This document shows positions 1 through 55,973 of a stretch of DNA of 55,973 bases, piece after piece. The stretch covers positions 1-55,973 of the forward strand of contig NMRA01000842.1 of the NCBI GenBank assembly GCA_002633005.1, in the 5' to 3' direction. Both the position numbers and the translations under genes were made by a program. This DNA comes from Phoronis australis. Taxonomy: Eukaryota; Animalia; Phoronida. Positions within the stretch are counted from its first letter, which is position 1. Every line of letters begins with the position of its first letter. The notes under the pieces are model-generated. The model was not told the DNA's origin and searched no databases. It saw only the letters and a program-made list of their open reading frames with translations.

Positions 1-5
1 CAAAA

Positions 6-30
6 ATGGCAGGAGACAGTGACGTACCCG
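6..30 (+). other. Candidate first exon (ATG...MAGDSDVP, phase-1 donor); downstream partner exon uncertain
   Basis: caaaaATGG good Kozak context at 6; consensus donor G|GTGAGT at 31-36. Confidence 0.4.
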
Positions 31-2684
31 GTGAGTTTAAGTGTCATTTTCTGCTTAAATAGAGGCTACTGTGGTATGAAGGCTAAACACAGAAAAGCGT
101 CAGAGTGTAGCCTTTGTTGTGGATCTGAAATAATACTGGGCTTTTGCTTATTTTTTGAAATAAAGAGCTCAGAAAGCAATGGCTTTCGGTAAAATGCCTT
201 GCGCCTAGTAAAATTGACATTTTCTACTTGTTATTAGGGTTCTTCAGTAGAGACGGGTGACGTTTATAGTTTATTCGTCCCAGGTGACACCTTTGTTAGT
301 TATGATTTGTGAAGCAATTTAAGATATTTACCAATATAAGCAGGTCCTTGTGTGAGACGGCGATCGGGAGCAAAGTCGTTAATTCTATATGGCGATCGTG
401 AACGCAAAAAAGCGATCGTGAACGCACATTTTTTTCTCTGCATTGTCCTGAATAGTCGTTCAAGTTACTTTATTATGTCAATAATTTTAGAATAACGCTG
501 AGCCTGAATTAGTTAATGGGTTGATTATTAATTACATTTCATCTTTTTATGATTTTTAAAAGAGATTTATCCTAACAAACGAAACTGAATGCGTTTGATT
601 ATTTTTCAGTTGAACTGTATCTCCACGAGGAGTCTTTCAGAGATTTAACTCGTCGACGCTTTCAAAAATAGGAGTAAAACTGCTGCCTGTCGCAAAGGAC
701 ATAATACGATCAATAAGTCCTAAATACATTATCTAAGATTCAGTGATGATTTATATTACATTCCGAAAGTAATTCATAGGAAATGTTCAATGGATTCTAA
801 TGTTGATTTCCCTAGAGCAATATTTTATATATTTTGTATGATCAATTTTGAGTTATGTGTGATAAAAGATTAACGTTATATAAATCACTACAGTGTGTAG
901 TTGAAGAGAAGTTAATGACATGTTGAGAAAATCACAATATAGTACGTGTACAATATTTTAACTGTCTCAATGTTTTTCAAAGTCACATTAAACTGGAGAT
1001 CATGAACTGAAGATGCAGGTGAACTTAGGACCAAGACTACAAAACAGAAGTCAAACACAAATAACGTACATTCGTCTAAAAGTAGACGTGTGTATTTCAA
1101 AACCTTGGTACATTGTAGGATGTACCTTCACGTCGTGGGTAACATGCTCGTTGTAGCTCGCCTCACAATAACAGTCAACTTGTTTCCTGAAATGATAATA
1201 AATTCGTTTGTGAAACTAAAATTATGCTTGATGTACATGCAGTGCTCATGTCAATTTCATAGAAATATGCTATGGCGTTGTTCAGTTTTGATACGAAAGT
1301 AACACGGTAATGACGGGCAACGTATTGCACGATATTCGGATCGAACGCAGCTTATGAAAACATACTAAGCTTTACGTTGCGCGGCGAAGACGAATGCCGT
1401 CATGTTTATTAATTGTAAGATCTCCAAGAAAATAGGACTCGATTGCCTACCATTTATGGCATGGGATAGCAACACCGCCATCGCAATCACACATTGCATT
1501 GCTGCTGTTGAACAAGTCACTTTATCACGAAATCCGTGAATTCAGCCAAACATCAACAAAATTATTGAACTTACTTACGAAAAACTATATACTTTCTGAA
1601 AACAGAAAGAATGCCGAATTTGATTTTTGACTTTATACTTATATATTTTTATTTGGGCCACTTAACCGTGTCTTTTTGGTGAAGATAGGCAAAAAAGAAA
1701 GGCACAGTCATAACAAAACAACTCTATTGACAGCATAGCCAAACCGTGTTTAATATAAGTACAGGTATTTCAGGTGGAATCCCCAAAGCGTAGTTTCAGT
1801 TTCGTTCTGTGCATGCTCAAGAATTGGAAGCACATCAGATTTTGTTGTTTTATATCTCTAGTTAAAGGTAATAACTCCAAGAAATTTATTCCAATATTCA
1901 ACAACAAGAATCCCTAGATTAATTTTTCAACTTATCCAGCGAATAGCTTTTGAATTTTATGCAATACCAACTGCATATCTGCACAACCCCTCACATTTGT
2001 ACGTTTCATTCGTGTACGAATCTGTGATATTACGACAAGGGCGTTTTTTGATTGCGTATTACTGCGTGTACATGTACTGTACATGTAGCTTGAGGACACA
2101 CAGTCAAGCTGCAGAAAGGGTTCGATGAATACTTTTACAATAGTGTTTCGGTTATGTTCCTAAGGTTTATTAGAAGGTATAACACTCGCTTAATTCCACA
2201 ACGCACGAAACACAATCTATTCTTATTTTTTTCAATAAAATTGTCATGGACGTATACACTAATGCAGCTGGGAAAAATGTAAACAGTACAATAAGCTGTG
2301 AGGCTACACAGGTGTTTGACGGATATAGCAGAAAACTGGGTAAATACAACGACATTGGAATGTCTCTCTGTAATTCGGGACTGCCCTGGTCGATCACGTG
2401 ACCATGTCTTTATATTTAAATTAAAAAATGAAGCTGTCAGTAGCATGATCAAATTTCATTTGATATACAGGTGTAGATGTTGAACTGATCTCAAAAAGGC
2501 TGTTCCAGTTTTATGAATAATCATTTTTTTCATTTTATACGATTTTTGATAGTTTTTTAAGAATATCATATACGTACTTAGTTTTTGAGGAACAAGTGAA
2601 ATTTTTTGAAACAATTTGTACATGTAACAATGTTTAGAGACTAATTCAGAAAACATAGTATCTGGAAGTTCGTATGGGTCCGCT

Positions 2685-3210
2685 TAGTCACTTATCAGAT
2701 ATGATATTTCGAATATAGGAAAACCAGGGATCTTTTTAGTCAATTATCAGATATGATATTTCGAATATAGGAAAACCAGGGATCTTTTAGTCAATTATCA
2801 GATATGATATTTCGAATGTAGGAAAACCAATCTTTTTAGTCAATTATCAGATATGATATTTCGAATATAGGAAAACCAGGGATCTTTTTAGTCAATTATC
2901 AGATATGATATTTCGAGAAAACCAGGGATCTTTTTAGTCAATTATCAGATACGATGTTTCGAATACAGGAAAACCAGGGATCTTTTTAGTCAATTGTCAG
3001 ATATGATGTTTCGAATATAGGAAAACCAGGGATCTTTTTAGTCAATTATCAGATATGATATTTCGAATATAGGAAAACCTGGGATATTTTTAGTCAATTA
3101 TCAGATATGATATTTCGAATATAGGAAAACCAGGTATCTTTTTAGTCAATTATAAGATATGATAGTTCGAATATAGGAAAACCAGGGATATTTTTAGTCA
3201 ATTTTAAGAT
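2685..3210. repeat. 52-bp minisatellite, about 10 copies
   Basis: Unit ttatcagatatgatatttcgaatataggaaaaccagggatctttttagtcaa repeated head-to-tail with small indels. Confidence 0.95.
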
Positions 3211-3691
3211 GAAAAATTCAATTTATTTAAGTCCGTTGTAAGAAATTGATTTCAGTGTTTTAACTCAAGTGTCATCGTAAGTTCGACTAACTTACCAGAT
3301 GTTAAAGTTTCAAAGCTTCCAAAGTTGAAACAAATCTTAGACTAAAGTCGGCTTCTTGGAATGGGCCACTGGACATCTTTCCAAGGTTCTACACAACAAC
3401 GTACGTGACCTAGGCAACCCTGCGAAACTACATAAGGCACGCGGCATCTTGCCTATTTTTATTTTTTAGTGTCTTGCATGGGTACAAGGCTGTTGCTCCT
3501 TACGATGGCCTGCTTGAATCTTTATAGAATACTATGTGCTGGGTTCTTTACTCTCTTTGCTATTACTGCGCCGTATTGTACAGATGAACCAACAATCCCA
3601 AGGTTCACGATAATGACGTCATTATTTTTGAGCAATACCAGGAAGTCAGACTTTGAACTTGGAATGTTAATTTTACAGTGGAAGTAAATGC

Positions 3692-3929
3692 AACAGTGTT
3701 TGTAAACAGTATTTGTAAACAGTGTTTGTAAACAGTGTTTGTAAACAGCGTTTGTAAACAGTGTTTGTAAACAGCGTTTGTAAACAGTGTTTGTAAACAG
3801 CGTTTGTAAACAGTGTTTGTAAACAGCGTTTGTAAACAGCGTTTGTAAACAGCGTTTGTAAACAGTGTTTGTAAACAGTGTTTGTAAACAGTGTTTGTAA
3901 ACAGTGTTTGTAAACAGTGTTTGTAAACA
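3692..3929. repeat. 13-bp minisatellite (gtaaacagYgttt), about 18 copies
   Basis: Directly visible; accounts for repetitive ORFs 3605-3973 and 3673-3930. Confidence 0.97.
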
Positions 3930-5283
3930 TGTGCTTCTCTGCTTACCATGTACTTAGCATCATTCTTAGACATTTTCTCGATTTTTTTTCAAAACCCGCA
4001 CAAGCGCATACAAACGACCAGTCGGCTACAATCACCCACGTACTGGCTTCCATTGACTAAAGACAAGTTGTGCCATCCGCGACAAAAACGCACCAATTTT
4101 GTTCATATCATATTTGGAGATTAAACAATTAAAAAAAAAACCATATCGCCGCATCGGTTTCAAAAAAAGAACAATACCGACCACAACCAATTTATAATTT
4201 TTGGCCTTACGTGGTGAAGAAATCGGTGTCTTTTTACATGTATCAGACACATTTAGGTAAACCGTGGTCGTAGTGCCGTTTATGTTATCTCCTCAACATC
4301 GTCTTATAATCATATTTGTCTGAAGCATTTTCCGTTTACGTCATTAATACCATGCGTTTTTATTCTGCGTGCTACTTTATTGTTTTGCATTGTATTGTAT
4401 TGTATTGAATTCGCTATCGATGGTGCTGCCTTGCATGAAATCTAGTGTTTCCTGGAAAACGTGACAGTTGTACTCTATCTGCGCTCCTTATTCGAATTTG
4501 AAATTGACCACGACACTGCATGGTTCAAGCAAATTTACACTTAGTTTTCGAAAGCTCTGTTAACGGATTAACACTGTTTAAGGAATTATTCACTACTTGC
4601 ACACTTTGGTGTCGCTATTAAAATGATTGTTGTGCACTGTTGTTAAGGACACTATGCATCAGTTTTAACGTTAACGTGAAAGCGCGCGTGTTCCAAACAT
4701 GCAGAACCACTATAGTTTAGACACACCTCGTTCTCAAGCATAATGACTAATTCGTGCAAATAGTGAATAGAGAATTTCACATTTTATCTTTAAACTATGA
4801 AAGTTCAATTAGCACTTCACGAACTTGTTTCACAGGGATCGAACTAGATATCGTCGGGTATTGTAAGATTTGGGACCATTTCGTAATATCTGTCTGTTCA
4901 TTATTAAGAAAACTGCAATATTTGCCGGTTACGGGCAAGTTGTTATAATTTCGCCACTGTCCTTGGTTATAGACACAGCATGTTGCAATAAATACCAAGC
5001 CGGTGGAAATGGATACAAAAGTCATGCAATTAAAGTAAACATCAGGTTTATGCAGGATCTGGTGACGAAAAGAACAGGGATCTTTTTAGAGCCCAATATT
5101 TCGTAACAACTGTGAAGTTAGCGCCATTCCAAATTTCTTTAGGAACTGTTGCTGTACAAAAAGTGGAACAAACCCACCATCAACACATGCATACGACTAT
5201 GACCGGACTATTCTTCCGATTTAGTGCGTTTTAACGATAGCACAGCATAATTTCTGAGAATGATTTTAACAAGGTGTCAATTT

Positions 5284-5514
5284 CAGCCTTTGATAAATGT
5301 ATGGGGGCTCGAATTTCTGTCTTTTTTCATTTTTGCTAACAAAAAACGCGGGGGACTAAAAGGAACAGGGTACACGTACCACGTGACTGTGAATTTTAGT
5401 GGACTTTTGTCTCGTTTTCTCGGACTTTTTGTTTCTCTGAGGCGGACATTTTTGCCCACTTCGCCAAATAGGGGACTCGTTCGAGCCCCCCGAGTCCCCC
5501 TGGGTGCGCGCATG
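5284..5514. mobile_element. MITE copy with degraded left end, same family as 11694-11979
   Basis: Shared blocks gggggctcgaa, ctcggactttt, ctgaggcggac, ttcgagccccc; right end ctgggtgcgcgcatg. Confidence 0.75.
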
Positions 5515-5997
5515 TATTGTGCGTCAATGAAGAGTCGAACCACAAACACGTCATTCAGGGCTCTTGAAACCGAAGGGGGGGGGGGCGCTCAGATCTACAT
5601 CATTACAAAGGCGGTGTTGAATGCCACCGTAACAGTTGTCTGGGGCTTAGGGAACCAGAGCGATGAGCAGTGTAAGCGAGAAATTCTCCACATGGACAAT
5701 ATGCAGGCATTAGGTTAAACCGGGAGCCTGCATAGTCCTAAGGACCGGAGGCAGCGGAGAAGAGAAATACATTGACAACGAAACAGATTTTCAAGTGTAA
5801 GTTTGTTCCAATTTTAAATAAAAGAAGGCACTGCATTTCTCCGGGGAAGCCTAACTGGCAAGGGGTGTTAGAGTTGTTTGTTACCTTTCTCTTCCCTTTT
5901 GAACTTATATACCAGATAGTAGACATAAATTGACGCATTATAATTAAAATTGCGGCTTATTACCTGCATTGTAACCGTATTTCATTTCATATTTGGG

Positions 5998-6190
5998 NNN
6001 NNNNNNNNNNNNNNNNNNNNNNNNNNNNNNNNNNNNNNNNNNNNNNNNNNNNNNNNNNNNNNNNNNNNNNNNNNNNNNNNNNNNNNNNNNNNNNNNNNNN
6101 NNNNNNNNNNNNNNNNNNNNNNNNNNNNNNNNNNNNNNNNNNNNNNNNNNNNNNNNNNNNNNNNNNNNNNNNNNNNNNNNNNNNNNNNNN
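5998..6190. other. Assembly gap (193 N) with the same sequence on both flanks
   Basis: catttcatatttggg precedes the gap (5983-5997) and follows it (6191-6205), then a poly-G run. Confidence 0.97.
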
Positions 6191-6489
6191 CATTTCATAT
6201 TTGGGGGGGGGGGGCTGCTGTTGGCTTCCAACTCTTTTCCTGCTTTATATTGATATCCTCGTTCAGGGCCCATTCACGGAGTAGAGTCCCATCCCATTGT
6301 GAAATTGTACAACGTTTCGTGTTAAGGAAGGTCACTTTTGGGAGGGTCAGATCATCGTGGAATGAACATTCACTCTTTTCTATAATTAATACTATAAATT
6401 TTCATAATACAAGACCACCTTTCATACAGGTTACGTCGGTTTTCTGATGGAAGAGGGCCCAGGGATAAATGCTCCTTTGGCCCTTATTA

Positions 6490-6900
6490 ATCAGACATTG
6501 TACCCGTGAGGGACGAACAAATGGAATTTCAAACTGGTGAAAACACAAAAGACTTGTAAAGCATCAAGGCATGCAGCCCAAACAATAAAGATGTGAGACC
6601 TTACTACATAAACAAGAACAACACAGGATGACATTGAAGTTACAGGAGTTTGAAAAACTTGAAGACCAATATTGGAAAAATATACAAAGGCAACATTCTC
6701 GACAAACGCTTTTCGCAAAAGACACCCAAGAAGAGTATTTCTTTTGAGGAACGCATAGCTGAAGAAGAGATATTTGTTTCCTGTACATGTCGATCTGGAT
6801 GCCAAGGTGTGATTTTTGATGTCAGTGTTCAGTACACATATTTAACGGATTTTAAGGTGCTCGAAGCACATGTATTAACAATCGGTTTCTGCAAAATTTG
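6490..6900 (+). pseudogene. Possible decayed transposon-protein C-terminus with a CXC Cys cluster
   Basis: Fragments RHAAQTIKM and VSCTCRSGCQ...CQC across frameshifts and stops; weak resemblance only. Confidence 0.25.
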
Positions 6901-8384
6901 GAACGAAGGTGTGACTTATAAACCTTAGCATGCACGTTAACACGGACAAAATCTGAAAATTGTTTTGGAAAGCCCGTAATTTCCCGTAGCATGTTCCTTG
7001 CGTTCCTTTTAACTAGCTGTGTGCATGATTCCATACAGCGAATTACGGATTCCAAAGAGTTTTGCAACTTAAAAATATTCAGTTAACTCAAAACATGCTT
7101 TACGTTCGCCAATATTTTGTTGCCGTGTGACGCCTCAACACCTTAAGATTGTTTTGTTCTGGTAACCTGAAAAGTTCATTGGCTTCACGCAACACTGGAA
7201 GATTTAAAAACAAACCCCTAAGCGCGTATTAAGCCCTGGGAATAAAGCTTAGCACTTGAAAGTTTCATGCGAATCTGATCTGCCATTTCGGGGATACGAT
7301 GTTCCCAACTTGGCCAAAATTGTATATTTTTCTACGATTCTACATAACCTTAAAGGTCACGCACGTAAAATTGTTCAGTACATCAGGTAAAAACGCGGAT
7401 ACCTAAGATTCTGATGGCTGCCTCACCTGGGGATGTCCTCAAAACAGCAAAGTTAACCTTATTGGGGGGAGGGGGCGGATTTGGCGATGATTAAGAGTGC
7501 CAAATGTGGAGAAATCTGAAATTTGGACCTCGGAGAACTGTAGTCGGTTAGTTAGTTGGTGCATCCCACCATATTAATTACCATCATACAGACCTAATTT
7601 TCATTAGTATCACGCTCGATCGATATAATAGTCAATATTCGGCATTTTCCGTATTACGTCTCACGGAAATAGACGAAATTGGTATTGAATGGTCGTAGTT
7701 GCATGTAGAATGTAGACTTATCGTGGTGAGAAGGTAAGTGTTTTATCTGATGTGGGTTCAGACGACAAGAAGGCAGATCTGACATCCGATCTGCCCTGTT
7801 ATCGGACGGCATGCGAACGCTAACCAAATCCATAAAATCAGACATCGAAAACTTCGACAAAAAAATTAAATTGTGGCTATATTAACATTTCTGAACTCAT
7901 CTGAAAGCCCACTCTCCCCTGTTCCAGGATTTATATATGACTTTCCTATAACTTTCAATTTCTTGCCTAAATGGACCTTAAAAATTAGCTCGATTTTAAT
8001 TTATGTTACTAATTATTGTCATAAATAAGCTAATTATGGGAATTTCACTACACTATCAAATCTGTACAATCACATGAATCCCAAACTTTACAAAAAATAA
8101 CATTTCAACTTTGGTCCATCATCGAACTCTTGGATAGTGTCGCAGGTCTGTCACAAAAATGCTAAAAATTTAGTTACATTAAATTTTTATCAAATTAATT
8201 AGAATAATTTCAGATTCTCTTTTAACTTGTTGCTCAATACTATTGACCAAAATTTTACGTCACATGGATTATTCGTTAAGTCAGAGATTGTGTGACTGAC
8301 GTACGGCAAATTGTACGTCCGCCACATACGTCCGTCACACCTATAAAATTACAATTTTTCAGCCAATAAAATACTCTTTATCGT

Positions 8385-9070
8385 AATCTATTTTGCCCGG
8401 GGTACGCCACGAGCTATGTTGCAGAGTAAAACAAGTGGAGGATTGCGAATATTGTCATTTATTATGACGTAAATAGATAAAACTAACTAAGACTCTGCAA
8501 GATGGGCATGGACAAAACGCCCGCCGGCGTGTACAATGAATAGTCCTGAAAGAGGGAACAAAACAAAGGAACTGCCTGAAGGGCTTAAAGGAAAAGTACA
8601 GAACATGAACACAAAACGTGAAAAAACCTAACAGGAAATGTATATGAGAAAAGAGAAAGTGGAACCGACACCCGGGATGGGGGTGGGGAATAAATGCAGA
8701 GGACGAACGTAGGTCTTGTAGACGACGAGGTAGGTGGCTGAATGACAGAGACCACGTTGAACTGAACAAAGGAAATATGGGCGACCAGGAGTCACGTAGA
8801 GAATACAAAAGTAGGCCCTTGAGGCTATAGATAGAGATGAGTAATGCAAAATAAACCCTAAGGACTGGTATCAAAATTAAGAGACAAATGTCAAAATAAT
8901 GACGATAAATGCATTTAACAAGTTATATTTAATTTATCTTAATCTATTTTGACCGAGGTACAGTATGCCACGAGCTATGTTGCAGAGTAAAACAAGAGGA
9001 GGATTGCGAATATTGTCATTTATAGGTAAATTTAACTAAGACTCTGCAAGATGGGCATGGACAAAATGCC
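8385..9070. repeat. About 130-bp direct repeat pair (8385-8521 and 8940-9070)
   Basis: gccacgagctatgttgcagagtaaaacaag...taagactctgcaagatgggcatggacaaaa present twice. Confidence 0.9.
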
Positions 9071-10689
9071 ATAATGGCAGCACGGGAATTACTTTCTGAA
9101 CTTGTAGCATATAGAATGTATCTCACACCTAAGAATCTTAAAATGATTTAACACTACAAAGGCAACTTTAAAATTAAGTGATGAAGTTGCTACAGATTTA
9201 AACAAGATGCAATGGACTTTTACAATTTCAAAGGTACATCCAGAAAAGTTATAGTTTACAATGTAATCTAGTTATTCTTAGTAGAATTCAACTTGTTAAA
9301 ATCAGACAATTAGACCACATGATAAAATGTAAATAAAACAAAATAGGGCCCCGCTTTTGTAAGAAAATGCTTAACTTCTGCAAAATTCAAGATGCAAAAA
9401 TATTCATACAAACGAATTCCTATGGTGCTCTAGAGTATAAATAACAAGAGACCTAAAGGAAGATATTTCAAGTTGCTGTTGCGCTGGAATCAACATGATA
9501 TTTCTGCTCTGACCTGCTATGCTGTGTTTTGTGTTGAAAAAAGCTGATACTGGGCATGTTTAAGCGGTAGCAACCTGTCACCTACTTTGTTAAGCATTTT
9601 TGTCACACCCTCAATGACTGTAGTCACTCTGTTTTTCAGTGTCTTGGGTCATTACGGGCTTGTATGAAATGATTTCATAACAAATGATTACATGGTATCA
9701 TCTCACATATTTTTGATCCCGCAATCTTTTAAGAATTAAGACTAATTTTTCGCTGAGCTTCTAGAAGATTTAACCGACGTTTAGAAACAAAAGAGGATAT
9801 TATTGGAGACCACGGGAAGAACAAATGCAACTGGGAGAAAAATAAATATCTGCCAGAATATTCTCTGAAGCTCAAAAAGTGCCATCGTAGATCAACAAAA
9901 CTTCATAAATTTACTTGCGCGTATTGTGATATGACATTATTTAAAGCCTCTCTTTAAATTTGAAAAAGGCGTGAGTTAAAGATCTGAATGAGATGAAAAG
10001 CAAATCATGCATATCACTAAATAGAGACCAGCATCTGATAAGTTAGTTCTATATATTCCTACATCATAATCCTAAATGTAATTAATTTAAAATGTCTTGT
10101 TTTCACACTGGAAGACAGCACGGGTGATTTAAATCAAAATATGAATGCCAAAAGTCGATGCTGTCTACTAAACCATGCTCCCCACTCTGTTTTAAGAAGA
10201 TTCTGAAGTCCTGTTACTAATAGTTTAAAACATTATAAGCTTAGGGCGGGCTCTAATTAAAAAAACAATTAATCAAAATAGTTTTTTATGGCAGGGATTA
10301 GTAATGTATTAAACTTTCTTTCACATTTTATATTTTGACAGTCACATTTACTTATTAGTTTCGAAATAGCATTTTATTTAACGCATAAATACAGGTTTTT
10401 CAGGTCTCGAATCCATAATGATTATCACTCTTATTCCCATCGATAATGCTTACCCTCTTCAAAAGGAAGTGAAGGTTTTAGGTGATTGTTTTATAAATTT
10501 AAGCAAATGTATTGAAAAGTCAAAAAGCCTATAGTGTATTCCTAGCATGATGATATCGTGCAAAATGTCAATCGGTACATTTTAGTTAAAAACATTGATA
10601 TAGCTTAAATACTGCAAAAGTTTGAATAATTCGGAATTGATATCTTAGTCACAACAAACAATTTGATACTAGAAATACAGAGCGTACGT

Positions 10690-10791
10690 ACACACTAACT
10701 CAACGTACATCGCGCACGTCCGTCACACTAACTCAACGTACATCGCGCACGTCCGTCACGCACGTCCGTCACACTAACTCAACTAACATCG
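10690..10791. repeat. 33-bp tandem repeat, about 3 copies
   Basis: cacactaactcaacgtacatcgcgcacgtccgt repeated. Confidence 0.85.
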
Positions 10792-11693
10792 AGCTCTCTG
10801 GCAAAAATTTCTAAGAAGATATCATCAAAAAATAGTCTGTTGTACTTTGCAAACTTTCCACTAAATCATCAAATAAAACAAAAAATTGTAACTTAATGCA
10901 ACTCACAGAAAATTCACGTCAATTTTTTTAAATTCCAATTCTCTGCGTACGTCCGTCCCACCAGGTCACACTGCTAAACCCTTGAGCCAGGTTTCTAGCT
11001 CCTCAGCTCGGTTTTAACCATATATTAATAAAGCATAAAAATATTTCCAGGTGATCAGTGCAATGGGCCCACATGCGAGGCCTGCGCACGTCTGGTACAA
11101 CGTGTATCAGACCGCCTGCAATTATTGTTTTATATGTTTTTATATGTCCGTCACACCCCTTTAAAAACAATTTTCTCAGTCAAACAGGGATAGGGAAAAA
11201 GTTGATACACGCTTTGAAAGCCAACAATGAGACCTGATGTATTAATTGTTTTACTATCATTAACACTTTTTTCACAACTGATCAAAATTTTCTCTAAATG
11301 TACGTTCGTCACAAATGGAATTGCCCACGTGTATGTCTGGTGCTTAGTCAATCAAACTCGAAAAGGACACTTTATGAAGTCGCCGGGAGAACCAGGATGT
11401 AGCATTCACTTTCACTTTGACTTTTTCTAAAACTATAGGTTACTGTGTGGTTGTTAAAGTATCAGTGTACCTGTGACCTGATTTAATCGATAGCAGGAAA
11501 TTTTCTTACACGGTGTCTTCTGGGTTTATTAATTTTGGCTAGGGACCAAAATAAATTTTGAATCAAGTCACCCTTTTGTTTGACGGGGAAAACCCATCTT
11601 GGGTTTTTCCTCGACGCAAGCTCGGTGTAAAGGTTACCTGGCGTGTTCCAGAAGCAGGTAATATAGCACTTCTAGCCAATTTTGTGTAAAAGG

Positions 11694-11979
11694 CATGCGC
11701 GCAACCAGCCTAAAATATAGGGGGCTCGAAGATTTCGGTTTGCGGACCTTTTGCTGGGGAAAATCAATGCGGATTAAAAAAAAAAATAACCGGGGCTACT
11801 ACATGTATGTTCAGGCACAGGAAATGTGCATTCGTACCGACTTCCCGTGGATTTTTTGAACTATTGTCTCTTTTACTCGGACTTTTTATTTCGCTGAGGC
11901 GGACCTTTTTGCCCAATTCGCTAAACTGGGGGGGGGGGGGGGNCGTTCGAGCCCCCCGATCCCCCTGTGTGCACCCATG
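11694..11979. mobile_element. MITE with CATG termini and 5-bp TSD AAAGG
   Basis: Imperfect TIR catgcgcgcaaccag / ctgtgtgcacccatg; inner IR gggggctcgaa / ttcgagccccc; AAAGG at 11689-11693 and 11980-11984. Confidence 0.8.
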
Positions 11980-12118
11980 AAAGGCGTGAATGATACGTGA
12001 TTACATACATGTATTGTCCTAACAATTATCCCTGTCACGTAGCATTCTGGGGTGCTACGGGTGCGAACGTTCTACACCGGCAATCCAGATCTCTAATACA
12101 GCTGCAGTCAATGGCAGT

Positions 12119-12185
12119 TCAGTTGTTCTTCGGACTCTGGTTAGTTCTTGTTTCTAGCCGAATCTGAGGAATTCGTGACGTTGTG
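12119..12185 (+). promoter_or_regulatory. Putative initiator and non-coding first exon of the coiled-coil gene
   Basis: Inr-like TCAGTT at 12119-12124, ATG-free segment, donor G|GTAAGT at 12186, locally CpG-rich. Confidence 0.45.
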
Positions 12186-13506
12186 GTAAGTAAACACCGA
12201 AAGTCGTCGTTCGCGGCACTCGCCTTTGGGGTCGGCTCGGTGTTTTGAGAAACTGAATAACACGAGAGCTTGACAGTGGATTGAGAATAGTTAGTTGAAT
12301 CTATCTGCGAATCACCGTTGCCCGTTTCAAAAATTATTGTTTGGTAGCAGTTTCCTGGAGACGGGCGGAAAAGCCGCAAACAAGGTTCTGAATTTTAATG
12401 CCCTCGCCTGGACAACCTTCTATCCCTGCCCCGACAATGTAGCATGTTACGACTAGTGAATGCATGTGGGTGCCTACCCTGTCATTGAAAATTAGCGATA
12501 ACGACCGGGGAGGGGTAAGCAAATGGTTCGCTGGTCACAGATTTGCACTTCCCGAGCATGCACTAGGCGTCCTTGTTCCACCAATCCTAGTCCTATGGGA
12601 TGCGTGGCTTGTTGTACAATTTGCCAATATATATTTACATTATATTCGCTGTATTGGTCACTTTGTGCACAATCGATGTTTATAATCGTAAAATGGCCGC
12701 AAAATACTGCCAATAGTGACATGTGACCTTAACATCATGAGTGCATTTTTTGCAGAATAGACATCTAGCCCTGGAATGTCAACTTTGATTTCGAGCTGCT
12801 GAGGTTGCACCGCGCATGCCTGGAATTTGATTGCATTTGTTTGTTTCCTTTTTGGTTCTTGGAATGGAATTGACTGTTACTGAAACTTTTCTCAACTCCG
12901 CCGTTTTTAAACTGAATTGCAAAAGTCATATCATTAAAAATCCCTTTTATAAGTTATTTAGGGTAGCATCAGAAGAAACAGATAAATAATTAAATTTATC
13001 AATAATTATCATTCCGCATACTTGTACCTGGCAAATATAAATATTACTTTTGATTTCGAGAAACTAGAGAGTGTATCAAAACGCGAAAAAATCAGAAATA
13101 TTGTAGAGATGATTATTTAAATCCAGAAGAGAAATAATGTCAATGATTCAAAAGACTTCTACCGTGTAAAGACAAAGATTTTAGTTGATGTGGATAATTT
13201 AGTCAGGCACTCAGCCTAAACGATACATCTTTATATTTGTAATTAATCGGACCTTTGGTGCTGTTTGAAACAATTACACTCCCAATAAAAGTTCAGGACG
13301 CATAGCAATTTCCAAAAACATGATAGACCCATTAATTAAATTGTCTATCCGAAATTTTCAGATTAAAGCTTTCTGACGGATAAAAATTGGCCAAAGCTTT
13401 GAATTATACTCCGAGTCTTATTGGTTGCAGTGTAGGACTTTTCATATTAGTTTCGAAATAAACCCATTTCTTCGGAAAGCAAAAATTAGCGATCCTAATA
13501 CATGTA

Positions 13507-13565
13507 GTGTGTGTGTGTGTGGGTGTGTGTGTGTTTGTGTGTGTCTGTGTGTGTGTGTGTGTGTT

Positions 13566-13634
<69 letters not shown>
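13507..13634. repeat. (GT)n microsatellite
   Basis: Directly visible. Confidence 0.98.
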
Positions 13635-13637
<3 letters not shown>

Positions 13638-14563
13638 CAACAGGCATTGGGATATGTTTTTACAAGTGTCATGTTACTGAAGAAAATGGACTCTGCAAGT
13701 AACAATATTCATGAATGTAGAGGTGATGTTATTTATACTTGACACGTTCAACATTCAAGAACGAAAAACTGGGACAACTGGATTGAAAAGCGATTCTTTG
13801 AAAGCAGAACATATGGTTCTATGCCAGAACGCAATTAGGAAGTGTTCGGTGTAACACACAAGAATATTCTGCCAACGTTTGTTGTCAACTTACGGGAGAC
13901 GTAACACCCAAAGTCCCGGGTTCCGCAATAACACATGAAACGTCTCGTTTGTATTCTTTTAACTGAAAGAGAAAATATGGCTGTTTTGAGTGGGGAATTA
14001 CAATACTGTAGTATGTATCAATTTCGTCGTGTATCAAAAAGCCGGCCATTTTAATGGTGGGGCGGGGTGGAGGGAAAAACGAAACAGTGGGACAACAAAT
14101 ACAGTGTACGGTGTAAGAAAACAGTATTGGATTGAATTCGTCGGCATGATAAACTTTTAGTTTTTGAAACTCTATTTCATGGGTGCATATAAATACTACG
14201 TATAGCAGTAGGTGTACCACGCAGAAGTCAACTTATCAAAAACCGGCACCTGGGCATATGCTGAACATTGCACAAATGCATTATTACAGAAACAATTGAA
14301 AACCGTTCAGGTTACTGTTACGGAAAATACAATTTGGAAACTGACCCGCATCTTTACGGACCTGTGGTTTTCGAAGACCAACATGAAGAACATCGGTTTG
14401 TAGGTTTTCCAGCTATCTTTAAACACTCTTAGTTAACAGAGAAATAGTACGAAGTTTATTCTAGTAAATGTTTGACTTATCTGCAAAATAATATTTACTA
14501 GCGGTACCACAGGTCCATCAAGTCTCTTCACTGTTGTACTTATAGCGAGAACTGGGTCCCATT

Positions 14564-14725
14564 CAGCGGTGGATTTAAAGGGAACCAAGGGGCCAAGCAT
14601 CCCCCACTAAAATTGTCCCAAATTCCATTTGGCAGTTCGGGGGCGAGACTGTCAGACGTGCAAAATCCTGAAAAATACTCTGCCCTAGCGCTTCTCCCTG
14701 AATTAAAATCCTGAATCAGCCCATG
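14564..14725. mobile_element. About 160-bp MITE with 5-bp TSD CCATT (related copies at 15483 and 24102)
   Basis: Imperfect TIR cagcggtggattt / aatcagcccatg; CCATT at 14559-14563 and 14726-14730; shared core attccatttggcagt...aaaatcctg. Confidence 0.8.
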
Positions 14726-14907
14726 CCATTTCAAGTCGCTGTCAACTAACAAAAGTAGACCTCGGGCTTACCCGGCCCCTACAACTGCCATAATGTATTG
14801 ATTTCTGAAGAGTCATCTTGTCTTTATCTCCGAAATTTACGCATTGCATAACATGTCAGTCTTCAATTTTAGATTGGGCTTGATGTTCAAGATTGTTGCA
14901 TGGAAAT

Positions 14908-15138
14908 ATGGCGTCACCAGAGGAAAGCGATTTTGTCCACAAGATGTCACAAGTCCAACTTAGCACTCAAGAGCCTCGTCTTACACGTTCAGCCAGTGAA
15001 TCGTCGTCGGGCTCTTCAAGCTATCCTAAACAAGAACCATGTATTAGCCAAAAAGAATTTAATCGCTTGGAAGACAACTTAAAAAGCGTCCATAGTGAAC
15101 TTGTTGAGAAAGACAAGAAAGACAAACAGCTTATGGAG
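14908..15138 (+). CDS. Coiled-coil gene, coding exon 1 (MASPEESDF...DKQLME)
   Basis: Acceptor ttttag at 14872, ATG 14908, donor GAG|gtacac. Confidence 0.75.
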
Positions 15139-18100
15139 GTACACATACATGTACCGAAGCCTAGATGGCGTATTTACGTGTAACAGTTATCCGAGGCCAG
15201 AAATTGCATCTTAAGAGCTGTTTGACACCAATATTTTTATGCCATGCGATCTAAGTCAAGAGTTAGTCTCTTTGACTAAAGGAAGTTTGTAACAGCAGGC
15301 CCGTAGGAAGGCAAAAATTATTGGGTGAGGGGGGAGGGTTGGGGGCACAAATCATTTCGACTTGGCCAAATAACCTCCCCCCACCCCCATCGCTACCACC
15401 TCCGGCAACTCCCCTCGCCGCCGTGATCCCGATGCCACAATATTTGTACCAAATCTCCCACGTCCGCCCTAGATAGGGGGCACAGTAGCGGCTTTAGGTC
15501 TGGCCAAGGGGCCATGACACCCATAAAATTCTCTCAGATTCCATTTGGCAGTTCAGGGGCGCGAATTCCTCAGACAGGTAAAACCTTGACTAATAATCCT
15601 CCCTCTGCCCAACTCAAAATCCTGGATGAAGCCATCAAGAGTCGAGTAACCGTGAACCAACACGTAGAGTAAGAATGGGCCTAGGACCAGTACAGCGACA
15701 TGTAGCGAGGAGCTGCCTCAAGTAGCTATAGCTGAGATCTAACATTGTGAAAATACGAAATTCCCAATGAACTAAACTATTTGCTGGTCAGCTCAGCTGT
15801 GATTCACTTGAGACAGGCAGCTCGTACGGGTCGTCTGCGCTCGCCCTAAGGTCAAGTTTCGTTTTATTGTGATCCAGTTTCGGGAAAACTTTATTTTATT
15901 ATGGTCATTCCTTGAAGGAGTTTTCTTGAAAAGGTGAGGTCCCGAAGACCCTGGTATACTGTCTTTGGGGCTATTTCAAAATGCTTATTCAAAACACGAC
16001 CGCTAGTCCAGTTTCTGGTGGCTGGGGAAAAGGATACTGTGTCCCAAAAATGCACACACTTCTTGAACACCTGGAATTCAAATTCAGTTCCCGTAGATCA
16101 CTGTGATTCTGAACGGGCCTACTGCCTATTTACATCTTATTTTCAACGTGGGTACGTTAGTCATGACGTGAACGCAATTCAGTTTTGAAGAACAAAAATT
16201 CATTGCTCAATTCTACTGGAAACTAATTAAAACACCAATGAAGTGCAAAGACAACCTTTCCAAGCAATGAGTTTAATTTTATTTATTTAAGGATTTTTAA
16301 AGTGTTTTTTTTTTCTATCTACGGTTTGTGAGTCCGAATTTGAGAGCTGTTTTAGATATTCAAAAATCGTCCAAATGTAATTTACTATTTGGATCGGATT
16401 ATTGAGTTTTTCCAAATTCAGGCTACAATTAAATTCACTGAAACATCATCAGTTCTTCCAAGATTAGCTTCTAATTGTCAAAAATATTCTATGAATCTTT
16501 TGATTTCCGTAGATACGTCAACAAGTAAATCAGAAACCAAAGAATTTGTTTATCAAAACAAGAGTGTTATAAGCAATTTCCGCATGCATGCTTGCTCTCT
16601 TGACGGGTAACCGGGGAATATGGGAGCTGGGGCATTCGTATTAAGGTGTATTTTGCTCATTTCAAATTTGCCTATAACGGTTCACTAGGTAAACTTGGAC
16701 TCCATAGACGAAAAAACGCTGAACTGTTTGTTTGTGATTGGGAGAGTTCTTTGAGTACCCCCTTTCGACATGCATTTACACGGTCATCACAAATAGTAGC
16801 CAAGACACCAGTGTTAACCACATGTGTCGACTGTCCCGGTCCCACGTCTTTGTCGGTTGCCACGGTTTTACCCAGACTCCTGAAAATTTTTGGGGGGCCC
16901 TTGCCTCCCGTTCCCCCGCTTCCTACGGTCCTGAACAGGTATTTATGTAGCTCACAGGCTCACATTTGCCTCTCTTGTAAAACGCGACGTCGGACTGTAT
17001 AACTCTTTAAGATTCGGTTGTGTGATTATGCTTTCTCACGTTGATTAGCCCGGTAGAATCCCAGATGTGCTCAAACAAACTCATGCGCTACCCAGAGTAC
17101 TTGCATTGTAGTGAATTTACAGCCTCATATCAGTTTTGTCATTTCTGATGAGTTGGCACAGTGTTGAAAAGTGAACGCTTGCCACGTAGTCTTGGAAGTG
17201 ACACTGGATTCTTTCAACTATAAGATCTGTTATTATTGGAGCGAATAACAAAACACGAGGTTGCTTTCGATGAAGTTTATTTGGTCTCGTATCTCCGTAT
17301 ATATAGAAGTTGTGGCACGTACCAGATGAGTACAGGGTACCATGAACTAACAGAAATGCATTCAGGTACCAGATGGGTACAACAATTCGAATGGTTGCTA
17401 GTTCGTAGGCCTACCAAATGGGTACACGGTATCAGATGGGTATTGGCCGAATGACTACCAAATTAATGGGCTCTCGCAAAAAGGTATGTACTGTACCCTC
17501 CTTGTGACGTCCTTCAAGTTGACGAAAACTATGCTGATTTGGACTATTGATTTTAAGAATTTAGCCACTCATCACGATGACAAAATGAAACATAAATTTC
17601 TAACAAGATTAGTTTTTCTGAATGAAGTACTCGAATTTCACTAGGAGTCGCAAGCGAAGCGAGAGACCTTTACCAAAGAAAGGCTGCACTGAGAAGATCG
17701 TTCGGTAGACCAAGTTTCTTGCGAGAAAAGCAAGTCTTAGATCTCTCTTTTAGGGTGTAGTTCCTCAACATCAACATGAAAAGCATACACTGACGTCACA
17801 CCAAACTGGTGACATGTAAACAAAATTTATTACAGGCTTTAGAAAAACAGAAACAACTCGAAGTGAAGGTGGAAACCTTGACGAAAGAACTGGACATGCT
17901 GAAACAGAGAGACTTTCTACCGGCACCTGGTGTTGGTGAATCATTCGAAGATACGGAAGAAAAGGTATGTACATGTAGGTCATGTGATCGAGTAGAGACA
18001 AGAGAGCGAGAATGCCGGGTATCACGAGAATACCGGGTATCGTTAGAATACCGGGTATCGTGAGAATACCGGGTATCGTGAGAATACCGGGTATCGTGAG

Positions 18101-18658
18101 AATACCGGGTATCATCGCCTCGATGGGAAATGCCAATTCTCTCAAGTTTTTGAAGGTCTGAGCAACACAGCATCGTGCATACTTGTGTTGCTATGAAATA
18201 GCGTGTTTATTTCAGTCGTATTTGTAAGACGTTAGCCTTTATACATGTTTATCTTGATCACATCACTCGACCTATAATTAAAGACTGGAAATAACTCCCC
18301 TTTCGGGTCTGAGAGAACTTTTCAGACTTACCTGTAGGTCACGTGACGTAATCAATATACCAGTTGTATATTACATGTATGAAGATTATTAATTCCTACT
18401 TATACTGATACTACATCAATCATTTGCAAATTCACACCCAAACACACAAGTGGAAGAAATTACCTAATTTAAAGCACTGCCACAATTGCCTAATTTTCAC
18501 TAACATTACACATCTTAATAATTTTAGATATTTAAAATGTTCTAATTGTTTTGATGCTGGAGAATTAATATTATTATTCCTGCATCTGATGAACATTAAC
18601 AGCAGCATCTATAAGGGGTTGAGCACACTTGCACACAACATGTATATACATGTACATA

Positions 18659-18706
<48 letters not shown>

Positions 18707-21700
18707 CATATAAAATTAGCGTAATTCTGTAGTAGCCCTTCGTTTACACAATTTTCGTTAAAGGCACGACTAGACTTTTTGTTAGCAAGCTTGATACTGG
18801 TACGTAGTATCAAGGTCGCTAGCCAAAAGACTAGTTGTGTCTTTAACGGAAAAGTTAACTTAGTAAACATCTTATGGGTAAATTGACTTCTGTTGCCACA
18901 AACATATTATGGGATTTCCCAGTGCTGCCTTTGGCGGAACACAAAATGTGCTATATTCTAAATGCAGACTTTCTGGTTTTTCCACACTGTTATTTCACAA
19001 CGAGCTCTTGAAACCTGAACGATAAAGCTAATGTATCTGGTAAAACAAACCATAGATTGGATGAAAGTATTAGTTTATATGAACACTTAGTCACGATTAA
19101 TTAAAATTCCAGAGCTAACTAGCAAATACATGTATAGGGTTCCCCGTCAATGAACTCCGAGATACAGAGGGATGATTTTGGATACGAACGTTTACTGTAA
19201 CGGACGCGCAATTGAAGAAAGTTTATATACAAACGGAAGTGGCAAGTTGTGGTTATTCAAATGTGATTATTTTGTCCCCAGGCAATTACCACAACCGGGA
19301 TTCAGTTCCAGTGTCCTTGAAACAGGCTTTGACCTCTATCTTCCGAACTTGAATGACGTGCGGGCCTGCAAGCCTCAACTGTCTCAGACCGATCCGATAT
19401 CAATTGATCAAATTGTTAGCCAATGTCCCGAACTTTACTGAATGCATATTTTCTTAATGGTTTAGAATAAAATACATCGATATGGAAACTGAACTGTTTA
19501 TTGGCTACTATTCAGCAGATTATTTTGTAAGAGTACTTGTGATATTTGGCGTACTGCTCTATACAAAATTATCCAAACAAGTAAAGTTTCAAGGGTGACA
19601 ACTCCAATTCCAATCTCAAAAATGGACTGCGACTTCTTGTTATCGTAAAATTGCCCTGCCTACTCGTGTTATTGAGTATCTGCATTTCCACACAGTAACT
19701 GCCTTCAGCCAGACACATGTTGCCTGTCTCGATGTTTCCTCGTTCCTTACAATATCTCTTTTTATGACTCCGGCTGGTCTGCTCACACAGCTTGTCCGGA
19801 ACCAGGTGCGCCCGCTTGTTCTAGCCCAGTTAGCTGTTTGGTGTACCCACTTGGTACTTTAAACGATATTTGCCCATTTTGCAGTTTGTACCCATTTCCT
19901 ACTTATTGTTGAACTTGCCGTTTTGCTCGACCCACTTGGTAGGCAATCCGCCAATACCCATCTGGTATTATATACCTATTTGGTACTCTACTGACCTGTG
20001 TCACATAGTATACGATACTCAATTACACATTGGGTATAGCAAATGTGTGTGTTATCTCTTGCAATTAAGGTGCCCATCTGGTACCTTCTGCAAAATAATT
20101 ATTTGTAGAGGTGTGACCCTGAAATTCACAATACAACCTAAAATATAAATTGTTCTTGTGTTGTGTTATTTGTTCCCAATAAATTTCATTACATGTATCT
20201 CATTTTATTTATAAACAGGAGAAAGGAAAAGAAGAGAAGACAGCGGAACATGGTAGACGAATAAAACTTCTTGAAGACAAAATGAGTAAACTGCACAGTG
20301 CCACACTTTCAAGTAAACAGTATTTCATAATTTCAATTTCAAGTGTGCTGTAGTCTGTCGATTAGCGTCCTGGAATTGGTCGTATACATGCACACGTAGG
20401 TACGGTGTATGGAGGTGAATGGAATTGACCTTTCATTATTTTTTCGGACCAAAGCCAAAACGTTCAGGTCACGACTTGATTTGTAGAAATAACGGATCAC
20501 TTCTAAATTGAATGAGGTGCTCTTTTGAGGGTATTTAGTAATGCTAAGTGGTTTAAATCAAAACTTTTTTTGACAGAAAACAGAAAACACGGATTATAAT
20601 GAAGCTTCTATTGTGTTTACAGTGTATGTTTTTCTTCACCAGGGAACTCATTCGAGAGGAACTCAACCAATGAGAAGATAATAGGAGAGGTCGGACCGCG
20701 TGACGAGGTATAACCACACGTTTTGAAACGTTGTGTCACACGATATGTGGCAATATCAAGATACCTTCTTTCAAAGGGACATTAACTATTTTACGGCCGA
20801 AAATCCAATTTTGTGCCTGCCGTTGGAGGGTATATAGACCTTCTGGAGATATTAGAAAACCTGTATTAGACCTGTGGCTGTTATCAAAACACCACTTTTC
20901 TCGCCAGTGACACCTGAGTGAAGTTTTGCTGAACTCTTGAAATGTTTTGTAATTTCGAAACATCGTATCTCCGAAGTGGTTAATTGAATTCATATCAACT
21001 TTCAAGATACCATGTTTTGTGCAAAATGTTTCACACAGCTTTAAAAATTATGTTAATTAATCTATTTTTGCATGATGGATTATCAAAATGCGAAGTTTAT
21101 GATTGAATCGAAACTAAAACGAAAAGTTGCTTAACAATGTGAGATTTTATGTTCGAATTTTATATCAAAAGAAATTTGGTCCTGCTTTTTATGCCGTTGT
21201 TTTGTTATTTCTTTCGGTTTAGTTTCAGTAAAACGATATCACACGATCTGATCAAAAGCGAAGTCTAAAATCAAATTCTAGACACATTTTGCATTCAGAC
21301 GATAATATACTTTTTTGCGCCAACTGTTTAGTTTTTCGAATATTTGGCTGAATACACTAGTTTGACGTTAAGGTCTTACATAACTTTAAGCCTTACACTT
21401 AACCCCCTTTGCAATTTCACCGGAACTAGTTCTGCCCCTTGCTTTTCAAGAATTAGTACTTCCGGAGAAAGATAAAAGCATTATTCGACTTAAGCACTCC
21501 CTCACTGCATCAAACATCTCTAATTCGAATAAAGTAAGGCTGTGCCTGGTTTTATTGCGGCAGGTGATCTGCAAACATATGTTTCAAAACTTAATTTTTG
21601 AAGATAAGGCGAGGCCATACCAAATTAATTCACGTGGGACTGGATTACAGGGAAGTTACCCAGCATGAAAGCTAATACACGGATTTTAAAATAGTTTGTT

Positions 21701-23643
21701 CGGAAAAAATTTTTTCAATGTTTAGAATTGTGATGAATCTGTGAGTTTAACGGTATTTCAGAGTCACTGACTGGGCTCGAGGAATTGTGTATTTATTATT
21801 GTAGAATATGCGCTCTGATGAAAGTCCCAAGGTCGTGGCCATGCTGGAGCTCATTGGTAAGTTTTCTGATAATTTCGAACGCACGTATCGATTCATGTCT
21901 CAAAGCAGGCAATCAAGTAGGCAACGGTAATATGTATATCAGCAATGCGACTCTAAAATTTCTTCTGGAAAACTTGTTGCTGTAACGACGTACGCTTCTG
22001 AATTATGTGTACATCTTGCCGGACTATGACTTTATCGCTGAACACCACATCTTGTACCATGCATTTTGAGTGTTTTCCGTGGCTGATATTTAGTTTTGTA
22101 ATCGAGGTATTCTGAAAGGACAGAAATTGGAGCTCAGACGGAAGTATGAAGAACAATTACAAAGAAATAATCAAGAACAAGCTGTCAAGGAACGCGTTTT
22201 GGAGTACCTTGAAAGTGAAATGCTGAAATGTTGGGGAAATGAGAACGAGTTGTCTAGGACAGACGTGGATCCTCTCCACGCAGACAGAAATCGGTCTTAC
22301 ACGATCATACTGCAGCTACTAAAGTTGTTTAAAAATCAGACCAATGAACAGGTAAACGTTGTCACATGTACGTCACATCAGCGGAAGAGTTGATCATCAG
22401 TAAAATTCGGGTCACAGACTAGTACTTTTTTCACTTAACCAGCAACGGGTTTATTGTGCTAGTTCATTCCACAGATGAGGCAAATACTCGTTTTGTCTCT
22501 CAACATAACCCTCTCTGCCCGGTTACATACTGTACATGTAGAAACTCAACTAAGTTCCTTTTAAAGTTAAACATCTGCTCCGCATTTTTATCTTTCTTTA
22601 CTCATATACATAATTTGTATAATTTCATCTTCATAACGACCAATTGAGCCACGAGTAAAGTGAAAGTAAATGGCGACTTCCTCCTTAAATTATTGGCGTT
22701 GTAGGAAAAGGTCCCTATTTATATTCGATGATACTGAAAATTCAACGTAGAGTTCACTCTCGATTTGTGTCAAAGCCAATAATAGACTCAGTTATGGCAC
22801 TAAAACAGTTCATGAAAGGTTAGTCCGTGTTTTTACTCATCCACAAATGCGCAAGAGATTTAGGAACTTAAATGAGTCCCTGTTCGGGACTGTTTTGTGC
22901 AACCGGACACATGAACTGCTTTTTATGGAAGGCAATTTATTCTTGTCATTAGGGAGTGGGCTGGCCACATTAAACTTGTAACAACTTTTAACCATTTGAA
23001 GAAAAGTTTGTGCTCATTAGTTTGCTTAGCAAACATTTTTGGATTTTAAAGTGTGTCCTACTGGTTATGGTGTACCTTCGGTAGAGCAAGTAGTGTTTAC
23101 CTTAAGCCGTAGGAATTCCTTACACATTTGTCAGTATGTGACGTCTGCTGATTATTATTATCATTGTTGGAAATCCAAAGTACATGGTTACAATGGAGAC
23201 GGTCACTAAAGTATTTTGGGGTTGCCTGCGTTCTACCATGACGGTCATCAAGCTTAAAACTGGTGACCTTGACCGTGAAAAACGGACCAGCATGTTAACA
23301 ACGTTACCCAATTTACCATAGCAGAAGACCTACATATAAGTTTAGAGTCACGCCGAGTACTCGTACAGTAGCAAGGTTGATTGCTTCTTACACGAATTTG
23401 CACCCAAACTATTGCTGGTGTTTGAGTTCCAACTGTGCCTGTTTCAGTTCGGCAATTCTAAGTATTTTGAGTTTGACTGCTTGCTTCTAACATGAAATCC
23501 AACCAGTCACTGATTTTGGGCGGCTAGCTTTTGTTATGTGATAATTTTAATTTCGATATCTTCAGTGTAACCCAGTGATCCCTGACGAGTATGACTCTTC
23601 TACCATCGTCACGTGCGCACAAAATAACCGCACGGTGCGCTGA
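14908..23643 (+). CDS. Uncharacterised coiled-coil protein, 293 aa; join(14908..15138,17836..17964,20219..20312,20643..20707,21805..21856,22119..22351,23566..23643)
   Basis: Seven GT-AG exons with compatible phases (0,0,1,0,1,0) give one 882-nt open frame; E/K/Q/L-rich heptads; exon 6 acceptor and last exon are less certain. Confidence 0.7.
15296..16933. mobile_element. 1.64-kb non-autonomous DNA transposon, 15-bp TIR, 5-bp TSD AACAG, containing a nested MITE
   Basis: caggcccgtaggaag / cttcctacggtcctg (14/15 match); AACAG at 15291-15295 and 16934-16938. Confidence 0.8.
15483..15636. mobile_element. 160-bp MITE family copy (nested)
   Basis: ggccaaggggccatg...aaaattctctcagattccatttggcagttc...aactcaaaatcctg. 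Confidence 0.75.
17836..17964 (+). CDS. Coiled-coil gene, exon 2 (ALEKQKQ...EDTEEK)
   Basis: ttattacag| ... AAG|gtatgt, phase 0-0. Confidence 0.8.
18010..18113. repeat. 18-bp minisatellite gaataccgggtatcgtga, about 6 copies
   Basis: Directly visible; accounts for the IPGILT and DTRYSH repeat ORFs. Confidence 0.95.
18656..18712. repeat. (TA)n microsatellite
   Basis: Directly visible. Confidence 0.95.
20219..20312 (+). CDS. Coiled-coil gene, exon 3 (EKGKEEK...HSATLS)
   Basis: ataaacag| ... A|gtaaac, phase 0-1; too short for the ORF track. Confidence 0.7.
20643..20707 (+). CDS. Coiled-coil gene, exon 4 (RNSFER...GPRDE)
   Basis: tttttcttcaccag| ... GAG|gtataa, phase 1-0; reconciles exons 3 and 5. 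Confidence 0.7.
21805..21856 (+). CDS. Coiled-coil gene, exon 5 (NMRSDESPKVVAMLELI)
   Basis: tattgtag| ... G|gtaagt, phase 0-1. Confidence 0.7.
22119..22351 (+). CDS. Coiled-coil gene, exon 6 (GQKLELRRKYEE...QTNEQ)
   Basis: ORF 22127-22393; donor CAG|gtaaac; weak acceptor (22119, alternatively 22107). Confidence 0.7.
23566..23643 (+). CDS. Coiled-coil gene, probable last coding exon (CNPVIPDEY...TVR*)
   Basis: atatcttcag| phase 0, TGA at 23641, AATAAA at 23946. Confidence 0.5.
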   Translation, partial: CNPVIPDEYDSSTIVTCAQNNRTVR

Positions 23644-24101
23644 GAGGATTCCCGTCGCCACTTATTGGGTGACATGCATCATGCGTCATGAAAGTGACAA
23701 TGCTGTCGCGAGCAAACAGGAGCAGTATTAAGAGGAACAGCAGCAACAGCGTCGGCATAGACTGCGGCGGCTGTGCCAGCGGCAAATGCAGTAGTGGTAA
23801 AAAAAATCGTTATGATATACGTTACTTACCATGAGTAATTATTTCAGTTCTTCCTAAACCTGTATGTTCATTGTGGAAATGACAATGTCATCAAACTTGT
23901 TCATAACTTTGTATTCAGTACCTAGATGAACATGTGGGTTGAAGTAATAAACGTGTATTTTATATGTCGTTGTAATATTATCACACACGGGCAGATGATG
24001 TACGTGATCACTCGTGAGCGTTGCAAGGTTTGGGCCCAGAAGGGGTTACAGCGGACAGGGATTTCAACGACTCGATCACTTTTGTAATGCGCAATGTAAA
24101 G

Positions 24102-24259
24102 CAGGGGCGAATTTAGAGGGAGGCCAAGGGGGCCATGTCCCCCTAAAATTCTCCCAGATTCTATTTGGCAGTGCGGGGGTGCGAATTTCTGGCGGGCAAA
24201 ATCCTGGCTAATAATCTGCCCTGCCCCCCCCCCAACTCAAAATCCTGTAAAGTTCCCTG
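24102..24259. mobile_element. 160-bp MITE family copy
   Basis: caggggcgaatttagagggaggccaagg...attctatttggcagtg...aactcaaaatcctg. Confidence 0.75.
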
Positions 24260-27200
24260 TGTCTGTCTTTCAGAGCCCACAAGTCTCCATCCTGTATCTG
24301 GACGTACATAACTGTAACCTACACGATTGTCATACGACTACTTACAGGGTATACAGCTCTCATTAACCTGATTTTTCTAAGTCACCATCTTGTAAACACT
24401 GGGTCGTATCTTTTTATATAATTCGCATGAGCTTCAACAAACGTTACTTTTTTATTAGCTTTGTTACTGAGAGACTGTCAGACTTCAACGAACCAAATCC
24501 AATGACGGAATTGAAACTGATTCGACGTTTTAGAAACACTGCATTCCAATACATTTGCGGATTTAGGAGGCCCAAACGGTACACACATCTACGGATACGA
24601 GTTAAAAACGCCGCCGGAATGCTGTTTTCTGAGGCGAATCCGAGATTTGACTTGGAGTAAAAAGAATGGAACCATTGGATCCGGCATTGTGCAACGTGTA
24701 GGCAAAAATGCACTTTTGTGTCTTGTCTGAAAGAAAACAATGAGAATCTCAACATCATTTTATTCTCTTGAATAACGGGTTGATTATATGAAGTTGGTAC
24801 ATGTATCAGTGATCGAGAGGTACGCGACTTCGATTATATTTTTGACGGGTTATGCCCATAGGGAATTAGGGAAGATCCAATGCTTTAGATATCGCGTCCT
24901 TCAGATCAAAATAAAACCGCTTATCGGTGGCAAGACATACTATAACCCATAGCTTGAACCGATTTTAAGGGTTTACTCTAATGACTAAGTGGTGAAACTG
25001 AAACAGCAGACATTCGGACGCCAGCTCATTGGAAAGACGCAACACACGGGTAATTTAACCATTCTTAGATTGCTTTACAATCAATTATTGAACGATTTCA
25101 TAAAACCAGAATTGGTCATCGTCCCTGAAATCACTACACGTGAGATTGGATACGACTGTCATTGTAAAAATTCTATGCAAGGGAATTTAGTTCTCGCAGC
25201 TAGTCCAATGTTTTTCCCCAATGCGGTACTTTCCTTTATCCGCGTGGGTTGATCAGTAACCAGCATTTCCAAACTATGGTGGTTTTGTACATGTATCTGA
25301 ATGTTTGTAATAAAAACGTCAATATTGGTTAGCTTTCTTGGACTCGTTCAACGACTTGCATATATTGCACACAATTGAAACTTTTAAATGACGGAAAAGA
25401 ACATTACAACAAAGTCACCTACCGCAACTAAACTAGAATTTTCCTCCTAGTATCACACGGAGAGTAACCAGGGTATTTTGGAGTAAAGAAAACGCCTTCG
25501 AAAATGATACGACGGACAAGCCCCATTGAAATCTAACCTCTTGAACGTATCCATGAAAATACAGAGATACTAGAATCTGTATTGCTACAGTACACGCTTA
25601 CTAAAATATATCCTGCTGTGCTCTGCCGTTTTTTTTAATATTTGATTAAAGGAACAAAATCGCTTTTAAGACCCAATTTTTTGTTATTACTGCTGAATTC
25701 CATAGTACAATATGTAAAGTTATTCCTTTTGAACATACCGATAAAATAATAAAATCGGTTTGTGACTTCATTACCGATAGACAATTCTCGCTGTTAAAAT
25801 CAAAGCCATTAAACTACTCCGACATACATGTACATAGCTAAGTGTAATTTATCTCAGTGAGTAGAGATATTGCCTGTTACGACAAAGCTCAGGCTTGGAT
25901 CTGCTCTGGGGCTAGTTTCAGAAAACTTACTGTCTCGCAAATAATGTTACTTAACATTCAGATGTTGGTCCCGTCACGTCCATGCTGTAACGAGAGAGCG
26001 TGCTGCAGGCGTGACGTTTAATCCAGCTAGAAACATCCGTTACTATTACGAAACCACTTTTAGGTGTAGAACAGTTTACTGTTATCAAATTGGTATCAAC
26101 TTGTTATTTACTCAAGTGAGAAGATTTTGCGTTGGTAATGAATAAACAGTTCGTACACGCTTTTTAGTGATACCGTGCTCGGCATATGGGATGACGCGCC
26201 GTGACAAGACAATTTGCACATAGCCTGCAGACCTTACGCAACTATCATTTCCATTCACCTCCAGAAATCACCTCTCATTTGACTAAAGACTATTCTGAGA
26301 CCTGTTTTAGAACGGTAACTGGTCTACATGTAAGTCAAATATTGTTTTTAGTGACTTCAGGCAGGTTCACAACTTTACAGATTTCTAAGCTGTTTGATAA
26401 CACAACCGATAGTAGAAATAATTCCTGGAAACATCTTGTAAATTTTCGTGAATTTTGAAATACACGGGAACGTAGATCAAAACGTAAGATTGTTTTCAGT
26501 TTAGGTAGCGTTTTGACTAAGCTCGATACAATGAGTCTACACGTACCCACTAAGACAGAAGCAGATAGTTTCGATTCCGCACACCGTCTGTTCACTGACT
26601 TCGGGCTGTTTCTCCTTCTATGAATAAACCGTCGGGAAAATCCAATCAGGCCATGGTTTTGTGGTTGGAATAATTCTACCATTATTCCTTAATATTTATT
26701 CACCTTATCACGCATATGCATTTTCCGATCTCCTGCTAAGAATCTTGTGACTGCATAGAACCCTGTTAATGAACCGGGAGACTGCATGCCTGTAAAAAGA
26801 CTATGATTGGTCTGATACAGCCAATAGTTAATTCTTATTAAAAAGTACCGGTAGTCAAATTACCGAAGATGAGACACTACCAATGTTGACCAAAACTTTC
26901 ATACCATATCTAGACATGTTTTTCGAGGTAATTTAAATCGGCACTATAAAAGAGCTTATTTTAACGTTAAAACCAACGAAGTTAAAACATTTACGCATAA
27001 CCACTCAACCTGACAGATGATAAGGTAAAGTAGAAGTGCTAGGCACAGCGTTTGTCTGCGACCTCAGATGTTTCAGAGATCTATTTTACTCTGATGCTAG
27101 TCTTAAAATGTCAGGTTCTCGCTGATATTGTAGTATTTGAAAACGAGAAATCGTTGCGCGATATCAGTTTTCATTTTAATCAGCCTCCCGTTCAGTAACG

Positions 27201-27916
27201 CTAGGACCTCGCTAAAAAGCAACACTTCGGGAGATTACGTGAAATATTGGCATGTATTTTAAATAAGAACACGTGACTTTGACTAGATTTTAGCTAGGTC
27301 CTAGTGTACATGTAGGTCCGTTTACTGAACACACGCCAGATTTAATATTATTTCCCACTTCCTTTACGGGCAAGTAAATGTATTTTTTCTGGATTTTGAG
27401 TACCTAAACGTTTTGGGTTCCCCTCAAAATTAAATAAATTTTGATTGGCATCGTTTTTGTGATGGTATAATAAAGATTTAGGTGATGACCGACTTAGTTT
27501 TTTTATCTTCCCAAAAGCGTGCCGTATTCAAAACAATTCCTCGCTTTGTTTTACTAGATGGCTATTCTGTTGTGCTGTTGGGATTGTAAATTATCGCCTA
27601 CTTAATGCAGTCTACATTTAGGTTTGCCTAGTATTCAGATGGTAGTGATGACGTGCTTGCTATTAATATGACGCGATTTGGACTCACACATAGGGAAAGA
27701 AATGCACAGTCACATCACATTTTCGAAAATTGTTTATAGGCCTTGGATTTTTTCCGTTCCAATCAATGGTGGATCCCCTACTTTAGTAGTTTAACAATTA
27801 TGTAATTGGTTTAGATAAGTGTCCGACAACGGTTGCGCCAATTGTATGCTCCCTTTGAGTTGACTGGCGCCTAACCCGGTATTAATTTTCGAGGTACTAC
27901 ATAAATCTGGCCTAAC

Positions 27917-27995
27917 TATTGTTATCATTATTATTATCATTATTATTGTTGTTATCATTATTATTATCATTATTATTATTATTGTTGTTATTATC
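27917..27995. repeat. (ATT)n-like microsatellite
   Basis: Directly visible. Confidence 0.9.
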
Positions 27996-29203
27996 AGTTT
28001 TGGTATTTTAATTTCTTTGACTTTGTCACAACAAACATTTGAATTGTTAAGCTTGACATCATTGTCACAGTGAAATTGGATCTAGCGCGCAATAATTTAA
28101 CTTCACGATAACGAAAACTACAACGTATATGAGTTAATACAATCTGTTATTTGTAACAAATGACAATATTCAGGTAATTTACAAATGAGCCAATGCCGTA
28201 AAATAATCTCTTTGAGCTTTATAACTTTTTGCAAATTGTGTAGCATCCCTTTAAAGTTAAAAGAATAGGACCCTGAAAATCTCCAAGCTAGGCTAACTTC
28301 GGAGCACTAGGAGCACTATACATGTATCTAAGAAAAGCTTATTCGCATTCATACTAGAGCTTATGCGTGATTGTTCTAAAAAACACAGTTAGGAAATATT
28401 TTCAAATAGATCTAATTTTACATTAGGACCTATCAAAATAGGATATTAATTATTTTTATGAGAAAAATGAAAAGCTTCCAAAATGAAACTGAAGTTTCTT
28501 GAGATTTCACCTTAAACATTTATATCAAACAATACTTGGTCGTGGTTTTGATGTCGTTGTTTTGCAATGATTGTACCTGACGATTTTTTTTTTAAATTTT
28601 AAAAAGTAGACATGGTCACGTGTCTCAAATATTGACAAATTCGTGAATTGAGTAGCAAATCAATTTCTATAGGGTCTCTGCTTTCAGGAATTTTTTTCTT
28701 ACATTTTTTAGTCAAGTGCTATAGTTTTCTAGATAAAGTCCTTCTGTAAGTTATAGCCTTAACCATTTCACTAATTTTCTTCTCCCCTGTACTTCTCAAT
28801 CAATGCAGATGACCAAAGCTACTTTTCTGAGCAGAGTTGAATAAAAATCGTCCAGCTGACAAAGGGACACTTTTACTGTTGTTATGAGGAAATTCAATTT
28901 ATTTTTAATGCATTTCAATGAGGAATCGACTACCAGCCTTTGCCTACCTCAGTGAACTCGAAGGGGTTCGTTGGATTTGTCACCGTCCGTAGAGCCGGAG
29001 TGCATGTATACAAATCATGGAAGGCTGCGTCTCTTTTAAATACATGTAGATGAGTCGCCATGCCCAAATGCGCAACGAAAACTTCAGCGTACACAAATAA
29101 TTACGTACATATATGTATATGAAGTGTATCGTTAGGCCACTCACTGCCGAGCGATGACATTTTGTCACCGAGCAAATACATTTCTTCACTCCTCGATACG
29201 CCA

Positions 29204-29732
29204 TGACGTCAAACACATCATGCATGTAGTGCTACCGCTAGGTGGCGCTAGGGTACACAGCCTGTACATGTATTTGAGCGCGCTGATGTTGGGAAATTCC
29301 CCAAACATGCCATAATCATTGATCTCTTCCTTGGAAACATCCGTGTCCGAAAAAAATCGTTCTTGATTCTTGTTTTACTCTCACAACTGTGAAAGTTTAA
29401 GCGGCAGCTGTTAACGGAAGAAATTACGGTAATTCAGCGTAAGGACATGTAAGTCATCGACTAAACTACCGGGAATACCCCGGCGGCCCGGCGCAGGTCT
29501 TTTGTTCACTGAACAACTGATTTGAGTCCAGTCTTTGAGAGGCCATTGCATTAGTTCACGATCCCTGGTTTGTACTTCTCGGCATCATGGTGTGAGAGAA
29601 CTTGAGAATAAAGACCTGACTCAACGTAACCTTTTCAGCCTGGCCCTAGTAATTATTTTCGGAATCATGACTGGGAAATTCTTCGGCCCGGCCTTTTAAT
29701 GTTGACTCATTTGGTCTTTTGGATAATTCCCC
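29204..29732 (+). promoter_or_regulatory. Putative promoter, non-coding first exon (ends 29448) and proximal intron of the TNIP2-like gene, with kB, CRE, AP-1 and CTCF-like motifs
   Basis: TGACGTCA 29204; CCGCTAGGTGGCGC 29235; GGGAAATTCCCC 29291; donor GTAAGT 29449; GGGAATACCCC 29471; TGACTCA 29617 and 29703; near-kB sites 29673 and 29721. Confidence 0.65.
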
Positions 29733-30384
29733 GTTGTCACATGAAGTCAGATGGTTAAATAAAGATGCACACGTGCTTCACACTCACTGTGCTTGTCCCA
29801 TCAGGCCAGTGTTCACATTTTGGCAGGCGGGGAACTGGCATTCAGACCACAGAATTTTAATAAAAACTCGCCAAAATTGGTTTTCCTGGATTCATTTCTA
29901 TTTCGTTTGATTTTAACAAAACTATTTCTAGCCTACATTTACATGAAATTCATTTTTATAATCTTAAGTCAATTGGCAGGCTGAACAACATCGTCGGAGC
30001 CTATAAAAACGGTAATTCAACAGTTTTGACAACTTTCCATCGATCATGCTGTAAAATCCCACCAGTTTAGGACAGTAACGCACACTAATGAGATTTCATT
30101 TTCTCATGTTCTGTACCATCAGACAGTGTTTGACACTGTTTGATCATTCATAAATTGACATGAATGTTAGATGCTCTAGAAAAATTCCGCGTTTCGCAAT
30201 TGTTTGTCCGAATTTGGCTGACTTTACATAAGGTTCTGTCGACTAGAACTTAGTTAAAAACTTAACCAGTTCAGTTATGCAATCGAATTACACTGCTCAT
30301 GTAACATATGAATGTCACTTCAAAAGAATTTTTATGTGCCTGTCTTTCAGAAAGTTAACCATAAACAATAGCAACCGAGGTGCA

Positions 30385-30888
30385 ATGGAGAGCCACTCAA
30401 CAGAACAGCTTAGCGCTAAAGAAATGCAGTCAAAGCGTGCCCTGAGTGATTCCGATTCACTCAGCACAGAGTTAAGCGGAGATTCAGGCGTTCAAACGTC
30501 GACTTTGAAATTACGAAACGACTATGAACACCAGAAAAGGGAAATGAAACTGTTGAACGCCGAATATGAAAACGCTAAAAAGGAATTAAGAACTTTAAAA
30601 GCACGTTTGAACGGTTTTCAGACAATTTCAGTTTTGTTGAAAGAAAATGTGAAAGAAAAGGATTGCTTAAAAAAGAAAATATTACAACTAGAAAGAATCG
30701 TACGGATTTTCCAAAACAGACTGTTTCAACTTGGGGCTTCGACTTCATTGAATTTAGAAGAAGACGAAATTTTCTATCCTTCAATGAATAAAGAAAACTG
30801 TGAGGAAATGGCAAAAGAAATCTGTAGGTTACAAGAACTTGTGAAGCACTCTGCTGTGAATCCTGAGGAAATAGTCAAATTAAAACAA
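30385..30888 (+). CDS. TNIP2: TNIP2-like coding exon 1
   Basis: Acceptor tctttcag at 30350, ATG 30385, donor CAA|gtaagt. Confidence 0.82.
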
Positions 30889-33800
30889 GTAAGTGTGTGT
30901 AGATCAAGGAAGGTTATGATCATGTTAAGGTGCATTGGGGTTTTATTTTTGTGAAGAATGATAAGTAATAAGGAAGAAATATCTGCATGGCGTGATGGCC
31001 AATGCACAAGGAAGTTTGGGCACGGTTTCACCTAGATTTCCTCGTCTATACACTTTGAAGTGGATGTGAATTCGTGCAACGTTCAATATAGTTCTCTTAT
31101 CCTTGTGAAATTGACCTTAACTTCTTGCAATAATACAGTGTATACATGTAGTTACATGTATATCGAAGCCTCTTTGTAGTCCCGGCTTCATGACGCAACA
31201 CGGTTTTTACAAAACCGAGGATCTTTTTAAAAATATATAGGCACTATGAAAGTCATCAAGTAATTTTGAACACATCTTTCAAAATTTGTCAAACAGTTTT
31301 CCCGAGGCTACGTTACATTTCGCACTAATGTGAATGTGTAACATATTGTACCTAAAGCTGCAGGCCTTTCTTTAGTTACTAAGACAGCCGTCAGATGTTG
31401 ATGAGTCAGCTCATTAGAGTTGTGATGAAATGTTTTGCCAAGACTTGTCTTTTTAGAGTATGACCAATGCAGTGTGAGATTCATGTGACATGTCACAATG
31501 TTTGTGTTCTTCTTATACCATGACTGTCATCACACAATCAGATGTAATTGTTCTACTGAATTTCGTTGCAAATGAAGCCTGCACTTACAGTTTATTATTT
31601 ACGGAGTTAATATAAATTCATTTATTTGTATATTTTTTAAATTCAGTTTGAAATCTGGCCTCTTGATCTAGCATTTTTACTGATAATCGAACTTGAAAAT
31701 ACATTTGTCATTTACCGTTCCTCTCCACTGCGAACTAGGCTAAGTATCAAAAAAATTCGAGATTTCGAGTAAAAACACGAATTTCGCCGTTCAGACTCGA
31801 ACTTGTAGTTTTGATACTGTGGTTATCAAATGTAAAACAGGATTACTCAGTCCTATCAACGTAAAGCACAATCACATTAATACCTCCTCAGTGGAATATT
31901 CTATAACTTAAGGCTCCGATCAGCGCCAGGTTGTATAGTATATAAAAAATTACTATAGCAGACTTATGCGTTTGTATAAAAAGTTCTGGAATATTCCGTG
32001 ATGACATACACGTATACATGTATGTGATGCAACGTACAATTTGTGCGCATTCATGACATCACTTGGAATTAAACTGCAAATTCACTGTATGAAAAATAAA
32101 CATTAACTGCTGGTATATATTAAAGTTTGAATTTGGACAGTTTGTTTTGAAGGAGTCGGCTGTCATTTTGAGAATCACTGACCGTTTGTTCTTCAATTAA
32201 TGCATACTTATAGGAGGCACAAGAATACGAACAAAACAAGAGAAAAGTGGAAGCCAAACTGCAAGAAGTAACAGATGAGTTAGAAAGTGTTCGGAAAGCA
32301 ATGACTAGCAGCGATCACGAAAAAGACTCCGAAATTATGCAACTGAAGTCGCAAATCAACACCATGGATGTCACTAGTTCAATTAGTGAAAGTTTGTGCC
32401 AATCTCTGAATGAAGAACGGGAAAACCTCCAACAGCAGCTACAGGCGACTTCGCAGCAGTGCAGGGAACTGGCACAACGGTTGGAAGACTACAAGCGTAA
32501 CGAAGGGCGCAAGACGACTCAAGCAGACCAGAATCAGGTGAGAAAACTGTGCATGTGGTGCATGTAGTGATTTGGGCTCTCGTTGTACATGTAGTCGCAT
32601 AGGCGCTACTTGAGGCCATTAAATCCTGGCAGATGATAGGAGAAATACTGATAATGCCCCTTGGTCCTAAATTGGTGAGCAATTACGGTATTGCCACTCC
32701 CTAGTGTGCAATATTGTAATACAACACCTACTTCACTTGGAACAGTAACAATCGTTCTTTGCTTGGTAAACCAGCTACGGTGGCCTTTGGATGACCTTAG
32801 AGCTGAGCACGTCATCAGGGTAAACAACTCCTGGGAGGGCTGTGCACATGTTGCTAACTACTCTTGTGCAATTTTAAGGTAAATCTATTTCGTTCCTGTA
32901 ACTATCTACTCGTAACCCCATGTTTGCACTCGGTTTAAATATTTAATGCACATAGCAGATAAATGACCCTAGATTTTGACCTAGATTTTGGCTGTGCTGT
33001 GTTGGCTCAGCTCCAACTGACGAGAATAGTAGTGTAAACACACTGGCTGTGCAGTTACACCTGAAAAATCTGCATTTTAGTTGTCAGGTATGTTTTAGAC
33101 GGTCTGAACTGTTCGGTGCTATGGCTGCAACATTAAATTGATTGCTGTATGTGGCGCATAAATAAAGGTCACGTGTTGTCGGGCACTTATCTGCAGGGGT
33201 CCAGTTGTACATTGGGACTCTAGTGTTAGGTCGAACGGTAGAAATGGCAATCGGAATTTGTTATTAGTCGGAAATCGTTTACTATTCGTGGGATGATTCT
33301 GAATCGGGTTTTGAGTGACGTCGTCAATATGTCACCGAGTCAGTCTGGCAAAGCTGTTGACTACATACAAAACCGTACGTAGGTTTCGTGTCAGTATTTC
33401 ACGGCGCTGCTCTTTGAGCCGAAGATTGACGTGTAATCATAGTGACGGTTAGGTAGCTAAAATGCAATGCCAGACAAAGATTTGGCACATGCAGCAGCGG
33501 AAACCGTGAGATTGCCCCATATGTGATTTTTGCGAATGAGGTCACGAAATCTTACATGTACTTGTCTCAGGTCGTATATGCTATAATCAGATTGCATGGC
33601 CTCTAAATACATGACTACAGGTTTGGTATGTATATGGCCTCATCAGAATGTGGGAGATGGTTTTTAATGTATTTGCCAAGTTGATTATTGTGGTTGGTGA
33701 CAAATAGCTATTCGGCATTGTCACCGGTCAGTTATCTATGTAATCACTTGTTCATGTATATGATTGTCCGAAATTATTGTTAAACAATCACATGACCGGC

Positions 33801-36800
33801 TCTTTGAGGGAAGTTCATTGTTCACGTAGTTGTTATCCCAGTGGTAGGTTTAGTCACATGTGAACTCGCGTGGGTTAACAATTGTAGTGCGGGTTAACAC
33901 CCATGGTCTAGCTTGAACATGACTGACTCAAAATTCCAAAGGGTGAATGATAAATCGAAAATATCAGACGTTTTGACATCTATTGTTAAAATCTGGTGCA
34001 GGCGCGTGATGTCACGTGAAGCCAAACATGGGCATTTACCCATATACATGTAGGGGAATTCGGGGGGTCAAGTGGTCTGTATCGGGCCCTCTTTCCCTTG
34101 ACTTAAGTGATATCAAATCTAGAATTTTCAAATTTTTGATTTGTACCCCCCTTTTTAAAAATCTGACCCCTTCTTTTTAAAATACTGGGTCCGCCCCTGT
34201 CATCTGTACGAAATGTTCTTTTGCAATGTCCAGTTCCCCTGTAGTAGGTGAGAATGCCTCAGCACCATCCATGTTTGTATTTCAGTTCTTACTAGTACAG
34301 ACATCATTCTTGAGTGGCCACGGTCCTTAAAGTAGCTTCCTTTTTGTCACCTAGTACGTATGATTAATCCTGCTTAACAGTACACATATCACTCCAAAAC
34401 AATCAAACTGACAAATAGCCGTTGTCGCTCACTAGTGAAATGTTCGGACAAAAGGTTGCTGAGGTCTCAACTTCTAAGGTTTAAATTGGTCAGTTGAATT
34501 TTTTTCTGCCATTTTTTAAGCATTGCTTAAGGAACCATCTTGTTGAAATCCAAAATTCGAATAAACCTGCGTGTGTGGTACATTGTATAACCATGTATTT
34601 CTAGTAAAAGAAAAATAAATTTTTGCCCCTTCCTTTTTTCATTTACCGTCTGCATTGCTAAGATTTCGACACATTTTCTTTTTTCCAGCATGTTATCGAG
34701 AATGAACAGTTACGACTGCAATGTAACGAACTATTACTAATGAACACCAGATGGCAAACTTTCAACGAAGAACAGGAGAGCAAAATCTTGAGGTTGAACA
34801 CCAGAATCGCAGAACTGGAATCGCAAGTTAAAGACACCAGACCAGGTAAGCATTTTGTGAGCAGGGTTACTTGGTGCAAATTGTAGTACAGGCTGTATGC
34901 CTGAATGTAAGATATTGTATTTTCACGTAAATTATCATTAATTATTATTATTAATTAATTATTTGATACGCTAATATTTTTTTCTTTCTTACAGTTGTTG
35001 TTATCAAATGTTGACATTCATAAGTTGTTACACCTCTTATATTTTAGCTGCTTCTATATTCATGGAAAACTTGAAATAGTCAACACACTGAATGTTTTCG
35101 GAAATGTGCGAACGTTTCTGGATTTAATTCAGACAGTGTATTTTTTGCGAGAGAATTAAAGCGTTCCCTACTTCTCTGTGAACCAACCTAACTTAATATT
35201 GGCTCCTGGGAATACGCTTGGTGTTGCAAACTCAATTTAGTCTACTCTAGTTTAATAACATGTGTATTTTCTTTAAAACGGCATATTTAACAATGTGCTA
35301 TTTACATCGTCTGTGCCATGTTTGCCATACATGTACATGTACCAGTCGTCACCGATGAATTCAACTAAGTCCAGCAACACACACTGCAGCCCTGGACCAG
35401 CGAACAACAAACCTGTGGTACGGATGCCATGCACGCGCCCCAAAACGAAACGCACGGGCAATGACTATTCCATACCCGGTGACGAAATAGTACTAAGCCT
35501 TCTGAAACGTATAATTTGCATTGACTTGTATCTGTTGTAGTCCCTTCAGATGAGCACCAGAGACAATTTGACAGATTGCTCCTGCAAGCCAAGCAAAGAA
35601 TTGAAGAAGAACGGGAGGAGAAGGAAAATGTGAGTCATCCACGTGACAATTTCTCTTTCTACCGAGCAATGGGTCTTGTGAGTTTAGATATGTGATAATC
35701 ATGTGTTTTTTGGGAAGTCTGTAAATGGACTGAACACTGACGCACACATTAAGCTTGTCCGTGTCGTTTCAATACGAAAAGGAGTGGTATGGAACACGAA
35801 ATGACGTAAATCAACACTGGGCTGCGTTCCGTAGTCTCAAGCCGCCTATTTATTGGTGTATTTTGCAGGTAGTTAGCGATAATAAAGCCCTAGAGATGGC
35901 GCTGAAACAAGAGGAGGATGAGAGGAAGCGTCTGCAGACTCTACTGGAGGCTGGTGGTGGCGGAGAAAGCCGGCCCGAGGACAAGGAACATATTGGTAAG
36001 TCAGGGAGGCTCCGTTGTGATGTTTTAGCTGGGCTTGATGTTAGCAAGTTGCTGTGTCTGTTTTCTTCTTTTTAATTGCGTGAATTTATTTGTTGAAGTC
36101 TCTGGTTCACACATTGATCTGTCACTAGTTACAGTCTCGTGAAGACACGACCTCTATTGTCATGAGCACTGAGCAATCACCAGTGATTTTGCCACAACTA
36201 ACAATCACTGTGTTTTCACCTTGGACGAAGTAGCAAGAATCCTCTTAATTCGGTGTTTTGTTTGGTGATTCTGTTTATAGAGTTTCTCAAGGCACAAATT
36301 CAGAGCTGCACAGACGATTTCGAACTTGAAAGACAAGACCGTGAGAAGGCCCATGAAAGGATCGCTGCACTTGAGGCTGAGAACAAATACCTTAAAGATC
36401 GACTTGTCTATGTTCAACAAGATCGCCGTCCCTATTATGAACGGAGACAGGAGTCCCTTAATCGATACCAACAAGAGTATAACCAGCATGGGGTGAGTTA
36501 GAAAGTGGTTAAACTTTTTGAAGCAACCGCAAAAACTCCGGCTATAAGTCAAGAGTGCACGGTCGGTTTTCATCATTTTTATCTCGGTACCATTTCCAGT
36601 TATTGAATTAAGTTGTCAAACCTCTTACATGTTTTGTCAGAACATGGTATGGAAAATTGTACTTTTTTGAAAAAATGGCAACAAAAATGGATGGAAATTC
36701 TTTGAAAACGCGTAGTTATGGATAAGGTTAATTTATCATAAGTGGTCAAAAATTTCACTCGTAACTTCCGAAATTTTTAAAGTTGGAAAATCTTATTTGA

Positions 36801-37355
36801 AAGTACCTATATGACCAATTTTTTTGTCTTACCTTTTCCAGCTTTTTTTTTCATTGCTCAATTAAAGCGAAAAGTATTGGGGTGCCACACCTATGACATC
36901 CCCCTCCAGAAGTTACACCCCCTGATATATGCTCTCGTGCCAATTTTTGTGTGATTAATGTGAGGGGTTGTGATAACTGCAAATGAATATCTCCGTGTAA
37001 ATACTGGATGCCACATCCTTCTGGGTCTTCAACAGATTTATAAAGAAATCTGTGATTGTATTTCTTGCAGTATGATAACCAACTGGTCGCCCGTGGACTC
37101 AGATGCAGAGACGTTGCCGATGCTTTTGCGAATGACCTCGTCATTGACGGTGCTGACAGAAACAATGAAGGTGACGATGGATTTGACGAAATCGATGGCG
37201 TCAACCTGCCACCCCCTCCCAAGACGGAGAAAACCAAGGAAGTCTCGTCCAAACATGTGTCTGTTGAAAACCTTGAGTGTCCTCGCTGTGGGCGCCTATA
37301 CTCCGCTGATAAAGATCACGAGTACATGACACATGTTGACATTTGTTGTGACTAA
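30385..37355 (+). CDS. TNIP2: TNFAIP3-interacting protein 2 (ABIN-2)-like, 565 aa; join(30385..30888,32214..32537,34689..34845,35541..35629,35869..35995,36281..36492,37071..37355)
   Basis: Phase-consistent GT-AG exons (1698 nt); coiled coils; EABR-like LLMNTRWQTFNEEQE; UBAN QIQSCTDDFELERQDREKAHERIAALE (DFxxER); C-terminal CCHC finger LECPRCGRLY...HVDICCD*, resembling the TNIP2 end as recalled. Confidence 0.88.
32214..32537 (+). CDS. TNIP2: TNIP2-like exon 2 (coiled coil)
   Basis: cttatag| ... CAG|gtgaga, phase 0-0. Confidence 0.85.
34689..34845 (+). CDS. TNIP2: TNIP2-like exon 3 (EABR-like NxxWQ segment)
   Basis: ttttccag| HVIENEQLRLQCNELLLMNTRWQ... G|gtaagc. Confidence 0.88.
35541..35629 (+). 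CDS. TNIP2: TNIP2-like exon 4
   Basis: gttgtag| VPSDEHQRQFDRLLLQAKQRIEEEREEKEN |gtgagt, phase 1-0. Confidence 0.85.
35869..35995 (+). CDS. TNIP2: TNIP2-like exon 5
   Basis: ttttgcag| VVSDNKALE...KEHI G|gtaagt, phase 0-1. Confidence 0.85.
36281..36492 (+). CDS. TNIP2: TNIP2-like exon 6 (UBAN)
   Basis: tttatag| EFLKAQIQSCTDDFELERQDRE... GGG|gtgagt. Confidence 0.9.
37071..37355 (+). CDS. TNIP2: TNIP2-like last exon (acidic linker and NEMO-type zinc finger)
   Basis: tttcttgcag| YDNQ...CPRC...HVDICCD TAA. Confidence 0.9.
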   Translation, partial: YDNQLVARGLRCRDVADAFANDLVIDGADRNNEGDDGFDEIDGVNLPPPPKTEKTKEVSSKHVSVENLECPRCGRLYSADKDHEYMTHVDICCD

Positions 37356-37367
37356 CCACGGTTCTAG

Positions 37368-37669
37368 TGCAGATCATAGTTTTTCGGAAATTCCACACTC
37401 ACACCTAAAAAAATCCAGGCATGGCCTAAAGTCTACAGCAACGATATATCATTTTTGATATATCCCAAAAAGTTGTCTGCTGAACACTGTGCCTTCATGC
37501 CTGCCTCCTAACGGCATATGTAAGGTCATTTCAGTTTTGTGGTCACTGCTAATTCCTTCTACAATCGGAGGTGACCATTCGAAGTCGGCATTGCTCACCA
37601 ACAAACCAGTTGGATTCAAGAACTCGTTGGAGGAGTTGATGTGGTGTTTCCGGAAAACCATGATCTGCA
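37368..37669 (+). repeat. 30-bp inverted repeat in the proximal 3' UTR of the TNIP2-like gene
   Basis: 37368-37397 tgcagatcatagtttttcggaaattccaca pairs with 37640-37669: 26/30 Watson-Crick plus 2 G:U. Confidence 0.85.
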
Positions 37670-40479
37670 TGCAACGTAACAACAATAGCCGCGTGGGAAC
37701 CAGTTAGATCCTGCTTGTTCCGCCAAGCACTAGACCTCCTCAAGATCTGGTATTTGTTCTAAAGGGACAAAATCCACCATGAGCATTCCCTTAAAATGCA
37801 GTGGTCCGTCGGATATGCATGTACATGTATTGAACGTGGAGTTGGTGATGGAATTTATGGAAGTTATTTCGACCTTGTGACATTTTGATGCTCAAGGATG
37901 TGATAATGTATCTCAGGAAAAATCCTTAGTTACTAAGAGTCAACTTCGGATTAAATCTTTAATTTTTCGCACGGCAGCAAGTCGTTTCCGGTAGTTGTCC
38001 CACATGATTGGTCAGTAAAAAAAGACTTTTATGTACATATATGTTCACTAGTAAGATGTTTAAACTACCTTGATCTCATTGTTCGAGCTGGATAGCCGTG
38101 ATTGAAAATTTACCCTCTCATCTCTTGTCATCTTGTCGGTGGACACTGGGAAGCCATTAGCGTGGAAACTTCAACTGAACTAGTTTTGACTTTGGAGAAG
38201 TACACCCTGCCTCGTGTCTTCAGCAAGTTTCACCAGTTATCATTCTCGTGAGTTAACGGTGCTGTCGCGAAGTAGACGGGTATAAAATCCTGCAGCAGAT
38301 TTTGCCCTAGACTGGGCCCTCGTCTCCGCTGCCGCCTCCGCGCGTGGCTGGTAGCTGTAGCTTGGAAATTTCAATTTGTAGGCAAGCTCTCTCGAAAATA
38401 CAGTTACAAGTACAAGACTGGGAACAGCCGTATATTATTGCAATACGAATTGATGGCGTTCGTGACACGGCAGCAAGTGGAACTTACCCCTGCTGTCTTA
38501 AAATGACGTGTATATTTTAACATGAGCTATGTATGAACCTGTTCCAAGTAGTAAATAGTGTACAGTACGTTCCTGCTACGAAGAAGGCTGATTGCATTCC
38601 TAAAAAAAACTGATCCCCATATCTAAGTAACATACCCGGCATAAAATGGTTTAATTGACAGTTGTGAATTAGTAACGATTGTCCATGGTTGTTTGTATAC
38701 TAGATGAATGCATGCTTTTTCTATACGTGTACGCTTCTTTTCCTCGTCTTGCATGTATAATGTCATCTCAAACCTTATTGGTAGCCTCCATTCGTTCGTC
38801 TTATATTATTTTTGCGTTTTTGGACTTTGCTTGATTTAACCACAACTGTATAAAAGTGGTGTAGCCATTTGTTATCGTTACAATGATTAATATTAACCGT
38901 TTTATGGTAAATTTGATTACGGGGAACATGATTCCTCAGTGGAAACTGGTGAGATATTGGTGGCGTGACATCCTGAATAATTGTTGATTGATTTGAATGA
39001 AGAATAGAAGGTTGGGTAAGAAGTAAAGAGGTCTCTTCAACTAAAAGTCGCAAAGTATGAATTTCTTAACAAAATGTTTTCATGTATACTTTTTGTCCGT
39101 ATGCGAAACGGAAGCGATTAATATTTTGAAAACGAATGGAATATTTTAATCACATTAAAATTATCTGCGTTGTACATAGGTAATGTCTGCAATTTTTGTG
39201 CCTCTGATGTGAATGTGTGTCAGTATATTATAAGTTGGAACTGGTATTACATTTTTGAACCTGAGTTTTATGGTTGTATAAGATATCTTTATATTCAAGA
39301 AATATTTCAAACATTTCACTTCGTTTGAAGGGGTGTTATGTGTTGCAAAACTCAATGTTAAAAAATTATGTTTTATGTATTTATATGTATCAGATAAATA
39401 TATTTATATTTGATTTTATTCCTTATGTATTAGATGTTAAAATTTTTGTAGTCCATTATGAAAATATTTATGTGCGATTAACTTATAACTAATGTCTCAA
39501 TCATCTCTTCAATTCCATTCCAACAACTAGTCACTACCTGTACGTACTGAATTCAAACAAAGGCCAGGTGACATCGTACGACACCTCTGACAAGTGCTGC
39601 TATGGGTAGGACCGGAATAGGTAAAAGCCTTCCTTTAATGCCGGGTCTGAAGCAATGTGAAAAATAAACGCCCCGGCGTTTATGAGAAGTTTTACGGTAC
39701 ATAATTAAATTAAAGTCAAGAAACGGGCTTTTGTTTGTCATGTTAAATAAATAAGTAATCGTGTACTCAACAGAAATCGTCGGGGGGACTGTTGGAGTGA
39801 ACCTCATGGCAGGTATAATGCAGTGCAGTCGCGTTGGTCATTACGCTAACTGCGGCATGTCGCAGAACATCCATGAATTCCGGTACCGTGTCTTTGATAG
39901 CAATAGGCAGTGTCCCCACGTGATCCATCGCCAGTCACAGCGAACCACGTCGACTCAGGCTGAATGTCAACTCGCGTCATTCCAGTTCAAGAGGTTGTCG
40001 TCTTTGAAGCTCAAAGCTAGAACCTACAGGAAATGTGACTTTCCAGGGGTTCACAAGGCTACAATTCAGGCCAGAACTCATTCACCCCAATGTAAAATTC
40101 AAGGCTGTGATTTCCAGCGACAAATGGGAAACGCGACAGGAAATAAATTAAACATCCATTTCCCTTTATTATACAATTCTGCAATGGACGCCCCAGCCTT
40201 ACTACAGTCAATCGCGAAGTGTACGTTTTCCGAGCTATTCGATATTGGCACCTTTCCTTATCTCCAGCCTTTCGGTGTCATCCCTCCTTCGCCACGTCGC
40301 TCGGCGGATATCTGGGACCTGTTTTTTTCAAGAGGCTACACATATAGGCTTGAACCTTTTGGCTTTCGACTAAAAACAATCTACAGATGTTAATAAAAAC
40401 AACGATGGATTTAAACCGGGTTGACATGTTTCTGACAGAAGTTCACATATAAATATTCATTTAAAAAAGTCCAGTCAAG

Positions 40480-40850
40480 AGCCAGTCATCCGACGAAGAC
40501 TTCACGGGTCGGATCGTTAGGTTTCACAGGCTATCAGTTCGAACCGGAGTACACTAATCAAGAAATACTAGAGAGGCGCCGGGAACATGCACTGACAACG
40601 GAACGTGTGGATAGTTCTTTGGTAAGCCGGAGCTTCAGAGAACCTTGTCGACGAAATGCCGGCCACAGACACGGAGATGTTTCACGTCCTCATACTTGCT
40701 ATTAACAGTGTACCTTTCATTCTTCACTACTGCAAGCCAGTTCTAAGCATTTCGGACTCTCGAGGAAGTCGAAAAAACGATATACTCGCTTTCTTCTTAG
40801 CTTCATAGTTAGGACAAGCGAGAACGATGCACCGCTATATTGCGGCATTA
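40480..40850. mobile_element. Decayed Kolobok-like transposon core with convergent gene stubs (P2X7-C-terminal/KolX-like on +, THAP on -)
   Basis: + 40529-40621 GYQFEPEYTNQEILERRR...|gtaagc; - about 40848-40714 RCIVLACPN...SISFFRLPRE...WLAVVK|gtacac, with frameshifts. Confidence 0.55.
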
Positions 40851-42469
40851 ACTCTGCAGACGAACCACTGACGTCGCTGCGTCGTTTCTTACTTTCCTCA
40901 CAGGTTAACGCGACACCTTTCGGCAAGGTGAGGTCGACCGTATAAGAGGCGATGTGGCTAGATACCGATTAAGACGGTAAAAATTCCAATATGGATGTCT
41001 TTGCAGAGGCTTTGTTTCATGGATTAGGTGCAACGACAAGAGACTGTAACCTTAATCCTGCAGTCTATTTGCATCGCTCCAGCTCTGAGGTCGAAATTTT
41101 TGACTGACTTAAATACATGTACATAAGAAGGCTTTGACCGTCACGTGGTCCTGCCATCCTCTTGTAGTCTAAGTGATCCATTGGACTCAACTCCATCGAC
41201 CAAAAAAGCGTTTGACTTTACTGAAAGGAAACAAGTGCTTCTAAAGCTGTCTCGGTTTCTAGCATCTTGGCCCATTTGCATTTTTTGGAAATTAGCTGTC
41301 TCATCCAAGTCCCCTTGGGTTTTTCTTCTAATAACAGAAGCTTAAACGTTTGTAACCCACGTTTCCGTCTCTTTTATTTTGTCCAACTTATTGTCCCATA
41401 TATAGATAAAACATAATGAATTATATTTTTTCACAAACTAACTCGGCTGGTCAGGGACATTGAATGAGTAACATTTCTTTACTTACCAAAGACTTTGTGA
41501 TCGAAATTGGTGGGACGCAGCGTATTCGCTAAATTAATTTCAGTTTTTGCTCGATTCTTCAACTAAACACGAAAGTAGGTAAACACCAGAGTGTTAGCAG
41601 GAATGACATAATTTGCCTTTTTTGTGACTTAGGCAGAGATGAAAATGTGATACACTTTGTCTATCATTGTTCTGCGTTGAGATAGTTAAGGAGATTTAAC
41701 TAACTACGCAGGTGCTGTTACACTCTCGCAGAGCTGAAGAAAATGTTCAGTATATCTTATAATGAAAAACGAATGATGTCTTAAAACGACCGTCCTTACA
41801 TGTATGTATTTATAAAGCAACGGCATTGAGAAAGGGAGTGTGCCGCGGAAAGATGGGTGTATGTACATGTTTTATCTCTTACGCGTTAAATCCGTAGAGG
41901 AAAATACGGCCATATGTAATAATGTTTTCCGTATTCTCCTCCCGCACTACTTCAACAGTGACCTCTGACATGTAAAGTTCAAAGGTAGTTTAATGTCGAC
42001 TCGACTTTGTTCACCGGATAAAATCATCAAACTTTCGGAAAATAGTTTAAAGTCATACAATTGTAGCAGTTTAAATAACACTCAACATACTACCAGGTCT
42101 CAACCGTAACAACTGGAGCAGGACTGTTAATTATATGGCAGATTTCTCCCGGTTTTCATTTGCTAAATATGAAATCGTTAGTCTCCTGCACAGACCCACA
42201 AGATTGGTTGGGTCCGTGACGTCATCTTGTGAGGCCCGGGAACCAGGTTAATGATATCGTCTGCAACTCAGGCACCGATTCCGGCCTCGGTAACTACAAT
42301 ATCAAATATTGTTGTTATTAAACTATTTTCAGAAGATGTTAAAAGTTCAATGCAAAGTTACACCGTTGTTTCCATCTGCTTTATGTTTTTTTCAAGTAAT
42401 AAATCGTTACATTTAAAAGTGTGCGGAAACTGCAGTAAATAAACTAGTTAATAACCACCTCGATATATC

Positions 42470-44895
42470 ACAGGTAAAGACTGAGCGGGCCCTTGGGATT
42501 GGTCGCAAGAATCCTAGCAAACCTCGACCAATCATCGTAAAGTTGACTTCGTTCAAGGACAAGTTGCAGATCTTAAAAGGCAAAAGATAATTAAGGAGTG
42601 AAACTCAATACTCAGTGGCTGAAGACTTCAGCAAGAATGTTCGTATCGCTAGATCAAAGTTATAGCTGTTCTCAAGAGAAAATAATTTTATAGAAGCCAC
42701 AATAAAATTCGATAAGCTTTATCACAACAGGAAAATGTACCTGTATGACGATCATATAGACAAAGTTGTCGGCAACGAGGATAGATACATGTACATCTTT
42801 AGAGATAGAACGGATACAAATGAAGAGGACGACAGTCAATAGCAAACAATGACAAGAGAAATGAAAATAGGATCATGGAATATAGGGGGGATAGAAAGTA
42901 AGCTACGACAAAATAAAGGAGAAATTTAAAAAATAATTAGAAACTACGACCTCATAGGATTCATTGAATCACACGCAAGAGCAGAGCATGAATTTGGCGA
43001 TCTCTTAGAAAATTATTCCACGTTCACATCAGTACGAAACATACATAACGACAAAGTATCTGGTGGAGTGACAGTAATGGTAAGGAACAATTTGGGAACC
43101 AAAATAACTCGCATCTGTGAGAATTTGGAAGACATAGTATATTTGCATCTCAAACATTTGTTTGCTGGCTCAGACAAGCCAGATGTAATAATAGGTTTTA
43201 TTTATTTCCCTCCCGAAGGGTCAGCATACTACAGCCACGACATTTCTGAATGCGGTGTTGATCGTCTCGAGGATGACTTTACCTGCTTAAAGAGTAATGG
43301 GAAATTTAACCAGTCACGGGTTATTTTGACAGGTGACTTTAGTTCAAGGACAGCTACACTCAGAGACTACATGTACATCCCAGAAGACGATATCACGCAT
43401 ATCAGTGTCCTTGCCGATAGCGGCTGTTGTTATGTTCAAAATAATTTTGAAAAACCAAGAAACAACCAAGATGCGAAATCGAATTACTTTGGCAAAAAAC
43501 TTGCCAAATTTTGTGCAGTATTTGGTACGCACATAGTTAACGGGAGATACCCCTCAGACAGAGAAGGAAACTACTCGTTCGTCTCCACTCGTTATTGTTT
43601 GCGGACGATTTGGTGCTTGTGGCGGACACAGTGCCTGGTCTTCAGAGGAAATTAAATGTATTGCACAACTACTGTGTGGATTGGAGACTTTGTGTTAATC
43701 TTGATAATACAATTAGCGTTATTTTCAAGCGAGTTGGGACTTTGTCGTCAGAGTAAAAGTGATTTTACAATAAGAAATTGGTAGAAACGAAATCTTATTA
43801 CAAGTATCTTGGTGTGACATTTTCTTGCAGATTAAAATGGAATGAAACTTGTAGAATATCAGCTTTATAAGCTAGAAAAGCAATGAACATGTTAAAAGCA
43901 TGTTTAACCAAAGTGAAGTGTAGATCCCCGCATGTACATGTATGTTATAAATTGTTTGATAGTATGGTAGTTCCTATATTGTTATATGGTGCTGAGATAT
44001 GGGGTACAGTATATTCGAAAGACATAGAAAGTGTTCACAATGATTTCTGTAAATGGGTTGCTGGTGTCTCACAGAAAACAAGTAACGTTATGGCCAGAGG
44101 AGAATGCGGCAGGCATTTATTATCTGTGAAATACTTGTGCAGACCAATAATCTACTGGACCAAAATTCTACAGATGAATAACCCCAGATACCCAAAGAAA
44201 AGTTACAGGATGCTGCGGGAAGACTGTGAAAGGGAAGAGCAAATTGGGCCAGTGCAGTTAAAGATATTTTATTCAGATACGGGTTTGGGGAGGTATGGAT
44301 AAGTGTACCGGGTAACATTGATTTATTTATATCAGAATTTAAGCAAAGATTGTTGGATTGTGGCGCCCAAGAATGGAGGACATCAGTGCAGAGCTCTAGC
44401 AAGTGCTCATTTTACTCTATTATCAAAACAGATTTATCTTGTGAAGAATATCTTTACAGTCTACCACCAACTCTACGTAGAATTTTAGCCAAATTCAGGT
44501 GTCCTGGACACCAACTGAAAATAGAAACTGGTAGGCACCATGACATTCCAAAGGAAGATAGACTTTGCGAAATTTGCAACCGACGAAATACACTTATTAC
44601 TTACCTGTCCCGTACTTAACGACATTAGAATGAATTTTTTACCAGAAATATCCCGACACCATACTGACATCGAAAACGTCAAATAATTATTCAAAACAAA
44701 CTCTGGAAATCTTTTGAAAAGACTATCCTTATATGGTATTAGACAGGAAACTCTAACATTGTAACGTGTAAATATGTATATATGTATTGAATACCCGGAC
44801 ATGAAATTTCCACCTGTACCAAATGTTGCAATGTAATATGTACAAATGAGCTTAGCTCCAAGTGCAATAAACAACCTCTCTCTCTTTCTCTCTCT
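42470..44895 (+). mobile_element. Degenerate, internally deleted CR1/L2-group LINE
   Basis: ORF1 tail ERALGIG...PRPIIVKL...EDFS; ORF2 from ATG 42849 with IGSWNIGG, YFPP, ILTGDFS (APE endonuclease); then LFADDLVL (RT), YKYLG, ILLYGAEIWG, KFR..H.LKIETGR..RLCEIC; AATAAA plus (CT)n tail; stops and frameshifts. Confidence 0.93.
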
Positions 44896-47332
44896 AAAAG
44901 TGTATCTTTTACTAGAGGAAACTCGTAATCTAACGCGCAAGTACATACATATAGGATGGGATTGAACAGTCTGAGTGAAGTATTTAAAAAATCTGCGGAA
45001 AATGAAAGAAACATAGGAATTGGAATCGTATGGGATAAATACAAAACCTACATGAAGTAATATCCCACTCGACATTATTCCGCGTATCGACCTCGACCTT
45101 TTAGCCTCCTGGGATATTACTTCATGTGCGCCACTCTCGGCACGTTTTGTGTATATACATGTAAGCTTCCCTTATTTTGTACAGTAAAACGATTGATTGG
45201 TAATTAATTTTAAAACCCCACATTTTTGCATACTTGTCTAAAATAGTGTAGGTATACATGTACGTAGGCTTCGGGAACCAGCTAGGTTTGATTGGGCTTT
45301 CGAATGTGTTGTGAATAGAAAAATCCACTAGTTAATTAGTAGATTCGTCTTACTTCAAATCTACCGCTCCCTCTACCATGGTTGGGAATTGCAACTGCTG
45401 AATCTGCTTTAAGCTCAGGTAGACGTCAAAAAATTCAAAATTACCAAAAATCTGATTGGATGGCAACATGTTTGCGGAATCAACAACCGATAAGTCACGC
45501 GCCTTCGAAATCTGTAGTGTTGGCTCGTGTTGAGTATCGACAGGAAAGATCTACTAGTGTACTTGGCTTCATTTTCAGCAGACGAGAAAGGGCCAAAATT
45601 CTGGGACAGGATAACGTTTGTTTGATGATGTGTAGCGTTTTTGAGATGAAATAGCTCGCAGGTTTTGATCCAGTTTGTACATTTTCTACTTGATGTAAAA
45701 AAGGTAGCAATTCCAGCGATGTGTGCAAAGCAAGACCAATCCAGTGTACAGTGCCTAAAGAAGCCATGATCAACTTCTTCAAGAGTATTCTAGCGAGAGC
45801 AAACATTTTACCAATCATAGAACTGCTCAGTTTATCTAAGTAGTGAGGACGATCAATGGAATTCGGTTAAGGTCACTTGAGAATTATGCTCTTACAGATG
45901 ACGTCATTGCATCCAGTTTGATGGTGTGTACAAGAGACAGCTACCAAATTTACACAAGGAAAAACCCCAGTCCTCCTCCATCAGCAGCTATCAAAATCAA
46001 GGCTTACTTGCAATCATATAAAATCAAAAAAAAATCAATATTGACTTTCACGCTCTGTCTTTACGCTTTTACAGGCAGAAGTGACGAAGACGTCGTTGAA
46101 GGTTTGGACCAGCATTAAAAGATGAAAAGACAAGCCATGGAACCCACGTGATTTACATGTATTTATTTAAATATATATCTCCAAGTATACGAAGTAAAAC
46201 CCGCGATACACGTTATAGAAGGGCAAGTAAACCATAATCCCAAACTTGGTAGTCTATTTTTGAAAAAGTACACCAGTAACAGTACATTTACAATGAATCA
46301 AACCAGAAATTTTACCCCAGTTTATACCTGAAACCAAGTCAAGACCATTTCGATCGCAACGTTTGTGTACAATACTACGTTAGAGAAATTACTAAGCGCA
46401 TTGTTATAATGTATATGTTAATGCTACACTGCCAAAATTGTCTTTACGATCCCCGTCTAGTAATACCACCGTGAAACAACAGGCTATACTATATATTTTT
46501 TATGCTAAGCTATTCGACTTCAGATTGCATCGTTTTTATCTTTTGACTCCAAAATCTTAACAGCGCCAGCCCTGCTCCATGCAGCGTTACAACAATTGAA
46601 ACAGAGACTGTTTTGTGGAATTATCCTCCGGGACAAACTCTTCCAGAACAGACCACTTGACCGATGGTCACATCTATTAAAACCTATCTTGAACGGTAAC
46701 ACCTGAAAAATTTGGATTCTACTGTATATTAAGAGCATCACTCTGAACCCACTCGTGCCATAATTTGTCAAATGTAACGAACGTATTGGTTTTATTTGTC
46801 TATGCCATCGCGAGAATTACCGCTGCCTACATGTATGACACCCAAACGCAATGGTGTTTTATTCAGACCTCTATTAAATACAACTGTTGTCGGCCTTTTG
46901 TTGTTTGTGCAGGGATCTCGCGGCGACGCAACATGACGCGAAAATGCGACATCAGCTATCATTTAAGCTTTGCTAGGACTACCTGGTTAGCCTAATACAT
47001 CTAAAATAACAAAATTCCTTTGAAATTAGGCTTTTTTAAAGTATAATATATAGTGTGTTTTGGATGTTAGATTTTAGACGTAACCACCAAGGCAAATGTA
47101 AGCGGTGACTTGAAACCTGTATGTAGGACCAGTCGGTTTATGAAGCAACTGTCTTCTGATGTGGTCACGCTACTATTTGCTGACTGTTTGTTTTCAAAAT
47201 TGTACACACTGCTTTACTTTCAAACAGCGTTTCTTTGAGATAATTATTTTCTAAATAAACCGTTTACAAATTGTGTGTATTCTGAAATTTCCCTCAACTA
47301 ATGTACATCTATATCTTGTTATTAACACACGC

Positions 47333-47811
47333 TTATTTAACTTGGTAGGCTTCAATGATGTCCCAGTTTCCACTGCAGCCAAGGTTTTCATATCCAAGTC
47401 CGTACAGAACTCCAGCAACGCATTCTTTGTTGCCATTGAAGTCGAGCTGGCTCGTAAAAGATGGGAGCGCCCCATTCACAATATTTTTATCCGATGGTGT
47501 GCCGCCGAACATGAATTGGGAAGCTGTGCAATTTCCATTTCCAGTGCAATTGATTTTGAATATGAACGCATTTTCGTCGTATTTCCTAAGCACTGAAGAC
47601 AACCACGAAAGCGTGGTGTAGCCACCGTAATATACGCCAGTGTTCGAATCCTTTCCGAGCACTATAGTAGGAGGTTGGACCTCTGCCGCCATTAGAAACG
47701 CATTCTTGTTCAACCCGTCCTCAGTTGATCGATAAATTCTCTTAAAGGTTACGTCAGGTAACCACTGGGCAATCCAATTCAAAGATTCTTCTGTGATCAA
47801 ACTCGGCTCAG
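47333..47811 (-). CDS. TLDc-domain exon (last exon)
   Basis: Acceptor tatttcag; SLI..WLP..IYRSTEDG..F..PTIVL..YYGGYTTLSW..DENAFIF..IEAY motifs; TAA at 47335-47333. Confidence 0.88.
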
Positions 47812-50800
47812 CTGAAATATTGTAGCACAACCTGTTCAAGCAACGCGAAGCATTAATAAGAGTCTACAGTGCACCGCAAACGGTTTGATTCCAGAAGAGT
47901 TATCAAAGTCATGACAGGCACAATCACACAATAATTTGACCACAGGTACATGTACGTGTACAGTAGTACATGTAGCTGCAACAATCAGAAATGATAATTC
48001 ATACCTCATCCTTTAAAGCAACATCAAATCAAAAGAATTTTATGAATGACCAGTTTTCCACCTTAACTTTTCAATTACAGAGAGATAAAAATGTCATAAA
48101 GAAACTGCTTTACGCATCCAAAATGGCAGATGTAGCTAAATTATTTTCACATAGAACAGGCGTGAGATTTAGCCTCTACAAAATGACGAAGGGGAGCACA
48201 GCACGTGCTGGAACCATGAATAATTTAATTTCGGAAGCCAATTTGATAGCAAAAACACCCGTTTTAGTCCACGATAGTTTGGCCTATTTCAACCAGTGTG
48301 TTATTGCCTTGAAGTCATCGTTAATGCAGTAATTGCCCTGCTCCACACAAAAGTAGCAAAACACATGTTTCTGATGCCGACAAGTTCTTTCTACCACCTT
48401 TATTACGAATTACAATTTCGTGGACATCTTGGCGGGAGGAAATATAAGCACGCCTTTGCATTTTGTATTTTCCAGAAGGTTGACAGATTTTGACAATTTA
48501 GCAACGGAGTATCGCCCTTGAGAAGAGCGAGTTAATACATGTACATGTAGTTTAAAAAAGTGGAGGCATAGTAGCGTGTTTTATACAGCTTAAAAGCTGA
48601 AAGAAATAGCATTGTTCAAATGATGTCAAACCTGTCTGAAATAGTTGTGATAACTACACATCAAGCCGTGACGAGTATACTTCAAAATGGGATGCCTAGC
48701 TATGGAAATTGAAAGAAATTTTGCACTCTCATATGACATGATCATTTTGCTCAAACCTGGATTAGGTCGATAGTTTAAAGGGGCAGTAGTCCAAAAAATC
48801 TGACCGTTGGCCTTTCGGACTACAAATGCATGCACTAGTTCTCTTTCTATTAAAATTGCTTTTTGGTCAATGTTCGTCAGTTTGAAGTACATATAAATAA
48901 AGACAAAGATTGGAATTCTATTATTAATGGACGTGAAGTCACGAGTCTCATGAGGCGCCATTCTTTGTGTTGCAGCTCCCAGATAAGGGAATTTGGTTTA
49001 TTAACCCTTTTGATACATTGCATTAAAAGTTCATATTAAACATAGCTGGCTTCGCCGTTGGCCGTTTTTGTTCCATACAATCCACTTTCAGAGAAAGCTT
49101 GTTCAAATCACTATTTTCTATTACTGTGTTTTTCTAAGAATGTTGGGGCCCGTTCTACATCAAATCGTTGCGTGTTTTGAATGTCCGTTACCAGGTGACC
49201 CGGTGACCGCAGCCAACTAGTCGTTAGTTCTTGAAAAATGTCCGCCTCCAGAGTTCAACTTAACGCAATTGCATATCATCGTCAAACGATCCCCAGTTCT
49301 TTGAAAATGAATGTTTTCAACAAGAGACAAAACTCATTACACTGTGGGTATCCTAACGTTTAGATGTAAGTCGCGAGTAAAATATTGCTCTCTGAATTCA
49401 GTTCTTCGTGGCAAACTAATGATGGATATAGTTATATTTACAAACAACACAGTGCTTTCCGATAGTTCAGAAATAATCAACATTTGAAGTTGGCGCACGT
49501 CTAAACAAGATTTTAAATCTCAACCTCCTCGTTTCCAAAAAGTAGGTCTTCTCTGCATCCACAGCTGTCAAGACGTTTCTCACAATATCGTTAAGGCTGA
49601 ACGTAGGAACCCCTTTAAAATTCTTTTGGAACGACACTCGCTGTCCACTATGGAAACCCCGATGAAAACATCGAACCATAAATGAGATGATTATAAAACC
49701 TTTGAGAACCATGATGAATTAAAACTTTGCTAAACATGTATTATGCCCTCGTTCATATAATAATAACGAAAACGAAAACGAGTATTAGTAGTAATAGTAG
49801 TAATAGTAGTGTAAAACAAATAATAATTATAATAGGTAGCCAAATTCATATCGTGTCAGCCCCGACGGCTTTGGAATTCCTCTAGGAGAGGTATACAAAA
49901 GTGCCGCCTGAAAGGGTGCTTTTCACAGACAAAATACTCTCCAAAATGGTGTCATTTTTTTCGAACTATGCGAAAATTTGTAAACAAATTAGTCTCTAAA
50001 TGGGTCACTTTTTGTCCGAGCCCACCCTCTAAACGGTTACAGAAGGTATTCATTTTTTCAGGCGGCAACCGTCGCCCAAAAAAGACAACAGTACTCCCCA
50101 GCCGTGTCAGATACCACTTGTTCGTGATTTTGATAATTTTCTTTGCAATATGACTTTGGTTTCGTAAAATGTAACAATGGTACATTTCTCGCCAGTACAT
50201 TTTAGGAGAGGCTTGTGAACGTAAAATGTAACAACGACATAAAATGTAACAGCTGTTACATTTTACGAAATTGTTACATTTTACGGCTTATCAGCGCAGA
50301 GACCCTATATTCGGTTATAGAGATGCAGTTGGACCTCGAAATTGGGGACCATTTTATACCTTGCAATTCTATGGTTTCAAAGTTTGTTCTAGGTTGTCAG
50401 TATCTGGGTAAACAAAATACACCTGAGCTAGTTTCAGAGTCCGTCATTATTAATACGTTGGTAATATTGTCTAAAATCATAGTTCTTAGATTAGATCACC
50501 GCACTGTTGATTTCAAGTTTGAAAGAATGTTGGCTTTTGCTGTGGCTCAGGAACTCATATGTAGGCACCGAACGAACTGGTGAACTGTTGAAATTGTTTT
50601 TTTTATTTAAGTAGACAAGCTTTTGTATTGTATAAGTTGACTTGCTGGGTTGCGTATTGTTTAGTTCAAACGTTGAACCAATATGAACGCGATGTCGTCG
50701 TTGCTATCAATCATAACTGCAACCTGGCCCAGTGGTTTGTTTCATGAAATTCTGAAATTTAGCATTACCGTGCACACAACAATATTTCTGAAAAATCAGT

Positions 50801-52359
50801 AAATTTCACCTGAACAAAAATTTAAACACTTATATGCACGTGACTGATAGTTGCTGAGATAGTTTCATCTCTAAATTATTTCGCGTGCAAGATGCGCTCA
50901 TAATTACCATATTTCACCATTGTGTGGGATCGTGAGACCAAATTTCTGTCTGAAGTCATAAGCCACTTTCATGCAACCAACCCGTGGTCAAAAGTCTTCC
51001 ATTCTCGTCATTTCTCGCACAGGCGTTAAGTTTTCATTAGGCTTACCTAGACAAACTCGAGTTGAGCAACCCTCAGTCGAATTTCCCGAACAATCCTCGC
51101 CATTACCCACAGGTGCTGGCCTGGTGCAGGTTCTTGTCTTGTACGTCTCCCCGTTGCCGCAAGTTACACGGCATCTGAGGTCTTCCGAGCTCCACTCACT
51201 CCAATATCCTTTCACTGAAATACAGCACACATCACGAATTTTTGGCCGACCGGTCGGAAATTGGTCGACGACCGGCCGTCGACCGGTCGGCAAATTAGCC
51301 GACCGGTCGGCTAAAAATTAGCCGACTGGCAGCCGCCCGCAGTGCCGACTCATAAGGCGACCCCACAGCCGACCCTTCAGCCGACCCTTTAGCCGACCGG
51401 CCATCAGCCGACCAGCTGGTCGGCTGCTATTTTTAGGCTAGAGTAGCAGTTGCGTAATAGGTTGTCAGGCTCATACCACTTTGCGTGTCGATGCATATTC
51501 GTCTTAGCACAGGGTCAAATAAATTAACCTAGTTTTGCTGTCTCGGTTACATGAGTTCACGTCGGTTGTGTAACACCACTACTTCGAAGGTTGAAGGCAA
51601 GCGGCATTAGTAAACATTGGATTATGGACAATGCAACAAGTTTTGGATGAAAAACGTGAAAGTTTTCTTTACATTTGATCTTTAATTTGACTCCTGACGT
51701 TAACAAATTGTATTAGATCGGTTGCTTCCCGGTCAATACAACGCTGTATAGTCATTTTGTAAACGCGGCTGTTTTTCGCAGTCTTCGCCCACAATTGATT
51801 TTGTTTGTGTAACGCCAAACTGCATCGTTTTTGCGTGTTTTAAGTTATTCACCGGTCTCCTATCACGCGCCCATGATGAAGGATTAGTGAGTGAGTTGTT
51901 ACACCGCGAAGAGTTCTCACTCCGGGGATTTTATTTTCATAGTATTGACCCGGCGAAATTCACGGTCCAGTATGCCCTAAACCCATGGACTTCTACGGCT
52001 CTAACTTCGAAATCATACTATGGTTACGATTTCCACGAACTATGACGGTGACATCAAACACGGAATGACCACTGTTGAGGCTACAGCCAATTGTAGCTTT
52101 GCGCATTCTGTTTTCATGTATCGGTGACGTTAAAATCTGGGCTAGTTACATGTACACGTAGGCCCCTATCAGTTGGTCGTTCACGTTGTTCCAAAAATAA
52201 ACACTTTCTGTCAACAACATATTGACAAATTATGTAAAATAAAACAATTGTGAACGGGAAGATGTGAATACGTGGTGAAGAGGTATTGTCTCTACGCGGC
52301 ATATGTGCGTGAATCTTTGGTAAAGCGATTGCGATGGCAAAAAATGATAGAAAATACAT
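47333..52359 (-). CDS. Predicted secreted signal peptide + TSP1 + TLDc protein, 244 aa; complement(join(47333..47811,51047..51214,52272..52359))
   Basis: Three exons joined by two phase-1 GT-AG introns give a 735-nt open frame. Confidence 0.78.
50220..50285. repeat. Nested palindrome of AAAATGTAAC units, probably a MITE end
   Basis: Perfect 26-bp palindrome 50240-50265 inside cgtaaaatgtaacaa / ttgttacattttacg; another unit near 50164. Confidence 0.85.
51047..51214 (-). CDS. Thrombospondin type-1 repeat exon (phase 1-1)
   Basis: GYWSEWS...CRVTCGNG..RTCTRPAP..NGEDC.G....C...C (6 Cys); tatttcag| ... G|gtaagc; 168 nt. Confidence 0.92.
51240..51435. repeat. GC-rich CCGAC/GTCGG palindromic repeat cluster (MITE-like)
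   Basis: Several gccgaccggtcgg palindromes and agccgacc direct repeats. Confidence 0.8.
52272..52359 (-). CDS. Signal-peptide exon MYFLSFFAIAIALPKIHAHMPRRDNTSSP
   Basis: ATG at 52359, hydrophobic core, phase-1 donor C|gtattc compatible with the TSP1 exon; TATAAAT about 40 nt upstream. Confidence 0.62.
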
Positions 52360-52649
52360 CAAGGTGCACTTTTGAGAAGCAAAGCGTCTGGTGATATTTA
52401 TAGCGTATGATCTGGCCACCTCAGGTAGTAAGTGACGCTGAATGAGAAGTGGCAACTACATGTTTGGCTTGTAACGCCACCCCTCCCCGAGTTTTGCCAA
52501 TTCTAATCAGTCACCACTCGAGATTTGGTTCCGTTTCATTCCTAAAATCACAAAATAATTCTTCTGTGCTCAGCTGTAAGAAAAAATACAATTTTTTGAA
52601 ATGGTGCTCAGTCTTAAAAAAGTTTCCATTATGAGAACGCTTTATCAGA

Positions 52650-52907
52650 AATGCCAAGCACACGCAGCGTTGTAAGACAGAGACGTTGGCGTTTCCGTAT
52701 GTCCACAAAAGTGCTTTGAGCAGTGTTTACAAATTTGTTCATTTCGCTTTTCTACACTGACGACTATGGTCAAAACGGTGTTTTAAAAAAGTACACTTTT
52801 GACGGCATTTTCAAAAAAATATTTTGGTTGATGAATTCACCGAGTCGGTGCCACGGGCAGAAAACGTATCTGCGTAAAGAAAGAGTTGCGTTTTCAAAAC
52901 ATTCAGA
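52650..52907. mobile_element. Old non-autonomous DNA-transposon fragment, possibly Harbinger-type
   Basis: Recurrent aaacggtgtttt / gcattttcaaaa / gttgcgttttcaaaa blocks; family call from recall only. Confidence 0.35.
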
Positions 52908-55900
52908 GCATGAGCTCAAGGACTACCTGAAAAAGAAAATAAAACCGAATACCAAACAGAAACTTGTCCGTTGATCATATAGCTCTTGGAAAACTGTTAC
53001 CCCGAAGAAATGTGCAAAATACGAACGTCATTTACGGAAGGTTGTACCAGAAGTGATTCGTTGCCGGCAGTGGAGCCGCCACGGGATAGTAAAAACACGG
53101 TGATGTGCAATAGTTAGCTGAATGGAAAGCTGAAGCGGAAAAATTCAGAACACACATTTTCTATTCAGGAATTGAAATCTCTGTAGAATCAAAAACAATT
53201 GACAACCAGGATTTATTGCGTCAGAAAACTTATCACGCCAGGAGAGAATTCTTTTCATGCCCGGAGACTACGTGGTCACCCATTATGCAATGATGGCAAT
53301 CCAGTGTGTACCTATCCATTGGCATCTATTGTAAAACGTGGATTAGACGAAAGAAATTCAACTGCATTTCCAAGATAATATGTCTTGTCGGCAAGAGGTT
53401 GAACATTTAGCCCTTGTTTATACGTATAGTACGAACATTATCACTTTGAAGGATCAATGCTTGGGGATGGTGACGGGGTGTTCTGGCGTGTAAAGTTACT
53501 GACGTGGTAAGTTTTTGAACGTGGCTTATTAAATTTTCAGTTCGGTCGTATTTTATTTTGATCCTGAAGTGAAGAATTTTTGGTCCTCACTTGATACATT
53601 ATAGGTGCTGATGTGATAAATTTCAGTCTTGACGTGGTGAATTTTAGTCTTTATTTTTTTTTTTTTTTGGTCTTCTGTGTGAAAACAATCTCAATGTATT
53701 GGATTGTTTTAATTCCTGCTTAAGTAAAATTTCTGGTTTTGAGATATTTATCTTTGGTCCTGGAGAGTTAACATGTTTTGCTTGGTTTTAATCTTGTATA
53801 GAAAATATATGTTGTTAAATGTTGCAAATTAGGCCTCCCATAAATGTGAGAGAGCAAGTTGTGTAGCAGCGTTCTGTGTAACTTCTTATATAAATCTAGG
53901 TGTTCGTGATTTAGTAATACTATGAAAAATGAGTAGTTATGACTATGAAAAATGAGTAGTTGTGGATTCTTTTGAAATACTGTATCCTTTGTATATGCCT
54001 GGTGTAGATGGCTCAGTGTGATATTATGTAAGCCTTATTATCCTCTATGGCTTAACAACTATATATCTTCATTCATGCCTAGAGGTACTCCCAGGATCAT
54101 CAAGCATGTGTGTGTATGTTTTTAGTCTAATGAGGCGTGCTTCGAATGTACAATTAGTAATCATACTTTTACAGTGGTTCATATCAAACGGATTCATTAA
54201 ATCCAGTAAATATTTTTGCAACTGCCGATCTGCATATTAGACATGTATATTGCATCATACCTCATCAGAGTAAAACTTGTTATCAATCATAGTAGAAACA
54301 TTTATTTTTATCATTGCCACAAGACGTTAACAAACGCAGTCAGTGTCTGTAACTGTTGTGTCTACATTGCTGATGAATTAAAGTCGGTCTAATTCCATTT
54401 TTATATCACTGATTCATGCCAAAGGTTTGAAATTGCGCCCCCTTAAGAGTTTTGACTTGCCCTGGTGATCACTAGAATCCGATGCAATAAACTTATAGAA
54501 GTTGTTTTTTAACCAGGGTAATAGAGCTGAAAATTTTGTGCGTTTTCGTTTGCGAGAGTGTTCTTTTTGAATCACTGGGTTAATAATTTTTACGCTCTAC
54601 ATGAAAACACAGACAAGTTTTTTAGGATTACCTGTACCAGGTTACCCCGAAAATATTATTTTCAAAGTTTTACCCCCTGGAGTATACGCGAAACGCCAAT
54701 AATTGTGTTCTTACGCCAAAGGGCTCGGAAGGCTCTAGCCTTGGTGCGAAGGTGTTTACTAAATTAAATATACAAATTTGCGCCGTTGTGGGTAAAAACT
54801 GACCGAATAAAATCTTCCTAGAATAATCTAAATTATTTACCAGCGTTGCAAAATTTGGTTTTCTACAATTATTCTGCTGCTAAAATTAGGGTATAACCTT
54901 TTGCGTCGACTTTCGACGCAATGAAATATTGCGTCACCTATTAGTCAGTTTCTTTTTCCCAGATTCTTCAATCAAACGTTCTCCCTCGAGGTTGCGTAAA
55001 CGTCAAGACGTCAGAATTGGTTTCACTTCATTATATGTTTTTGGAATTTTGATATCAGTGAACCAAATTTTGCTGAGATGTTGTCACCATATAATGGGAG
55101 ATGTCGAAAACATTTTGAAAGCGGCGCGTGTCACGAATGAACTCTTTTCAAAACGACGACATACGTTTTTTCGTTAAAAAAGGCAGAGAATTACGCAAGA
55201 AGATGACGTCGGATGTTTTTCGTTTAAACGGCCGTAACGGGTAACTTGAATGCCAATTGGCTTCCAGAGTTTGCATGCAAATTCGCCTGTCTTGAGCTCA
55301 TGTTGATACAAGCTTTTCGACGAGGTGACAAGCGTACATGTAACTATCCGGGCTGTGTGAAGTTTCGAGGTCTGTTTGAGCTCAATACGCAGTGGCACCT
55401 TGCTGTATTTTGAAAATAGTCTTCACAGCTAGCTGGCTAGATAGGAAGGCTCTAGCTTCGAAAATTTTTTTATTGCGAAAGTGACAACAATTTGAGAATG
55501 ATGATGGATGATGGATTACACTATAAACCGATCACAGTCTTCCGTTTTCATGCACCCATGATTTAATATCGGTGCTATGTTCAAACCATTGTTTATATTG
55601 TTCCTAAAATAAACTTGGGTTCTATTGCTGTACCAGCATATTAAGAAATTATACAGAAATAAACAATAATTATCTCTGGTAAAGCGCAATATACAGCGTG
55701 ATGAAGTGATGATCAAGAGCAATAACGGATGAGCGCAAGTGCGTGCTGCTTGTTGTGCAATCCGCGGCATGAAAACATTTGAGGTCGTAAAATATCCAGT
55801 GTTGTATTCTGATTTTTATGCAATTGCTGTAAATTTCAAATTTCGTGCTTGTTTTTATGCATAATGCACTGCATAAAAAATCTGATATCTAAAGTTAGAA

Positions 55901-55973
55901 ATTAATTTCCGCTATATCACTTAACGTTTGATTTTACCACGCCGTCATTAATTCAACATAAGGTTTTCGGCTT

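Follow-up and report, generated by a model that had tools for sequence, protein, structure and literature searches.

To our knowledge, all TLDc proteins examined to date are intracellular, with roles in V-ATPase disassembly, oxidative-stress protection or IFI44-type antiviral defence. The words 'secreted', 'extracellular' and 'signal peptide' are all absent from a 2026 review of the TLDc family. In the portions of the literature covered by our searches, we found nothing relevant on secreted TLDc proteins with a signal peptide, on coral TLDc proteins or on an invertebrate TLDc expansion, no characterisation of the coral TLDc proteins that carry extracellular modules and, in work on TLDc with thrombospondin, no architecture combining TLDc with a thrombospondin type-1 repeat (TSR). 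Among predicted proteins, such extracellular layouts do occur. In corals, a Montipora foliosa protein (P0255) has a signal-like N-terminus followed by PAN, EGF and TLD, three Porites lobata proteins (P0262, P0267 and P0268) combine EGF with TLD, and an Acropora millepora protein (P0221) carries collagen, Ig and TLD behind an N-terminus that is a signal anchor. In choanoflagellates, Salpingoeca rosetta (P0063, XP_004988782.1) and Microstomoeca roanoka (P0036) have proteins with a signal-like N-terminus, fn3 and TLD.

Here we describe a locus in a 55,973-nt stretch of Phoronis australis DNA, referred to below as the window, in which a TSR exon and a TLDc exon are predicted to belong to one gene. 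Three minus-strand pieces, 52359-52272, 51214-51047 and 47811-47333, join in frame through two predicted phase-1 GT..AG introns into a model of 88+168+479 = 735 nt, which encodes 244 aa with no internal stops, from a candidate ATG at 52359 to a TAA at 47335-47333. The in-frame joining predicted in the earlier note thus holds at the level of the sequence, in the coordinates, the splice sites and the open frame. The model has 10 Cys, six in the TSR and four in the TLDc part, and four sequons, two of them in the TLDc part (NCT173 and NCT179) and two further upstream (NTS25 and NST74); the four TLDc Cys and the sequons are as given in the note. Exon 1 has the donor CAC/GTATTC and exon 2 the acceptor tttcAG at 51215/51214, while the second junction uses the donor TAG/GTAAGC and the acceptor tttcAG at 47812/47811. 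Predicted intron 2 (47812-51046, 3235 nt, phase 1) consists mostly of diverged repeats. When reads were aligned at 80% likeness, reads of 80-95% identity covered both of its strands, whereas exon 3 was uncovered and, with its near flanks, is unique sequence amid the surrounding repeats. No canonical poly(A) signal was found nearby, the first downstream AATAAA being 470 nt from the stop codon. No paralogue of the spliced model was detected within the window by tblastn.

Exon 3 (47333-47811) encodes a genuine, complete and divergent TLDc domain of 158 aa, followed by the stop codon, and the start of the exon coincides exactly with the N-terminal boundary of the domain. The Pfam TLD profile (PF07534) matches with 30.6 bits against a gathering cut-off of 24.5 (E 3.9e-7), although only over profile positions 6-93 of 170, the N-terminal half. 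The fold check by AlphaFold proposed in the earlier note bore out the assignment: the AF2 model (pLDDT 78.2, pTM 0.76) finds its only convincing matches among solved TLDc domains, as the best 12 Foldseek rows are all TLDc structures or V-ATPase complexes with mEAK7, NCOA7B or Oxr1 (E 1e-4 to 1.3e-2, TMq 0.53-0.65), and the E value of the next row leaps to 0.27. In the ESM Atlas, 30 of 30 matches are TLDc clusters, and 273 relatives were found at E<=0.001. Sequence searches of other collections returned little: in the PDB only a non-significant match to the Skywalker TLDc (E 1.2), and in a word-based search of 5.8 billion proteins nothing at near or longer lengths. One metagenome locus (L001), matched by a short pattern only, is a GC-rich bacterial contig and was rejected as spurious.

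The domain thus shares its fold with OXR1, NCOA7, TLDC2, mEAK7 and TBC1D24/Skywalker (4acj, 7obp, 8ar6, 6r82, 7u8o and 7fde), and it has in common with the characterised proteins the profile match and the family invariants F38, G62, G63, W69, F118 and E153, which are shared by all 32 sequences and span the whole domain up to the C-terminal Glu of its last strand. The domain is only 12-16% identical to the solved ones, however, and its C-terminal half is shorter. Exon 3 also differs in having Ala at the near-invariant family Cys (position 42, Cys in 30 of 31 aligned relatives), two NCT sequons and four extra Cys at non-conserved positions, which are common to 0, 2, 3 and 0 of the 31 relatives. 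Judged from the sequence, this Cys pattern would fit an oxidising compartment. The geometry of a C130/C145 disulfide cannot be judged from the model, because segments 122-133 and 136-144 fall below pLDDT 50. Whereas the characterised TLDc proteins have cytosolic partners, the TLDc domain of the window is predicted to follow an extracellular TSR.

This TSR is encoded by exon 2 (51047-51214), a symmetric phase 1-1 exon holding a single repeat with six Cys. It belongs to Pfam TSP_1 (PF00090), scoring 30.8 bits against a gathering cut-off of 21.6 over profile positions 3-49 of 49, so that both domains named in the earlier note lie above their cut-offs on exons 2 and 3, and the WxxW and CxxTCxxG motifs reported there are present in the translation as WSEW and CRVTCGNG. 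TSR exons of phase 1-1 are typical shuffled modules. Exon 2 resembles the repeats of the TSR superfamily (thrombospondin, properdin, spondins) and of small secreted TSR proteins in being one canonical six-Cys TSR with both motifs on such an exon, and it differs from the superfamily in missing the third Trp of the WxxWxxW ladder (WSEWSSED) and in its partner. TSP_1 was not seen alongside TLDc in any of the 270 listed relatives of exon 3 (0 of 150 and 0 of 120), and a phmmer search of the TSR exon against 150 TLDc relatives gave zero matches.

The predicted TSR-TLDc layout therefore appears as a new combination within a layout already present in uncharacterised predicted proteins of corals and choanoflagellates, which it matches in placing extracellular modules before TLDc, across a junction that is itself predicted. 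In the five coral proteins, Cys-rich extracellular modules stand directly N-terminal to a C-terminal TLDc, the N-terminus is signal-like (a signal anchor in P0221), and there are several Cys in the TLDc part, as in exon 3. They differ in that their modules are PAN, EGF, Ig and collagen rather than TSP_1, and their TLDc retains the conserved FHxxCD Cys that the window version has lost; identity of 22-31% over 30-54% of the window TLDc reflects general TLDc similarity only. The choanoflagellate proteins likewise place extracellular-type repeats between a signal-like N-terminus and TLDc, but they are 1949 (P0063) and 4500 aa (P0036) long and have several TLDc copies and fn3. P0036 also carries TNFR_c6, neither has a TSR, and their identity to the window TLDc is 27-29%.

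Exons 2 and 3 encode a real TSR and a real, complete TLDc, and we lean, by a little, towards the reading that splicing unites them in one small protein of the secretory pathway with an extracellular binding role. Such a protein is the most economical explanation, since the first 39 residues of the TLDc exon include no start codon and the ORF in front of that exon contains no ATG either; the closest coding exon on the same strand is exon 2, whose phase-1 donor matches. An alternative exon 3 acceptor 20 nt upstream would create a phase-2 boundary that does not fit exon 2. Agreement in phase is expected in one of three cases by chance and is weak evidence. In the proposed mechanism, exon 2 would be spliced to exon 3, and the product would enter the secretory pathway, as suggested by the six Cys of the TSR and by the placing of Cys in the TLDc part. 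Once there, the protein would probably be tethered by its TSR to glycans, to matrix or to the surface of a cell or microbe, and its TLDc beta-sandwich would likely serve as an extracellular binding module and not as a V-ATPase regulator. A TLDc domain behind a TSR would need to fold in the oxidising secretory pathway and therefore could not act on cytosolic V1; the predicted neighbour would itself argue against a cytosolic location. The immune-recognition role suggested in the earlier note is pure speculation. The earlier view that a TLDc fold has moved to the secretory pathway finds partial support in two same-strand exons whose phase-1 boundaries agree; the predicted coral and choanoflagellate fusions give a precedent for extracellular TLDc and mean that the case is not unique.

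More tentatively, we suggest that TLDc may have an old, unstudied extracellular life, in which the present locus and the coral and choanoflagellate fusions would all be secreted or surface proteins using TLDc as a recognition or adhesion module independent of V-ATPase. If so, the loss of the conserved free Cys and the acquisition of disulfide pairs would be adaptations of the window version. The value of the TSR-TLDc model is reduced because none of three RNA runs gave reads across its junctions, its 5' end is uncertain and comparable, uncharacterised fusions exist in public proteomes; such a protein, of ~25 kDa, would offer a compact system for studying the action of the TLDc fold in isolation.

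The 5' end is where the alternatives diverge. In the earlier note, the 88-nt piece at 52359-52272 was the true first exon, which would imply a co-opted repeat promoter and leader and a 244-aa protein cleaved after ...IHA. We consider this exact model rather unlikely. The candidate is the best signal-like one on the minus strand in 51215-55973: an 11-residue hydrophobic core, with a 10-residue hydrophobicity of 2.68, is followed by IHA/HM, the n/h/c layout is present with A at -1 and I at -3, and the phase is correct. A TATA-like box, TATAAATA (52392-52399), lies ~33-40 nt upstream of the candidate ATG, although its use as a promoter box would imply a 5' UTR of only ~10 nt. All of this, together with predicted intron 1, sits inside a multi-copy repeat of ~1.25 kb (51221-52468), a probable transposable element covered about 20x by reads on both strands at 90-99% identity. 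The end of the repeat at 51221, 6-7 nt from the exon 2 acceptor, is marked by 35, 29 and 19 loose-end reads in runs X2, X3 and X4, respectively (flank agreement 0.47-0.65), and that at 52468 by 9; a contig from run X1 (depth 45) matches 51642-52494 with 9 mismatches. Self-blast revealed no second copy in the window, and no terminal inverted repeats were found. Most copies carry an additional T behind 52285 (X1, 45.4 of 45.4 depth; X2, 14 of 19 reads; X3, 16 of 22; X4, 5 of 5), which breaks the reading phase of exon 1 and which the window copy does not have. No loose end or joint was seen at 52272 in any copy among the best-supported ends listed, and since ~20x over exon 1 contrasts with near-zero depth on exons 2-3, the reads there are not mRNA of this gene. 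Exon 1 has no Pfam match, its donor is weak (the G at +5 is absent) and its composition looks non-coding, with a background-like GC3 of 0.34. Signal-like ATG ORFs with a phase-1 GT number 65 in 2 x 55973 nt of the window (0.58 per kb per strand); at that density, chance alone should place ~0.65 of them in the 1.1 kb preceding exon 2 in its direction of transcription. The signal-peptide exon is therefore doubtful, being borne on a repeat, out of phase in most copies, weak in its donor and at background GC3, and may be either a co-opted piece of the repeat or a chance ORF. The predicted secretory location consequently rests on the six-Cys TSR and not on the proposed leader.

If exon 1 is a chance ORF, the true 5' exon or exons lie elsewhere, possibly beyond the window. 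The TSR-TLDc part might then be the 3' end of a larger, multi-exon gene for an extracellular protein, with the leader and further modules upstream of the repeat or outside the window, which we likewise consider rather unlikely. Neither exon 2, whose surrounding ORF (50988-51317) has no in-frame ATG, nor exon 3 has a start of its own, TSR exons of this phase are commonly shuffled, the coral and choanoflagellate proteins bear several N-terminal modules with TLDc last, and the repeat insertion may have displaced upstream exons; on the other hand, we saw no other domain-bearing minus-strand ORF in 51215-55973, and the whole of that stretch lies under diverged repeat reads. It is also conceivable, though improbable, that the two exons do not form one expressed gene and yield no TSR-TLDc protein, being either a silent relic or remnants of unrelated exons lodged among repeats. 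Three RNA runs that carry the same species label, all from one study and each covered to ~18-19% (alignment at 93% and 80% likeness), yielded none of the reads across 52272/51214 and 51047/47811 that the earlier note had called for, and depth on exons 2-3 was essentially zero, X4 giving about one fragment on exon 3. Silence of the gene in the runs sampled may be all that this reflects, and the absence of joints there is no evidence on expression in general. A relic would also accord with the young repeat adjoining the exon 2 acceptor, a position from which it might interfere with splicing, with the absence of an annotated protein for this locus from the large protein collections searched, and with the want of a TSP_1+TLD relative among the 270 examined. 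Against it, silence in three runs of one study says little, both exons are open from end to end (56 and 159 codons), with all six TSR Cys and the TLDc invariants retained, exon 3 stands as unique sequence among repeats, and GC3 is raised to 0.49 in both exons.

The predicted gene lies on the minus strand of a window with eukaryote-like GC content (36-44%) and comprises exon 1 (52359-52272, 88 nt, ATG start, donor CAC|GTATTC), exon 2 (51214-51047, 168 nt, acceptor tttcAG, donor TAG|GTAAGC) and exon 3 (47811-47333, 479 nt, acceptor tttcAG, stop TAA). Joined through two phase-1 introns, these give 735 nt and 244 codons without an internal stop, and the exon coordinates and in-frame join proposed in an earlier note were exact. 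The WxxW and CxxTCxxG motifs it reported in the thrombospondin type-1 repeat (TSR) are seen in exon 2 as WSEW and C-R-V-T-C-G-N-G. Translation also recovered the four cysteines and two NCT sequons of the TLDc part and the upstream NTS and NST; the predicted product has 10 cysteines (TSR: 44, 48, 59, 71, 79, 84; TLDc part: 174, 180, 216, 231) and sequons NTS25, NST74, NCT173 and NCT179.

Both the TSR and the TLDc domains are real. The two assignments were borne out by Pfam, with exon 2 scoring 30.8 bits against TSP_1 (cut-off 21.6) over the entire 49-position profile and exon 3 scoring 30.6 bits against TLD (cut-off 24.5), aligned to profile positions 6-93 of 170 only. An exhaustive phmmer search with exon 3 against 1.84 billion representatives returned 273 proteins at E<=0.001, 14 at <=1e-10 and none at E<=1e-30, with a top identity of 44% over matched stretches; Pfam TLD was present in 147 of the 150 matches listed, and an ESM Atlas feature search gave TLDc clusters in 30/30 cases (best score 0.96). 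Judged by its sequence, the domain is complete, yet divergent and with a shorter C-terminal half, since the invariant residues F38, G62, G63, W69, F118 and E153 are all kept up to the last strand in a 32-sequence alignment. The AlphaFold2 model built from this alignment (mean pLDDT 78.2, pTM 0.76; segments 122-133 and 136-144 poorly defined) upheld the TLDc fold in a Foldseek search of the PDB: the best 12 rows (E 1e-4 to 1.3e-2, TMq 0.53-0.65) were all TLDc structures or V-ATPase complexes holding them, among them zebrafish OXR2 (4acj), Skywalker (6r82), NCOA7 (8ar6, 7obp), mEAK7 (7u8o, 7u4t, 7une), NCOA7B (7uzg), Oxr1 (7fde) and 8ar9 (protein not named in the entry title), and the following row had E 0.27.

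We infer that exons 2 and 3 belong to one gene. Exon 3 starts exactly at the N-terminal boundary of TLDc, and its ORF has no in-frame ATG upstream (the first Met is residue 40), therefore an upstream phase-1 exon is needed. The closest coding exon on the same strand is the TSR exon, a symmetric 1-1 module without a start codon of its own. GC3 is 0.49 in both exons, against a background GC of ~0.38-0.40; a phase match by itself has a one in three chance. A second possible acceptor, 20 nt ahead of exon 3, was rejected, as it is in phase 2 and does not fit. The nearest canonical AATAAA lies 470 nt past the stop codon. In three RNA-seq runs bearing the same species label (~18-19% of each sampled), no joint was found at 52272/51214 or 51047/47811 at 93% or 80% likeness, and depth over exons 2-3 was essentially nil (in run X4, roughly one fragment fell on exon 3). 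This silence would agree with a relic that is no longer expressed, or with exons never joined to each other; we consider either improbable. Of the three-exon gene first proposed, the exons, domains and motifs stand, but its splicing lacks junction reads in these runs and its leader exon is repeat-borne.

Candidate exon 1 is the weak point of the gene model. The segment 51221-52468, which takes in predicted intron 1, this exon and a TATA-like box (TATAAATA), is a repeat present in multiple copies and probably a transposable element, because it is covered ~20x on both strands by reads mostly 90-99% identical (93% likeness), has loose read ends at 51221 (35, 29 and 19 reads in sequencing runs X2, X3 and X4) and at 52468 (9 reads, X2), and matches over 51642-52494, with 9 mismatches, a contig of depth 45 from the small run X1. 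The flanking consensus at the 51221 ends agrees just 0.47-0.65, and there are therefore many different flanks. One boundary of the repeat is just 6-7 nt away from the acceptor of exon 2; no further copy was found inside the window, and a search for a terminal inverted repeat found none. Most copies have one additional T behind 52285, within candidate exon 1 (at 93% likeness, 45.4/45.4 depth in X1 and 14/19, 16/22 and 5/5 reads in X2, X3 and X4; at 80%, 25/35, 20/39 and 7/7), which would shift the donor out of phase in those copies. Short palindromic units around CCGACCGGTCGG are densely clustered at 51237-51430 (9 direct 15-mer copies, many inverted pairs), at one repeat end and beside the exon 2 acceptor.

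In favour of the proposed signal peptide, exon 1 is the best signal-like candidate upstream of exon 2 (hydrophobicity 2.68, 11-residue core, Pro then IHA|H) and is in the right phase; the TATA-like box precedes it, leaving just ~10 nt of 5' UTR. Against it stand the multi-copy repeat, a donor without the usual +5 G, a background-like GC3 (0.34) and chance: a loose scan of both window strands for an ATG, a hydrophobic 10-mer and a phase-1 GT yielded 65 signal-like candidates (0.58 per kb per strand), or ~0.65 expected in the 1.1 kb upstream of exon 2. It is thus doubtful that 52359-52272 is the true first exon. The exact three-exon model, its leader co-opted from the repeat, is a tentative option, and a gene that extends further, its upstream exons lying beyond the repeat or the window, is about equally possible; both are sub-cases of a joined TSR-TLDc protein, and the relic is less probable than either.

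Six-Cys TSRs that carry C-mannosylation and O-fucosylation motifs are extracellular or lumenal modules; should exons 2 and 3 indeed be joined, TLDc would have to fold in the compartment of the TSR. A secretory location is the best reading of the TSR-TLDc product, as suggested by TSR type and cysteine pattern. The family's near-invariant Cys (30/31 aligned relatives) is Ala here, and the four TLDc cysteines lie at positions common to 0, 2, 3 and 0 of 31 relatives, a pattern that fits this location. A hairpin-closing C88-C94 disulfide is plausible, because in the model these residues (exon-3 numbering) flank the turn between strands 82-88 and 94-99. The product would be a small bipartite protein, secreted or surface-associated. 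TSRs elsewhere dock onto sulfated glycans, matrix or surfaces; by analogy, this one may bind sulfated glycans, matrix or the surface of a cell or microbe, and the TLDc sandwich could offer a second binding surface independent of V-ATPase.

To our knowledge, characterised TLDc proteins are cytosolic. Most relatives have cytosolic architectures, namely multi-TLDc, BTB-TLDc (27/150 listed), B-box/RING-TLDc, TIR-TLDc and GTPase-TLDc, mollusc IFI44-like proteins among the last. A minority carry extracellular-type modules: fn3+TLD (18/120 listed); Salpingoeca rosetta P0063 and Microstomoeca roanoka P0036 (search handles), each with a signal-like N-terminus, fn3 and TLD; Montipora foliosa P0255 (signal-like MKTLSLLL... 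N-terminus, PAN, EGF_CA, TLD); Porites lobata P0262, P0267 and P0268 (EGF arrays, TLD); Acropora millepora P0221 (hydrophobic anchor, collagen, Ig, TLD); P0040 (EGF, TLD); P0102 (teneurin-type EGF, laminin-G, TLD); and bacterial P0141 and P0125. Because such PAN, EGF, Ig, collagen and fn3 fusions exist, extracellular TLDc is already present, uncharacterised, among public predicted proteomes, and the secretory TLDc of the earlier note, although favoured by TSR and cysteines, is not unique. On whether the architecture is undescribed, a question that this note raised, TSP_1 was found in 0/150 listed relatives (Pfam scan) and 0/120 listed with precomputed Pfam domains from a profile search (153 matches at E<=1e-5 among 3603 candidates). 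Literature searches found no published work on extracellular TLDc, and a text search of a 2026 TLDc family review gave no match for 'secreted', for 'extracellular' or for 'signal peptide'. Unlike the other predicted extracellular TLDc proteins, this one combines a TSR partner, loss of the conserved Cys and small size; its interest is limited by a gene model that is still a prediction and by those comparable fusions.

Several other features were seen in the window. Within intron 2, 50160-50290 holds an inverted repeat (66 nt, arms 88% identical) where RNA reads show 'opposite strands' joints, and is therefore probably a small hairpin-forming element expressed elsewhere. The segment 48560-48950 is a repeat copy strongly expressed in the X4 sample (minus-oriented reads at 33-55x with consistent differences, X4 only; 63-nt replaced segment 48654/48718, n=43). 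Just downstream of the gene, 46700-47035 is covered 100-170x by diverged RNA reads whose loose ends fall sharply at 46708, 46782, 46838, 46967 and 47034; this is a repeat or small RNA-like element, expressed at a high level from other loci. ORFs at 42930-44620 (+) resemble a decayed non-LTR retrotransposon, with a weak Endonuclease/Exonuclease/phosphatase family match (17 bits, below cut-off) followed by ORFs without a Pfam match. An N run (assembly gap) at ~5990-6190 appears as X in ORF 5944-6447. Two ORFs of tandem peptide-like repeats, 3522-3953 (-) and 17771-18206 (-) (CLQTLFTNTVYKH units; IPGILT / DTRYSH units), are probably minisatellites rather than genes.
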